Part shown: piece after piece, positions 1 to 32,000 of the stretch | Position numbering within the stretch: the first letter of the stretch is position 1 | How the letters are laid out: the number at the start of each line of letters is the position of its first letter | Assembly (NCBI GenBank): GCA_024275415.1 | Contig: JAJRZD010000035.1 | Span: 32,886-64,885 of the forward strand | DNA from: an archaeon | Lineage (GTDB): Archaea; Asgardarchaeota; Thorarchaeia; Thorarchaeales; Thorarchaeaceae | Length of the DNA stretch: 32,000 nt | Direction: 5' to 3' | The notes under the pieces: model-generated | Seen by the model: the letters and a program-made list of their open reading frames with translations, nothing else | Databases searched by the model: none | Told to the model about the DNA's origin: nothing | Program-made: the position numbers and the translations under genes

Positions 1-2
1 GT

Positions 3-491
3 GATATCACGCGCATCGCTTTCACCCTGAGTCTGGAGCCTAAACACATGTTGCGGGCTGTCGATTTCTATGTCCAGTCGGATAGCATACCTCTTCCCGA
101 TGGGCTGAGGGATGTTGCCCGTCCCCTTACCGAACAAGGACTTACGATAATCGCTCTTAAAAAGGCACCTTCTGGACAATGCATCTTCCTAGACAATAAT
201 CTTTGTATGATACATCCTGCACGTCCTGGTGTCTGTAGGGCTTTTCCTTTCACATTTAATGAATTAGAGGATGATATTACTTGGGGATTTAATGCGATGA
301 TGTCAATATGTCCTGGGCTCGGACAGGGCGATGAGATGAATCCATCAGACCTTCATATCACAGCGCAGGAGGTCTTAGAGGACATTGCGATTTACCGACA
401 GTTTGTGATGGAATGGAATAACACGTTCTCCTCTCATACTGCACTATCACTTTTAGAAAGGATTCTATCGGATCCGCGGTTTTCAGTATGA
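3..491 (+). CDS. YkgJ family cysteine-cluster (Zn/Fe-chelating) protein, 5' end outside the window
   Basis: The frame is open from position 3 (DITRIAF..., matching the YkgJ 'DI.RI' segment) through the ORF-track ATG at 48. It carries the motifs CIFLDNNLCMIHPARPGVCRAFPF and CPGLG. Confidence 0.85.
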   Translation, partial: DITRIAFTLSLEPKHMLRAVDFYVQSDSIPLPDGLRDVARPLTEQGLTIIALKKAPSGQCIFLDNNLCMIHPARPGVCRAFPFTFNELEDDITWGFNAMMSICPGLGQGDEMNPSDLHITAQEVLEDIAIYRQFVMEWNNTFSSHTALSLLERILSDPRFSV

Positions 492-504
492 AAACTCGCT
501 GTCA

Positions 505-1491
505 TCACAGACGACTCAGTATTTGGAGGATGTTCCCAAAATTATGTTCGATTGCTCTTGATTTCTCTGCATATGACTTGAGATATCTTAATCTTTCATC
601 GACTTGAGCCTTTTCAAGAAAATCTTTTGATCTGATCATCTCGTGAATCTTCTCGTTAAGTTTCAAAATCTCTGTCGAGGATTCGAGTACATGCTTCAGC
701 ATCCGTATGAGGAGATGAAAGTCATTGATGTCCCTCAGCTGTAGGGTCTGGCTGTAAAATTGGAACTCAAGTCTGGCAAGCTTTTCTCTCATTTTCACCA
801 AGTCAATCAACCACTTATCCTCATCTGAAGCCTCCAACTGGTGATGCAATTTTCTCCATTTCTGTTGCTGATCGAGAAGCTGGACGAGATATTCGCGAAG
901 AAAGGAGAAATGATCCACGCCCTTGTCAACATCTTCTTCCGTGCCAATTGATGTCATCAACTCGTCCATCTGACTTAGTTTGACTGCTATCATCAATGAG
1001 AACTTGTCTACATACCTTTTGACTTCGTCTGTCTTTTCCTTCCTTGTCATGAGGTCTGCAAAGGTATCTGCCAGAGTCAGGATGAACTTGTAAAGGCATT
1101 CGCTGCATATTTCAGCACTCTCATCGCTCTTGGTAGATAGAAACTGTAATGCGTCCTCTAGATCGTTGCCTGGCACATCTTTTCCATGTATTTTCAAAGT
1201 CCAGCCTTGTGAGATACAATAGACCTTGTTGTCGGGATAATTGATGTAAATTGATGCATAGCAGACATTCTCATCCTGAGCAAGTTCCTGCGCTATGCTC
1301 TCCTTATCCTTGTGTATGGCAAAAATGGATGGATCTATCTCCATGACTTCGACTTCAAGGATGTCATCGTTGTTCACACAGAGTCTTTCATCTCCAAATA
1401 CTTTGAAACACGGACATCCCTTTACAACGCGTATCGCACTCTGTTCCAATTCACTGCCGCGTCCGAGAACATCCATTCTGTAGTACACCAT
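505..1491 (-). CDS. Hypothetical protein with 7-Cys N-terminal domain and helical/coiled-coil C-terminus (paralog 1)
   Basis: 328-aa ORF. Cys pattern CPC-x9-C...C-x14-C...CxxC is shared with the adjacent ORF. An AGAGG SD-like sequence lies upstream. Confidence 0.85.
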   Translation of the reverse strand: MVYYRMDVLGRGSELEQSAIRVVKGCPCFKVFGDERLCVNNDDILEVEVMEIDPSIFAIHKDKESIAQELAQDENVCYASIYINYPDNKVYCISQGWTLKIHGKDVPGNDLEDALQFLSTKSDESAEICSECLYKFILTLADTFADLMTRKEKTDEVKRYVDKFSLMIAVKLSQMDELMTSIGTEEDVDKGVDHFSFLREYLVQLLDQQQKWRKLHHQLEASDEDKWLIDLVKMREKLARLEFQFYSQTLQLRDINDFHLLIRMLKHVLESSTEILKLNEKIHEMIRSKDFLEKAQVDERLRYLKSYAEKSRAIEHNFGNILQILSRL

Positions 1492-1558
1492 CTTTAGAGT
1501 TTCAATATCCTCTATGATAAATCAGTACTCCATGCCCAACTCTTTGTTATAGGGCTTT

Positions 1559-2512
1559 TCATTCTGCCCTCACTTCGATTTTTGATAGGAGTGGCATCAG
1601 TTTTCGAAAGGACTTCTCCGACTTTTGCCGCTGCTGTTCTGTTTTTACCAGAACAGACTCTTCGGATTGCGTGAGAGAGCATGCATCCGTTACATAGAGT
1701 TTGAGGTCTCTCAACTCATCATGGAGTGATAGGATTTTCCGTGTTGTCCCTATCATCAATCGGAGGTGGATTAGAGAGGAACCTTCGTTCTCCCTACGAT
1801 TGAGGGCATGAACCTGATGCATGAACACAATCTCTAGCTTCTGGAGGTTCTGGTATGTATGCAGAAGGTTATGTATCTCCTCATCTTGTCGGTTCGATAA
1901 GATATTGATCTCCTCGTAACGTCTTGCTGTATTATCACGGGTCGGAAGGCTGAACTCATGGATGCCATTCACTCTTGTTGTTCTCTCCGTTTCAGCACCT
2001 TGGTTGAGATCAGACGCTATGCGATTGACAAGATTTCGTGCATAGACATCAATCACCATCTCCTTCTCCTCGTCACTGACCAAATCACCAAAGACATCCG
2101 TCAGAGTAAGTAGGTACTTGTAGAGACACGAAGAACAAACAACGTCGTCACTACCCATCCCGGACAGCACCACATAGTCCAACGCGTTCCTGATGTCCTC
2201 TGCCTTGATATCATTTTGATTCAATGTGATAGATTGTCCCTGACTAATACAGTGTGCATTGCCATCTCGAGGATCCAGATTCAGTAACCCGTAACAAAGG
2301 GTTTCTTTTGTACTCTCGAATTCCCTCAAATCCTCAACAGAAGACAACTGTGCAAAGAACTGAGGGTCTAGTGTGATGGGTTTGATGGGTGTAATCTCAT
2401 CATTGTTGATGCAGATACGTTCATCGCCGTACTCCTTCAAGCAAGGACATCCCCTTACTATCTGGATGCGATTATCATGTCTGCCTCCAATGATTGGTCC
2501 ATCCGACAGCAT
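1559..2512 (-). CDS. Hypothetical protein with 7-Cys N-terminal domain and helical/coiled-coil C-terminus (paralog 2)
   Basis: The ORF track starts at GTG 2593. ATG 2512 (MLSDG...) gives an N-terminus of similar length to paralog 1. Same Cys spacing as 505..1491. Confidence 0.85.
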   Translation of the reverse strand: MLSDGPIIGGRHDNRIQIVRGCPCLKEYGDERICINNDEITPIKPITLDPQFFAQLSSVEDLREFESTKETLCYGLLNLDPRDGNAHCISQGQSITLNQNDIKAEDIRNALDYVVLSGMGSDDVVCSSCLYKYLLTLTDVFGDLVSDEEKEMVIDVYARNLVNRIASDLNQGAETERTTRVNGIHEFSLPTRDNTARRYEEINILSNRQDEEIHNLLHTYQNLQKLEIVFMHQVHALNRRENEGSSLIHLRLMIGTTRKILSLHDELRDLKLYVTDACSLTQSEESVLVKTEQQRQKSEKSFRKLMPLLSKIEVRAE

Positions 2513-2622
2513 CCCTATGACCTTGTGTTCTTCATTGTGCCTTCTAACCCTAGATTGCGTGCTGGCACAAAGGGCAATCCGATTGAATTCCACATTAAGG
2601 TATCTTGGACGAACACTTCAGG

Positions 2623-2646
2623 GGAGCCACCTTTGAGGGTAGCTCC
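2623..2646 (-). terminator. Stem-loop directly after the RHH stop codon (terminator or processing site candidate)
   Basis: Minus strand GGAGCTACC-CTCAAA-GGTGGCTCC forms a 9-bp stem with one G-U pair. No U-tract follows. Confidence 0.35.
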
Positions 2647-2786
2647 TATCCCCAAAGCTCCCGCTTTAGCAGGTCTCGTATCGCAATCCTGATCGCTTCG
2701 GATCGGTTCGGGTACAAATTGCTTTCAACAAGCTTCTCAAGACCGTCAATATACGTTTCTGGGACATGAAGAGTCACGAGCTTCAT
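2646..2786 (-). CDS. Ribbon-helix-helix transcription factor, CdrS/aCcr1-like
   Basis: 46 aa MKLVTLHVPETYIDGLEKLVESNLYPNRSEAIRIAIRDLLKRELWG has the 'YPNRSEAIR.AIRDLL' signature. SD-like GGAGATGA precedes ATG 2786; the ORF-track start at 2855 is probably too long. Confidence 0.85.
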   Translation of the reverse strand: MKLVTLHVPETYIDGLEKLVESNLYPNRSEAIRIAIRDLLKRELWG

Positions 2787-3157
2787 CAAATCATCTCCAA
2801 CATATCTCTCTCGACTGATGAGCAATATCTCATCATCCAACGTGGTATGCACCACACGGGTATGTGCATCTTACTGCGATATGACTGTGTGTATTACTCA
2901 CTCGGCATTTGGAGTATGACGTTGTTTAGAACGAGATGGTGGTGAGAAGGAGCCAATAGCTCCTACTCTTCTGCGAATGGAACCCACGTTCGCCGGGAGA
3001 GAAGAAGTGCGCTCCAACTCCATGCAAGACACATTACCATAAGTCACCTTGTGTATGTAGCCTAATACTCTCCCATTATTCACATACAACCCGGATAACA
3101 TTCTCGTTTTGACAAAAGGTTCATATGCTTACAAATTGATTCTCTCTTAGATTTCGT

Positions 3158-3916
3158 ATGAGTGGCGAGACTCAAATGCAAGATAGCACAGATACCGAGC
3201 GTACCTTTGCGACCTGTATTTTTTGCGGGGAACTTCTTGAAAACAGGGATGTTGTCAAGTATCGCAGTTGGTATGCACATAAAGCGTGCACTACTCGAGC
3301 TATGGAGAAACAGGTGGAAGACTTTGACAAGAAGCCCTTTTACGCAGGAAGCACCAGTCTGTTCTTCGGGGTAATCACCGCCGGCTTATTCTTCCAACTA
3401 TTTCCGTTCCTCGGCAGCCTTGAAGACCCTTCTGCTCTGATAGCCATCAATGCGCTCATGGCAGTGACGTTGTTCCTACAGAGCTTTGGCTTTTTCGGGT
3501 TTACTATGAGCTTCAAAGATCCTTATGGCATTGGAAGTGGCATCATCGCTTTGTTGGCTGCGGCTTTCTTCGTGCTTGCCGGATCAAATCTGCAGGTACA
3601 CGGGTATAATCCAGCGTATTATGACCCTGAAACTGGTTTTCTTATCCTCTCCATGGTGCCGGGATATTCTTTATCCTACGCGCTTGCGATGTCACTTACT
3701 GTCCTTGTCATGTTTGCTGGGGCTGTATTGATGATGCTCTATGGGGACTACATCGGGACACAGTCCATGAATCGTATAGGCGTAGTTTTCCTCTTCGTGG
3801 GTGCGGTGATCACGGTTCTTGTACCTGGCGGTATCCTCATTGAGGCGATTTCTATTACCGCACTGTTCCTGTTAGTCGATATTCCTAAAGACTGGCAATC
3901 CATGACGGACGTCTAA
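3158..3916 (+). CDS. Multi-pass membrane protein with N-terminal C-x2-C-x17-H-x2-C zinc finger
   Basis: CIFC...HKAC at aa 20-44, followed by about 6 hydrophobic segments. Confidence 0.75.
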   Translation: MSGETQMQDSTDTERTFATCIFCGELLENRDVVKYRSWYAHKACTTRAMEKQVEDFDKKPFYAGSTSLFFGVITAGLFFQLFPFLGSLEDPSALIAINALMAVTLFLQSFGFFGFTMSFKDPYGIGSGIIALLAAAFFVLAGSNLQVHGYNPAYYDPETGFLILSMVPGYSLSYALAMSLTVLVMFAGAVLMMLYGDYIGTQSMNRIGVVFLFVGAVITVLVPGGILIEAISITALFLLVDIPKDWQSMTDV

Positions 3917-3928
3917 CATACTGATGGT

Positions 3929-3967
3929 GTTGTTTTCCCTGATTGGTGGAAACAACCTTCTTTTTCT
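3929..3967 (+). terminator. Hairpin plus T-tract, putative terminator
   Basis: GTTGTTTTCC...GGAAACAAC stem with one bulge, followed by CTTCTTTTTCT, just after the 3916 stop. Confidence 0.5.
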
Positions 3968-4067
3968 CTTGTGGTTCATATTCTCCATGTTTTTCTTCTT
4001 CCAGCAAAGAATTTATGTTAGCATCGTCATTAGTCGAGCTATTGGAAAAACATTAGAGGTTTAATAA

Positions 4068-4841
4068 ATGGCATCAGATGTTGAGTCCTCTGGTAAAGCC
4101 GAGGATACGCCAAAGGTAGCTCAGGAGCTACAGACCCTGAAATGGATCAGGGAACGGCGTTCTATCCGAGAATTTACCGGAGAGAAGATACCCGATGAGC
4201 ATATCGAAACAATACTTGAGGCTGCTCGGCATGCTCCAAGCCCTGAGAATATGCTCATGATTAGATTCATCGTTATCCGCGATGATCAGGAAACCAAGGA
4301 GTTCCTCGCAGACATCGCGCAGGAGATGGCTCAGACCGCTTTTGGAGGTGCTCCTTTCGAACTCACGAGCGGACGGAACTGGTTCATCTCTGACCCATAC
4401 CGTGCTGCTGTCTATGCACGACTACGGGATGGTGAGCTTTTCCGATATCCTGAGAAAAGCGACACGGTCATCATCGTTTGTGCAAGCGACTCTTGGCATG
4501 ATGCGGGATACATGTATCCCAATGAGCTCTTTGGCTCTGTTGTTGCCGGGATGGCTGTACAAAACATGTGGCTCACAGCAACAGAACTTGGCTATGGTTG
4601 TGGTTACGAGGCTCTCGTCTGTTCAGACCCACGACATGCCGAGCTGATACGTGACAGGCTTGGGATACCCCCAATCTGGCTTCCGCTCACAGCCTTCTGC
4701 ATTGGTCAGAGAGTTTCACCAAGGGCACTTGGGCCTAGCAGAGCACCACTGGAAGGCCTGATGTATGAGGAGCGCTGGGGCAAGCCATACACGCGATTAG
4801 CTTTCAGGGAGGATGAGTTAAGCGATGGAATTGACATTTGA
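4068..4841 (+). CDS. Nitroreductase family (FMN-binding) protein
   Basis: Motifs IRERRSIREF, ILEAARHAPSPEN and GMAVQNMWLTATELGYG. Confidence 0.9.
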   Translation: MASDVESSGKAEDTPKVAQELQTLKWIRERRSIREFTGEKIPDEHIETILEAARHAPSPENMLMIRFIVIRDDQETKEFLADIAQEMAQTAFGGAPFELTSGRNWFISDPYRAAVYARLRDGELFRYPEKSDTVIIVCASDSWHDAGYMYPNELFGSVVAGMAVQNMWLTATELGYGCGYEALVCSDPRHAELIRDRLGIPPIWLPLTAFCIGQRVSPRALGPSRAPLEGLMYEERWGKPYTRLAFREDELSDGIDI

Positions 4842-5079
4842 CGACAAGACCTTGGAGAATCTCAAAGAGATTGCCACTGAGGCTGGATTGACGGTCGAAG
4901 GGCTCATCATGTGCGTGATGGAGCAGTTCGTCAACAACAAGGGCGGACGTGTCTACACTGGTCGTTGGTCTGGAGGCGAAGAGGATGGAGTCAAGGGATT
5001 CCGATACTGTGTGCAATGGCCGTTCAGACCGGGCTTCAAAGAAGCACGAGGCGGCGAAGTTAAGAGGTGGAGTAAATAA
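4825..5079 (+). CDS. Small hypothetical protein with N-terminal RHH-like segment
   Basis: 84 aa. Strand-helix-G-helix pattern MELTFDDKTLENLKEIATEAGLTVEGLIMCVMEQF. Overlaps both neighbouring genes. Confidence 0.65.
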   Translation: MELTFDDKTLENLKEIATEAGLTVEGLIMCVMEQFVNNKGGRVYTGRWSGGEEDGVKGFRYCVQWPFRPGFKEARGGEVKRWSK

Positions 5080-5360
5080 TGGCAAAATACAGAAAACATC
5101 CAACTGGAGAATGGCCGTTCTATCCATTCCTCAAGGATGGCGACATCGAACACGAGTATTGGAACACCAAGAAGATGATACATCAGTCCTTTATCAACGA
5201 CAGAAAAGGACGTATCGTCGTCTTGATGGACAATGAAAAGTATGAGGAGTTCCTCAAGAAGATCAAGGAACGCAAAGGCAACTTCTGGGCCACAACGGTG
5301 GATGCAGTTATGCACGAAGCCATTGAGGACTGGATGAACAAAGAGGAGGAGGCTCAATAG
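5079..5360 (+). CDS. Small hypothetical protein with C-terminal RHH-like segment
   Basis: 93 aa. RIVVLMDNEKYEEFLKKIKERKG...VDAVMHEAIEDWM pattern. TAATG coupling with the upstream gene. Confidence 0.7.
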   Translation: MAKYRKHPTGEWPFYPFLKDGDIEHEYWNTKKMIHQSFINDRKGRIVVLMDNEKYEEFLKKIKERKGNFWATTVDAVMHEAIEDWMNKEEEAQ

Positions 5361-5361
5361 T

Positions 5362-5721
5362 ATGTCACAGCTTCAAGAGTTCTTCAAGTTCTTCCTCCAT
5401 CAGGTCAACACCAAAGACGACCTGAAGAAGCATCTGGTGGAATGGATTGGTCACTATAACGGCAAGATTCTTCAGGTCATCACCGAAGAGGGGCCGCAGT
5501 ACATCGTGGTGAAGAAAACAGGTATGAGCCTGCATGACGGGATGTACCCGAGTCCGGATGTGATTTATAAAGCACGATCCGATGTACTGCTGGGCATCTT
5601 CACTGGTGAGGTTCCGTTCAAGAAGACAATGAAAGATGGGAGTCTTGAGGTGATTGGGAACGCTCACGAGAGTGACCCGCTGGCGAACCTGATCCTCGTA
5701 GCCATGACCGGCGCTCTCTAG
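5362..5721 (+). CDS. SCP2 sterol/lipid-binding domain protein
   Basis: C-terminal 'DVLLGIFTGEVPFKKTMKDGSLEVIGN' is typical of SCP2 folds. The gene lies in a lipid-metabolism context. Confidence 0.75.
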   Translation: MSQLQEFFKFFLHQVNTKDDLKKHLVEWIGHYNGKILQVITEEGPQYIVVKKTGMSLHDGMYPSPDVIYKARSDVLLGIFTGEVPFKKTMKDGSLEVIGNAHESDPLANLILVAMTGAL

Positions 5722-5732
5722 GAGGGTGTTCG

Positions 5733-6857
5733 ATGGATGTACACAAGATTGCGATAATCGGCGCAGGTCTCATGGGTTCAGGGATTGCTTATGTTTCAGC
5801 CGGAAACGGGTTTCACGTGACATTAGTCGATGTGAACGAGCAGGCCCTTGAGGTGGGGATGGATCGCATCCGCAACGATGTCATGACCGGCGTTGACAAG
5901 AACAAGCTGAGCCTAAGCGAGGCGCAGGCACTTATGGGCAATCTGGCATCGACTACGAACATCGCTAACGCTGTGAAAGAAGCGGATCTTGTCATTTAAG
6001 CAATCTTTGAGAACATGGAGGTGAAGAAGAAAGTATTCGCGGAATGTGACGCAAACGCGCCTTCCCACGCGATACTTGCAACGAACACATCTTCATTGAG
6101 CATCGACGAGCTGGCAAGTGCCACAAACAGGCCTGACAAGTTCATTGGCATGCACTACTTTTCGCCTGTGGCTGCGATGAAGCTTATTGAGATAGTCATT
6201 GGCGAGAAGACCAGTGAGGAAACGATACAAACCGCGATTGCAGTTGGTGAGAAGCAGGGCAAGGTTCCGGTGAAGGCCAAGAACAGCCCTGGTTTCATCG
6301 TGAACAGGATATTGATGCCTGTCCTCCGTGAGGCAATTCTTCTCTATGAGCAAGGTGTTGCCACCAAGGAGGAGATTGATACGGCGATGACCGCTCACGC
6401 GAAATTCCCAGCTGGCCCGTTCACACTCGGTGACTTTGTTGGGCTCGATATAGCCTTTAACGCGATGAGTACTCTCTACAGGGAGCTCGGGGACTGTTTC
6501 AAGCCTCCAGATTCGCTAAAGGCATTAGTTGAGTCAGGAGCCATCGGCACCAAGTCGAAGAAAGGCTTCTACAAGTACGGTGGGGAGCAGGATGAGCCTG
6601 AGCCTCCGAAGGGTGTTGACCCACACTGGCTTGTGGACAGAATCACTATACCCGTCATCCGTGAGGCGATGATCCTTGTCGATGAAGGGATCGCTGAGAA
6701 GGATGCCATCGATATGGCAATGAAGCTTGGTGCAAGTTTCCCAGCAGGTCCCTTCGAGATGGCGGAGAAGTACGGGCTTGACAAAGTGAAGGCAGAGATC
6801 CAGAAACTCTACGAGGAGCATGGGGAATGCTACTCCGTTCCAAAGATGCTTGGCTAA
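5733..6857 (+). pseudogene. 3-hydroxyacyl-CoA dehydrogenase with one in-frame TAA at 5997-5999 (pseudogene or sequence error); duplicated C-terminal domain
   Basis: ORFs 5733..5999 and 6015..6857 are in the same frame. The sequence reads ADLVI*AIFENMEVKK where the family has ADLVIEA. Motifs GAGLMGSG, TNTSSL, GMHYFSP, PGFIVNR are present, with two 'P.GPF' C-terminal domains. Confidence 0.85.
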
Positions 6858-6866
6858 TCTAGTTTA

Positions 6867-6904
6867 AGAGGCAAGGAGATGTCCTTGTCCTCTCCTCTTT
6901 TTCT
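6867..6904 (+). terminator. Hairpin plus T-tract terminator
   Basis: AGAGGCAAGGA-GATG-TCCTTGTCCTCT (one bulge), then CCTCTTTTTCT, 10 nt after the stop. Confidence 0.55.
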
Positions 6905-7017
6905 ATTCACTATTCATGTACTAACGTTTCTCCAACTACAATTTTGACCTATTCTGTGACTAACTCTTACCTTTTTGAAACGGCGAATTTCAATTCGGCA
7001 ATCGTAAAGGACTGGTA

Positions 7018-7025
7018 TTTATTAA
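7018..7025 (+). promoter_or_regulatory. Putative TATA box of the enoyl-CoA hydratase gene
   Basis: TTTATTAA about 45 nt upstream of ATG 7071. Confidence 0.35.
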
Positions 7026-7070
7026 GGGAATGCTCTCTTTTCTTTGATACAACCATTCTTGGTGGTAACA

Positions 7071-7883
7071 ATGGCCGAATACGAAACGATGCTATACTCG
7101 AAGGAAGGTTCGTTCCTTTCTCCGGTGAAGAATGTGGCTGTAATCAAGTTCAACCGCGTGGATGCACTGAACAGCATCAATGACCAATTCATAAAAGACC
7201 TGAGTGATGCACTGGACGAAGCAGAGAAGGATCCCGACGTTCGTTCGATTGTCCTTGCTTCTGCCCACGATAAGGTCTACTGTACCGGTGCTGACCTCAA
7301 GATGGCACAGGGCTATCTTGGAAAAGGGGATGAGGTCAAACCCTTGCTAGAACAAGGACAGGCCGTAATCAATAAGATTGCCAAGCATCCAAAGCCCGTC
7401 ATCGCAGCAATCAACGGACTATGTCTTGGCGGAGGGACTGAGATTACTCTTGCATGTGACATCCGGATATGTGAAACGGAGGCAAAAATTGGCACACCTG
7501 AAGTAAGTCTTGGTCTTATCCCTGCATGGGGAGGATGTGTGCGTCTGCCTCGAATCATCGGTCTTGGAAAAGCAATGGAGCTTATTCTCACCGGCGGACA
7601 GGTGACAGCCGAAGAAGCGCTGCAAATGGGTCTTGTCAGCAAGGTAGTGCCCAAGGATGAACTGTTGAGTCAAGCCATGTGGTACGGTGCAAAACTGGGT
7701 GGTAATGCACCTCTCGCACTAAAACTAGCAAAGGCCGCAACCCATCTCGCATTCGATGACGATTACGATGATAACCACGAATTCCAAGTGAAAGCTGGAG
7801 TCGAGCTGTTTGGCTCAAAGGATTTAGCTGAAGGCATCTCCGCTGTCTTTGAAAAGCGACGTGGCAAGTTCACTGGAGAGTAA
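7071..7883 (+). CDS. Enoyl-CoA hydratase/isomerase (crotonase) family
   Basis: Motifs CTGADL, KPVIAAING.CLGGG.E, PEVSLGLIPAWGG. ATG 7071 follows a GGTGGT SD; the ORF track starts at TTG 7044. Confidence 0.92.
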   Translation: MAEYETMLYSKEGSFLSPVKNVAVIKFNRVDALNSINDQFIKDLSDALDEAEKDPDVRSIVLASAHDKVYCTGADLKMAQGYLGKGDEVKPLLEQGQAVINKIAKHPKPVIAAINGLCLGGGTEITLACDIRICETEAKIGTPEVSLGLIPAWGGCVRLPRIIGLGKAMELILTGGQVTAEEALQMGLVSKVVPKDELLSQAMWYGAKLGGNAPLALKLAKAATHLAFDDDYDDNHEFQVKAGVELFGSKDLAEGISAVFEKRRGKFTGE

Positions 7884-7894
7884 ACGTCCTGCAT

Positions 7895-7926
7895 AGGGAT
7901 GGACGAGTCCATCCCTCCTACTTTTT
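7895..7926 (+). terminator. Hairpin plus T-tract terminator
   Basis: Perfect inverted repeat AGGGATGGAC-GA-GTCCATCCCT followed by CCTACTTTTT. Confidence 0.6.
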
Positions 7927-8102
7927 ATCAACCGTCATAGCCTTCGAGATAGCCGTTGATTAAAACGCACTTTTTGCCGAATTTCTTATCGTCAAGTCGG
8001 CATCCGTCAACCTTAAGTCTTTGTCCACAGATGAAATCAAACCTATACTATGATTAAGGAGCAACTCACTGAGAATGAGATGTTCCTTATGGAGGATAAA
8101 AA

Positions 8103-9272
8103 ATGGCGAGAAGAGTCGCTGTTGTGGCTGGAGGCCACAGCAAATTCGGAAAACGGTATGATGCCACAATGAGAGAATTGTGTGCGGAAGCCTACAAACC
8201 AATCTATGATGAAGGCATTACCCAGGACAAGATTGACGCTACAGTCCTTTCGTATGCAGCATCTCAGTTTACAGGTCAAGGTGCAGGATCTGCATTAATA
8301 GCGGACTATCTTGGAATGCAAGACATTCCCCACCTTCGTGTGGAGTCTGCCTGCACAACAGGAACTGCGTCACTCAGAGCTGCTTGGGGAATGGTGGCAG
8401 CTGGGCTATATGATGTAATGATGGTGCTTGGTGTCGAGCAGATGAATCGAGTATCCTCGGCCACAGCAACAGAGTACATGTCGCGAGCTGGGGATATGCG
8501 ATGGGAGTACCCATACGGAATCTCGTTTCCTGCATTCTATGCCCTGATGGCATCTCGTTACATGCACGAGTATAATATGTCCCATGACATCCTTGCAAAG
8601 ATTGCAGTGAAATCGCATCACTACGGTGCACAGAATCCAAAGGCGCATCTTCCGAAGGAGATTCCTTTTGAGGAGGCAAACAATGCTATTCCTATTTGCC
8701 GACCATTGAATCTCTATGACTGTAGTCTTATCACCGATGGTGCTGCGGCTGTAGTCATTGCAGCTGAGGATCGAGTCAAAGAATTCACTGACCGTCCAAT
8801 GTGGATCAAAGGTATTGGCGCAGGTGCTTCAGAGATGATGATTCAAGACAGGCCAACCCTGACATCAATACCCGGAGCAAAACGTGCAGCAAAGGCAGCA
8901 TATGAGATGGCCGGAGTGAAACCAGACGACATCAACATGGCTCAGGTGCATGACTGTTTCACCATCGCAGAGCTAATTGCATATGAGGATCTTGGATTCG
9001 CAGAACCCGGCAAGGGTCCAGATCTGGTCGAGAACAAGGAGAACTACCATGATGGCAGGATTCCTGTGAACTGTGATGGAGGTCTCAAGAGCAAGGGACA
9101 CCCGCTGGGAGCAACTGGTGTTTCCATGACCTACGAGATCATGAAACAGATGCGAGGAGAGGCTGACAAGCCATCGCGTCAGATCAAAGATGTCAAATAT
9201 GGATTGGCCCACAATGTTGGACAATCTGGGCAGTTCGTCAACGTCTTTATCTTTGAGAGGGGATGGTCCTAA
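8103..9272 (+). CDS. Thiolase (archaeal acetyl-CoA acetyltransferase / SCP-x type)
   Basis: Motifs VESACTTG (catalytic Cys), VHDCFTIAE, GGLKSKGHPLGATG and HNVG. GGAGG SD upstream. Confidence 0.93.
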   Translation: MARRVAVVAGGHSKFGKRYDATMRELCAEAYKPIYDEGITQDKIDATVLSYAASQFTGQGAGSALIADYLGMQDIPHLRVESACTTGTASLRAAWGMVAAGLYDVMMVLGVEQMNRVSSATATEYMSRAGDMRWEYPYGISFPAFYALMASRYMHEYNMSHDILAKIAVKSHHYGAQNPKAHLPKEIPFEEANNAIPICRPLNLYDCSLITDGAAAVVIAAEDRVKEFTDRPMWIKGIGAGASEMMIQDRPTLTSIPGAKRAAKAAYEMAGVKPDDINMAQVHDCFTIAELIAYEDLGFAEPGKGPDLVENKENYHDGRIPVNCDGGLKSKGHPLGATGVSMTYEIMKQMRGEADKPSRQIKDVKYGLAHNVGQSGQFVNVFIFERGWS

Positions 9273-9688
9273 TGAGTGAACAGAAAGAACTCTACCTAGG
9301 TTATGCGACTGATAAGGCTGTCACACCCTTCTTCCAGAAGTTCTTGGAAGCATTGGCTGAAGAGAAGCTCTTGATGAGCAAGTGTACTTCATGTGGAACA
9401 GAGTTTCTTCCGCCGAGAGAACACTGTCAGAAATGTCTGAGCAAAGCAGAATTGGTTCCTTTCACAGAAACTGAGGCGAAGCTCAGGTCATATGTGATTG
9501 TTGATTTCGCTCCAGAAACCCTGACCTCGAAGGCACCATACGTTGTTGCTATTGGGGAGTTCCCATCAGGAAAGCGATTGACGGCCCATATCACCAATCT
9601 CATGAGCATGCCTGAAGTAGGTATGCCCCTGAAACTGGGTTTTGAGAAGATAGATGACAAGAGAATAACATACAAGTGGCTTGTCTAG
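9272..9688 (+). CDS. DUF35 family Zn-ribbon/OB-fold protein (thiolase partner)
   Basis: CTSCG...PPREHCQKC ribbon plus an OB-fold 'PYVVAIGE' segment. TAATG overlap with thiolase puts the start at 9272. Confidence 0.9.
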   Translation: MSEQKELYLGYATDKAVTPFFQKFLEALAEEKLLMSKCTSCGTEFLPPREHCQKCLSKAELVPFTETEAKLRSYVIVDFAPETLTSKAPYVVAIGEFPSGKRLTAHITNLMSMPEVGMPLKLGFEKIDDKRITYKWLV

Positions 9689-10074
9689 GCAAGCTTGGGG
9701 GCCATTGTGCCCTCATTCCTTTTTTCTTTGAAGTTGCCTTCAATGCATTGACATTCGAGTACATTGGCCATCCTTGTCATTTTCGCAACCGATTTCAGTG
9801 CATCAAGATACACTCTTGTAGCGCTTGGGTACTCAGCGCGATTCAATTCTTCGATTGATTCATCAATAATTTCTATCGCATCGAATATCCTTCTTCGCCC
9901 ATCATTCCTTCTATAATCTGAGAAAACAATATAGTCATACTCGGCCTGAGTGAGTCCTTTTAGGAGCAAACCCTCTTCTTTTACTGTTGTTCGCATCTCG
10001 TACGAGTTCAATAGTGAGTTTCTCATAGCAAGAAGCGAGTCTACCAGTACCTGTTTCTTTTCCTGCCGTTGCAT
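9685..10074 (-). CDS. Hypothetical protein (predicted helical)
   Basis: 129-aa ORF filling the gap between DUF35 and the divergent promoter region. No motif recognised. Confidence 0.6.
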   Translation of the reverse strand: MQRQEKKQVLVDSLLAMRNSLLNSYEMRTTVKEEGLLLKGLTQAEYDYIVFSDYRRNDGRRRIFDAIEIIDESIEELNRAEYPSATRVYLDALKSVAKMTRMANVLECQCIEGNFKEKRNEGTMAPKLA

Positions 10075-10209
10075 TCTCTTCTTCTCCCGAACGTTAAAGG
10101 TACAAACCGAAACAACAAACCCCTAAATAAGCATTGAGGGAATTCGGGAACCTAAGAACGCTTATTTAGAAATTGACATATTTCGACTTGTCTTCAGGAG
10201 GTACAATAA

Positions 10210-10995
10210 ATGTCCGATGAAATTGTCCTATACGAGATAGACGAGGGAATTGCCAAGATCATAATCAACCGTCCAGACAAATACAATGCGCTGAACACAG
10301 CAGTTGTCACTCAACTAACTGAATTCATGAAGAAGGCCGAGAATGATAACAGCGTACGTGTCGTCCTCCTTACTGGAGCAGGCGAGAAGGCCTTTGCGGC
10401 TGGAGCTGATATATCCGAGTTCAGTGACAAGGACTCACAATCAGTTCGTCCCCTTGCAGAAAATGGTCAGAATCTGTGCAAGTTCATCGAATCCATGTCA
10501 AAGCCAGTGATTGCTGCTATAAACGGCTTTGCTCTTGGTGGAGGTTGCGAGATTGCGATGGCATGTGACATCCGATATGCATCTGCAAATGCCCGCTTCG
10601 GACAGCCAGAGATAAACCTAGGCATCATCCCAGGATTTGGCGGGACAGTCCGTTTGCCACGAATTGTTGGTCTTGGGATTGCAAAGGAACTAGTCTACAC
10701 AGGGGATCAGATAAAGGCCGATGAAGCATTACGGATAGGACTTGTTAACAAGGTCTTTGATAATACTGAAGCGCTGATGGAGGGTGCCATGGAATTGGCT
10801 CGTAACCTTGCTCAAAAGCCAGGTGTTGCACTCAAGTTGGCGAAGCAATCCCTTCAAAATGCTTGGGAGATGCCATTGGAGAAGAATCTCTCGTTCGAAG
10901 TTGACGTATTCTGTCAGACTTTTGATACCGAGGACAAGAATGAAGGCGTGGATGCTTTCCTCAACAAGAGGAAACCGAGCTTTTCCCACAAATAA
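10210..10995 (+). CDS. Enoyl-CoA hydratase (crotonase)
   Basis: Motifs INRPDKYNALN, AFAAGADISEF, GFALGGGCE, GQPEINLGIIPGFGG. GGAGGT SD upstream. Confidence 0.93.
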   Translation: MSDEIVLYEIDEGIAKIIINRPDKYNALNTAVVTQLTEFMKKAENDNSVRVVLLTGAGEKAFAAGADISEFSDKDSQSVRPLAENGQNLCKFIESMSKPVIAAINGFALGGGCEIAMACDIRYASANARFGQPEINLGIIPGFGGTVRLPRIVGLGIAKELVYTGDQIKADEALRIGLVNKVFDNTEALMEGAMELARNLAQKPGVALKLAKQSLQNAWEMPLEKNLSFEVDVFCQTFDTEDKNEGVDAFLNKRKPSFSHK

Positions 10996-11018
10996 CCAAT
11001 AGTTTGGAGTGAAGCGAA

Positions 11019-13853
11019 TTGGAATCCAAGAAGGTCATCATTGTACCACATACCCATTGGGATCGAGAATGGTATTTACCATTTCAAAGGTTCAGGCATA
11101 TGCTCGTTGAGCTTGTAGATGATCTTCTTGGAATTTTGAAGAAACAAGATTACAGGTTCATGCTTGATGGACAGACAATAATCTTGGAAGACTATTTCGA
11201 GATTCGCGAAGAGCGAAGGGATGAATTGCTTGGACATATTCGCGAAGGGAAAATTGCAGTGGGGCCGTGGTATTTGTTACCCGATCAATGGCTCGTTGGC
11301 GGGGAGAGTCTTATTCGTAACATCGAGTATAGTCATGACATTGCAACGCGTCTTCAGATTCCTCAGATGCCCATTGGATACCTCCCTGATATGTTCGGAC
11401 ACTCTAGCGCAATACCTCAAATATTGAGTGACCTTACGGATTTCAAAGCTGCTGTACTCTGGCGAGGTGTTCCCCCAGATATACAAACTGTTCTTTTCAA
11501 TTGGAAATCTCATGTATCGTCCACCGCTGTGATTCCTACCGTGTATCTCCCCGGAGGATACGGGAATGTTTCTAGATTGGCGGAGGAGTACAGTGAATTT
11601 GTTGATATGGTTATGGAGGGAATATCGTTCCTAGAGCCATTCTCCCCAGTGCCAGTCTATCTTCTGATGAACGGTTCTGACCACCTCTTTCCACAAGCTT
11701 TTGTCAAAGACAATGCAGACAGGATGAACCGTGAAGGCACTGACATCTCAGTAGGGTCTCTCAGCGACTTTGTCGAGCACTTGCAAAGTGCAATTGCTAC
11801 ATCAGGATATACACCTCCCCTGAAGAGTGGTGAGTTTAGATCCCCTGCTAGGGCTCCCCTGCTGCAAGACACATATTCTGCCAGAATGTGGATAAAGATC
11901 TGGAACCAGAAAGTAGAAGATATGCTGATTCGGCAGGTTGAACCTATTAGCACCTATCTATGGTTTGCATTGGATCAACAATACCCAAGCAGCTTCTTGA
12001 GTATTGCTTGGAAATGGCTATTGAGAAATCACCCTCACGATTCTATTTGTGGATGCTCTGTTGATAGTACGCATGAAGAGATGAAGGCACGTTTCTCTTG
12101 GGCTGAAACCATTGGAGAGGGCATTCTTGAGAAAGCAAATAAGATACTAGAAGAGAAATCTTTGAAATCTGATTTGGAATCATCCAATGTTCTGGTCTTC
12201 AATTCTGGAGCAAGTACGAGTTCTCCTGTCTACATCGAGTTTTCTGCCCCTCGAGAACAAACGATTGCTGGATTGCAGACCCCTGATGGAGTAATTCATG
12301 GCCTTCAACGACTTGAGTCGAGAGATGATGTCTTCTTTGAAACTACTGTGGGCATGAGAATGGCAAAGATGGGGCTGACTCTCATACCTGGAAGGAAGCT
12401 CATGAATTTCTACATCAACGGTGTTGAATTCTCCGATGGTGAGGATCCAGATGTTCTAGAATTGCGCTTTATCGCTGATGACCATCCAGAAGGGGATCTT
12501 GATTGGGAAGCCTTCAAACGGCAGGCACGTGATATCATTGCTAGCAAGAAGTACAAGAAAATCCATCTTGTCGCAGCACGTCCGACTCAGAGTGTGTATG
12601 CTGCAGTTATTCCTCTGCGGCCTTGGGCGTTCACTCGGCTCCTTCCTGTTTCAGAATCTCCAAGTGAAACTTGTGATGTACTTGAGGTCAGTGCCAATCA
12701 GATTAACAATCGTTTCTATTCTGTGACTTTCAACAGAGATGGGTCATTGAAGTTATTGGACAAGGAGTTAGGACTGACCTATGAACGACTCCATGTCTTC
12801 GAAGACTATGGGGATCGTGGGGACGAGTACACATTTGGTAGAGTGGAACCAGAGAAGGCATCTGTGAAAAACGTGAAGCGTGACGTTGTACTCTCCGGTT
12901 CGATCTTGGCAGAGATTCGACAGAAGATGGAGATTGAACTTTTTGAGAGTCTTGATTCATCAAGAGAGAAGCGTATTGGCAAAACGAGAATACCCGTAGA
13001 GTCAACGTTCAGATTCTATCGAGATACCCCACGAATCGAGGTGACCACTCGCCTTACAAACAAGTCGAAGGATCATCGGCTGCGGATTTGCTTTGACCTT
13101 CCCTACAAGTCAGCCACTTCCAAGACAGAAACCCATTTTGGTATCGTTGAACGAGTTTGTGACCCCGAACGAATCCCCGATGCTGAGGTACTAGAGAAGA
13201 CCAACTCATCATACCCCGAACGCCCCTCTGGTATCCAACCCCAAAAGCGATTCATCAGAGTTGATAATGATGATGGAGAAGGTGCGATCACTGTCTTCAA
13301 CACTGGTCTACCTGAGGTTGAGTTGGCAAATCGCAGCAGAATCGCAATAACACTTGTTCGTTCAGTTGGGTGGCTCTCTAGGGCTGATATCCCTGAGAGA
13401 CCTATCCATGCAGGACCTGGAATAGAAACTCTTGGTGCTCAAGAACTGGGAACCGAGTATGTGTACCACTATGGTTTTGCAACACACTCTAAGGAAGAGC
13501 CTATCCATACCAGTTCAAATATCGCGGATGCAGGTTGTGATAGACCCATAACGATGTACTTGAATTCATCAGACGAGGTTTCAAGGCTTTATGTTCCGAT
13601 CATTCAAATAGATAATCCTATTGTAAGAATCTCGTCCTTACGAGTCCGAGATGACTCGGTACTTGTAACAATGTATAACCTTGAGAATAGTGAAGTCACT
13701 GTCCTCATGAATCTTGAAGAATCTATCACAAAAGTAACCGAGGTTAAAATCAACAGGAGTATGAAGCAGGAGCATACAGTTAGGAATGGAATCGTGAATC
13801 TAACTTTCAGTCCTCGTGAAATAAAGATGTGTTCCCTACAACGAGGGGCGTGA
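11019..13853 (+). CDS. Glycoside hydrolase family 38 alpha-mannosidase
   Basis: Motifs HTHWDREWY, FMLDGQ, YLPDMFGH (nucleophile), NGSDH, HPHDSICGCSVD. TTG start after GGAGTGA. Confidence 0.92.
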   Translation: MESKKVIIVPHTHWDREWYLPFQRFRHMLVELVDDLLGILKKQDYRFMLDGQTIILEDYFEIREERRDELLGHIREGKIAVGPWYLLPDQWLVGGESLIRNIEYSHDIATRLQIPQMPIGYLPDMFGHSSAIPQILSDLTDFKAAVLWRGVPPDIQTVLFNWKSHVSSTAVIPTVYLPGGYGNVSRLAEEYSEFVDMVMEGISFLEPFSPVPVYLLMNGSDHLFPQAFVKDNADRMNREGTDISVGSLSDFVEHLQSAIATSGYTPPLKSGEFRSPARAPLLQDTYSARMWIKIWNQKVEDMLIRQVEPISTYLWFALDQQYPSSFLSIAWKWLLRNHPHDSICGCSVDSTHEEMKARFSWAETIGEGILEKANKILEEKSLKSDLESSNVLVFNSGASTSSPVYIEFSAPREQTIAGLQTPDGVIHGLQRLESRDDVFFETTVGMRMAKMGLTLIPGRKLMNFYINGVEFSDGEDPDVLELRFIADDHPEGDLDWEAFKRQARDIIASKKYKKIHLVAARPTQSVYAAVIPLRPWAFTRLLPVSESPSETCDVLEVSANQINNRFYSVTFNRDGSLKLLDKELGLTYERLHVFEDYGDRGDEYTFGRVEPEKASVKNVKRDVVLSGSILAEIRQKMEIELFESLDSSREKRIGKTRIPVESTFRFYRDTPRIEVTTRLTNKSKDHRLRICFDLPYKSATSKTETHFGIVERVCDPERIPDAEVLEKTNSSYPERPSGIQPQKRFIRVDNDDGEGAITVFNTGLPEVELANRSRIAITLVRSVGWLSRADIPERPIHAGPGIETLGAQELGTEYVYHYGFATHSKEEPIHTSSNIADAGCDRPITMYLNSSDEVSRLYVPIIQIDNPIVRISSLRVRDDSVLVTMYNLENSEVTVLMNLEESITKVTEVKINRSMKQEHTVRNGIVNLTFSPREIKMCSLQRGA

Positions 13854-13894
13854 GGTCGGGACTGGTGTATGCCGAGCATAAAATATCAGATTTT

Positions 13895-14830
13895 TCACTT
13901 TAAATGAATTTCCTCACCATCAACTTCCACAATTCCATGTGAAACCATATCGTCTATGTGTTTCTCAAGCATATATTCCTCAAAGATCAGATACGCATCC
14001 ATCGGAATCCTCGGGTATATTGTTGGCACTCTCGCTAGACTTCGGATTGTATTGATTCCCTGCCTGATGTTCTGGATAATCCTTTGTTCTCTCTCGTCGA
14101 AAATTGCTAAATACTGCAATAGACGTTCACGCAGGTTCGTTTCAATAGGATTTAGCAAATGGCTGCTAATTCCCACTTTTGGCTCAAGGGCCAAGATTCG
14201 CTGAATTGATTCCCTGAATTCATGGATATCGCTTACTGCATTTCCATACCACGGGCCAAACCGCGTTAGATCAATATCAACCAAGAATACGATGTCAGTC
14301 CCATTGATTCCAAAAACAGTATGATCCTTTGTGTGCCCGGGAGCATGTACCGGAATAAGTTCTGTTTCTCCGAAGGAGATGGTTTTTCCACTTTCAAAGA
14401 AACCTGTCACTTGATAATCCTCCACTACATGGGGGAGTCTTATGTCTATGAGTTCCCTCCAACTCGAATAATACTGGTGTCCCTTGATTCCATAGAACTC
14501 GACTGTTCCGTCTAATGATTCTATTCCCTGTTTGGCAAGGGGATGACAAAGTAACTCACACTGAGATAGATTCATGATTTCTGCTGCATGCCCCTTGTGG
14601 TCTACATGGAAATGTGTTAGAATGATCTGGTCAATATCCTTCATAGCATGTCCGCAGCTTTGCACTGTCCTCTCGATGTTTCTAAGGGACGATCCTGCAT
14701 CAACCAGTACGAGTATCTCATCATCAATGAGAAGTGAATTCGCTTCGGGGAACCTTGCTCTATTCTCTCCTCTGATCAAGTGTACATTAGGGGCTATCTC
14801 AATGTGAGGCTCGTATTCTTCTGTCATCAT
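13895..14830 (-). CDS. MBL-fold metallo-hydrolase
   Basis: THFHVDHKGH (HxHxDH), HAPGHTKDH, and a later Asp and SSH. Confidence 0.88.
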   Translation of the reverse strand: MMTEEYEPHIEIAPNVHLIRGENRARFPEANSLLIDDEILVLVDAGSSLRNIERTVQSCGHAMKDIDQIILTHFHVDHKGHAAEIMNLSQCELLCHPLAKQGIESLDGTVEFYGIKGHQYYSSWRELIDIRLPHVVEDYQVTGFFESGKTISFGETELIPVHAPGHTKDHTVFGINGTDIVFLVDIDLTRFGPWYGNAVSDIHEFRESIQRILALEPKVGISSHLLNPIETNLRERLLQYLAIFDEREQRIIQNIRQGINTIRSLARVPTIYPRIPMDAYLIFEEYMLEKHIDDMVSHGIVEVDGEEIHLK

Positions 14831-14924
14831 TTAGAGCAAAATATGCATTGATGATAATCTTGTCGTATACATTGATATTGCACCAAGTCCAATGGCAGTT
14901 TGTAAATCGTATAAGGTGAACCGA

Positions 14925-16382
14925 ATGAGCAGTAGGATCTTTGCTGTATTTGATATTGGCACAACAGGTACTCGGTCAGTTCTTGTCGATGAGGAAGGTC
15001 GTGAGTTAGCAAAGGAGTATGAAGAATATCCTCCGACGCCGCGGGATCTCAAGGTTCACGAGCAAATTGCAGATGTGTATTGGCGAACTGCCTGTAATAC
15101 CATGCAAAGAGCTTTAACCTCATTGGATGGGGGTGCTGATGCGATTGTCAGTGTAGTGGTGACAACCACACGAGATTGTGTCACGCCCGTTGATAAAGAT
15201 GGGAACGCACTTGCACCAACGGTGACTTGGGTTGACAATCGTTCGAGTCCCCGAAGCAAAGAGATGGCTGCTGAGATTGGTCCACGGAAGACTGTGAATA
15301 AGATAATGTGGTTCATTGACGAGAGACCCGACCTCTTTGAAAATGCATACAAATTCGTGCATCTTGATGCTTTCATCAATAACAGGTTATGCGGTTCGCT
15401 TGTGAGTGAGCCTGCGAACGCGAGATACGGTCCTATAGACCATGAAACACTACGCTGGTCTGAGGATCTTTGTGAAACGACAGGAATACCCCTCGATAAG
15501 CTTGTAGATATTGTGAATCCGGGTGAGGTCATTGGGGAAATCACAAGGGATGCATCAAAGGCAACAGGACTGCGCAGTGGCACGACAGTCATTATGGGAT
15601 GTGGGGATCAACAATGTTCTGCATTGGGAACTGGTACGATCAGGACCGGGATCGTCAAGGCGACCACGGGTACAGGAACATTTGTCATCACTCACACAGA
15701 GGAATTCATTGAAGACCCCTACGTCATGTTCTCAAATCCCTCTGCCATGCCCGGAAAGTGGATTCTCGAAGGTGCGATTCCAGGAACTGGTCTGGCATAC
15801 AAATGGTATCGTGACAACTATTGTGAAATCGAGGTGGCACAAGCGCTTCAAAGCGATAAGGATGTCTACGAGATAATCGAGTCGTCCGCCGCATCCATTC
15901 CTGCTGGCAGTGACGGACTGGTGGTCTTTCCATTCATGGCGTACAACAAAGGAATCTTCTACAATCTCGGATTTGGTCACACCAAATCACATGTTGCCAG
16001 GGCCATCATGGAGGCAAATGGGTACGGGATTCGGATGTATTGTGAGATGATTGAAGGGATGCTTGATATCGAATTCGACGAGCTACGGATTGATGGAGGT
16101 GGCTCCAACTCTCCGTTATGGCGGCAGATCCAAGCTGACTGCACGAACAAGACCGTTCTCCTTCCTCGTTCTAGAGATTCCACTGCGATTGGTGCAGCAA
16201 TTTTGGGGACAGTCGGTTCTGGAGTCTATGGGAGTTTCGAAGAAGCCGTTTCAAACATGGTCCATATCGTAGAACGCAGGGCACCGATCCCAGAGAATCA
16301 TGCAATCTATGAACAGCAATATACAATCTACAACAAGTTGCTCATTGCAGAGATGCCAGCACTCATCGAACTCACATCTTGA
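14925..16382 (+). CDS. FGGY family carbohydrate kinase (glycerol kinase/xylulokinase-like)
   Basis: Motifs DIGTTGTR, GCGDQQC, TTGTGTF, IDGGGSNSPLWRQIQAD. ATG 14925 follows AAGGTGAA; the ORF track starts at 14892. Confidence 0.9.
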   Translation: MSSRIFAVFDIGTTGTRSVLVDEEGRELAKEYEEYPPTPRDLKVHEQIADVYWRTACNTMQRALTSLDGGADAIVSVVVTTTRDCVTPVDKDGNALAPTVTWVDNRSSPRSKEMAAEIGPRKTVNKIMWFIDERPDLFENAYKFVHLDAFINNRLCGSLVSEPANARYGPIDHETLRWSEDLCETTGIPLDKLVDIVNPGEVIGEITRDASKATGLRSGTTVIMGCGDQQCSALGTGTIRTGIVKATTGTGTFVITHTEEFIEDPYVMFSNPSAMPGKWILEGAIPGTGLAYKWYRDNYCEIEVAQALQSDKDVYEIIESSAASIPAGSDGLVVFPFMAYNKGIFYNLGFGHTKSHVARAIMEANGYGIRMYCEMIEGMLDIEFDELRIDGGGSNSPLWRQIQADCTNKTVLLPRSRDSTAIGAAILGTVGSGVYGSFEEAVSNMVHIVERRAPIPENHAIYEQQYTIYNKLLIAEMPALIELTS

Positions 16383-16478
16383 ATCAATCATATCTGCCGA
16401 AAGCCTTGTATTGCCGTGGGGACTGCATATGACAGTCTTCAGTAGCCAACCGAACGTATTGCTGGACAACACGGAGTC

Positions 16479-18140
16479 TTGAGCATATTGACCGAGTTTG
16501 ATGTGATTGTTATTGGCGGTGGAAGCACTGGTACTGCTGTTGCACGGGACTGTGCTATGCGTGGTTTGAAGACCCTTCTTTTGGAGCGTGATGATATTGC
16601 ATCTGCGACTGTTGGGACTTGTGCTGGCATGATAAGTTCTGGGTTCAAGTACTACCATGAGCCCGATATTATGGACTTGTGCTCTCACGAAGTGGTTCAT
16701 CTCAAGCACATAGCCCGACATATCGTAGCTAAACTTCCAATCCTGTTCCCATTGATGGACTTGAGCGAAATCTCATCTGGCGGCAAAGGGATGGAAGAAT
16801 ATGAGAAGCGCGTGCAGGAACGGGGTGTTCCTCCTGTTCTAATCCTGACTCCTGAGGCATCGCGTGAGATTGAACCGTCTCTCCATCCAGAGCTGATTGC
16901 AAGTGGTTATGTCGAGGAGTTCTTTATTGACCCTTTCCGGCTTTGCGTCCTACAGGCAAAAGATGCTGAACAGCATGGAGCAACAATCCGTACTTATTGT
17001 GAAGTCACAGCAATCGATATTCGAAATGGTGCAGTCCACACTGTGACCTATTTTAACAGGATGACTGGCACTCTTGAAACGGTTGAAGCCAAGGTAGTCA
17101 TTAGCGCTACTGGTCCATGGGCGAGTGAGATCGCACGATTAGCAGGTATTTCATTAGAGCTTCGGCTGAACAAGGGCGCTCATGTCATCTTGGATCGGCG
17201 AGTCACCAATGTTGGAATTTCCACGCGAGCAGTTGATGGAAGATGGGTCTATCTGTTCCCGCATGAGAATACCACACTCATAGGGACTACTGCACTTGAT
17301 ACTTGGGATAACCCTGATGAGCTTGTTACCTCTCAGGACGAGATCGAGTATCTTCTACGTAGTTTTGAATTCGTTGTCCCGTCTGTCCGCGAGGCTCGAA
17401 TCATCCGGACCATGGAAGGTGTCCGACCGATGGCCCCCGTCTGGAAAGTTCCAGAAGGTGAAGTTACTCGGGGTTATGAGATTATCGACCATGGACAGGA
17501 TGGAGTTTCCGGTTTCTACTCATTCATTGGTGGAAAGCTGGTGATGTGCAGACATATGGCAGAAGCCGTCACTGATATTGTATGTGAGCGACTTGGTGTG
17601 ACGGGTTCTTGTGAAACTCATATCAAACCTCTACCAGGGATGTCTGAGGAGGTCGATGTGTTGATGCTAGCAGAGAAATATGGTGTGCCGTCGCATGCCC
17701 TTGAACGCCTCAAGGCCAGAAGAGGCTCCGAATTGGTTGAGATTCTTGAGATGACCCGTGAACACCCTGAGTGGACGAACATGGTGTGCATATGCGAACC
17801 TGTGATGGATGCTGAGATCCGCTATGCTATCCGAACCGAATATCCCCAAACATTGAACGACCTGCGAAGAAGGGTTCGATTGGGAACTGGCCCCTGCCAA
17901 GCAACATTCTGTACATTCAAAGCTGCCTCAATCATGGCAGAGGAACTAGGTCTTACTGGAAGTCAGACCCATTCGGAGATTGTTGATTATCTATCTGAAC
18001 GTTGGAAAGGAAAGCGACCCCCCCTACGAGGCGCAGCACTGGCTCAAGAGGAGATTGTCAATGGGATATATGCGTGTGTTGGAAATCTTGAGCAAACTGT
18101 CATTGATTACGAGCCAAAGCCATGGGAGGAGATTCGTTAG
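16479..18140 (+). CDS. glpA: Anaerobic glycerol-3-phosphate dehydrogenase subunit A
   Basis: IGGGSTGTAVARDCAMRG FAD site, NKGAHV, GVRP, GGKL, and C-terminal BFD-like CICE...GTGPCQATFC. Confidence 0.88.
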   Translation: MSILTEFDVIVIGGGSTGTAVARDCAMRGLKTLLLERDDIASATVGTCAGMISSGFKYYHEPDIMDLCSHEVVHLKHIARHIVAKLPILFPLMDLSEISSGGKGMEEYEKRVQERGVPPVLILTPEASREIEPSLHPELIASGYVEEFFIDPFRLCVLQAKDAEQHGATIRTYCEVTAIDIRNGAVHTVTYFNRMTGTLETVEAKVVISATGPWASEIARLAGISLELRLNKGAHVILDRRVTNVGISTRAVDGRWVYLFPHENTTLIGTTALDTWDNPDELVTSQDEIEYLLRSFEFVVPSVREARIIRTMEGVRPMAPVWKVPEGEVTRGYEIIDHGQDGVSGFYSFIGGKLVMCRHMAEAVTDIVCERLGVTGSCETHIKPLPGMSEEVDVLMLAEKYGVPSHALERLKARRGSELVEILEMTREHPEWTNMVCICEPVMDAEIRYAIRTEYPQTLNDLRRRVRLGTGPCQATFCTFKAASIMAEELGLTGSQTHSEIVDYLSERWKGKRPPLRGAALAQEEIVNGIYACVGNLEQTVIDYEPKPWEEIR

Positions 18141-19478
18141 ATGGATGCAGATTATGATATTGTTGTGATTGGTGGTGGGTTGGCCGGCCTCACAGCAGGG
18201 ATATCAGCGGCCCAGATGAATGCTAATACGCTGGTCGTTCGTAAAGGAGAGGGTGCTACCTCATTATCCTCTGGGGCTTTGGATATTGCCGGATATCTAC
18301 GCGGCGGTGAAACCCCTTTTCTTACTCCTGAGGAAGGAGTCGCTGCATTGGCCCATGTTTATCCATTTCATCCCTATTCAGTGCTTGAGAGCATTCCTTC
18401 TCTTGGTCTGAAAGAGATCGTTTCGTGGCTCAAAGACATACTCGCTGGTTCTCCGTCTGCAATGATTGGCAGCCACGACACAACAACCATGGCATTGACA
18501 ATTCTAGGCACAAAAAAACCGACTTGTCTTGTTCAGAGAACAATGCATACTACTCGCTTGGATAACACTGATGAAACGCTTCTTTTTGCAGGGATTAAAG
18601 GACTGGCGGACTTCAATCCGTCCACTGCATCAAAAGCGTTGATGGAATCCGTTATTGCTGGTGAAACTGGTCCTCACAAGATTGTGCATACTCTACTGGA
18701 ATGTAGTCCCTTTCGCCAACCCTCCAATATCTCACCAGTCGAACTAGCACGATACATCGAAACCGAGGATGGGTTGGATAGGATCATAAAAGAGCTTCAG
18801 CATTGTACTGAGCAGACCGGAACAACTCTAATCGCTCTGCCCCCAATTCTTGGTTTGGTCAATCCTATTGAAATAAAGAAGCGAATCGAGGAAGAAACTG
18901 GGACAGAGATTTTCGAGCTGTTATCTTTTCCCCCCTCTGTCCCAGGCTACCGGTTACAAAGGTCTCTTGAAGCATCGTTGAAGAAAGCAGGAGGGACTCT
19001 TCTGGTCGGTCATGAGGCTGTTTCATTCAAGAAGCAGGAAGGCAAGATCATTGATATCACTTTGAAGAGCCCTCGCAGGACATTCAATACACACCCGAAA
19101 AGTGTCATTCTGGCTACTGGCAAGTTTGTTGGAGGTGGACTTGCAGGGAATCGAACAGGGCTTAGAGAAACCGTCTTCGATCTACCTGTTCTGGATGGGA
19201 CGCGCCAATCTGTTCAAGATGTCAGACCATCTCATTTGACACGAGTTGTCCCATTGCACAAGGAAGGTCACCCTCTCTTTGAATGCGGTATTGGGTTCGA
19301 CACCCGCTTCAGGCCAATCGATGTCAAAGGCGACATCTTCGCATCGAATCTCTTTGCTGCGGGTTCTGTCCTTTGCGGATACAACTATCCCGTAGAAAAG
19401 AGCGGGTTGGGAGTAGCGCTTGTCACTGGAAGAATATGTGGTGTTCATGCAGCGGAGAATGTCACAGGAGGGAACTAA
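18141..19478 (+). CDS. glpB: Anaerobic glycerol-3-phosphate dehydrogenase subunit B
   Basis: IGGGLAG, SLSSGALD, PPSVPGYRL, LATGKFVGGGL, NLFAAGSVL..Y, G.GVALVTG. Confidence 0.88.
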   Translation: MDADYDIVVIGGGLAGLTAGISAAQMNANTLVVRKGEGATSLSSGALDIAGYLRGGETPFLTPEEGVAALAHVYPFHPYSVLESIPSLGLKEIVSWLKDILAGSPSAMIGSHDTTTMALTILGTKKPTCLVQRTMHTTRLDNTDETLLFAGIKGLADFNPSTASKALMESVIAGETGPHKIVHTLLECSPFRQPSNISPVELARYIETEDGLDRIIKELQHCTEQTGTTLIALPPILGLVNPIEIKKRIEEETGTEIFELLSFPPSVPGYRLQRSLEASLKKAGGTLLVGHEAVSFKKQEGKIIDITLKSPRRTFNTHPKSVILATGKFVGGGLAGNRTGLRETVFDLPVLDGTRQSVQDVRPSHLTRVVPLHKEGHPLFECGIGFDTRFRPIDVKGDIFASNLFAAGSVLCGYNYPVEKSGLGVALVTGRICGVHAAENVTGGN

Positions 19479-20711
19479 GTGGACGAAGAAGAAGCCTATG
19501 CACATGTCAGGAATACACTCAAAGAAGAGCGAATGATGCCGTTCTCCACCTCTGAAATGGAAGTGGTTCGATCCGTAGGACAATGTATCAACTGCGGTAC
19601 TTGCCTCAATCACTGCCCTGTAACGCGTGCTGTGGGAGTTGAGAGATTCACAGGCCCTCGGGGAATAGCTGTGGAACTTAGTCGTTCCCCTCCCGAGTAT
19701 TGGTCTAGTACCGACAGAATCTACCTTTGTACGGGCTGTGGTACATGCCGGGAAGTATGTCCAAAAAATGTTGACATACCGAATGTCGTGAATCTTATGA
19801 GGCGACGCATCTTCTCCCAGCGTCCTGATCTCGTTCCTCAAAGCCTACATCAGCAGAACGAGATTCTTCGAAAGCATAATCTTGCATTTGTTCCATGGGA
19901 TGACCCTGACGAGAAAGCAGAAAGCAGGAATATGCGTCTTGAGCGACTCGACCTACCTTTCATCAAGGACAAGATTCGAAAGGGAGCAGAGGTACTTTTC
20001 TATCCTGGCTGTCAGGCTGAAGAACGTGCTCAGGAGGTTCGAGAGGCAGCAAAAATAATCCTTGAACGGTTCAATGTTGATTATACTCTCGTTGAGAAAA
20101 TGACCTGCTGTAGCCTGCCAGCAATACTGGTGGGTGACATGGAAAAGTCCATCGAGCTGTCTACCATTCTCAAGAAGCAGATTGATGACCTTGGAGTTAA
20201 GAAGATAGTCACAACTTGCGCAGGCTGTACATCGAACCTTAATGAGATTGCAGCACGAAACAATTGGGAAATTCCTGTCTATCATATCCTTGAGTTTCTA
20301 GTCGAAGACATAGGTGTTCATGAGGTATCTAAAGCACTCTCCCCCATGGATGACCATACTGTGAGGGTAACTGTTCATGATCCTTGTCACCTCATCCGCC
20401 ATACATCCCGTCGGGTTCTCGAGTATGCCCATCGCCTACTGAATGCAATACCTGATGTGGAGGTGGTCGAGTCAAGTGCACACGACCTGTGTTGTGGAGG
20501 TGGCGGATTGGTCGGAAGGCATTCTCCTGACGTGTCGCGTGTGATAGTGAAAGAAAATATCCGAGCAATCAAAGAAACCTCAGCTGAGCGTATAGTAACT
20601 CCCTGCCCTCTTTGCACTGCGCAGATTGAGGAATCCCTTTTCAGAGATGGTAGTGACATCGAAGTGGATGATCTAACTGTATTCATCGCTCAGAGTTTTG
20701 AAGGAGGCTGA
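19479..20711 (+). CDS. glpC: GlpC-like Fe-S subunit (two 4Fe-4S motifs plus two CCG domains)
   Basis: CINCGTCLNHCP, CTGCGTCREVCP, YPGC/CC/CAGC and HDPCH/CCGGGG/CPLC. Directly follows glpB. Confidence 0.75.
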   Translation: MDEEEAYAHVRNTLKEERMMPFSTSEMEVVRSVGQCINCGTCLNHCPVTRAVGVERFTGPRGIAVELSRSPPEYWSSTDRIYLCTGCGTCREVCPKNVDIPNVVNLMRRRIFSQRPDLVPQSLHQQNEILRKHNLAFVPWDDPDEKAESRNMRLERLDLPFIKDKIRKGAEVLFYPGCQAEERAQEVREAAKIILERFNVDYTLVEKMTCCSLPAILVGDMEKSIELSTILKKQIDDLGVKKIVTTCAGCTSNLNEIAARNNWEIPVYHILEFLVEDIGVHEVSKALSPMDDHTVRVTVHDPCHLIRHTSRRVLEYAHRLLNAIPDVEVVESSAHDLCCGGGGLVGRHSPDVSRVIVKENIRAIKETSAERIVTPCPLCTAQIEESLFRDGSDIEVDDLTVFIAQSFEGG

Positions 20712-22143
20712 TGGGTTGATTGGCGCCAAACGAAAGACAATTGCAGCAGAACGAATTGCTGGTGTCATAGGGAACGATTTTGTCACAATTCACGAAACCG
20801 ATGCGTTGTTGACCTCTGTCGATGCATGGCCGTTGAGCCTAGCAAAGATCAGGGCTGGAGAGTTAATCCCCTTTGCAGATATCGTGGCATATCCCCATAA
20901 TGTGGAGGAGGTTTCCCAGATTCTTGCTATATGCAGTGAGCTTGAGATTCCCGTGACTCCAGTCGGAGGCGGTGCAGGAAGCTGTGGGGGAATCATCCCT
21001 GTATACGGAGGCCTTCATCTAGACCTGAAGCGTATGAATAGGATCATTGGCATAGATCATGACTCGATGGTCGTTCGGGTCGAGGCTGGAGTAGTTGGGA
21101 TTGATTTGGAGGAACATGTCAACCGTTTCGGTTATACCACTGGTCACACGCCCACTTCGTTGAGAGCATCCAATGTGGGAGGCTTTCTTGCAACACGGTC
21201 TGGGGGGTCGATGTCATCACTTTACGGGAAGATTGAGGACATGACGTTGGGTCTCCAAGTTGTTATCCCAGATGGCTCTATCATCGAATGCAAGGCTGTT
21301 CCGCGCCATTCGGTAGGTCCTGATCTAAAGCAGGTGTTCATTGGTTCCGAAGGTACGTTGGGTGTTATCACAGAAGCCACGTTGCAACTGTTCCCGATAC
21401 CAGAAGAACGACGATTCAGGAGCATGTGCTTTCCTGACATAACCAGTGGGCTGGACGCAATACGAAGCATCTTCCGAGCTGGGATTCGTCCCTCCGTGGT
21501 CAGATTGTATGATGAAACTGACACCGCAATGTCGATAGCACCACACTTTGAGGTGGATGACGAGTCCTGCATGTTGCTTCTTGCATTCGACGGCTCAAGA
21601 GAACGAGTGGCCCTCGATGAACAGCAATCAGCAAATATCTGTCAGGCGCACGGTGCGCAGGACTATGGTGATGGGCCATCTCGGAGATGGTGGGAGCATC
21701 GATATGACATGTACTATCCATCGAAATTCCTGACATCAGGCTATTCGATTGCCGATACCATTGATGTGGTTGCAACCTACGACCGGCTGGAGAGAGTCTA
21801 TTGGTCAATGAAAGAGGCGATGGAATCGGAAGGTGCCATTGTTCTCTGTCATTTTTCACATATGTATCTACATGGCGGAAGCATGTACATGATATTCTTC
21901 TCCTCACAACCTGATGCCGAGTCCTTGTGGTCCACATACGAGCGTATCTGGCATGCGGGGATTGAGGCATGTCACAAAGAAGGTGGAGTAATGAGTCATC
22001 AGCACGGAGTAGGTCTTACCCGTAGCACATACACTGAGGATGAACTGGGCAGTAGTTTCCATGTTCTTAAGATGATAAAACAAGCTCTTGACCCGAAAGG
22101 TATCATGAACCCCGGAAAGCTGGGCATGGGGGTACAGAAGTGA
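20698..22143 (+). CDS. FAD-binding oxidoreductase, alkyl-dihydroxyacetonephosphate synthase (AGPS)-like
   Basis: PVGGGAGSCGG, GHTPTS...VGGFLATR, GSEGTLGVITE, PSVVRLYD, CHFSHMY..GGSMY, SHQHGVG, LDPKGIMNPGK. Confidence 0.85.
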   Translation: MKEADGLIGAKRKTIAAERIAGVIGNDFVTIHETDALLTSVDAWPLSLAKIRAGELIPFADIVAYPHNVEEVSQILAICSELEIPVTPVGGGAGSCGGIIPVYGGLHLDLKRMNRIIGIDHDSMVVRVEAGVVGIDLEEHVNRFGYTTGHTPTSLRASNVGGFLATRSGGSMSSLYGKIEDMTLGLQVVIPDGSIIECKAVPRHSVGPDLKQVFIGSEGTLGVITEATLQLFPIPEERRFRSMCFPDITSGLDAIRSIFRAGIRPSVVRLYDETDTAMSIAPHFEVDDESCMLLLAFDGSRERVALDEQQSANICQAHGAQDYGDGPSRRWWEHRYDMYYPSKFLTSGYSIADTIDVVATYDRLERVYWSMKEAMESEGAIVLCHFSHMYLHGGSMYMIFFSSQPDAESLWSTYERIWHAGIEACHKEGGVMSHQHGVGLTRSTYTEDELGSSFHVLKMIKQALDPKGIMNPGKLGMGVQK

Positions 22144-23264
22144 TGGATTCAGAACAATATGCCGACCAGATACGCCTCTGTGCATCGTGTCCAAAACTAT
22201 GTCGTCATGTATGCCCGACTTTTTCTGCTTGGCGATCTAATGCCCCAACGCCACACGGTCGTGCCATCTTGCTCCACTATGAGGCAGTGGGAGCACGAAA
22301 CCTTGATGATCGAGCGGTCGAAGTGATTTATCAGTGCCTACAATGCAGTCATTGTTTGACTTGGTGTATCCCCGAGGTCGATATTGCAAGCATCGTTGAG
22401 ATGACACGTGAACGGCTGGTTTCAGAGGATAGATATCCGTCAGGTCTGGACAGACTAAAACAATCTGTGGACGCAAACCATAACCCATTTGGTGAGCCCC
22501 ATGGGACTAGAACCTCTTGGTATGTGACTGAGGGAGGCGAGGTAACACGGATTGTCTATTTCACTGGGTGCACAGCGTCATACAGAGAACAGTCCATTGC
22601 TGTGGCCACAGTCGAACTCCTACGTTCCATCGGCTATCAGGTATTAGTCTTGGATGATGAGTGGTGTTGCGGGTCTCCCTTGCTCAGGACCGGCTTTGTT
22701 CCCGATGCATTGGTGCAGGCTGAACATAACGTTGAGGTGCTCAACTCAATTGACGCCGAAGCGATAGTCGCCACTTGTCCGGGGTGCTACAAAACATTGG
22801 TGAAAGACTATCCCGAACACGGACTGTCCATTCGCATTCCTGTAAGACACATCTCCGATCTATTGGATGAAAAGCTATCTGCCCTCGATGAGAGTGACTT
22901 CTCCGAGGTCATTACATATCACGACCCGTGCCATCTAGGACGGCATTCTGGAGTGTACGATGCTCCTCGCGAAGTGATCAGGAAGATTTCAGGGGTTGAG
23001 GTTTCTGAGATGAAACGGAACCGAGAGAACGCAACCTGCTGTGGGAATGGAGCAGGGCTTCGTACGTTGTTTCCAGATGCAGCGAAACGAATCGGAAGCT
23101 CTAGGATACAAGACGCTAAAGATGTAGGCGCGAGGGTCTTGGTGACCTCCTGTCCGTTCTGCAAGAATATGCTCAAGGGCCAGGCTGATGAGTCGCTAGA
23201 TGTGTTCGACTTGCCTGAATTCGTACTTGGAATGACCCAACGCCTCAATCAGAAAGATGAATAA
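22143..23264 (+). CDS. (Fe-S)-binding protein with CCG domains (GlpC/HdrD-like)
   Basis: CASCPKLCRHVCP, CLQCSHCLTWC, FTGC/CCG/CPGC, HDPCHLGR/CCG.G.G/CPFC. TGATG overlap with the upstream gene. Confidence 0.88.
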   Translation: MDSEQYADQIRLCASCPKLCRHVCPTFSAWRSNAPTPHGRAILLHYEAVGARNLDDRAVEVIYQCLQCSHCLTWCIPEVDIASIVEMTRERLVSEDRYPSGLDRLKQSVDANHNPFGEPHGTRTSWYVTEGGEVTRIVYFTGCTASYREQSIAVATVELLRSIGYQVLVLDDEWCCGSPLLRTGFVPDALVQAEHNVEVLNSIDAEAIVATCPGCYKTLVKDYPEHGLSIRIPVRHISDLLDEKLSALDESDFSEVITYHDPCHLGRHSGVYDAPREVIRKISGVEVSEMKRNRENATCCGNGAGLRTLFPDAAKRIGSSRIQDAKDVGARVLVTSCPFCKNMLKGQADESLDVFDLPEFVLGMTQRLNQKDE

Positions 23265-23285
23265 GCCAAATGAGGTAATCACACA

Positions 23286-24404
23286 ATGACTACAATGGAT
23301 CACGACGAAGCACTGTACCTGAAGATTAGATTGTTACTTGAAGGTGCTGTCATCCCAGAAGGATTCTCAAGGGGACGTAAGGGAGGAGCTGGCCCTGTGG
23401 GAGGTAGATACTTCATGCTCCCTAATGGAAGTCTGTGTGGGATTCCCATCCGCACAAGTGAACAGGCTCGAATCTTCAATTCCTCGAACTTGGAACCACT
23501 TGAAGATGATAAGTGGCGGTACGATTCGAAGTACATCGTAACAGAGATTCCCACTCCAGAAATCTATCAGCATTCAACAAAAGATGGAATCGACTATGGC
23601 AAGATTGCTCTTCTTCATGGAACCGAATGTCTAGCCACAACAGTATTCCAGTCGTGTAAATACTGGTCTACAGGTGACCAATGCAAGTTCTGCACGATAC
23701 CCACCTCGTTTTTGAGCGGGAATACAATCAAAGAGAAGACGCCTGAGCAGATTGCAGAGGTCGTCAAGCAAGGGTTGAAGGATGGTATTATCAAACATGT
23801 CTTGCTCACGACCGGAACCTCTGAGGGTGAGGATATGGGAATTGAGCGGCTGGTCAGTATTGCAGAAGCAATCAGGGAGTTCAGCAACATTCCTATCGCA
23901 GTACAGTTCGAGCCACCGGAGGACACTTCGTATCTGAAGAAATTGGCTGATGTAGGTGTGAATGCAGTCGGCATCCATCTTGAGAGTGCCGATGAAAAGA
24001 TACGTTCCGAGATGTGTCCTGGCAAGTACAGGTACGGCTCTTTTGAGCTGTACAATAGGACTTGGGATGCTGCAAGAAAGTACTTCAAGAAAGGTGATGT
24101 TTCGACATTTCTTCTCTTTGGTCTCGGAGAGAATCTAGAACAAACGATAGATCTGTGTGAGTACCTTGCTCAAAAAGGCATTCTTCCAGTTGTTACTCCA
24201 TTCAGGCCCGCTCCCGGAAGCCAGCTTGCAGACTTTGTTCCGCATTATGTCGGACGGCTAGACGAGTCCGTTGAGTTTTATAAGAAACTGGGAACAATCC
24301 TTTTCAAACATGGCTTGGATCCTAAGAGCACTTCTGCCGGATGCTCACGATGTGGTGGCTGTACGCCGATGCAGGATGCATATAACTGGGCAAGCCATCA
24401 ATGA
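23286..24404 (+). CDS. Radical SAM protein, MSMEG_0568-like
   Basis: KIALLHG..CLATTVFQSC, non-canonical C-x8-C-x2-C motif, and C-terminal GCSRCGGC. Confidence 0.8.
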   Translation: MTTMDHDEALYLKIRLLLEGAVIPEGFSRGRKGGAGPVGGRYFMLPNGSLCGIPIRTSEQARIFNSSNLEPLEDDKWRYDSKYIVTEIPTPEIYQHSTKDGIDYGKIALLHGTECLATTVFQSCKYWSTGDQCKFCTIPTSFLSGNTIKEKTPEQIAEVVKQGLKDGIIKHVLLTTGTSEGEDMGIERLVSIAEAIREFSNIPIAVQFEPPEDTSYLKKLADVGVNAVGIHLESADEKIRSEMCPGKYRYGSFELYNRTWDAARKYFKKGDVSTFLLFGLGENLEQTIDLCEYLAQKGILPVVTPFRPAPGSQLADFVPHYVGRLDESVEFYKKLGTILFKHGLDPKSTSAGCSRCGGCTPMQDAYNWASHQ

Positions 24405-24427
24405 CACTAAAGTAGAGGGTCTGGACA

Positions 24428-24928
24428 GTGAATGACTTTGTTCTTTCCCATGAAGAGATCCGCATCATAGAATTCTCAGAAGAGGATGCCGAGGAGATAT
24501 CGCAACTATTCCGAGAGGTCTGGCCACAGGCTACTGAGTACCCCGAGGGATGGAGGAAGAAGCGGATGTACTCGGCTGAACAGATCATCGATGATATGCG
24601 GAATGGATACCATTACTTTGGATCACGATTACAGGGACGAATCGTTGGTGTCTATAAGGCACTAATTACCGACAAGGGTCTCTTTGGGGAGCATCAAGCC
24701 GTAAGTGCGGAATACCGGAACTCTGGACTTGCCTCTGCAATGTATGTACAGTTTGCTGAATACGGGAAAGCCCATGGATGCAAAAGGAACTATTGCAATA
24801 TCCTAGTTGGTCATAAACCGAGTGAGCGACTGATGAAGCACTTTGGATTCTGCCCGTGGGGTGAGCCCTATGAGCAGTATCCGGGGATGCAGGTTCAGAT
24901 GTATGAACGTCCTTTGGACGAGGAATGA
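24428..24928 (+). CDS. GNAT family N-acetyltransferase
   Basis: Acetyl-CoA motif A AVSAEYRNSGLASAM, with later 'LMKHFGF'. Confidence 0.8.
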   Translation: MNDFVLSHEEIRIIEFSEEDAEEISQLFREVWPQATEYPEGWRKKRMYSAEQIIDDMRNGYHYFGSRLQGRIVGVYKALITDKGLFGEHQAVSAEYRNSGLASAMYVQFAEYGKAHGCKRNYCNILVGHKPSERLMKHFGFCPWGEPYEQYPGMQVQMYERPLDEE

Positions 24929-25004
24929 CCACAACAATATACCGGAATACTCATAGATGTTACAAGTTACAATACTCGCTTACATCCGTTGAGGTATGCT
25001 GCTG

Positions 25005-26672
25005 ATGAATCTATTCTCTATCTTGGTGGACGGAAAAGAGATTGATACTGGGAACTATGTGACCTTTCCTGATATGAATCGTGTAATAGAAGACCCTGGG
25101 TTAGCCATTGCACTACAGATGCGGAGCATACCCTTTTTTCAAAGACTGATGATTTCTCGGGCCACACGTTTGATTCCGGAGAAATCTCCTGAACTTCGAT
25201 ATCTGAAAGACTTTGTGAAGGCGCATGGCGTTCCCAATTACTCGAAAGACGAGATTGATGAGGTTGCCTTTGCTCAGGTCGCTATCGCACGTGAATCGGA
25301 CATCAATGAGGCGCTTGACGCAGGGGTTCGTGACCATGGTCATCTTTTCAATCCTTTCATGGTCGAGGGAATGGGAGTCACCCTTGACGAGCGTGTCGAG
25401 GCGTTATATCAGGCTGGGCTTGCAGTGAAGGATCATTTCAAAGAGGTTCGCGACATATCTGTTAAGGAGGGAGTGCCCATTGGCACATTCAACTGGACTT
25501 GGGAGATGTTCACTGAGTACTTGGAGAAAGAAACCTTTGAGCTATGGGGCAAAAGCCTCGATATTGTAGAAGCACCTGGCCGGGACGGAGGTAAGAACTT
25601 CAGATTTCGTGAACCTTATGGAGTGGCCTGTCTGTTCACACCGTATAATTCTCCACTGGCTTTGGGAATTCTCAGCATCACATCATCGATTCTGGCAGGT
25701 AATGCTACTATTCTGAAGCCTCCAGCAAAAGTGCCCCTCAGCACGATTATACTCGGTAAGATATTCATGGAGCGATTCTTGGACATGGGGCTTCCTTCAG
25801 CCATGATCCAAGTCATCACAGGCAGTGGGAAGAGGCTGATGAACCGATTCATGAGCGATTCTCGAGTTGGAACCATCGTGTGGTATGGAGATAGTGACAG
25901 AGGGCTTCAGTTGTGGTCAGATGCAGTCGCTCGCAGAATACAGATGGCCCCCGAACTTGCTGGAAGTGATGCAAGTCTTGTCTGGGGTAAGGATGTGGAC
26001 TTGAGTTTTGCAGCAAAGATGATTGTGAAAGGACGATATTTGGGAAGTGGACAGGCGTGCATGGCTGTGAAACGACTACTTGTCCAAGATACGCTGTATA
26101 AGGATCTCCTTCACTTGGTGATTGAAGAAGCGGAAACTCTTAAGGTAGGTCTCCCTTCAAACCCCGATGTCACACTCCCACCAGTAGGGCTGACTGCATT
26201 GTACCTCCTCATAGATCAGATGAAAGACGCTCAGGCGAAAGGAGCTATGGTCGAAACAGGTGGTTATCGGATGAATTATCTTGGAGAAGAAGACCCTGCT
26301 GGATTGTTCTACAAACCTACAATCTTGACGAATGTCACACTTGATATGCGAGTCATGAAGGAAGAGGTCTTCGCACCAGCACTGCCAGTCATGAGCGTGT
26401 CCAGTGTCGAGCAAGCCATATCGATTGCAAATGCCACTCGGTTCGGTCTGCGTTCATCAATCTTTACAGACGACTCCAATGTCAGGATGGCGTGGGTAAA
26501 GGGAATACAAGCTGCTGGAGTAAACGTTGGGCAGGATCATCTCTATTTCGATCCACATATGCCTCATCTTGGAGGCTATAAGGACTCGGGGATAATTGGT
26601 GGCAAGTACTTTCCTGAGATGCTTACTCGGATGAAGTATGTACATACGGGCCCCGGAATTCAACTTGAATGA
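25005..26672 (+). CDS. Aldehyde dehydrogenase family protein (divergent)
   Basis: REPYGV...PYNSP, ILKP, ELAGSDA (Glu), GQACMA (Cys), EEVFAP, FGLRSSIF. GAGGT SD spacing favours ATG 25005 over 24996. Confidence 0.88.
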   Translation: MNLFSILVDGKEIDTGNYVTFPDMNRVIEDPGLAIALQMRSIPFFQRLMISRATRLIPEKSPELRYLKDFVKAHGVPNYSKDEIDEVAFAQVAIARESDINEALDAGVRDHGHLFNPFMVEGMGVTLDERVEALYQAGLAVKDHFKEVRDISVKEGVPIGTFNWTWEMFTEYLEKETFELWGKSLDIVEAPGRDGGKNFRFREPYGVACLFTPYNSPLALGILSITSSILAGNATILKPPAKVPLSTIILGKIFMERFLDMGLPSAMIQVITGSGKRLMNRFMSDSRVGTIVWYGDSDRGLQLWSDAVARRIQMAPELAGSDASLVWGKDVDLSFAAKMIVKGRYLGSGQACMAVKRLLVQDTLYKDLLHLVIEEAETLKVGLPSNPDVTLPPVGLTALYLLIDQMKDAQAKGAMVETGGYRMNYLGEEDPAGLFYKPTILTNVTLDMRVMKEEVFAPALPVMSVSSVEQAISIANATRFGLRSSIFTDDSNVRMAWVKGIQAAGVNVGQDHLYFDPHMPHLGGYKDSGIIGGKYFPEMLTRMKYVHTGPGIQLE

Positions 26673-28028
26673 ATGGCGAATATGATGAATCCCGATAAAA
26701 GTGGTAATAATGGACCTTGCGATGCAGTACGAAATACTGCTGTTTCTGTTTTGTCCATTTACGATCAGAAGCGGAGGTCAATCCCATCAATTCTCAGAGA
26801 TTACAGAGAGGAGTCCGGACTTTCTCAGACAAATTACGCACAGGTCTATTTTCTTACAGCTTCCATTGTAAAACACCTGAACACAATTGATTATGTGTTA
26901 CATCGTTCTTTCAAGGAAATCAATCCACGAAACCTATCACCACGAATACGTAATCTGCTTAGGATTCTCACCTATCAAGCCCATTGGATAAAGGTATCAT
27001 CTAAGAACCTCATCAAGACCATTCCGGACGAGTTGAGTGGTTTTCTTCCATCGATACGAAAGATGTTCTCTCTCAACTTGGAGCGGATTTACGAGAAACT
27101 GCCAAAGATGACCCGATTGAGTCTTCAATATTCACATCCGACTTTCATAGTAGAAACACTGCTCTCCAATATGAGCGAGGCTGAAGCCATCTCACTGATG
27201 CGAGCAAACAATGGTGCTAGCACTTCTTATTTCCGTGTGAACAATCTCGTTTCTACACCTCCGAATGTGTTAGAGGAGTTAGGTATTCTTGGTGTCGAGA
27301 TGAAAGAAGATGCTGACGTACACGGCCTCTATCGGATAGAATCAGGGCTTCACACTCTAGTCCAATCCGCGGCATTCAAGGAGGGGGCTGTACTGATTCA
27401 GGACAAGGCAAGTGTCCTTGCTGTCAAAGCTCTCTCTCCTCAACCTTCTGAGTTCGTTTGGGATGCATGTGCAGCTCCGGGTATGAAGACACATCTCATT
27501 TGGGAATCCATGAAAGGTACCGGAAGACTTGTGGCCACCGACCTGAGTCCCAAGCGTATCTCACTGGCACGCGAAAGAGCTGGCTCCATTGGACTGGATG
27601 AAGTGGAATGGATTCACGAGGACGCCTGCTTGTGCCCGATACAGGACGCGGACAAAATTCTCATCGACGCACCATGCACATCCACAGGAATTCTGAGAAG
27701 TCATCCTTCTTACAAATGGAAACTGAACAAGAAGACATTGTTCTCAATAATGGCGATACAGAACAAACTATTGGAGGGCATCATCTCTGGCTATCGTGAG
27801 AATCCGGGCACTGAGATTGTGTATTCTGTATGCTCGATTCTTCCTCACGAAGGGGAGAGTCAGATAGATACTATTCTAGACACATACAATGTCGAATTGA
27901 TAGACTTTCCTGGGCCTGGGACTACTGGATATCCTGGCTTCACATGTTCTGCCGGAGTTCGAAGGCTCTTTCCATCAACCCATGACACTGATGGGTTCTT
28001 CATCGCAAAACTCCGAATTACGCGGTGA
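26673..28028 (+). CDS. RsmB/NOP2 family RNA (cytosine-C5) methyltransferase with NusB-like N-terminus
   Basis: DACAAPGMKT, ILIDAPCTSTG and VYSVCS (both catalytic Cys present), HDTDGFFIAKL. Confidence 0.9.
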   Translation: MANMMNPDKSGNNGPCDAVRNTAVSVLSIYDQKRRSIPSILRDYREESGLSQTNYAQVYFLTASIVKHLNTIDYVLHRSFKEINPRNLSPRIRNLLRILTYQAHWIKVSSKNLIKTIPDELSGFLPSIRKMFSLNLERIYEKLPKMTRLSLQYSHPTFIVETLLSNMSEAEAISLMRANNGASTSYFRVNNLVSTPPNVLEELGILGVEMKEDADVHGLYRIESGLHTLVQSAAFKEGAVLIQDKASVLAVKALSPQPSEFVWDACAAPGMKTHLIWESMKGTGRLVATDLSPKRISLARERAGSIGLDEVEWIHEDACLCPIQDADKILIDAPCTSTGILRSHPSYKWKLNKKTLFSIMAIQNKLLEGIISGYRENPGTEIVYSVCSILPHEGESQIDTILDTYNVELIDFPGPGTTGYPGFTCSAGVRRLFPSTHDTDGFFIAKLRITR

Positions 28029-29016
28029 TCCTTCTCTCAACGGAATCCATGACACGTCGTGCAAACTCCTCATCGTCCTTGTAACTCCATGGGATACTTA
28101 GGAACAGTTTCTGCGCAGTCACTATCAAATCCTTATCCCTTTTAACAAGCGCCTTGAAGACAAGCCTGGTCCATTTGAAACAAGGATGTCCTTGAAAATC
28201 ATCTTTGACATCAGGGTTCTCTGCAGTCCGTGCTAGGTATTCCATCCCGTCCTTGGGCTTTCCAAGCATCAAATCTGATAACGACGCCATACATGCGAAA
28301 ATGACACCTTGCTTCGTCATCCCTGATGAGAGGAATTTCTCTGCCCCCTCTCGATACTCTCTCCCTTTCTTCTCGTAAAGCATCTTTCCATGCGAAAAGC
28401 TAAGATCCTTAGTATCACTCTCTACCTGTGCTTTCTTTAGGCTGATCCCTCCTAGAATTGATGCCTTTAGCTCTGCCTGCACCGCTGACAGGGGTGACAC
28501 TTCTATAGGTTTCTCTGCTGCTTCTACTATCCTCTCACCTAACGCGACTAGATGTTTCTTGATATCTGGGTTTCGAAGTGAAGGTTCCTCGTCAGAAATA
28601 CCCGTTTCATAAATGGTTCTTCCATAGGTGAAAAATGAATATGCTCTGTCTACAAGATTATGCTTCAATGCGAACTCCACTCCCATCGAAATGCTGTTCA
28701 ATGCATTATCGAGTTCGCTCAGATTCTCGAACTGGCTTGCTGCGTCCATTAGCCATGGGAACGCATCAGTACTCCCTTCTGCCATACTCTCTCTACCCCG
28801 CGCTAGAGATGTATATGCGTCCACGCAGATGACCGCAAGATCTGGTTGAAGACATTTTTGCGTCACTTCTGGGATAGGTGGGTTTTGCCCCCGGAGTCTG
28901 CAATGGTAGCCAGTCCCAGTCTGGTCAAGCCAGTCACATTTCGTTTCTTCCATGCTTTCCAACTCGCACAAACTTGGTAATATCTGTTGGTCTGATAGTG
29001 TGTTGTTTTCGAGCAT
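28018..29016 (-). CDS. Hypothetical alpha-helical protein: Cys-rich N-terminus, SNAP/TPR-like repeats, internal WH2-like motif
   Basis: 332-aa ORF; the real start may be ATG 28953 (MEETKC). Fold calls are pattern-based inference. Confidence 0.75.
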   Translation of the reverse strand: MLENNTLSDQQILPSLCELESMEETKCDWLDQTGTGYHCRLRGQNPPIPEVTQKCLQPDLAVICVDAYTSLARGRESMAEGSTDAFPWLMDAASQFENLSELDNALNSISMGVEFALKHNLVDRAYSFFTYGRTIYETGISDEEPSLRNPDIKKHLVALGERIVEAAEKPIEVSPLSAVQAELKASILGGISLKKAQVESDTKDLSFSHGKMLYEKKGREYREGAEKFLSSGMTKQGVIFACMASLSDLMLGKPKDGMEYLARTAENPDVKDDFQGHPCFKWTRLVFKALVKRDKDLIVTAQKLFLSIPWSYKDDEEFARRVMDSVERRITA

Positions 29017-29089
29017 TAAAAAGGACTTCTTGTCCCATCGTGAGTTTTAAGTAGATAGTATATTGGTCAAATGATGGAGGGATTGCCAA

Positions 29090-29482
29090 TTGAACGACGA
29101 CGATTCCGAACTCGAAATGATCAGAAGAAAGAAAATGGCCCAGCTGATCGCACGAGAGAAACAAAACCAGGAAGCAAAGACTCATCAAGAGAAAGTAAAA
29201 TCTGAACGCGAAAAGATACTTCAGCGTTTTCTTGATTCCTCTGCACTCCAATATTTGACGAATCTTCGTAACCGTGAGCCTCGTGTCGCATCGCGGATAG
29301 AGGATATAGTGCTCTATCTGGTCACCTATCGTGGAATCCGGCAAGTATTCTCTCAGATTGATATCAGATATATCGAACGGCAGGTGAAAGGTGAGGAGCC
29401 AAAGATTCGCATCCAGCGCGATGGTGACACTTCTGATTTTGGGGCATATATCCGCGAGGCACTGAAGAAGAATGATGATTGA
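29090..29482 (+). CDS. PDCD5/TFAR19-like dsDNA-binding protein
   Basis: DSELEMIRRKKMAQL, REKILQRFLDSSA, EPKIRIQR. TTG start after GGAGG. Confidence 0.8.
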   Translation: MNDDDSELEMIRRKKMAQLIAREKQNQEAKTHQEKVKSEREKILQRFLDSSALQYLTNLRNREPRVASRIEDIVLYLVTYRGIRQVFSQIDIRYIERQVKGEEPKIRIQRDGDTSDFGAYIREALKKNDD

Positions 29483-29488
29483 ACTTCA

Positions 29489-30385
29489 TCATGACAGACT
29501 TATCGCACGTGAACGCCAATCCCTGATAGTGTATCGTAGGGACTCGATGTCACCTTCCTGTCGTTTCCAATCGCTTGCCGCTCGCCGCATCTGAAATATC
29601 AACGCGCCACCCCTTGCGAGTTTCTGTTCGAGAATATCTACGGCCTTCTCAAGTGCCTCTACGATAGTTTCCTTCCCCTCAGATTTTTCCACTACTTCCT
29701 CAAGTGAATCGAATATCTCTGGTGGTTGCATGTTTTTCCATTTGTCCTCAGGAATTGCTACTTCCCTGTATTTTTTCGCAGGGATGACTGTATTTGAGTC
29801 CTTCATCTCTAACTCACTCAGTGCTTGTAGGCTGTCAACTGCATCAATCACTTGAGATCGGTCAATGAGCAGGATAGATGCGATTTCGTCGATTTTCAAT
29901 TGCCGTCGTTCGAGAATCAGATTGAATATCCTATGCTGGATATCTCCGACCCGCTTTATCACTTCTGCAAGCGTATCGGTAGCCCCTTCCTTGCCAAGAA
30001 GAACTTCTGTGGCAGCTTCTGACAGTTGTTTGATGTCGTCTTTCAGTCGTACGATGGTAAGGTCTGCTTTTTTGAGTTCCTCTTTTAACGAGTCATCGAC
30101 TTTTGGTTTTTGCTTTGCAAAGTCCTCTGTCTTCTTTGACCTTAACCCTTGCACTTCTCTCCCAACTGCGTCTAGTGCTCCCTTTGTCCTTGATAGTTCT
30201 GCCCGAAGCGCCTCAATCTCAGAGTCTTTCTCAGCCATCTGTTTCTCCATGCTCTGTATCTGTTCGTGTAGCTGTGAAGCTCGCCTTTGTGCTCCACTCA
30301 GCTGTGCTTGCAATGATTCCAACCTCTGGTTCAGCTGGGTAATCTGCATGGTCTTTTCCCGGAGACGTTCGTTCGGATCGGACAT
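29489..30385 (-). CDS. Hypothetical protein: long coiled coil, winged-helix-like domain, C-terminal helical domain
   Basis: Heptad repeats at aa 1-125; 'HRIFNLILERRQLKIDEIASILLIDRSQVIDAVDSL' is an HTH-like pattern. Confidence 0.75.
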   Translation of the reverse strand: MSDPNERLREKTMQITQLNQRLESLQAQLSGAQRRASQLHEQIQSMEKQMAEKDSEIEALRAELSRTKGALDAVGREVQGLRSKKTEDFAKQKPKVDDSLKEELKKADLTIVRLKDDIKQLSEAATEVLLGKEGATDTLAEVIKRVGDIQHRIFNLILERRQLKIDEIASILLIDRSQVIDAVDSLQALSELEMKDSNTVIPAKKYREVAIPEDKWKNMQPPEIFDSLEEVVEKSEGKETIVEALEKAVDILEQKLARGGALIFQMRRAASDWKRQEGDIESLRYTIRDWRSRAISLS

Positions 30386-30449
30386 TTCACATCATCTCTA
30401 AGACATATCGATAGAATTAAAGTAAATCCCTTGGGTACTCGACCAAGCG

Positions 30450-31214
30450 ATGACAAAACTGAGGTTCTTTGACGCACATAGCCACATCGATATGAAGCGG
30501 TTCCGAAATGACCGCGATGCAGTCATACAGCGAGCAAAAGACCATGGTCTTTCAGGTATTGTCACGAGCTCAATTGGTCCAGGTTCATTCCGGAGGACAT
30601 TGGGCATCATTCAGAAGCACAAAGGATATGTTCATCATTCTGCAGGGTGTTCAGTTTCACAGTTGACACGCGAGGATGCTGACAAAATCATCTCCCTCAT
30701 TCGGAAGTATTCGTCCTCTATCGTGGCAATCGGCGAGGTGGGACTGGATTATCACTGGGTGAAAGACACAATTGGAAGGAAAGCTCAAGAGCCATTATTC
30801 TTAGATTTCATCTTTCTTGCGAATGAATTGGCCCTCCCTCTGGTCATCCACTCTAGAAAGGCTGAATCCATGGCTACTGACATTCTCGAAAAACATTTCT
30901 CAGGAGAGGTACTCATGCATTGTTTTGATGGGGTTCCAGATGTGGCAAAGCGCGTACGTGATAACGGATGGTACATAACACTGCCAGCTAATTTCCAGAG
31001 GTCTAATAATCGTATTGAGTCTGCGAAGATTCTCCCGCTTGAGCAAATCATGCTTGAAACAGATTCCCCATATCTATCCCCTACTGGAAAAGGACGTAAT
31101 GAACCTTCAAATGTTACGATTGGTTGTGAACGACTTGCAGATGTCTTAGATTTACCCTTGGAGCATGTGGCTGAAACGACCACATCCAATGCCCATCGGT
31201 TCTATGACATTTAA
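30450..31214 (+). CDS. tatD: TatD family hydrolase/DNase
   Basis: DAHSH, IVAIGEVGLDY, LPLVIHSR, MHCF, MLETDSPYL, GRNEP. Confidence 0.92.
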   Translation: MTKLRFFDAHSHIDMKRFRNDRDAVIQRAKDHGLSGIVTSSIGPGSFRRTLGIIQKHKGYVHHSAGCSVSQLTREDADKIISLIRKYSSSIVAIGEVGLDYHWVKDTIGRKAQEPLFLDFIFLANELALPLVIHSRKAESMATDILEKHFSGEVLMHCFDGVPDVAKRVRDNGWYITLPANFQRSNNRIESAKILPLEQIMLETDSPYLSPTGKGRNEPSNVTIGCERLADVLDLPLEHVAETTTSNAHRFYDI

Positions 31215-31273
31215 CTCCATGACCGATATTAGCAAAAGGATTTGGGAGCTATGAAATTGTGGGTTGGACTGTC

Positions 31274-32000
31274 ATGAGAGAACTCAGACTTATGGATGTG
31301 GACAAATCAAGTCTAAAAGATCCCGTTGCAATAATGGGGTTGCCTGGAATCGCAAACGTCGGGCGGATTGCGGTAGGCGCATTAATCGAATCACTCAACG
31401 CACCACCGCTTTTGGAATTCTACTGCGAGGACTTTCCTCCTCGTATCCTAGTCCGGGGTGGTATTGCTGAGTTCCCAAAGTCATCTATCCACCTTTACAG
31501 GTCTGCTCCGGATGAACCCCATGACCTCCTGTTGCTGACAGCCGACTACCAACCCACCTCCAACAAGGGCGTTTATGATTATGCGGATTATGTGGCGAGC
31601 TTTTTTGACAAGATGAACGTGGAACAGATATTTGCCTTGGCAGCCTATGAACAGAACTATGCTGAATTCTTCAAGGTCTATCCTGCACCGCCACGTATCT
31701 TTGTTTCCGCCAGTTCTCAGAAACTACTTGAACAAATCGTAGCATTGGAAGGCACAGTCCTTACTAAGGAAGGAGTGATTTCAGGAGCAAATGGCTTTGT
31801 CCCATCATGGGCATCAGAATACTATGGTATCGAATCGGCTTGTTTTTTGGGAGAAACAATGGGTGTCATTAAAGCAGATTATCGTGCATCACGGGAAATC
31901 ATTAACAAGATAGCGCAGCTCCTAGATCTCAAAGACACCCTTAATCTGCTTGATGACAGAGCTGTACAAGTTGCGGAGTTCATCGATTGGGTGATGAAGG
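31274..32000 (+). CDS. PAC2 family proteasome assembly chaperone, 3' end outside the window
   Basis: Absent from the ORF track because it has no stop in the window. My translation from ATG 31274 gives MRELRLMDVDKSSLKDPVAIMGLPGIANVGRIA...LLTADYQP...GANG...CFLGET...DYRASR. Confidence 0.88.
   Translation, partial: MRELRLMDVDKSSLKDPVAIMGLPGIANVGRIAVGALIESLNAPPLLEFYCEDFPPRILVRGGIAEFPKSSIHLYRSAPDEPHDLLLLTADYQPTSNKGVYDYADYVASFFDKMNVEQIFALAAYEQNYAEFFKVYPAPPRIFVSASSQKLLEQIVALEGTVLTKEGVISGANGFVPSWASEYYGIESACFLGETMGVIKADYRASREIINKIAQLLDLKDTLNLLDDRAVQVAEFIDWVMK

Follow-up and report, generated by a model that had tools for sequence, protein, structure and literature searches.

The window, which is the whole stretch of 32,000 nucleotides that was analysed, corresponds to positions C11:32886-64885 of a 3.5-Mb Asgard MAG, and close protein relatives carry the Thorarchaeota label. 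Three genes lie head-to-tail on its minus strand, where a small ribbon-helix-helix (RHH) gene is followed by gene B and then by gene A (Table 1), the likely true starts of all three having been judged by comparison with orthologs. The sequence-only reading of this DNA had reported two adjacent minus-strand open reading frames at 505-2593, and both are found there. The intergenic gaps in the cluster are 133 and 82 bp and a hairpin follows the RHH stop, so that separate transcripts or promoters are possible. The downstream neighbour of the trio is a convergent gene for a CxxCxxCC-family protein, while upstream there is a divergent gene, whose product of 252 aa is a membrane protein with a weak zinc ribbon at its N-terminus, and then unrelated beta-oxidation genes. 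The tRNA and Rfam scans (window positions 1-5000 and 1-4200) gave no credible match.

Table 1. Features of the RHH-B-A locus, in window coordinates
Feature	Position	Strand	Remarks
Gene A	505..1491	-	328-aa ORF; likely start ATG 1476, 323 aa; Cys N-domain and C-terminal helical bundle
Gene B	1559..2593	-	344-aa ORF; likely start ATG 2512, 317 aa; architecture as A
Cys domain of A	1051..1443	-	residues ~17-147; C26, C28, C38, C77, C92, C129, C132
Cys domain of B	2084..2476	-	residues ~40-170; C49, C51, C61, C100, C115, C153, C156
RHH gene, CdrS/aCcr1-like paralog, head of the cluster	2646..2855	-	likely start ATG 2786, 46 aa; orthologs 46 aa, same place
AGTAATAC box, core GTAWTAC palindrome	2891..2898	-	RHH promoter; ~10 nt upstream of CATAT element
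Leader hairpin	2813..2837	-	between box and RHH start; position conserved, stem sequence not

The two larger proteins had been called tandem paralogs from their letters alone, and this description holds: they share 27% identity over 312 aa (BLASTP E 1e-36) with seven Cys in register. The ungapped block of 77 aa that had been credited with about 30 identities contains exactly 30, and the ungapped run can be extended to 35 identities in 108 positions. The Cys spacing given for it (CPC-x9-C, 38, C-x14-C, 36/37, CxxC) is likewise exact in A and B. Protein A has exactly seven Cys, every one of them inside the N-terminal domain, and all seven are invariant or nearly so among 22 A-type and 25 B-type sequences. 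In a maximum-likelihood tree of 72 domains, A and B form one clade each (support 94/91), which means that the duplication is older than the radiation of the family, and both clades are nested in a well-supported clade (98/97) of forms that combine the domain with a helical bundle. A and B are ancient tandem paralogs. Their rates differ, the terminal branches of the tree being 0.05-0.2 long in A and 0.2-1.2 in B, and the mean column identity 70% in A versus 44% in B; orthologs of A are 65-79% identical. By these measures, A is the slowly evolving, more constrained copy and B evolves several-fold faster.

A survey of the pair across genomes showed that those of the window's own family conserve the order RHH, B, A. 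Among 28 related loci the complete trio is present in 22 and RHH followed by A alone in two more, and the remaining four, which show no RHH, are loci that end early. Two genera keep only the RHH-A arrangement, and the genes flanking the trio vary among genomes. Since no RHH gene adjoins members of the domain family in the other Asgard families, the link to a CdrS-like regulator is lineage-specific.

The cysteine domain and the helical bundle

Searches of Pfam, NCBIfam, PADLOC and PDB sequences with A and B gave no match. AlphaFold2 models full-length A (pLDDT 80) as a beta-rich N-terminal part followed by a helical bundle, and the N-terminal domain of A modelled alone from a 30-sequence alignment is an alpha/beta domain with a pLDDT of 89.8 and a pTM of 0.82. 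Foldseek found no neighbour of this domain model in the PDB (best E 0.2). An exhaustive VIA alignment against 48,161 PDB representatives reached at best Z 2.8, on a scale where Z 7-8 is typically reached even by models without a clear match. The ESM Atlas structure search returned nothing above TM 0.38 (TM <=0.38), and the best score in a protein-atlas feature search, 0.84, is under the useful range. Since a confident model of the domain has no fold neighbour, we regard the fold as undescribed, the model being a metal-free prediction. A search of the literature for a description of the domain family found none. The earlier claim of an undescribed domain is thereby borne out at each level at which it was examined, with no sequence match in Pfam, NCBIfam or the PDB, a confidently predicted structure of the domain of A for which Foldseek finds zero PDB neighbours, and no description in any of the papers searched. 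The domain family and its fold therefore appear to be new, while the RHH regulator is of a known kind (CdrS/aCcr1-like). The newness is limited to the domain family and fold, metal modules rich in Cys being well known as a class.

Six Cys (26, 38, 77, 92, 129 and 132 in A numbering) are invariant across 30 diverse Asgard members, as are P27, N40 and Y134. The second Cys of the CPC motif is replaced by L, F or S in distant family members, and this seventh Cys belongs to the Thorarchaeota. The seven conserved Cys of the sequence-only reading are thus kept in the orthologs of A and B, and six of them are universal in the family. The family pattern, C-P-x(10-11)-C-x-N ... C ... x14-15 ... C ... 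C-x-x-C-[LIM]-Y, is present in both proteins, which match the six-Cys family profile at E 1e-46 to 1e-49 and carry every invariant column.

In the predicted secondary structure the Cys form three pairs: one C..C pair on a beta-hairpin, the C-x14-C pair on a second hairpin and the CxxC pair at the N-terminus of a helix. Hairpin Cys pairs together with a CxxC at a helix start are the usual look of structural metal sites. Metal binding is plausible because no Asgard member departs from the six Cys, and from this pattern it is probable that the domain binds metal. The Cys would ligate structural metal, for which one or two Zn are the likeliest choice; an Fe-S cluster is less likely. Structural zinc modules such as the zinc ribbon and the treble-clef have Cys pairs on beta-hairpins and a CxxC at a helix N-terminus. 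The domain resembles them in where its Cys pairs lie, on hairpins and at the start of a helix, but it differs in the span of its putative ligands, ~110 residues within a 130-aa alpha/beta domain, and in having no Pfam zinc-ribbon or structural match. A zinc ribbon or TFIIB-type domain was considered, one ortholog bearing a weak automatic TFIIB label, and was rejected on finding no Pfam match at E<=1 for A or B, and Cys spread over 107 residues with one CxxC, where such a domain would have two CxxC knuckles within about 40 aa. The domain is also strongly acidic (pI ~4.3, net charge -11 to -13). This charge suggests a protein-binding module and not a nucleic-acid or membrane binder. Together with the lack of a hydrophobic segment in the proteins, it speaks for a soluble role in protein binding or metal handling and against binding to DNA or membranes.

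The C-terminal halves of A and B had been described as helical or coiled-coil. They are modelled as helical, but the extended coiled coil is not supported, since AlphaFold2 gives a compact five-helix bundle (pLDDT ~90), which in A begins near residue 150 and has long helices. Fold searches with the full-length protein and with the bundle returned only generic helical-bundle rows. The bundle matches a chemoreceptor sensor (Z 10.3), ScdA (Z 9.9) and YtfE (Z 8.7), all at background, because a Z of about 10 is under the meaningful level for helical bundles, and a PhoU-like protein at a Foldseek E of 0.06 and a TM of 0.21-0.29 with no match to Pfam PhoU. The C-terminal half is like RIC/ScdA/YtfE and PhoU-like proteins in its four- to five-helix topology; it is unlike them in that its scores are at background, no set of His/Glu ligands is common to A and B, and there is no Pfam match. 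The residues of the bundle that are invariant between A and B are E152, E242, Q248 and E315, with no shared His. Two specific assignments were rejected. A di-iron hemerythrin-like RIC protein (ScdA/YtfE) was dismissed for want of a Pfam match and of a His invariant between A and B, and with the two Z-scores at background. A CdvA-like reading, in which a beta domain is joined to helices, found no PRC or other Pfam match and no such row in the fold searches.

The RHH regulator and the GTAWTAC box

The product of the first gene matches Pfam RHH_1 above cut-off (E 3.7e-8), as expected of a small single-domain RHH protein. Its best NCBIfam match is CdrS (E 4e-13, 49.1 bits), followed by aCcr1 (E 5e-4, 19.8 bits), and it misses the curated cut-offs of 100 and 60 bits of these two models, which are lineage-specific equivalogs for Halobacteria and Sulfolobales. 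At the head of the cdrS-ftsZ2 operon, in Halobacteria as well as in other Euryarchaeota, stands the gene for a tiny RHH protein (PMC7439475), and in Sulfolobales aCcr1 is associated with the aCcr1-box, whose consensus is AGTAATAC (PMC9976878). The window's cluster is like these systems in that a tiny RHH gene stands at its head and a palindrome identical to the aCcr1-box lies in the RHH gene's own promoter. Furthermore, as in the classical cdrS-ftsZ arrangement (PMC7439475), a canonical RHH-ftsZ pair with the same box is present elsewhere in this genome, on contig C23. Unlike those of cdrS-ftsZ2 and aCcr1, the RHH copy of the window leads two proteins of a new family and not ftsZ or cdvA, and its CdrS score is 49 versus 100 bits. 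No division gene that could be an ftsZ2 or cdvA target lies directly behind it.

The genome contains four CdrS/aCcr1-like RHH paralogs. Besides the window's copy, one is directly upstream of ftsZ on contig C23, and the other two precede, respectively, a gene for a 232-aa acidic protein and a pair encoding a small membrane protein and an ABC ATPase. Since an ABC-transporter operon and a gene for an acidic protein are thus found behind such paralogs as well, an RHH protein of this kind is by itself no marker of cell division.

The AGTAATAC sequence lies ~105 nt upstream of the RHH start and equals the aCcr1-box consensus of PMC9976878. Its GTAWTAC core is found at the equivalent place in 10/10 orthologous leaders, 9-12 nt before a CATAT element, and the same arrangement of box and CATAT is seen on contig C23 before the cdrS paralog upstream of ftsZ. 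Within the window's first 15 kb the core occurs once, in the RHH promoter, and not before B or A. The composite GTAWTAC-N6-16-CATAT occurs eight times in the 3.5-Mb genome, versus 8-17 times in shuffles, so that it is not enriched and placement alone is telling; two of the eight sites are the promoters of the window's RHH gene and of the ftsZ-linked paralog. An inverted-repeat search of 2480-3160 gave nothing at the tool thresholds. The RHH leader folds into a hairpin in each of 8 loci, with z from -1.4 to -3.7 in single-sequence folds, and these hairpins do not align. From its position, the box reads as a candidate operator common to RHH-B-A and cdrS-ftsZ, with related control of the two. Since it is shared with the cdrS-ftsZ promoter, the A/B pair is probably expressed under the small-RHH circuit that controls ftsZ.

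Distribution of the family and possible roles of A and B

No known prokaryotes are closer relatives of eukaryotes than the Asgard archaea, whose lineage-specific proteins are mostly uncharacterised. The family described here was found in Asgard archaea only. A profile search of 1.84 billion representatives returned only 62 clusters, and all of the named members are Asgard (Thor-, Heimdall-, Hod-, Prometheo- and Lokiarchaeota). The domain is present in 129/301 Asgard species genomes, including 71/76 in the window's own family and 24/28, 5/5, 5/5, 6/6, 11/11 and 2/2 in six others, and was not found in Asgard families sampled 68, 19 and 11 times; the taxon names of these genome families rest on few named cluster members. 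We have here a confidently modelled domain without a known fold that is encoded by a core gene in Thorarchaeota.

Within the family several architectures are seen. The domain occurs alone, in proteins of 120-155 aa, and together with the helical bundle in A and B of Thorarchaeota and in a 307-aa form from a Heimdall-group family. A search with a profile of the C-terminal bundle found no split partners beside the stand-alone domain genes. In a further architecture an Arf-family G domain (Pfam Arf E 1e-39 to 1e-44) is followed by the Cys domain; each genome of one family (f27) has two paralogs of this form, and one cluster is named Heimdallarchaeota. In others the domain follows a 230-aa N-terminus without known match or, in two families, precedes a weak thioredoxin/KaiB-like tail (E ~1e-3) that has no CxxC. 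Since the fusion partners are heterogeneous (Arf, thioredoxin-like and other), a generic module fits better than a role in one pathway.

We propose that A and B are a metal-stabilised adaptor or scaffold under an RHH circuit shared with ftsZ, with a part in cell division or cell organisation, and give this model as a whole a probability of about 0.45. In this model the six-Cys domain would be a metal-stabilised, probably Zn-containing, protein-interaction module. The 46-aa CdrS/aCcr1-type RHH protein would act as a repressor and regulate B and A through the circuit of the GTAWTAC box in its own promoter. The conserved A would be the core and the fast-evolving B its diverged partner, the two together forming the adaptor or scaffold, which may serve the division or the organisation of the cell. 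Heimdall-group genomes have this module coupled directly to an Arf-type GTP switch. That A and B work together is a tentative suggestion; a prediction of the A-B complex, in which each was given as an alignment, scored 0.00, which counts neither for nor against binding. A role in division or cell organisation is itself doubtful. It is unlikely, though it would be the most far-reaching outcome, that the six-Cys domain is an Asgard invention which provides cell-organisation circuits, controlled by small GTPases and CdrS, with their output or docking module, with A/B as a division- or cytoskeleton-associated complex co-regulated with FtsZ via a shared RHH operator. If this were true, the A/B pair of Thorarchaeota would be a previously unknown complex of that kind, and that of Heimdall-group archaea would be the first prokaryotic case of a native effector domain in physical linkage with an Arf-type switch. 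Whichever role applies, the domain appears from its gene contexts to be tied to an ftsZ-type small-regulator circuit in one lineage and is fused to Arf-type GTPases in another, and two soluble proteins of ~320 aa and a 130-aa domain are a cheap, concrete target for Asgard cell biology.

The Arf fusions also suggest an alternative in which Arf- or Ras-like GTPases would be docked or regulated by the Cys domain, A and B acting in trans with no specific link to division. The appendages described on Asgard small GTPases are longin and roadblock domains (bioRxiv 10.1101/2024.02.28.582541; PMC10933270), and the former notes, without describing them, that some ArfR proteins carry additional flanking domains. 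The Cys domain is like these cases in being a C-terminal appendage of an Arf G domain in one Heimdall-group family, where two covalently fused paralogs per genome are accompanied by a third protein with another N-terminus. It is unlike the ArfR and multidomain Asgard GTPases in that the appendage is neither longin nor roadblock and the window's A and B have no G domain. The 34 small-GTPase matches in the window's genome could provide partners in trans, but the best Arf score among them is 78 bits versus ~150 for the fusions, so that a true ArfR may be missing from this genome. Furthermore, the fusion is confined to one clade with long branches, and the conserved trio holds no GTPase gene. A general GTPase effector is on balance improbable.

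The invariant Cys, in the proteins of an anaerobe, would also be expected of a redox or metal sensor, in which an Fe-S or redox-sensitive Zn domain is joined to the bundle and possibly serves as a co-regulator of the adjacent RHH protein, like a split NikR-type regulator. The weak bundle rows, with the iron-centre repair proteins ScdA and YtfE and the PhoU-like protein, could be read in the same way, as could the adjacency of the RHH gene, the thioredoxin/KaiB-like C-terminus of two subfamilies and the CDF cation-efflux genes found no more than 4 kb away in two contexts unrelated to each other. However, the bundle scores are not meaningful for helical bundles and no His of the bundle is conserved between A and B, the thioredoxin-like parts are without a CxxC, the RHH neighbour occurs in one family only, and most family members have no bundle at all. 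We consider a sensor unlikely. A toxin-antitoxin or defence cassette, with the RHH protein as antitoxin-like repressor and A/B as effectors, would suit a small RHH gene at an operon head, as is typical of type II modules, and the weak ParD match of the RHH protein (E 0.047), but it is nearly excluded by the core-gene distribution at a syntenic place, with closely conserved A, and by the lack of a PADLOC match, the genes being single-copy per genome and the RHH protein grouping with CdrS/aCcr1.

In one family (f5; five genomes from three genera), the stand-alone domain gene always comes directly after a gene for a protein of 1260-1484 aa that combines a TrmB winged helix with a long apolipoprotein-like rod and a C-terminal domain.

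In the window's genome, a 1300-aa homolog of this giant TrmB-rod protein is encoded ~5 kb from gene A.

Hairpins at the RHH gene

In the leader of the CdrS-like RHH gene a hairpin is flanked by a GGTGAWTACC-like motif on one side and the ribosome-binding region (GAGAGA...GGTGA) on the other, and this position is conserved in the counterparts. The stem sequence varies from genome to genome, with z between -1.4 and -3.7, and among the leaders compared the hairpin is absent from two genera (L004, L017). Since its place is kept while the stem changes, sequence comparison suggests that it would be an RNA-level element rather than a protein operator. A second, imperfect hairpin follows the stop codon and may separate or attenuate transcription into gene B.

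The multi-pass membrane protein encoded divergently from the RHH promoter has a weak N-terminal match to a TFIIB-type zinc ribbon (E 0.003, below the cut-off), and its gene is not kept at the equivalent place in other genomes.

Locations of the features discussed (L, loci; C, contigs of the window's own genome, G000; P0167, a six-Cys family member)
Feature	Location	Strand	Remarks
RHH leader hairpin	window 2813-2837	-	counterparts in leaders of L011, L013, L018, L020, L032, L033, L037
Imperfect hairpin GGAGCTACC...GGTGGCTCC	window 2622-2645	-	directly 3' of RHH stop codon
252-aa multi-pass membrane protein	window 3158-3916	+	divergent from RHH promoter
CdrS-like RHH paralog before ftsZ	C23:9647-10436		ftsZ directly downstream; promoter GTATTAC-N-CATAT as before window RHH
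CdrS-like RHH paralog	C20 (L066 6005-6307)	-	G000
CdrS-like RHH paralog	C127 (L067 3113-3301)	+	G000
f5 gene run	L053 934-5726; also L069-L072		three genera
Four G238 members	L047 5255-6265; L055 4001-4993; L052 4136-5263; L048 5450-6373
Cys domain + thioredoxin/KaiB-like domain	L054 4767-5408; L073 1339-2019
Contexts with CDF-type gene	P0167 context; L008 10084-11046

CdrS-like paralogs in the same genome

G000 holds four CdrS-like RHH paralogs. Downstream of one is the gene for an acidic protein, 232 aa long, that belongs to no family, and another heads genes for a 170-aa membrane protein and an ABC ATPase, with a Rab-like GTPase gene adjoining.

Settings and forms of the six-Cys domain

In genome family f5 a conserved run leads from a ~485-aa apolipoprotein-like helical protein (present in 4 of 5 loci) through a giant TrmB-wHTH/helical-rod protein of 1260-1484 aa to a stand-alone six-Cys domain gene. 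A 1300-aa homolog of this giant is encoded ~5 kb from gene A (L003 4429-8331).

One Heimdall-group genome, G238, has four six-Cys members. Two are Arf-GTPase fusions, a third begins with an unknown N-terminal part of 230 aa, and the fourth is of the domain-plus-helical form. In two families a weakly matching thioredoxin/KaiB-like domain, devoid of a redox CxxC, stands C-terminal to the Cys domain.

A CDF-type cation-efflux gene (Cation_efflux + ZT_dimer) was seen ~4 kb downstream of a six-Cys member on two unrelated contigs, which may be chance.

Follow-up and report, generated by a model that had tools for sequence, protein, structure and literature searches.

Asgard genomes carry FtsZ, ESCRT-III and novel tubulins, whereas to our knowledge the division and cell-cycle timing of these archaea are largely unknown and no regulator has been characterised. 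The locus described here raises the question of whether a small ribbon-helix-helix (RHH) gene, lying ahead of two genes of no known family, belongs to a division circuit, and whether the two genes themselves serve division. It lies in a stretch of 32,000 nucleotides (the window) from a Thorarchaeote, an Asgard archaeon with a genome of 3.5 Mb. The initial annotation assigned the RHH protein to the CdrS/aCcr1 type and proposed that the two downstream genes occupy a place usually held by ftsZ or cdv. The features on which the following rests are, in the direction of transcription and in window coordinates:

2891-2920, minus strand: composite operator-like element, GTCATAC-N16-GTAATAC on the RHH-B gene strand.
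2787-2890, minus strand: remaining RHH-B promoter and leader, with a CATAT element, more half-site-like boxes, a hairpin (~2813-2838) and a Shine-Dalgarno-like GGAGATGA (~2792-2799).
2646-2786, minus strand: RHH-B, a 46-aa ribbon-helix-helix DNA-binding protein, CdrS-like paralog without a C-terminal tail (Pfam RHH_1, E 2e-8; CdrS model NF058555 as best NCBIfam match).
2623-2646, minus strand: stem-loop beginning in the RHH-B stop codon, with a 9-bp stem and a 6-nt loop.
2594-2608, minus strand: CCAAGATACCTTAAT, a BRE/TATA-like element 5' of paralog 2.
1559-2512, minus strand: paralog 2, 317 aa, with an N-terminal 7-Cys domain and a C-terminal helical bundle.
505-1476, minus strand: paralog 1, 323 aa, of the same architecture as paralog 2.

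As first described, the 46-aa RHH gene lies directly upstream of both 7-Cys paralogs and is co-oriented with them, all three genes being on the minus strand. Two features speak for the 46-aa start of RHH-B, a GGTGA/GGAGA element that is Shine-Dalgarno-like and conserved, and conservation of a non-coding type 5' of the start; the database calls of 60-69 aa are probably over-extended. Relatives favour the ATG at 2512 over the GTG at 2593 as the start of paralog 2, and those of paralog 1 begin with MDVLG.

The Pfam RHH_1 match of RHH-B spans residues 4-42. Its best NCBIfam match, the CdrS equivalog model NF058555 (50.8 bits, E 1.2e-13, model positions 1-41 of 61), falls below the curated cut-off of 100 bits, and with the aCcr1 equivalog family NF053762 it reaches 21.1 bits against a cut-off of 60. 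Haloarchaeal plasmid RHHs score 59-67 bits with the CdrS model. A MazF-linked Thermococcus antitoxin RHH scores 39 bits, so that CdrS-model scores of 35-50 bits overlap with that of an antitoxin and the model is unspecific in this range. RHH-B is 63% identical over 46 residues to the ftsZ-linked RHH of the same genome, and ~80-100% identical among orthologs of the family. Its only matches in 2.3 Gb of viral DNA were Sulfolobus-virus RHHs, which pass the aCcr1 family cut-off (SMV3 gp63, 69.2 bits; SIRV10 ORF15, 64.9 bits), and the best 120 homologs listed were all Asgard. Database names for close homologs include "ParD family antitoxin", RHH-B itself has a weak ParD match (TIGR02606, 15 bits, E 0.019), and the nearest solved structure by sequence is the RHH domain of NikR (E 1e-3). 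RHH-B forms a separate clade in the RHH trees (support 92/84 and 84/84). One unrooted tree covers, besides the Asgard sequences, three plasmid-borne RHHs of haloarchaea, two aCcr1 of viruses and two further proteins; in it the viral aCcr1 form a strongly supported pair (99/95) away from every Asgard RHH. The CdrS/aCcr1 assignment of the initial annotation is borne out in part: the best NCBIfam match, the identity to the ftsZ-linked RHH and the viral aCcr1 matches argue for it, whereas both curated cut-offs are missed. At the level of sequence, RHH-B is a very conserved, separate clade of CdrS-like paralogs.

The genome holds four classes of CdrS-like RHH paralogs, each forming its own clade in the RHH trees and each followed by a conserved downstream gene in about 10 genera. 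RHH-A (C23:9700-9876) overlaps ftsZ by 4 nt (ATGA) in the canonical arrangement on contig C23, and this ftsZ passes TIGR00065. The gene after RHH-C encodes a protein whose N-terminus is basic and whose linker is acidic, and RHH-D is followed by an FtsX-like membrane protein and a LolD/FtsE-type ATPase, which gives two classes whose downstream genes have no evident division role. For the protein downstream of RHH-C no Pfam or NCBIfam family was found, and the ESM Atlas returned only Asgard hypothetical clusters and a weak SCP2 lead at 0.78. A C-terminal tail is present in RHH-A, -C and -D, leaving RHH-B as the sole class without one. The genome also encodes SepF, another ftsZ, an Asgard tubulin and two ESCRT-III genes. 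The view that the pair stands here instead of ftsZ is therefore not tenable: as another RHH paralog overlaps ftsZ canonically, RHH-B does not replace the division locus. CdrS is characterized by a place immediately ahead of ftsZ2 and in one transcript with it; here the adjacency to ftsZ belongs to RHH-A, and the genes downstream of RHH-B are the two Cys-domain paralogs.

A link between RHH-B and ftsZ is suggested by the promoters. The composite GTAWTAC-N16-NTATGAC has only two sites in the 3.5-Mb genome, the RHH-B promoter and the RHH-A/ftsZ promoter (C23:9647), and it recurs in 8 of the 11 RHH-B promoters of other genera for which there was enough upstream sequence. The heptamer GTAWTAC, which is the core of the published aCcr1-box (PMC9976878), is invariant in an alignment of RHH-B promoters from 11 genera (11/11). 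It is also exact in 21 of 23 promoters of the lone (second) ftsZ, at -61 to -87, in 5 of the 9 promoters of RHH-A and in 4 of the 9 of RHH-C. Genome-wide, the heptamer by itself occurs at 240 sites in 3.5 Mb, 58 of them intergenic. As it is placed where a TATA box could lie in the RHH-A and RHH-B promoters, it may be a TATA variant rather than an operator, and as dense arrays of it are also found at an unrelated locus (C43:1400-16200), another factor may read it. The promoter of paralog 2 has no GTAWTAC box in any of 18 genomes and therefore provides no direct regulatory link from RHH-B to the pair. The stems of the hairpin in the RHH-B leader vary between genomes yet still pair, as judged by eye. 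A PRC-barrel candidate beside a GTAATAC box at C123:68856 was dropped, having no Pfam match at 1e-3.

The hairpin noted between the RHH gene and paralog 2 is real (-16.4 kcal/mol, z -3.2, for the 9 bp at 2623-2646). A stable hairpin with differing stem sequences is found at the equivalent place in 10 of 18 lineages, and RNAalifold gave 10 pairs, 6 of them with compensatory change. We rejected this hairpin as an operator of RHH-B, as the stem sequence varies among genomes in which RHH-B is 98-100% identical. The element CCAAGATACCTTAAT is a putative promoter of paralog 2 itself. Most relatives keep both its sequence and its place between the genes, the genome has no second copy of it, and RHH-D promoters carry a similar element, CGAAGGGATTATATC. 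Reading it as a palindrome (AAGATANCTT) yielded no regulon, because the full element has a single site genome-wide and its short form shows no enrichment at promoters. As a hairpin follows the RHH stop codon and a promoter-like element precedes paralog 2, co-transcription of RHH-B and the pair is doubtful, and the reservation that had been expressed on this point was justified.

The two downstream genes are genuine paralogs, 27% identical over 312 aa (E 1e-36), paralog 1 being the slow-evolving copy (59-77% identity to orthologs) and paralog 2 the fast-evolving one (26-52%). Five of the seven cysteines are present without exception in 43 family sequences, and at least 90% of these retain the GCPC pair; once stand-alone homologs are included, six cysteines are invariant, with residue C23 kept in at least 90%. 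The AF2 model of paralog 1 (pLDDT 82) shows a beta-rich Cys domain at 12-115 followed by helices at 121-322. The "coiled-coil-like halves" of the initial annotation are predicted instead to be a compact bundle of 25-30-residue helices with no extended coiled coil. The proteins are novel, as had been supposed, in that no known family or fold was found. Paralog 2 has no Pfam, NCBIfam or PADLOC match. Whole paralog 1 gave no match to the PDB at E <= 0.001 with Foldseek, TM <= 0.30 in the ESM Atlas shape search, a best score of 0.81 in the ESM Atlas feature search, which is below the useful level, and in VIA-align wide only generic helical bundles over residues 133-323 at Z <= 10.1, chance level for helical bundles being ~13. 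The Cys domain alone (model pLDDT 81.7) likewise had no Foldseek match to the PDB at E <= 0.001, reached TM <= 0.38 in the ESM Atlas, and in VIA-align wide had a best Z of 5.7 restricted to helices 101-144. A complex prediction of paralog 1 with paralog 2, run without controls, scored 0.00 and is uninformative on a heterodimer either way.

The range of the Cys domain is narrow: its profile found only 77 clusters among 1.84 billion representatives, and the named members of the ten clusters looked up were all Asgard. It is fused to Arf GTPases in Heimdallarchaeota, elsewhere to GAF-PAS modules, and also to a multi-pass hydrophobic N-terminal domain, the latter judged by eye from sequence. The domain would probably bind metal. 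Given these fusion partners (GTPase, membrane domain or GAF-PAS), we read it as a signalling or adaptor module, neither enzyme nor filament.

RHH-B and a full-length paralog occur together in 24 genomes at the order level, and both are confined to this one order. The locus is a single-copy core locus in syntenic position in 23 of 24 family genomes. In one genome that is 93% complete (G015), RHH-B and the paralog are both missing and RHH classes A, C and D are retained. The synteny of RHH and paralogs holds within the family, with 17 full loci and 1 partial among 18 assessable, and is absent from the sister family and from one genus. Both partners persist where the linkage is broken: in G013 RHH-B, at 98% identity, has no adjacent paralog, and in the sister-family genome G025 it precedes two small membrane genes. 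At two loci (L027, L029) a single paralog is left and the RHH gene is still directly upstream. A CxxCxxCC gene follows paralog 1 in 21 of 22 loci and the gene at 4068-4841 is conserved in 15 of 22; with synteny extending over the entire neighbourhood within the family, the adjacency may be inherited and not selected.

Based on these data we propose, as the rather likely account, that the locus consists of two linked, separately promoted units of a Thorarchaeia-specific module, RHH-B with its box and the paralog pair. The first unit would be an RHH transcription factor of the NikR/CdrS/aCcr1 type, one of four ancient CdrS-like paralogs. RHH-B would most likely bind, as a dimer of dimers, GTAWTAC / TATGAC half-sites 16 bp apart on either side of a CATAT element, both at its own promoter and at that of RHH-A-ftsZ, and it would then be auto- and cross-regulated within a network controlling both ftsZ genes. 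The second unit would be the pair under its own BRE/TATA-like element, each protein combining the Asgard-only 6-7-Cys domain with a helical bundle. Binding of the box by RHH-B, its self-regulation, the separate promoter, metal binding and any functional tie between RHH-B and the pair are inferred; a division role is possible, the pair being a lead towards it and not evidence.

We consider it unlikely that the two paralogs, expressed under a CdrS-type regulator where ftsZ or cdvA is found elsewhere, constitute a cell-division or cell-cycle module not yet described. In favour of this explanation are the close paralogy of RHH-B with the ftsZ-linked RHH, the element unique in the genome that its promoter has in common with that of RHH-A/ftsZ, the conservation of the heptamer core ahead of both ftsZ genes, and the joint presence and joint absence of RHH-B and the pair. 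It is difficult to reconcile with the canonical RHH-ftsZ operon, the second ftsZ, SepF and ESCRT-III elsewhere in the genome, with the pair's boxless promoter and the hairpin and promoter-like element that separate RHH-B from paralog 2, and with structure searches in which the Cys domain and compact bundle are unlike filament or ring proteins; moreover, two other CdrS-like paralogs precede genes without evident division role, and RHH-B of G025 precedes different genes. The opposite position, that RHH and paralogs have no functional coupling and are neighbours only because the region has been little rearranged within the family, is quite improbable in our estimate. It would explain why the flanking genes are kept too, why the promoters are separate with a hairpin between them and no box before the pair, and why both partners survive the loss of linkage in G013 and G025. 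Against it, the two are limited to one and the same order and were co-absent in G015 while the other three classes remained, and the RHH gene stays directly before the remaining paralog in L027 and L029.

It is conceivable, but very unlikely, that the locus encodes a split NikR-like sensor: metal or redox state would be sensed by the Cys domain of the paralogs, which would then do in trans to the tail-less RHH-B what the C-terminal domain of NikR does in cis. The half-sites of the E. coli NikR operator are spaced 16 bp apart, as are those proposed for RHH-B, whose closest solved relative is the NikR RHH domain and which is the only tail-less class of the four; the six or seven conserved cysteines of the paralogs would fit as well. 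However, the Cys domain matches no known metal-sensor fold in Foldseek, VIA-align wide or the ESM Atlas, and RHH-B persists nearly unchanged in G013 with no paralog beside it. A toxin-antitoxin or defence cassette, to which the ParD names in public records and the weak TIGR02606 match might point, is extremely improbable: no toxin or defence family was found among the neighbours with Pfam, NCBIfam or PADLOC, none of the three proteins has a PADLOC match, the paralogs are ~320 aa long without a toxin-like domain, the promoters are separate, G013 keeps the RHH without the pair, and the locus is single-copy, core and syntenic in nearly all genomes of the family.

Beyond the account of two linked units, RHH-B and the two Cys-domain proteins might together make up a branch of the CdrS/aCcr1 cell-cycle circuit that is specific to Asgard archaea, with the Cys domain as a new metal- or redox-dependent adaptor, a proposal that we ourselves regard as quite doubtful. 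If true, the adaptor reading would tie small-GTPase-type signalling to FtsZ-based division in archaea closely related to eukaryotes. A CdrS-type regulator has expanded to four conserved classes in Thorarchaeia; an element is exclusive to the promoters of two RHH classes within the genome, its core being conserved also upstream of both ftsZ genes; and one RHH class travels with an Asgard-only Cys domain, which in Heimdallarchaeota is joined to Arf GTPases. With a protein of 46 aa, a site of 30 bp and a domain of 140 aa as reagents, a division circuit of Asgard archaea and a new protein domain could be put to a first test.

Among the nearest known systems is that of cdrS, which is encoded with ftsZ2 in Halobacteria and other archaea and whose product binds upstream of ftsZ1 in Haloferax (PMC7439475, PMC8406309). 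Like CdrS, which is about 50-60 aa long and is its best curated match, RHH-B is a small RHH protein with an NRSEAIR helix; another paralog in its genome is joined to ftsZ in the published arrangement, and a symmetric motif upstream of the genome's other ftsZ recalls the binding of CdrS upstream of ftsZ1. Unlike CdrS, RHH-B lies away from ftsZ, scores 50.8 bits where the cut-off is 100, has no C-terminal extension, is one of four classes and precedes two proteins of unknown family with a promoter-like element of their own. With aCcr1 of Sulfolobales and their viruses (PMC9976878, PMC9976892) RHH-B shares its size (about 46-58 aa), 44% of its residues in the case of the SMV3 homolog, itself above the aCcr1 cut-off, and the heptamer GTAATAC of the published 9-bp box, invariant in the RHH-B promoter as a predicted site and possible TATA variant. 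It differs in scoring 21 against 60 bits and in having no cdvA target at its locus, and before the lone ftsZ the box lies farther upstream of the start codon (-61 to -87) than the TATA-to-start position described for aCcr1.

NikR (PDB 2bj1, 1q5v) offers the closest solved RHH domain and half-sites 16 bp apart, whereas RHH-B is a bare 46-aa RHH with no C-terminal nickel-binding (ACT-like) domain. The remaining likeness concerns the paralogs. In one lineage the gene order around the Arf-Cys-domain fusion is NurA, Arf-CysD, PolB. In the Heimdallarchaeota fusions (e.g. MCE7744972.1) the Cys domain has no RHH neighbour and follows an Arf-family GTPase, whereas in the paralogs it precedes a helical bundle; it is nevertheless the same 6-7-Cys domain, matched by the profile at E 1e-7 to 5e-16.

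The initial annotation had placed a small ribbon-helix-helix (RHH) gene upstream of, and co-oriented with, two paralogous genes of the window, and was right on both counts, all three lying on the minus strand. The RHH gene, called RHH-B here after its class in this genome, is flanked by the following features.

3-491, plus strand: CxxCxxCC (PF03692) putative Zn/Fe-chelating protein, converging on paralog 1
505-1476, minus strand: paralog 1, 323 aa
1559-2512, minus strand: paralog 2, 317 aa
2594-2608: CCAAGATACCTTAAT, fourteen nt past the stem, resembling the BRE/TATA-like element of class D promoters
2623-2646: stem-loop with a 9-bp stem, starting in the RHH-B stop codon, -16.4 kcal/mol, z -3.2
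2646-2786, minus strand: RHH-B, 46 aa, Pfam RHH_1, E 2e-8
2891-2920: composite element GTCATAC-N16-GTAATAC in the RHH-B promoter

Start codons were placed by 43 orthologous sequences, and that of RHH-B additionally by a conserved Shine-Dalgarno-like element and the non-coding conservation pattern upstream. The paralogs are 27% identical over their whole length (E 1e-36), and neither found a family match in Pfam, NCBIfam or PADLOC.

Using the CdrS model NF058555, we found three further RHH copies in the genome besides RHH-B (class B).

Class A, C23:9700-9876: ends in ATGA, overlapping the ftsZ start
Class C, contig C20: followed by a protein of 200-230 aa, basic at the N-terminus, with an acidic linker and a C-domain without family
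Class D, contig C127: followed by a 170-aa membrane protein and a LolD/FtsE-type ABC ATPase

The class A-linked gene is a bona fide ftsZ (418 bits, TIGR00065), and its overlap with the RHH is the published cdrS-ftsZ2 arrangement (PMC7439475). A second ftsZ, referred to as the lone ftsZ, was located on contig C123, and SepF, two ESCRT-III genes and a third tubulin-family gene also lie elsewhere in the genome. As these genes are present and the canonical RHH-ftsZ pair is on C23, the division slot has not been vacated; the proposal that the paralog pair holds that slot in place of ftsZ must be given up, and RHH-B is an additional paralog, not a displaced CdrS. In ten further genera of this family each class keeps its downstream gene and forms its own clade (support A 98/93, B 92/84, C 95/83, D 96/88, and similar after outgroups were added to the tree). 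The ftsZ-linked RHHs of other Asgard lineages fall at the unresolved base of the tree.

At the class C locus (C20:69273-70231, L005) and its orthologs (L056-L092) the RHH always precedes a 195-230-aa protein in which a basic N-terminus of the MxxRRIFGRKKK type is followed by a long acidic linker and a conserved C-domain of ~130 aa. This protein has no match in Pfam or NCBIfam, and in the Atlas its matches are all Asgard clusters, apart from a weak lead to SCP2. At the class D locus (C127:52112-53589, L007) the FtsX C-terminal match of the membrane protein is weak (E 0.0034), and a Rab/Arf-like small GTPase gene lies divergent, upstream.

The RHH-B promoter region is conserved at the nucleotide level across genera (alignment A2, 11 genera), with an invariant GTAWTAC heptamer, a CATAT element, GTATGAC 16 nt past the heptamer and a further GTGAWTACC box; the leader contains a hairpin whose arms vary between genomes, followed by the Shine-Dalgarno-like element. 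Just two copies of the composite GTAWTAC-N16-NTATGAC exist in the 3.5-Mb genome, one in the RHH-B promoter and one in that of class A/ftsZ. The exact heptamer, present 240 times in the whole genome (58 intergenic), stands in 11/11 RHH-B promoters, in 21 of the 23 lone ftsZ promoters (at -61 to -87, with GTAGTATT 5 nt later), in 5/9 class A promoters (the remaining four having ATAATAC), in 4/9 of class C, 1/9 of class D and 0/18 paralog-2 promoters. A first caution is that in class A and B promoters it sits where a TATA box could be. By these promoter elements in common, RHH-B appears to be wired to the ftsZ loci.

A second caution is that the heptamer is also densely repeated at an unrelated locus (C43:1400-16200, L132). 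Nine intergenic copies, mostly doublets GTAWTACAnGTAWTA(C), lie there among genes including HypF, a 2-oxoacid:ferredoxin oxidoreductase-like gene and one for a CoA-binding protein, and together they resemble an array of operators for some factor that recognises the heptamer found at the CdrS-like promoters. Two further genes have a single GTATTAC copy ~70-100 nt ahead of them: an SMC gene (C120:12977), where GTCATAC comes 5 nt after the box, and a 473-aa AAA+ (Mg-chelatase/MCM-like) gene (C108:2283).

The hairpin noted earlier between RHH-B and paralog 2 is real (2623-2646, -16.4 kcal/mol), and a stable hairpin of differing sequence is found at the same place in 10/18 lineages, with compensatory change in 6 of the 10 consensus pairs. 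Since its stem varies among genomes whose RHH-B is 98-100% identical, the hairpin is unlikely to be an operator of RHH-B and is more likely a transcript 3'-end or stabilising structure. The CCAAGATACCTTAAT element is kept in most relatives, and we infer that paralog 2 is under its own promoter, with read-through from RHH-B possible.

Among relatives, the arrangement of RHH-B ahead of the paralogs and in the same orientation is complete at 17 of 18 assessable family loci and partial at the other, these including two genera with one paralog and several with a tandem RHH-B duplicate, yet the linkage is broken in two genomes: in G013 RHH-B (98% identical) stands alone with a paralog elsewhere, and in G025, the sole sister-family genome, RHH-B precedes two small membrane genes and a paralog lies beside the CxxCxxCC gene, whose position is kept there as well. 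The tandem copies ahead of the pair (L040, L043, L044, L046, L049-L051, L053) are ~80-91% identical to the window's RHH-B. Identity across the family is ~80-100% for RHH-B, 59-77% for paralog 1 and 26-52% for paralog 2. Genome G015 (93% complete) has classes A, C and D and neither RHH-B nor any paralog, which favours coupling of the two, but as related genomes are not independent this co-absence is suggestive only. The linkage argument is also weakened by conservation of the whole neighbourhood, the CxxCxxCC gene being convergent on paralog 1 in 21/22 loci and the gene at 4068-4841 lying upstream in 15/22; the CxxCxxCC gene stays beside the paralogs more consistently than the RHH does.

The AlphaFold2 model of the paralogs (43 sequences, pLDDT 82) has two domains, a beta-rich N-domain (~12-115) and a C-terminal bundle whose helices are 25-30 residues long. 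The conserved Cys sit in the N-domain and in the helix that bears the CxxC (124-127), and the bundle has only generic four-helix-bundle matches (Z <= 10.1). Modelled alone (pLDDT 81.7), the Cys domain had no fold match in Foldseek/PDB, VIA-align wide or the ESM Atlas, and a search of 1.84 billion representatives with its profile brought up just 77 clusters; named members in ten looked-up clusters were all Thor-/Heimdallarchaeota, 'Asgard group' or metagenome records. Besides the paralog architecture it occurs as a stand-alone protein of 110-160 aa and in three other fusions: C-terminal to Arf-family GTPases in Heimdallarchaeota (Arf E 1e-43, 4e-37), after a 230-aa multi-pass hydrophobic domain, and ahead of GAF-PAS. 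From these Arf, membrane and GAF-PAS contexts the domain may be a regulatory or adaptor module, and the six invariant Cys suggest possible metal binding.

On three near-identical contigs of one Heimdall lineage (L133-L135) the Arf fusion gene is flanked by those for NurA and a family B DNA polymerase, all co-oriented. A >1590-aa open frame running off its contig end (L127, G001:C289:87-4862) includes a Cys-domain-like stretch (27% over ~160 aa), and one stand-alone gene (L115, G005:C10:59352-65723) adjoins, convergently, a cluster of a small GTPase and three Roadblock/LC7-like proteins, as judged by eye.

New here are the grouping of the RHHs into four classes, each with its own conserved downstream gene; the composite element confined to the class A and class B promoters; a box that is conserved at the second ftsZ and that the paralog promoter lacks; the joint absence of RHH-B and the paralogs from G015; and the synteny extending over the whole neighbourhood. 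The initial interpretation holds in part: the RHH is CdrS/aCcr1-like, but ftsZ has not been replaced; the ties of the Cys-domain pair to division are so far neighbourhood and co-occurrence, nothing beyond.

RHH-B is a member of the CdrS/aCcr1-like group, as had been proposed: CdrS (NF058555) is its best curated match and it is close to the ftsZ-linked RHH, but its scores are below both cut-offs (50.8 bits against 100 for CdrS, 21.1 against 60 for aCcr1). A MazF-linked antitoxin RHH of Thermococcus reaches 39 bits, so that the CdrS model is not specific in that range; plasmid-record matches to RHH-B were mostly haloarchaeal RHHs, at 59-67 bits on that model. The strongest argument for a 'CdrS-like' RHH-B is internal, its likeness to the genome's own class A RHH (~63% identity, the C-terminal helix near letter-for-letter the same). 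Among 2.3 Gb of phage and archaeal-virus records, tblastn matched only SMV3 gp63 (44% identity) and SIRV10 ORF15, both above the aCcr1 cut-off; in the unrooted tree, which covers Asgard RHHs, three haloarchaeal plasmid RHHs, these two viral sequences and two others, the viral two pair strongly (99/95), apart from all other rows. SMV3 is among the viruses whose aCcr1 homolog was tested (PMC9976878). The published aCcr1-box, A(T/G)G(A)TA(G)A(T/G)TACN, includes the heptamer GTAWTAC and, according to its authors, resembles the CdrS motif core (PMC9976878), and in Haloferax the region upstream of ftsZ1 is bound by CdrS.

Follow-up and report, generated by a model that had tools for sequence, protein, structure and literature searches.

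The window, a 32,000-nucleotide stretch of the genome of a Thorarchaeota (Asgard) archaeon, carries an operon whose six-gene core is, judged by its sequences, a specialised paralogue of the kinase-GlpABC glycerol route with a second, predicted flavin/iron-sulfur dehydrogenase. The most likely role of the operon is the breakdown of a glycerol-like compound that is not glycerol itself, and the best reading, to which we assign a probability of about 0.45, is that a small, phosphorylated analogue of glycerol is oxidised step by step. A first-pass annotation had proposed an O2-independent pathway of ether-lipid degradation encoded by nine genes.

Gene order and conservation of the unit

All nine co-oriented genes of that proposal were found where it had placed them, on the plus strand, and each of its domain assignments was borne out by Pfam and NCBIfam. 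The first is an FGGY-family kinase that is not a GlpK equivalog (14892-16382; Pfam FGGY_N, FGGY_C). It is followed by a GlpA-like FAD/2Fe-2S subunit (16479-18140; DAO, DAO_C and Fer2_BFD domains), a GlpB-like FAD subunit (18141-19478; TIGR03378) and a GlpC-like Fe-S subunit with two 4Fe-4S motifs and two CCG domains (19479-20711; Pfam CCG twice, Fer4_8). Next come a 475-residue FAD flavoprotein of the AGPS clade (starting at 20716, or at a TTG at 20698, and ending at 22143; FAD_binding_4, FAD-oxidase_C) and a CCG/4Fe-4S protein (22140-23264; Pfam CCG twice, Fer4_8). The last three are a radical SAM protein of the MSMEG_0568/TIGR04043 kind (23286-24404; NCBIfam), a GNAT acetyltransferase (24428-24928; Pfam Acetyltransf_1) and a 558-residue ALDH with a long N-terminal region (24996-26672; Pfam Aldedh). 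The successive intergenic gaps are 96, 0, 0, about 4, -4, 21, 23 and 67 bases; the GlpB-like gene thus abuts both GlpA and GlpC, and the start of the CCG gene overlaps the flavoprotein stop by 4 bases. The 16S rRNA methyltransferase gene rsmB follows the ALDH gene, also at a 0-base gap, so abutment alone is no evidence of shared function.

The six-gene core of FGGY kinase, GlpA, GlpB, GlpC, AGPS-like flavoprotein and CCG protein is conserved across several Asgard families, in which the flavoprotein is 43-49% identical and the flanks are unrelated. One Thorarchaeota genome (locus L087) has only the kinase, GlpABC and the AGPS-like gene, adjoining TIM and FBP aldolase/phosphatase. The remaining part of the proposed nine-gene module did not hold: in L087 and in the other Asgard families, where the flanks are housekeeping genes, the unit has no radical SAM, GNAT or ALDH gene, and these three are additions confined to the window's own Thorarchaeota family.

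Related groupings of kinase, G3P-type dehydrogenase and AGPS-like gene in other prokaryotes, to which the first-pass annotation had alluded, do exist. A G3PDH-like neighbour is present at 38 of 63 AGPS-like loci versus 0 of 22 GlcD-type loci, and the complete triad occurs at 28 bacterial loci; by these sequence comparisons the grouping is real, ancient and widespread. The G3P-type dehydrogenases beside AGPS-like genes are of three architectures, GlpD, GlpABC and DAO-BFD/Pyr_redox_2, and in the bacterial neighbours of the GlpD-like kind the canonical motif, SSKLxHGGLRYL, is intact. In about 20 actinobacterial loci the AGPS-like gene has a DAGK_cat/YegS lipid-type kinase with it, and a kinase of this type is part of the module in one Bacteroidota genome. 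Other AGPS-like relatives are fused to PfkB kinases or HAD sugar phosphatases, or have MFS_2 transporters, an RpiR regulator, KduI, a class II aldolase and PfkB as neighbours.

In the ether-lipid scheme, which we consider distinctly unlikely, a 1-O-alkylglycerol would be phosphorylated, the GlpABC paralogue would oxidise its C2 to give alkyl-DHAP, and the AGPS-like enzyme would then break the ether. Cleavage could follow the covalent-flavin route of AGPS with water as acceptor, or proceed by oxidation beside the ether oxygen with electrons passing to the CCG protein; either would yield a C3 unit at the level of DHAP, plus a fatty alcohol or aldehyde that is channelled through the ALDH into beta-oxidation. 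The neighbours on which the scheme drew are present: SCP2, 3-hydroxyacyl-CoA dehydrogenase, two enoyl-CoA hydratases, thiolase with DUF35, GH38 and, on the minus strand and divergent from the kinase, an MBL-fold hydrolase (13895-14830; Pfam Lactamase_B). As also stated there, neither an alcohol dehydrogenase nor an acyl-CoA ligase is encoded in the window; outside it, the genome has five AMP-binding genes. The adjoining 3-hydroxyacyl-CoA dehydrogenase gene contains an in-frame TAA. Within the window's family, an enoyl-CoA hydratase and the MBL hydrolase are conserved neighbours (the latter at L001, L003, L088 and L089), which is in keeping with the scheme. The hydrolase, with weak PDB matches to LACTB2 and glyoxalase II, was not found in L087 or in the clusters of other Asgard families. 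Conserved proximity does not extend to GH38 or to most beta-oxidation genes, the thiolase set among them, and the beta-oxidation, SCP2 and GH38 genes are local synteny outside the unit. Together with the housekeeping flanks elsewhere and the in-frame stop, this counts against the scheme.

Although proposed as a fatty-aldehyde enzyme, the ALDH, which keeps the catalytic Glu and Cys motifs, is closer to C3-aldehyde dehydrogenases than to those for fatty aldehydes, a further point against the scheme; its best PDB matches are an archaeal ALDH, GAPN, D-glyceraldehyde dehydrogenase and lactaldehyde dehydrogenase. Its tie to the operon is loose: in L002 and L003 the ALDH at the corresponding place is inverted and just 39-40% identical. 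The radical SAM protein scores 278 with TIGR04043 (cut-off 304) and 159 with NF045502 (cut-off 125), has a Cx8Cx2C motif and a C-terminal CxxCxxC, and its best 120 homologues are all from Thorarchaeota; the gene occurs in clusters of the window's family and in none of those of other Asgard families. The GNAT gene, single-copy in the genome, always adjoins the radical SAM gene; it is present in L001-L003, L088 and L089, all of the window's family, and absent from L087 and from the clusters of other Asgard families.

The kinase and the GlpABC subunits

The best NCBIfam matches of the kinase are LsrK, XylB and GlpK (223, 207 and 152 bits), all far under the cut-offs. In an alignment with Thermococcus glycerol kinase, R, W, GDQQ and TGTGxF are kept, D replaces E, and the loop carrying the Tyr-Phe motif is missing. 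Phylogenetically the kinase is sister to Loki kinases (support 100), which by sequence places it in an Asgard-specific branch common to the Lokiarchaeial kinase beside AGPS-like/CCG genes. The nearest Lokiarchaeial relatives adjoin an MFS transporter and an alpha/beta hydrolase, not lipid genes, and we know of no FGGY kinase with a lipid substrate; both points weigh against ether lipids. Manoharan et al. reported likewise for Thorarchaeota that the kinase is not GlpK (PMC6737245).

The GlpA-like subunit is 35% identical to E. coli GlpA, scores 417 with TIGR03377 (cut-off 553), and carries GTCAGMISSGFKY where E. coli GlpA and canonical Asgard GlpA keep GRNHGLLHSGARY. By these sequence features it is a diverged paralogue of the large subunit of anaerobic G3P dehydrogenase. 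The GlpB-like subunit passes TIGR03378 (215, cut-off 174), and the GlpC-like subunit matches TfrB and LdhH best in NCBIfam, with 125 and 85 bits to GlpC models, under their cut-offs. Three Asgard genomes (G038, G006 and G041) have, apart from the AGPS-like cluster, a separate kinase-GlpA-GlpB-GlpC operon, the kinase of which is of a type also present on another contig (C106) of the window's genome. The GlpA of this canonical operon keeps GRNHGLLHSGARY and passes TIGR03377 (616, cut-off 553), whereas its AGPS-linked counterpart in the same genome reaches 443 and has GxCAGMISxGxKY. Since other Asgard genomes hold both, the AGPS-like cluster is read as a specialised paralogue rather than the plain glycerol route; plain glycerol use, offered as the simpler alternative by the first-pass annotation, is therefore disfavoured, and this also speaks for the ether-lipid scheme. 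The cluster GlpA is the sole GlpA-like gene in the window's genome, and in the absence of a canonical GlpA the cluster may serve plain G3P there too, a point against the best reading.

In a rival reading, parallel oxidation of glycerol phosphates, which we regard as unlikely, GlpABC would oxidise sn-glycerol-3-phosphate, and the AGPS-like/CCG pair would be an independent FAD/Fe-S dehydrogenase acting on another C3 phosphate. One candidate is sn-glycerol-1-phosphate, derived from archaeal lipids or from the head groups of phosphatidylglycerol; both enzymes would yield DHAP. The lack of a second GlpA in the window's genome, a CCG subunit of its own for each flavoprotein, the TIM and FBP aldolase/phosphatase genes in L087 and the canonical motif of the bacterial GlpD-like neighbours are all consistent with parallel oxidation, and the DHAP skeleton bound by the AGPS site would be its product. 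The recruitment of three G3PDH architectures is simplest if all oxidise plain G3P, and favours parallel oxidation over the best reading. However, a duplicate for G3P is hard to explain in genomes that keep a diverged GlpABC in the AGPS-like cluster next to a canonical one, and a polyol-phosphate dehydrogenase of the VAO family would be without precedent. Moreover, glycerol-1-phosphate dehydrogenase is reported to be encoded by all Loki- and Thorarchaeota genomes (PMC6737245).

The AGPS-like flavoprotein and its iron-sulfur partner

The label AGPS-like is justified. Among solved structures the flavoprotein matches Dictyostelium AGPS best, at 218 bits, and D-lactate dehydrogenase follows at 165 bits. 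In a tree the AGPS-like clade splits from the GlcD type with support 100; among AGPS-like subclades the Thorarchaeota flavoprotein has no firm placement. Its structure model (pLDDT 88) has the PCMH/VAO two-domain FAD fold of AGPS/ADPS (EC 2.5.1.26; PDB 2UUU, 4BBY; Foldseek TMq 0.86-0.88). R263, Y391 and H430 align with R419, Y578 and H617 of guinea-pig AGPS, so that the catalytic Arg (R419/R352) and Tyr (Y578/Y508) are conserved, as is the final His of the HHH loop. As in AGPS, the metal ligands found in D-lactate and D-2-hydroxyglutarate dehydrogenases have given way to other residues, which together with the conserved positions points to a DHAP-type site. On the other hand, the HHH loop reads HQH, and S336/K337 occupy the position of the second essential Arg, R447 of Dictyostelium AGPS. 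At 475 residues, compared with 584-658 in AGPS, the flavoprotein also lacks the cap insertion and the AGPS-specific N-terminal domain, whose gating helix governs access to the C16 channel (PMC3509576). The claim of AGPS-type chemistry is thus upheld for the catalytic Arg and Tyr but not for the gating domain, the second Arg and the HHH loop.

In contrast to redox-neutral AGPS, the flavoprotein has a dedicated partner. Adjacency of AGPS-like and CCG genes recurs in Loki, Clostridia, Spirochaetota and Planctomycetota, and a fused AGPS-like-Fer4-CCG protein exists (P0153). A complex model of flavoprotein and CCG protein scored 0.93, compared with 0.01 for the best control; the mark it passes was cleared by 58 of the 80 solved complexes and by 2 of the 110 mismatched pairs. 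Resemblance to flavoprotein/Fe-S complexes of solved structure may account for the pass. Between runs, at least 98% of contacts agree; the partner pLDDT is at least 91, and the model places the ferredoxin-like N-terminus of the CCG protein against the flavoprotein FAD domain. Relatives in E. coli and Clostridia have ETF genes alongside. The CCG protein is therefore read, from gene context and modelling, as the putative electron-transfer partner of the flavoprotein, and the Fe-S or ETF partners would make the latter a true dehydrogenase. Such a partner implies net redox turnover, for which acyl/alkyl exchange has no need.

These features bear on the ether-lipid scheme in both directions. Its three core activities fit the enzymes one-to-one, with the catalytic Arg and Tyr in place, and VAO-family flavoenzymes are known to cleave ethers oxidatively. 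AGMO requires O2. It is tetrahydrobiopterin-dependent and is described as the only known enzyme that cleaves alkylglycerol ethers (PMC3617469), which leaves a niche for O2-independent cleavage. The missing gating domain and R447 equivalent and the HQH loop argue the other way. Overall, the gene grouping, the catalytic residues and a route other than plain glycerol survive from the proposed pathway; the missing gating domain and second Arg, the flanks that are not conserved, the C3-type ALDH and the implied net redox turnover speak against it.

The flavoprotein's family resemblance to AGPS might also suggest biosynthesis, from glycerol through G3P, DHAP and possibly acyl-DHAP to alkyl-DHAP as ether-lipid precursor, as was proposed in silico for P. 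aeruginosa PA3026-PA3024 (PMC8151288). This is highly improbable: the gating domain is missing, Fe-S or ETF partners indicate a net oxidation, and neither a DHAP acyltransferase nor a fatty-acyl reductase was found in the window, in the Asgard clusters outside it or in any bacterial locus examined. The flavoprotein is encoded with kinase and GlpABC, not with FAR or GNPAT. Archaeal ether lipids derive from GGGP and DGGGP synthases acting on G1P (PMC6737245), and the P. aeruginosa deletion had no phenotype (PMC8151288).

Proposed pathway and comparison with known systems

For the stepwise oxidation of a glycerol analogue we infer four steps. The non-GlpK FGGY kinase would phosphorylate a small glycerol-like compound, an end-carbon-substituted glycerol or a short polyol, and the diverged GlpABC would oxidise the hydroxyl beside the phosphorylated carbon to a DHAP-type ketone. 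The AGPS-like enzyme, with the Tyr/Arg/His site that AGPS uses on acyl-DHAP, would then attack the carbon across the carbonyl and, unlike AGPS, turn over as a dehydrogenase, with a CCG Fe-S subunit of its own to take up the electrons. The resulting DHAP-level C3 unit would enter central metabolism. By analogy, the PfkB and HAD fusions, transporters and aldolase of relatives, and the MFS and SDR genes of the E. coli ygc cluster, would indicate soluble substrates.

Compared with the anaerobic GlpABC operons that include a kinase (E. coli; the canonical Asgard copy, L104-L106), the cluster has the same three subunits in the same order with an FGGY kinase first, but its GlpA is under both equivalog cut-offs and altered at the GRNHGLLHSGARY motif, its kinase belongs to another FGGY branch, and two more genes, AGPS-like and CCG, are attached.

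P. aeruginosa PA3026-PA3023, in the GliR (PA3027) regulon, is one operon that encodes an FAD oxidoreductase together with a homologue of GlpD and an FGGY kinase; the authors likened the oxidoreductase to alkyl-DHAP synthase, so that the likeness of PA3026 is by description, not by alignment (PMC8151288). The host is aerobic, the dehydrogenase is of the GlpD type and there is no CCG partner. A YegS lipid kinase is present in addition, and the module shares its regulation with a phospholipase C, the two being activated together (PMC8151288). In Actinobacteria and Pseudomonas the kinase is of, or joined by, the DAGK/YegS type, which allows for a lipid substrate. Lipid-type kinases, including that of the Bacteroidota genome, favour the ether-lipid scheme and, in the branch with the actinobacterial and P. 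aeruginosa loci, point to lipids rather than soluble polyols, against the best reading.

The E. coli K-12 ygc cluster (ygcN-ygcO-ygcP, ygcQ-ygcR-ygcS-ygcU-ygcW, yqcE-ygcE) encodes YgcU, 30% identical to the flavoprotein and with the R/Y/HHH signature, and the FGGY kinase YgcE, 26% identical to that of the window. An electron-transfer partner is likewise encoded, there ETF with an ETF-QO-like pair and not CCG; the cluster has no G3PDH gene but two MFS transporters, an SDR and an antiterminator. In the Brucella erythritol pathway, the FGGY kinase EryA and the GlpD-like dehydrogenase EryB are followed by EryC, which works beside the carbonyl just formed. The proposed pathway shares this logic, from kinase through G3PDH-like oxidation of a polyol phosphate to an enzyme acting on the carbon beside the carbonyl, although the third enzyme is unrelated, a TIM-barrel protein there and a flavoprotein here.

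Gene content and conservation of the cluster

The nine co-oriented genes proposed in the first-pass annotation were borne out by gene coordinates and by Pfam and NCBIfam domain assignments. The window forms the end of a 64.9-kb contig from a 3.5-Mb assembly that is 93% complete. Its plus strand encodes an FGGY kinase (14892-16382), GlpA-like (16479-18140), GlpB-like (18141-19478) and GlpC-like (19479-20711) proteins, an FAD-linked oxidase resembling alkyl-DHAP synthase (AGPS) (20716-22143, with an alternative open TTG at 20698; homologues have 475 aa), a CCG Fe-S protein (22140-23264), a radical SAM protein (23286-24404), a GNAT protein (24428-24928) and an aldehyde dehydrogenase (ALDH, 24996-26672). 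The intergenic gaps from kinase through ALDH are 96, 0, 0, about 4, -4, 21, 23 and 67 bases. The abutment noted earlier is thus real, but its value as an argument for joint function is weakened, because the start of the housekeeping gene rsmB directly follows the ALDH stop with a 0-base gap (26672/26673). This adjacency is kept in related genomes, with rsmB/TatD/PAC2 synteny in five of six related loci, so tight spacing in the Thorarchaeota lineage also unites functionally unrelated genes.

The region upstream of the kinase encodes a nitroreductase and SCP2, a 3-hydroxyacyl-CoA dehydrogenase and a pair of enoyl-CoA hydratases, a thiolase with DUF35, and GH38. An MBL hydrolase is encoded there on the minus strand; it matched LACTB2 and glyoxalase II only weakly and was left unassigned. 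The 3-hydroxyacyl-CoA dehydrogenase gene (5733-6857) contains a single in-frame TAA at 5997-5999 (translated context ADLVI*AIFENMEV), for which a nonsense mutation, recoding and an error of assembly are possible explanations.

The closest relatives of the flavoprotein are 65-83% identical and derive from Thorarchaeota metagenome-assembled genomes. The full order from the minus-strand MBL gene through FGGY, GlpABC, AGPS-like, CCG, radical SAM, GNAT and ALDH to rsmB is present again in three Thorarchaeota loci (L001, L088 and L089). In two others (L002 and L003) the stretch from kinase to GNAT is conserved, with an ALDH that is inverted and only 39-40% identical. Another, from a complete genome (L087), holds only FGGY-GlpABC-AGPS-like, followed on the opposite strand by triose-phosphate isomerase and an archaeal FBP aldolase/phosphatase. 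Across the phylum, an orthologue of the flavoprotein was found in 114 of 201 genomes. The six genes from kinase to CCG protein occur together in four further families (f7, f19, f13 and f15) at a flavoprotein identity of 43-49%, rearranged in one of them, with unrelated housekeeping genes in the flanks that were read, for example ArsA ATPase, M42 peptidase and LplA. Two more Asgard families have FGGY-AGPS-like-CCG only, in one case adjoined by another type of G3P dehydrogenase (G3PDH; DAO+BFD with a Pyr_redox_2 protein), and Lokiarchaeial genomes have the arrangement unknown-AGPS-like-CCG-FGGY. The product of the first gene in this last arrangement is conserved, about 495 aa long and without a match in Pfam (L011 8356-9834; L099 7317-8804; L100 7620-9116); it may be an unrecognised fourth component.

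Because radical SAM, GNAT and ALDH genes were found within the cluster in the window's own family only, the conserved functional unit comprises six genes, and its minimal kernel is the kinase, the AGPS-like flavoprotein and the CCG protein. The beta-oxidation genes, which the first-pass annotation had drawn into the pathway, show family-level synteny, and one of them carries the in-frame stop. The thiolase set is missing in L003 and L089, and other Asgard families have housekeeping flanks. GH38 is missing in L001, L003, L087, L088 and L089, the five other window-family loci in which the upstream flank was read. On these grounds a whole glycolipid disassembly region comprising GH38, MBL and beta-oxidation was rejected as the functional unit. 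The ALDH, assigned earlier to a fatty-aldehyde step, resembles GAPN, D-glyceraldehyde dehydrogenase and lactaldehyde dehydrogenase rather than fatty-aldehyde enzymes, and its membership of the unit is unstable as well.

The radical SAM protein scored 278 against TIGR04043 (MSMEG_0568 family; cut-off 303.7) and 159 against the variant radical SAM domain NF045502 (cut-off 125), and its nearest Atlas clusters belong to the MSMEG_0568 family. It has a Cx8Cx2C motif (CKYWSTGDQCKFC) instead of the usual Cx3Cx2C, and a C-terminal CSRCGGC besides. The best 120 homologues were all from Thorarchaeota, and a search against the PDB returned spurious repeat matches only. By sequence, the protein appears to be a Thorarchaeota branch of the MSMEG_0568 kind. 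Its gene is paired with the GNAT gene, a pairing that also occurs in Nit1C/MSMEG_0567-0568 clusters; no nitrilase was found with the window pair.

Divergence of the kinase and GlpABC from the glycerol route

Plain glycerol use, previously named as the simpler alternative, is disfavoured by the kinase and GlpA. The kinase scored 152 against the GlpK equivalog TIGR01311 (cut-off 590), LsrK and XylB being nearer. Its glycerol-binding set is incomplete: several residues are kept, the loop bearing the Tyr-Phe motif is lost and a glutamate is exchanged for aspartate. In a tree, it falls into one clade with Lokiarchaeial kinases adjoining AGPS-like/CCG genes. Manoharan et al. found most Loki- and Thorarchaeota 'glpK' genes to encode carbohydrate kinases, with bona fide GlpK homologues limited to four Lokiarchaeota genes (PMC6737245). 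GlpA stays below both equivalog cut-offs (TIGR03377, 417 vs 553; NF008313, 364 vs 425) and reads GTCAGMISSGFKY at the conserved GRNHGLLHSGARY segment. The gene order with 0-base gaps is that of the three-subunit A-B-C operon, and GlpB exceeds its cut-off (TIGR03378, 215 vs 174); GlpC is below cut-off and closest to TfrB/LdhH.

A second operon coexists with the AGPS-linked one in genomes of three other Asgard families. It consists of an FGGY kinase followed by GlpA, GlpB and GlpC (L104 7321-12721; also L105 and L106), and the kinase is 57% identical to one encoded on contig C106 of the window's genome. The GlpA of this operon passes TIGR03377 (616 vs 553), is 41% identical to E. coli GlpA and keeps GRNHGLLHSGARY, whereas in that genome the GlpA linked to AGPS reaches a score of 443 and has GxCAGMISxGxKY, as does the window GlpA. 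The non-GlpK kinase, the sub-cut-off GlpA and, most tellingly, the coexisting canonical operon indicate that the cluster is a specialised paralogue of the kinase-GlpABC route rather than the route for plain glycerol.

The window's genome itself yielded no canonical GlpA. Since the cluster GlpA is the only GlpA there, the cluster may retain some plain G3P oxidation in this organism. Such a role would be compatible with parallel oxidation of two glycerol phosphates, for example G3P and G1P; we regard this alternative as unlikely.

Two further FGGY kinase genes were observed in the window's genome. The C106-type gene lies beside a LarA-like nickel racemase gene. The other (L005 2927-6026, contig C83) points towards the gene of a RuBisCO-like protein (MtnW/type III-like), in convergent orientation, and away from those of formate-THF ligase and FolD; the locus may serve a sugar-acid or apiose-like pathway.

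The AGPS-like flavoprotein and its Fe-S partner

The flavoprotein has a PCMH/VAO-type FAD-binding domain and a cap domain (PF01565, PF02913). Its best solved relatives are the AGPS enzymes of Dictyostelium and guinea pig (218 and 201 bits), followed by mouse D-lactate dehydrogenase (165 bits). The predicted structure (pLDDT 88) has the size of D-lactate dehydrogenase, and Foldseek gave a TMq of 0.86-0.88 to AGPS (4BBY, 5AE3) vs 0.84 to mouse LDHD; the predicted fold alone does not separate the two activities.

Two mutant AGPS chains (4BCA and 4BC7), which between them carry R419H and Y578F, located the catalytic columns in the alignments. Tyr-391 corresponds to Tyr-578 of the guinea pig and Tyr-508 of the Dictyostelium enzyme and Arg-263 to Arg-419 and Arg-352, and both are invariant in the flavoprotein alignment A1. 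His-430 is the last histidine of the AGPS HHH loop, which reads H-Q-H in Thorarchaeota. The second essential arginine (Arg-447 in Dictyostelium) is missing, with Ser-336/Lys-337 in its place. Also absent is the N-terminal domain particular to AGPS, since the 475-aa protein aligns only from Dictyostelium residue 125 and guinea pig residue 197; in AGPS a helix of this domain gates the C16 channel (PMC3509576). The His-His-Glu metal site of GlcD, D-lactate and D-2-hydroxyacid dehydrogenases is changed at two of its three positions, where Tyr and Gln replace the His and Glu ligands. The GlcD-type outgroup keeps H..H..E, and a tree of 82 homologues from named genomes placed an AGPS-like clade (R...Y...xHH) apart from the GlcD type with a support of 100.

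We discarded a methylglyoxal bypass, in which MBL, ALDH and the flavoprotein would act as glyoxalase II, lactaldehyde dehydrogenase and D-lactate dehydrogenase, respectively, since the D-lactate dehydrogenase metal site is missing from the flavoprotein and since MBL and ALDH lie outside the conserved unit.

Both Arg and Tyr are present in 140 of the 150 nearest 50%-identity cluster representatives, and HHH in 135. Far from being rare, the AGPS catalytic signature thus marks a large prokaryotic family of which ether-lipid synthases are only a part. The literature searched yielded no prokaryotic member of the AGPS clade with a measured activity.

Several lines of evidence connect the flavoprotein to the CCG protein. 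Their genes overlap by 4 bases, and AGPS-like/CCG adjacency was also found in Loki, Clostridia, Spirochaetota, Planctomycetota and Myxococcota. In P0153, AGPS-like, Fer4_8 and CCG parts form one polypeptide. A complex prediction for the window pair scored 0.93 vs 0.01 for the best of three controls and so passed a mark that 58 of 80 solved complexes attain, compared with 2 of 110 mismatched pairs; contact agreement between runs was at least 98% and the partner pLDDT at least 91. The model placed the ferredoxin-like N terminus of the CCG protein on the FAD domain. Because similar flavoprotein/Fe-S complexes have been solved already, the score may in part reflect reproduction of known structures. 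ETF takes the place of CCG as the adjacent electron carrier in E. coli and in one Clostridia locus. The window's genome itself holds about 10 other pairs of FAD-linked oxidase and CCG protein, about 25% identical to the window pair (contigs C62, C99, C9, C116, C21, C1 and C6), a large expansion of GlcD/GlcF-like dehydrogenase modules, and this pairing is the lineage's standard dehydrogenase design.

Overlap, adjacency, fusion, complex model and ETF-linked relatives together suggest that the flavoprotein is an Fe-S-coupled dehydrogenase. AGPS is redox-neutral and needs no electron-transfer partner, whereas the window protein has an Fe-S partner, which argues for net redox turnover and against a redox-neutral acyl/alkyl exchange on DHAP. 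This is the main mechanistic departure from the AGPS-type role assigned in the first-pass annotation. A biosynthetic alkyl-DHAP route, for which the shared Arg and Tyr could be cited, is very improbable beside the predicted redox partner.

Other natural fusions of AGPS-like proteins were to a PfkB kinase (P0243) and to a Cof-type HAD phosphatase (P0198). P0121 and P0122 carry double FAD domains in tandem, with a CCG gene downstream. The contexts of the distant representatives P0124 and P0121 lay on short contigs and added little.

Proposed pathway and related modules in other prokaryotes

The earlier statement that related groupings exist in other prokaryotes, biochemical proof being absent, held up in a survey of 63 AGPS-like and 22 GlcD-type loci from named genomes. 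A GlpA/GlpD-like gene lay within 3 kb in 38 of the 63 AGPS-like loci and in none of the 22 GlcD-type loci (Fisher p ~1e-7, a value inflated by relatedness). A kinase neighbour was present in 36 of 63 vs 1 of 22; of these 36 kinases, 15 are FGGY and 21 are DAGK_cat/YegS-type lipid kinases. Ties of the family to kinases and glycerol-phosphate dehydrogenases are seen in Asgard, Actinobacteria (mycobacteria among them), Bacteroidota, Myxococcota and Pseudomonas. In Actinobacteria the order is GlpD-like <- TetR, divergent from AGPS-like -> lipid kinase, which is probably the M. tuberculosis Rv2249c-Rv2252 arrangement. In one bacterial triad, from Acidimicrobiia, a lipid-related neighbour was seen: a CMAS gene (cyclopropane-fatty-acyl-phospholipid-synthase-like; L018 12686-14119) follows GlpD-AGPS-like-FGGY. 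Other relatives adjoin RpiR, KduI, class II aldolase, PfkB and MFS_2 transporters.

By gene order, the window belongs to the kinase, G3PDH and AGPS-like modules of the PA3026-3024 type. The P. aeruginosa operon PA3026-PA3023 encodes an FAD oxidoreductase, a GlpD homologue, an FGGY kinase and a YegS lipid kinase and is activated more than 40-fold by GliR, jointly with phospholipase C (PMC8151288). The authors suggested in silico that PA3026 makes alkyl-DHAP, and the deletion gave no phenotype, glycerol included (PMC8151288). A literature search on Rv2251/glpD1 or anaerobic alkylglycerol degradation returned nothing relevant beyond this paper.

The kinase and G3PDH neighbours, the PfkB and HAD fusions and the sugar-type neighbours suggest that the AGPS-like family as a whole acts on a phosphorylated substrate supplied by the adjacent kinase. 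From these contexts, the substrate looks soluble and sugar-like in most branches and may be a lipid in the actinobacterial and Pseudomonas branch. For the window, family membership and context favour, with a probability of roughly 45%, a sequential pathway for a small glycerol analogue; a share of the probability goes to none of the readings considered. The kinase would phosphorylate the analogue, the diverged GlpABC would oxidise it to a DHAP-type ketone, and the AGPS-like/CCG dehydrogenase would act at the carbon adjoining the carbonyl, with electrons leaving via the Fe-S subunit. A C3 unit at the level of DHAP would then enter central metabolism, which fits the triose-phosphate isomerase and FBP aldolase/phosphatase genes next to the L087 cluster. 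Candidates for the additional substituent on the glycerol backbone are a short carbon chain (C4-C5 polyols), a glycosyl group and an alkyl group.

The alkyl case touches on the ether-lipid route first proposed, in which a monoalkylglycerol is phosphorylated and oxidised, the ether is cleaved by the AGPS-like enzyme and the chain passes into beta-oxidation. The AGPS residues and the possible lipid branch speak for such a route; given the missing gating domain, the C3-type ALDH and the unstable beta-oxidation flank, it is quite unlikely. In a broader version, the kinase and specialised GlpABC would yield a 1-O-substituted DHAP whose ether is broken independently of O2 by an AGPS-derived flavin/Fe-S enzyme, so that Asgard and many triad-bearing bacteria would feed on the ether lipids that build up in anoxic sediments. 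We consider this version distinctly improbable. Were the substrate an ether lipid, the operon would represent the first route of anaerobic ether-lipid cleavage and would affect the interpretation of sediment lipid biomarkers.

The kinase/G3PDH/AGPS-like module as such is already in the literature as part of the P. aeruginosa GliR regulon (PMC8151288). New, as far as we found, are the six-gene unit that extends across Asgard, the occurrence of this unit and a canonical glp operon side by side in single genomes, the diagnostic GlpA change and the evidence for the AGPS-like enzyme as an Fe-S-coupled dehydrogenase. Flavoproteins of the AGPS clade with AGPS catalytic residues are very common in prokaryotes, and with this breadth and the ties to kinases and G3PDH, identification of the substrate would give thousands of genes an annotation in one step. 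For Asgard it would also be relevant to the debated use of G3P-type (bacterial/eukaryotic) vs G1P-type (archaeal) glycerol backbones. Canonical and AGPS-linked operons paired in single genomes offer a clean built-in control for experiments.

Among known systems, E. coli YgcU is 30% identical to the window flavoprotein and has an R/R/Y/HHH signature. Its neighbours in the ygc cluster are the FGGY kinase YgcE, two MFS transporters, an SDR, an antiterminator and ETF/ETF-QO-like genes. The ygc cluster thus combines a kinase with an AGPS-like gene as the window does, but without a G3PDH.

What the first reader, a model, noticed from the sequence alone, without database searches (positions are those of the whole stretch)
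28426..28482. WH2-like actin-binding motif in an archaeal protein
Seen: aa 179-197, VQAELKASILGGISLKKAQ, lies in a probable linker between two helical halves. Established: WH2 motifs of WASP/WAVE/WIP follow L-L-x2-I-x2-G-x2-L-[KR]-K, for example WAVE-type LLEAIRKGIQLRKV as I recall it. This peptide matches the L, I, G, I, L and KK positions and differs at the second Leu (K). Inference: if the genome is Asgard and encodes actin, this may be an undescribed actin-monomer-binding regulator. The motif is short, so chance similarity is possible.
Basis: partly seen in the sequence, partly recalled or inferred. Interest (0 to 1): 0.72.

Follow-up and report, generated by a model that had tools for sequence, protein, structure and literature searches.

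The report
Conserved WH2-like motif, Thorarchaeota scaffold protein
A Thorarchaeota-only helical scaffold protein carries, in a floppy loop between its two halves, an almost invariant peptide that resembles the eukaryotic WH2 actin-binding motif; the resemblance is real but statistically weak, and actin binding is untested.

Summary

A single match of this pattern is no more than chance (0.6-1.4 expected per genome). The Pfam WH2 model scores it only 12-17 bits against a cut-off of 23.1.

Its conservation is not chance:
- Across 122 homologues, which fall to about 50% (one to 35%) identity, the 18 residues are the best-conserved stretch of the protein (entropy 0.66 bits).
- They sit between hypervariable, indel-rich flanks (2.2 and 2.6 bits).
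- Synonymous codon changes are saturated, so selection acts on the protein.

Two AlphaFold models place the peptide in a low-confidence linker: a short helix, then an extended GG-x-x-LKKA.

The host is a single-copy protein of about 311 aa with a Cys4 hairpin and a TPR/SNAP-like solenoid. It was found in 66 of 76 genomes of the window's family-level group. The genome encodes eukaryote-like actin with an intact WH2-docking cleft, and gelsolins.

Against a true WH2: the helix is not amphipathic, Lys replaces the second Leu, a sister lineage has LKP, and no other protein carries the motif.

Verdict: a real, strongly selected linker motif. Actin-monomer binding is the best single guess (about 30%). 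Other windows of this scan noted WH2-like micro-proteins in Lokiarchaeia, a different protein.

The parts
28018..29016 (-). Host gene: 332-aa ORF. The probable true start is M22 at 28953, giving 311 aa. It is a Thorarchaeota-specific 'hypothetical protein' family.
   Evidence: There are 166 homologues, mostly 311-315 aa, covering 92-94% of the ORF. No Pfam or NCBIfam family matches.
28513..28938 (-). N-terminal domain (aa 27-168): a beta-hairpin and helix carrying four conserved Cys (C27, C39, C55, C64), then three TPR-like helical hairpins.
   Evidence: Alignment invariants. AF2 pLDDT 67-94. VIA-align gives Z 12.2-12.4 at rmsd 2.2-3.7 A over 94-109 residues to TPR domains.
28390..28512 (-). 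Inter-domain linker (aa 169-209), predicted disordered. The flanks around the motif are hypervariable and carry indels.
   Evidence: pLDDT 30-51 in two models. Entropy is 2.18 bits (aa 168-178) and 2.57 bits (aa 197-203). Indels are visible.
28426..28482 (-). The reported peptide, aa 179-197 (VQAELKASILGGISLKKAQ). The conserved core is aa 179-196 (28429-28482), family consensus [DE]-M-Q-A-E-L-K-A-[AS]-[VI]-L-G-G-[VI]-[ST]-L-K-K-[ATV].
   Evidence: Q180, E182, L183, K184, G190 and L193 are 97-100% conserved in 122 homologues. Pairwise codon differences are 762 synonymous against 371 non-synonymous.
28450..28494 (-). Short predicted helix (about aa 175-189) ending at the Gly-Gly. It stands where a WH2 helix would stand.
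   Evidence: DSSP gives helix 178-189 and 154-166 in 311-aa numbering, which is 175-187. Confidence is low. The hydrophobic moment is only 0.03-0.25.
28429..28440 (-). LKKA tetrapeptide (aa 193-196), the counterpart of the WH2 / beta-thymosin LKK[TV] element.
   Evidence: L193 100%, K194 93% (rest R/Q), K195 86% (rest mostly R), position 196 A/T/V. The Pfam WH2 HMM aligns aa 185-198 to its positions 10-23.
28021..28389 (-). C-terminal all-helical domain (aa 210-332). Together with the N domain it most resembles Sec17/alpha-SNAP, gamma-SNAP and Get4.
   Evidence: AF2 pLDDT 82-93. Foldseek top hits are alpha-SNAP/Sec17/Get4 at E 0.011-0.016. VIA-align gives Z 14.1 (Sec17) and 12.7 (gamma-SNAP). 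The C domain also exists alone or with other linkers in other Asgard lineages.

Best explanation
The peptide is a strongly selected short linear motif displayed on the disordered loop that joins the two halves of a Thorarchaeota-specific TPR/SNAP-like scaffold protein. The most likely single mechanism is WH2-type binding of one actin monomer. [quoted passage not shown] Gly189-Gly190 would end the helix. The extended I/V-S-L-K-K-A would run up the actin surface, with L193 in a hydrophobic pocket and K194/K195 facing the acidic Glu27-Asp28 pair of the organism's own actin. With a single motif per protein, the expected role is to tether or deliver G-actin to whatever the scaffold binds, or to sequester it, not to nucleate filaments. 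Shown here: the motif, its conservation, its exposed setting, and the presence of an intact actin target. Inferred only: every step of the binding itself.
For: 1. The pattern matches 7 of 8 canonical WH2 positions with WASP/WAVE spacing: L at -10, I/V at -6, G at -3, I/V at -2, then L-K-K.
2. It is the most conserved segment of the protein (0.66 bits) and is embedded in hypervariable flanks. Synonymous sites are saturated (762 synonymous against 371 non-synonymous codon differences). This fits contact with an extremely conserved partner, and Thor actins are 92-98% identical to each other.
3. Two AF2 models give pLDDT below 50, a short helix and then coil. This is the usual WH2 anatomy, and the peptide is not packed into either domain.
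4. For isolated 32-aa peptides of 8 homologues, the only Pfam family reported is PF02205 WH2, in 6 of the 8 (E 0.014-0.11). For whole proteins, 15 of 124 members report WH2, best E 0.0041.
5. In a six-frame scan of the whole 3.5-Mb genome, the top WH2 hit is this peptide.
6. In the reverse direction, a profile of the linker finds only one chain among 177,635 PDB sequences: the N-WASP tandem-WH2 construct 3m3n_W, E 0.008. It is again first with a 25-residue profile.
7. The genome has actin whose cleft segments (LSLYASGRTTG; YSVWIGGSILASLKTFQKMW) and acidic GED patch are nearly identical to animal actin. It also has gelsolins.
8. An LKKT-like element (LRRV) of Thorarchaeota 2DGel is seen on actin in a crystal structure (PMC7444086; PMC9433394).
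Against: 1. No score reaches significance: 12-17.4 bits against the Pfam cut-off of 23.1. Genome-wide E is 1.04. 105 of 301 Asgard genomes and 6 of 14 control genomes give E<=1 noise hits.
2. The HMM and PDB alignments cover only G-[VI]-x-L-K-K-[AVT]-E, not the helix.
3. The regex frequency equals chance for one genome.
5. The second Leu is an almost invariant Lys. Q180, E182 and K184 are invariant, which is unlike WH2.
6. The sister family (35% identity) has L-K-P instead of L-K-K.
7. The motif occurs once per genome and only in this family. No tandem copies were found, and no longer forms of the host protein, so no fusion to profilin or gelsolin.
8. No actin-related gene lies nearby.
Confidence: 0.3

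Rival explanations
1. The motif is a docking peptide for a partner other than actin. Candidates include whatever the SNAP/Get4-like scaffold hands over to, such as an AAA+ or Get3-type ATPase. The likeness to WH2 would be coincidental.
For: The conserved residues include polar ones on every face of the helix (Q180, E182, K184), and the helix is not amphipathic. This suits a specific, enveloping interface better than a WH2 cleft helix. The WH2 likeness is statistically at chance level. The host fold most resembles adaptors that work with ATPases: Sec17/alpha-SNAP, gamma-SNAP and Get4. Protein-language-model features point to SNAP clusters (gamma-SNAP 0.88, 178 shared features).
Against: No candidate partner is identified. 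The neighbouring genes are housekeeping genes (RsmB-like methyltransferase, PDCD5-like protein, TatD, PAC2). The SNAP likeness is itself below threshold. The only families that sequence searches ever return for this peptide are WH2 entries.
Confidence: 0.25
2. The motif is an intramolecular latch. The conserved linker helix and LKK tail would dock reversibly into the concave groove of the protein's own TPR-like N domain or onto the C domain, setting the relative position of the two halves (autoinhibition or a hinge).
For: TPR grooves typically bind short peptides or helices. The N domain superposes on peptide-binding TPRs such as LGN, FLU-TPR and Tah1 (Z 10-12). The invariant Gly190 and near-invariant Gly189 fit a hinge. 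Conservation on all helix faces fits burial on docking.
Against: Neither AF2 model, including the one with 124 sequences and pTM 0.66, docks the segment; pLDDT stays at 30-48. More distant homologues keep both domains but have unrelated, longer acidic or proline-rich linkers without the motif, so the fold does not need it.
Confidence: 0.2
3. The motif is a structural element of the fold, or a membrane- or nucleic-acid-contacting basic patch, that the predictor fails to place. It has no role as a protein-docking motif.
For: The low pLDDT may reflect the narrow family rather than true disorder. The adjacent segment K-D-L-I-I-S-H-G-R (aa 203-211) is also conserved and leads into the C domain.
Against: Variable-length, hypervariable flanks lie on both sides. 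The helix has a low hydrophobic moment, which argues against an in-plane membrane helix. The motif is absent from distant homologues that have the same two domains.
Confidence: 0.1

Closest known systems
WH2 (WASP-homology 2 / verprolin-homology) motif, Pfam PF02205, WASP/WAVE/WIP type
   Same: A short helix is followed by Gly and an extended L-K-K-[AVT]. The spacing matches: L at -10, I/V at -6, G at -3, I/V at -2. It lies in a disordered region. WH2 is the only Pfam family reported for the isolated peptides (6 of 8), and its N-WASP construct is the only PDB sequence reported for the linker profile. The organism has actin with a conserved target cleft.
   Different: It scores 12-17 bits against a gathering threshold of 23.1. 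The second Leu is an invariant Lys. The helix is Ala-rich and not amphipathic, and carries invariant Q, E and K. It is found in an archaeon, as a single copy, inside a TPR/SNAP-like scaffold that is not known as an actin regulator. Binding is untested.
LKKT-like 'central WH2-like motif' of Asgard two-domain gelsolins (Thor 2DGel LRRV, Heim LKHV/LRRT, Loki LVDV; PMC7444086, PMC9433394)
   Same: It comes from the same organism group. A Leu-basic-basic-small element lies in an extended linker between two domains. For 2DGel, contact with actin is shown by crystal structures.
   Different: In gelsolins the four residues follow a gelsolin domain, and that domain supplies the cleft-binding helix. Here there is no gelsolin domain, and the preceding helix would have to do that job itself. 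The host family is unrelated.
WH2-like helical insertion of trypanosomatid profilin (PMC10907219)
   Same: It is a lineage-specific, conserved WH2-like insert in a protein that otherwise lacks one. It was recognised first by resemblance and later shown to bind the actin cleft.
   Different: There the host already binds actin and the insert only adds affinity. Here the host has no known actin link.
alpha/gamma-SNAP (Sec17; Pfam PF14938) and Get4/TRC35 (PF04190) alpha-solenoid adaptors, as the closest folds of the host protein
   Same: It is an all-helical, TPR-like solenoid of about 290 residues. These are the top Foldseek and VIA-align hits in two independent models. The nearest named language-model clusters are SNAP.
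   Different: Foldseek E is 0.011 or worse and TM is 0.22-0.32. Z of 14 is within the range the tool reports for unrelated helical repeats. The PF14938 HMM does not hit this gene, although 9 of 124 relatives hit it weakly. An N-terminal Cys4 hairpin and a 40-residue disordered insert are present here; I do not recall either in SNAP or Get4, and did not check.

Membership tests
WH2 motif (Pfam PF02205) | Score at or above Pfam's gathering threshold (23.1 bits) | tested here: not met
   The whole protein gives no hit at E<=1. Isolated peptides score 12.7-15.5 bits. The six-frame genome scan gives 12 bits, E 1.04. The best relative scores 17.4 bits, and none of 301 Asgard genomes is over the cut-off. 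15 of 124 members hit, best E 0.0041.
WH2 motif (Pfam PF02205) | L-K-K-[TV]-type element about 6 residues after the last hydrophobic helix residue, with Gly at -3 | tested here: met
   L193 (100%), K194 (93%), K195 (86%), A/T/V196, G190 (100%), I/V187 at -6 and L183 at -10 in 122 homologues. The sister lineage has L-K-P.
WH2 motif (Pfam PF02205) | N-terminal amphipathic helix presenting 2-3 large hydrophobic residues on one face | tested here: inconclusive
   A helix is predicted at about aa 175-189, and M/V179-L183-I/V187 form a stripe. But the hydrophobic moment is 0.03-0.25, no better than shuffles, and the -9 position is Lys.
WH2 motif (Pfam PF02205) | Lies in an exposed, intrinsically disordered region | tested here: met
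   pLDDT is 30-51 across aa 171-210 in two AF2 models. The flanks are hypervariable and carry indels.
WH2 motif (Pfam PF02205) | Binds G-actin in the cleft between subdomains 1 and 3 | not testable with these tools
I did not attempt it by any other route. Experiments are needed.
WH2 motif (Pfam PF02205) | A cognate actin with a conserved target cleft in the same organism | tested here: met
   Actin of 378 aa, 443 bits to PF00022. The cleft and acidic-patch segments are nearly identical to animal actins.
SNAP (alpha/gamma-SNAP, Sec17; Pfam PF14938), for the host protein | Match to the family HMM above its cut-off (25 bits) | tested here: not met
   No hit for this protein. The PF14938 scan of the genome hits other TPR proteins but not this gene. 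9 of 124 relatives score 12-15 bits.
SNAP (alpha/gamma-SNAP, Sec17; Pfam PF14938), for the host protein | SNAP fold: N-terminal twisted sheet of helical hairpins plus a C-terminal helical bundle | tested here: inconclusive
   Sec17, alpha-SNAP and gamma-SNAP are the top hits in both models, but only at Foldseek E 0.011-0.016, TM 0.22-0.32, and VIA Z 14.1 and 12.7 with rmsd above 14 A. The language-model score is 0.88 with 178 shared features.
TPR-like helical repeat (Pfam clan CL0020), for the N domain | Three or more helix-turn-helix repeats superposable on solved TPR domains | tested here: met
   Z 12.2-12.4 at rmsd 2.2-3.7 A over 94-109 residues to YfgM, FLU-TPR and BtubC. The family profile aligns with designed TPR repeats. 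TPR_8 and TPR_1 give sub-threshold hits in 37 and 21 of 124 members.

The most novel reading that the evidence does not exclude
Thorarchaeota evolved, inside the linker of an older Asgard SNAP/TPR-like adaptor, a genuine WH2-type actin-monomer-binding peptide. This would be a stand-alone WH2 outside eukaryotes and outside gelsolins. It would physically couple a trafficking-type scaffold to the actin cytoskeleton in a close archaeal relative of eukaryotes.
Probability: 0.2. Interest if true: 0.8.

Novelty: new variant of a known kind. Interest (0 to 1): 0.5.

Why it matters
In the papers I found, the described Asgard actin regulators are profilins and gelsolins, and the only WH2-like elements reported are four-residue LKKT-like linkers inside gelsolins. 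A helix-plus-LKK motif in an unrelated, lineage-wide scaffold protein would add a third type of actin-binding module to an archaeon. It would show that WH2-type binding can arise as a short linear motif before, or independently of, eukaryotes. It would also give a handle on what the SNAP/TPR-like protein does. The test is cheap: one synthetic peptide with two mutants against actin. If binding fails, the result is still useful. The family would then carry an unexplained, extremely conserved linker motif, and the case would show how easily WH2-like patterns arise by chance.

Tried and rejected
The job was counted. I did not try to get round this, so there is no verdict on binding.
2. Pfam and NCBIfam on the whole protein gave nothing usable.
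3. phmmer of aa 160-215 against PDB sequences gave no hit.
4. The search for longer, fused forms of the family found none. The motif profile in 61 Thorarchaeota genomes hit only this gene, once per genome, with no tandem or fused copies.
5. Gene neighbourhood: the arrangement of an RsmB-like methyltransferase (convergent) and a PDCD5-like dsDNA-binding protein (divergent) is conserved but says nothing about function.
6. I considered an LxGG protease or deubiquitinase cleavage site (I-L-G-G) and rejected it. The first Gly is Ser in 14 of 122 homologues, and the conserved span is far longer than such a site.
7. I considered a DNA or RNA element as the cause of conservation and rejected it, because third codon positions vary freely.
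8. Other sub-threshold WH2 hits look like chance matches: an M20 peptidase in this genome (L045), and a 733-aa protein of another Asgard genus where the match lies in a helix within what looks like a folded region (L046).
9. The profilin HMM found nothing in this genome, but it also found nothing in the controls, so this is uninformative.

Full report
**1. The observation**

The minus-strand ORF 28018..29016 encodes 332 aa. Residues 179-197 read VQAELKASILGGISLKKAQ and map exactly to window 28426-28482. Homologues begin at the second Met (MEETKC...), so the real product is probably 311 aa, from 28953.

**2. Who has this protein**

A search of 5.8 billion proteins gave 166 homologues. All named ones are 'hypothetical protein' of Thorarchaeota (one is labelled Promethearchaeota), and none carries a Pfam domain.

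An exhaustive HMMER search of 1.8 billion cluster representatives found only 10 clusters. One has 35% identity; two are much more distant, at 21-29%.

In whole genomes the gene is single-copy. It is present in 66 of 76 genomes of the window's own family-level group and in the one sampled genome of a sister family. In 224 other Asgard genomes, only weak matches to the C-terminal domain appear.

No longer, fused forms were found. Synteny is conserved with an RsmB-like methyltransferase (convergent) and a PDCD5-like protein (divergent), but this says nothing about function.

**3. Anatomy of the host protein**

Two AlphaFold2 models were made:
- 33 sequences: pTM 0.42.
- 124 sequences, 311-aa form: pTM 0.66, mean pLDDT 79.7.

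They agree:
- The N domain has a beta-hairpin and a helix carrying four conserved Cys, followed by three TPR-like hairpins.
- The C domain is all-helical.
- Between them, about 40 residues have pLDDT 30-51.
- Within that stretch, a short helix (about aa 175-189) is followed by coil.

The N domain superposes on solved TPR domains at Z 12.2-12.4 and rmsd 2.2-3.7 A.

For the whole protein, the best hits in both models and both aligners are Sec17/alpha-SNAP, gamma-SNAP and Get4. The scores are Foldseek E 0.011-0.016, TM about 0.3, and Z 14.1 and 12.7. The tool's own notes say such values can arise between unrelated helical repeats.

Language-model features also point to SNAP clusters (0.88, 178 shared features). 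The SNAP HMM does not hit this gene. It hits 9 of 124 relatives weakly, alongside Vps35, MIT and TPR noise.

I therefore call the host a TPR/SNAP-like scaffold. Family membership is unresolved.

**4. Is the motif more than chance?**

Taken alone, no:
A looser form occurs 3 times against 1.4 expected.
- The Pfam WH2 model, run over all six frames of the genome, does put this peptide first, but at 12 bits and E 1.04.
- Among 301 Asgard genomes, none exceeds the 23.1-bit cut-off, and 105 show E<=1 noise hits, as do 6 of 14 control genomes.

Taken across the family, yes:
- Over 122 homologues, aa 179-196 have a mean column entropy of 0.66 bits.
- The immediately flanking linker has 2.18 and 2.57 bits, and the two folded domains have 1.45 and 1.03.
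- Q180, E182, L183, K184, G190 and L193 are 97-100% conserved, and 108 of 122 homologues keep the strict pattern.
- The flanks differ in length.
- Third codon positions vary freely (762 synonymous against 371 non-synonymous pairwise codon differences), so selection is on the peptide.

The 35%-identical sister lineage keeps QAELK...G..LK but has Pro after the Lys. More distant homologues keep both domains but have unrelated, longer linkers. The motif is therefore a Thorarchaeota-level innovation in the linker of an older Asgard protein.

**5. How WH2-like is it?**

For:
- Seven of eight canonical positions match, with WASP/WAVE spacing: L -10, I/V -6, G -3, I/V -2, then L-K-K.
- The anatomy is a helix followed by an extended LKK element in a disordered region.
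- For isolated 32-residue peptides, WH2 is the only Pfam family reported, in 6 of 8 homologues at E 0.014-0.11.
- A profile of the linker finds exactly one of 177,635 PDB sequences: the N-WASP tandem-WH2 construct 3m3n_W, at E 0.008, helped by its three repeats. It is again first with a 25-residue profile, at E 1.

Against:
- Every score is below threshold.
- The alignments cover only G-[VI]-x-L-K-K-x-E, not the helix.
- The -9 Leu is an invariant Lys.
- The helix is Ala-rich, carries invariant polar residues on several faces, and has a hydrophobic moment of 0.03-0.25.
- The motif occurs nowhere else in 61 Thorarchaeota genomes, with no tandem copies; no longer, fused forms of the host protein were found.

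**6. Is the partner there?**

The genome encodes a 378-aa actin that scores 443 bits to Pfam Actin. Within the family-level group these actins are 92-98% identical.

The segments that form the WH2/gelsolin/profilin target cleft (LSLYASGRTTG; YSVWIGGSILASLKTFQKMW) and the acidic pair (GED against GDD) are almost the same as in animal actins in the same alignment. The assignment of these segments to the cleft rests on my knowledge of actin structures.

Two-domain and one-domain gelsolins are present.

Published crystal structures show LKKT-like linkers of Asgard 2DGels lying on actin (PMC7444086 and PMC9433394). In the papers searched, WH2-like elements in Asgard archaea are reported only inside gelsolins.

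**7. What could not be done**

I did not seek a way round it. There is therefore no computational test of binding in this report.

**8. Interpretation**

It is established that the peptide is a strongly selected, exposed linker motif. What it binds is not established.

- WH2-type binding of an actin monomer is the single most specific and testable explanation. I put it at about 0.3. With one motif per protein, this would mean tethering, delivering or sequestering G-actin, not nucleating filaments.
- A docking site for a different partner: about 0.25.
- An intramolecular latch on the protein's own TPR groove: about 0.2. This is weakened by both AF2 models leaving the segment undocked, and by distant homologues lacking the motif.
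- A misjudged structural element: about 0.1.

**9. Relation to earlier notes of this scan**

First readers also flagged this gene as SNAP-like (e1-5424270, e1-5424263). My fold searches agree with that as a resemblance only.

Other windows of the scan reported WH2-like 50-aa micro-proteins in one Lokiarchaeia order; a later check trimmed the spread claimed for them and priced direct actin binding at about one in three (e1-2378705). That is a different protein in a different lineage, but the same caution applies here.

**10. Verdict**

This is a new variant of a known kind: a WH2-like short linear motif in a new host and lineage. It is of moderate interest and can be settled by a simple peptide-actin binding experiment.

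Noticed in passing
L032:1889-1918 (+), L035:1563-1592 (-), L039:1563-1592 (-); six of the 41 Thorarchaeota genomes. Not in this genome's actin (L001:1477-2613).: In several relatives the actin gene carries a 30-nt insert with an in-frame stop between the codons for ...TFQ and KMW.... The insert forms a hairpin with compensating base changes; z is about -4.9 in two of three folds. It looks like a tRNA-type (bulge-helix-bulge) mini-intron. The scan has already reported this (e1-705118).
   Followed up: partly
window 28513-28938 (-) and 28021-28389 (-): The host protein has four conserved N-terminal Cys (C27, C39, C55, C64) on a hairpin plus helix, and two more in the C domain (C242, C279). This suggests a Zn or Fe-S site. 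Its overall fold is closest to Sec17/alpha-SNAP, gamma-SNAP and Get4, but not significantly so.
   Followed up: partly
window 29489-30385 (-): A 298-aa protein with a long N-terminal coiled coil (weak Pfam hits to tropomyosin, ADIP, FlaC and others) and a winged-helix-like C-terminal part (weak TrmB and POLR3C_WHD hits). It lies two genes away and is syntenic in 7 of the 12 relatives' loci examined.
   Followed up: no
window 28018-28028: The 3' ends of the convergent RsmB-like methyltransferase gene (26673-28028, +) and the motif-bearing gene (28018-29016, -) overlap by 11 bases, stop codons included. The arrangement is conserved in 12 related genomes.
   Followed up: partly
L046:1501-1548 (+), within ORF L046:400-2601; orthologues in nine genomes of one other Asgard genus: A protein of about 733-742 aa gives the highest WH2-HMM scores in the phylum (up to 19.5 bits, HMM positions 4-19). 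The match (…ALFGAIRAFNSL…) is helix-only, lacks an LKK element, and lies inside what looks like a folded region. It is probably chance.
   Followed up: partly
L070:612-1601 (-) and P0129: Distant homologues of the host protein in other Asgard lineages keep the Cys-rich N-terminus, the TPR part and the C domain, but have long acidic or proline-rich linkers without the motif. A stand-alone C domain of 166-203 aa also exists (L069, L071, P0128).
   Followed up: partly
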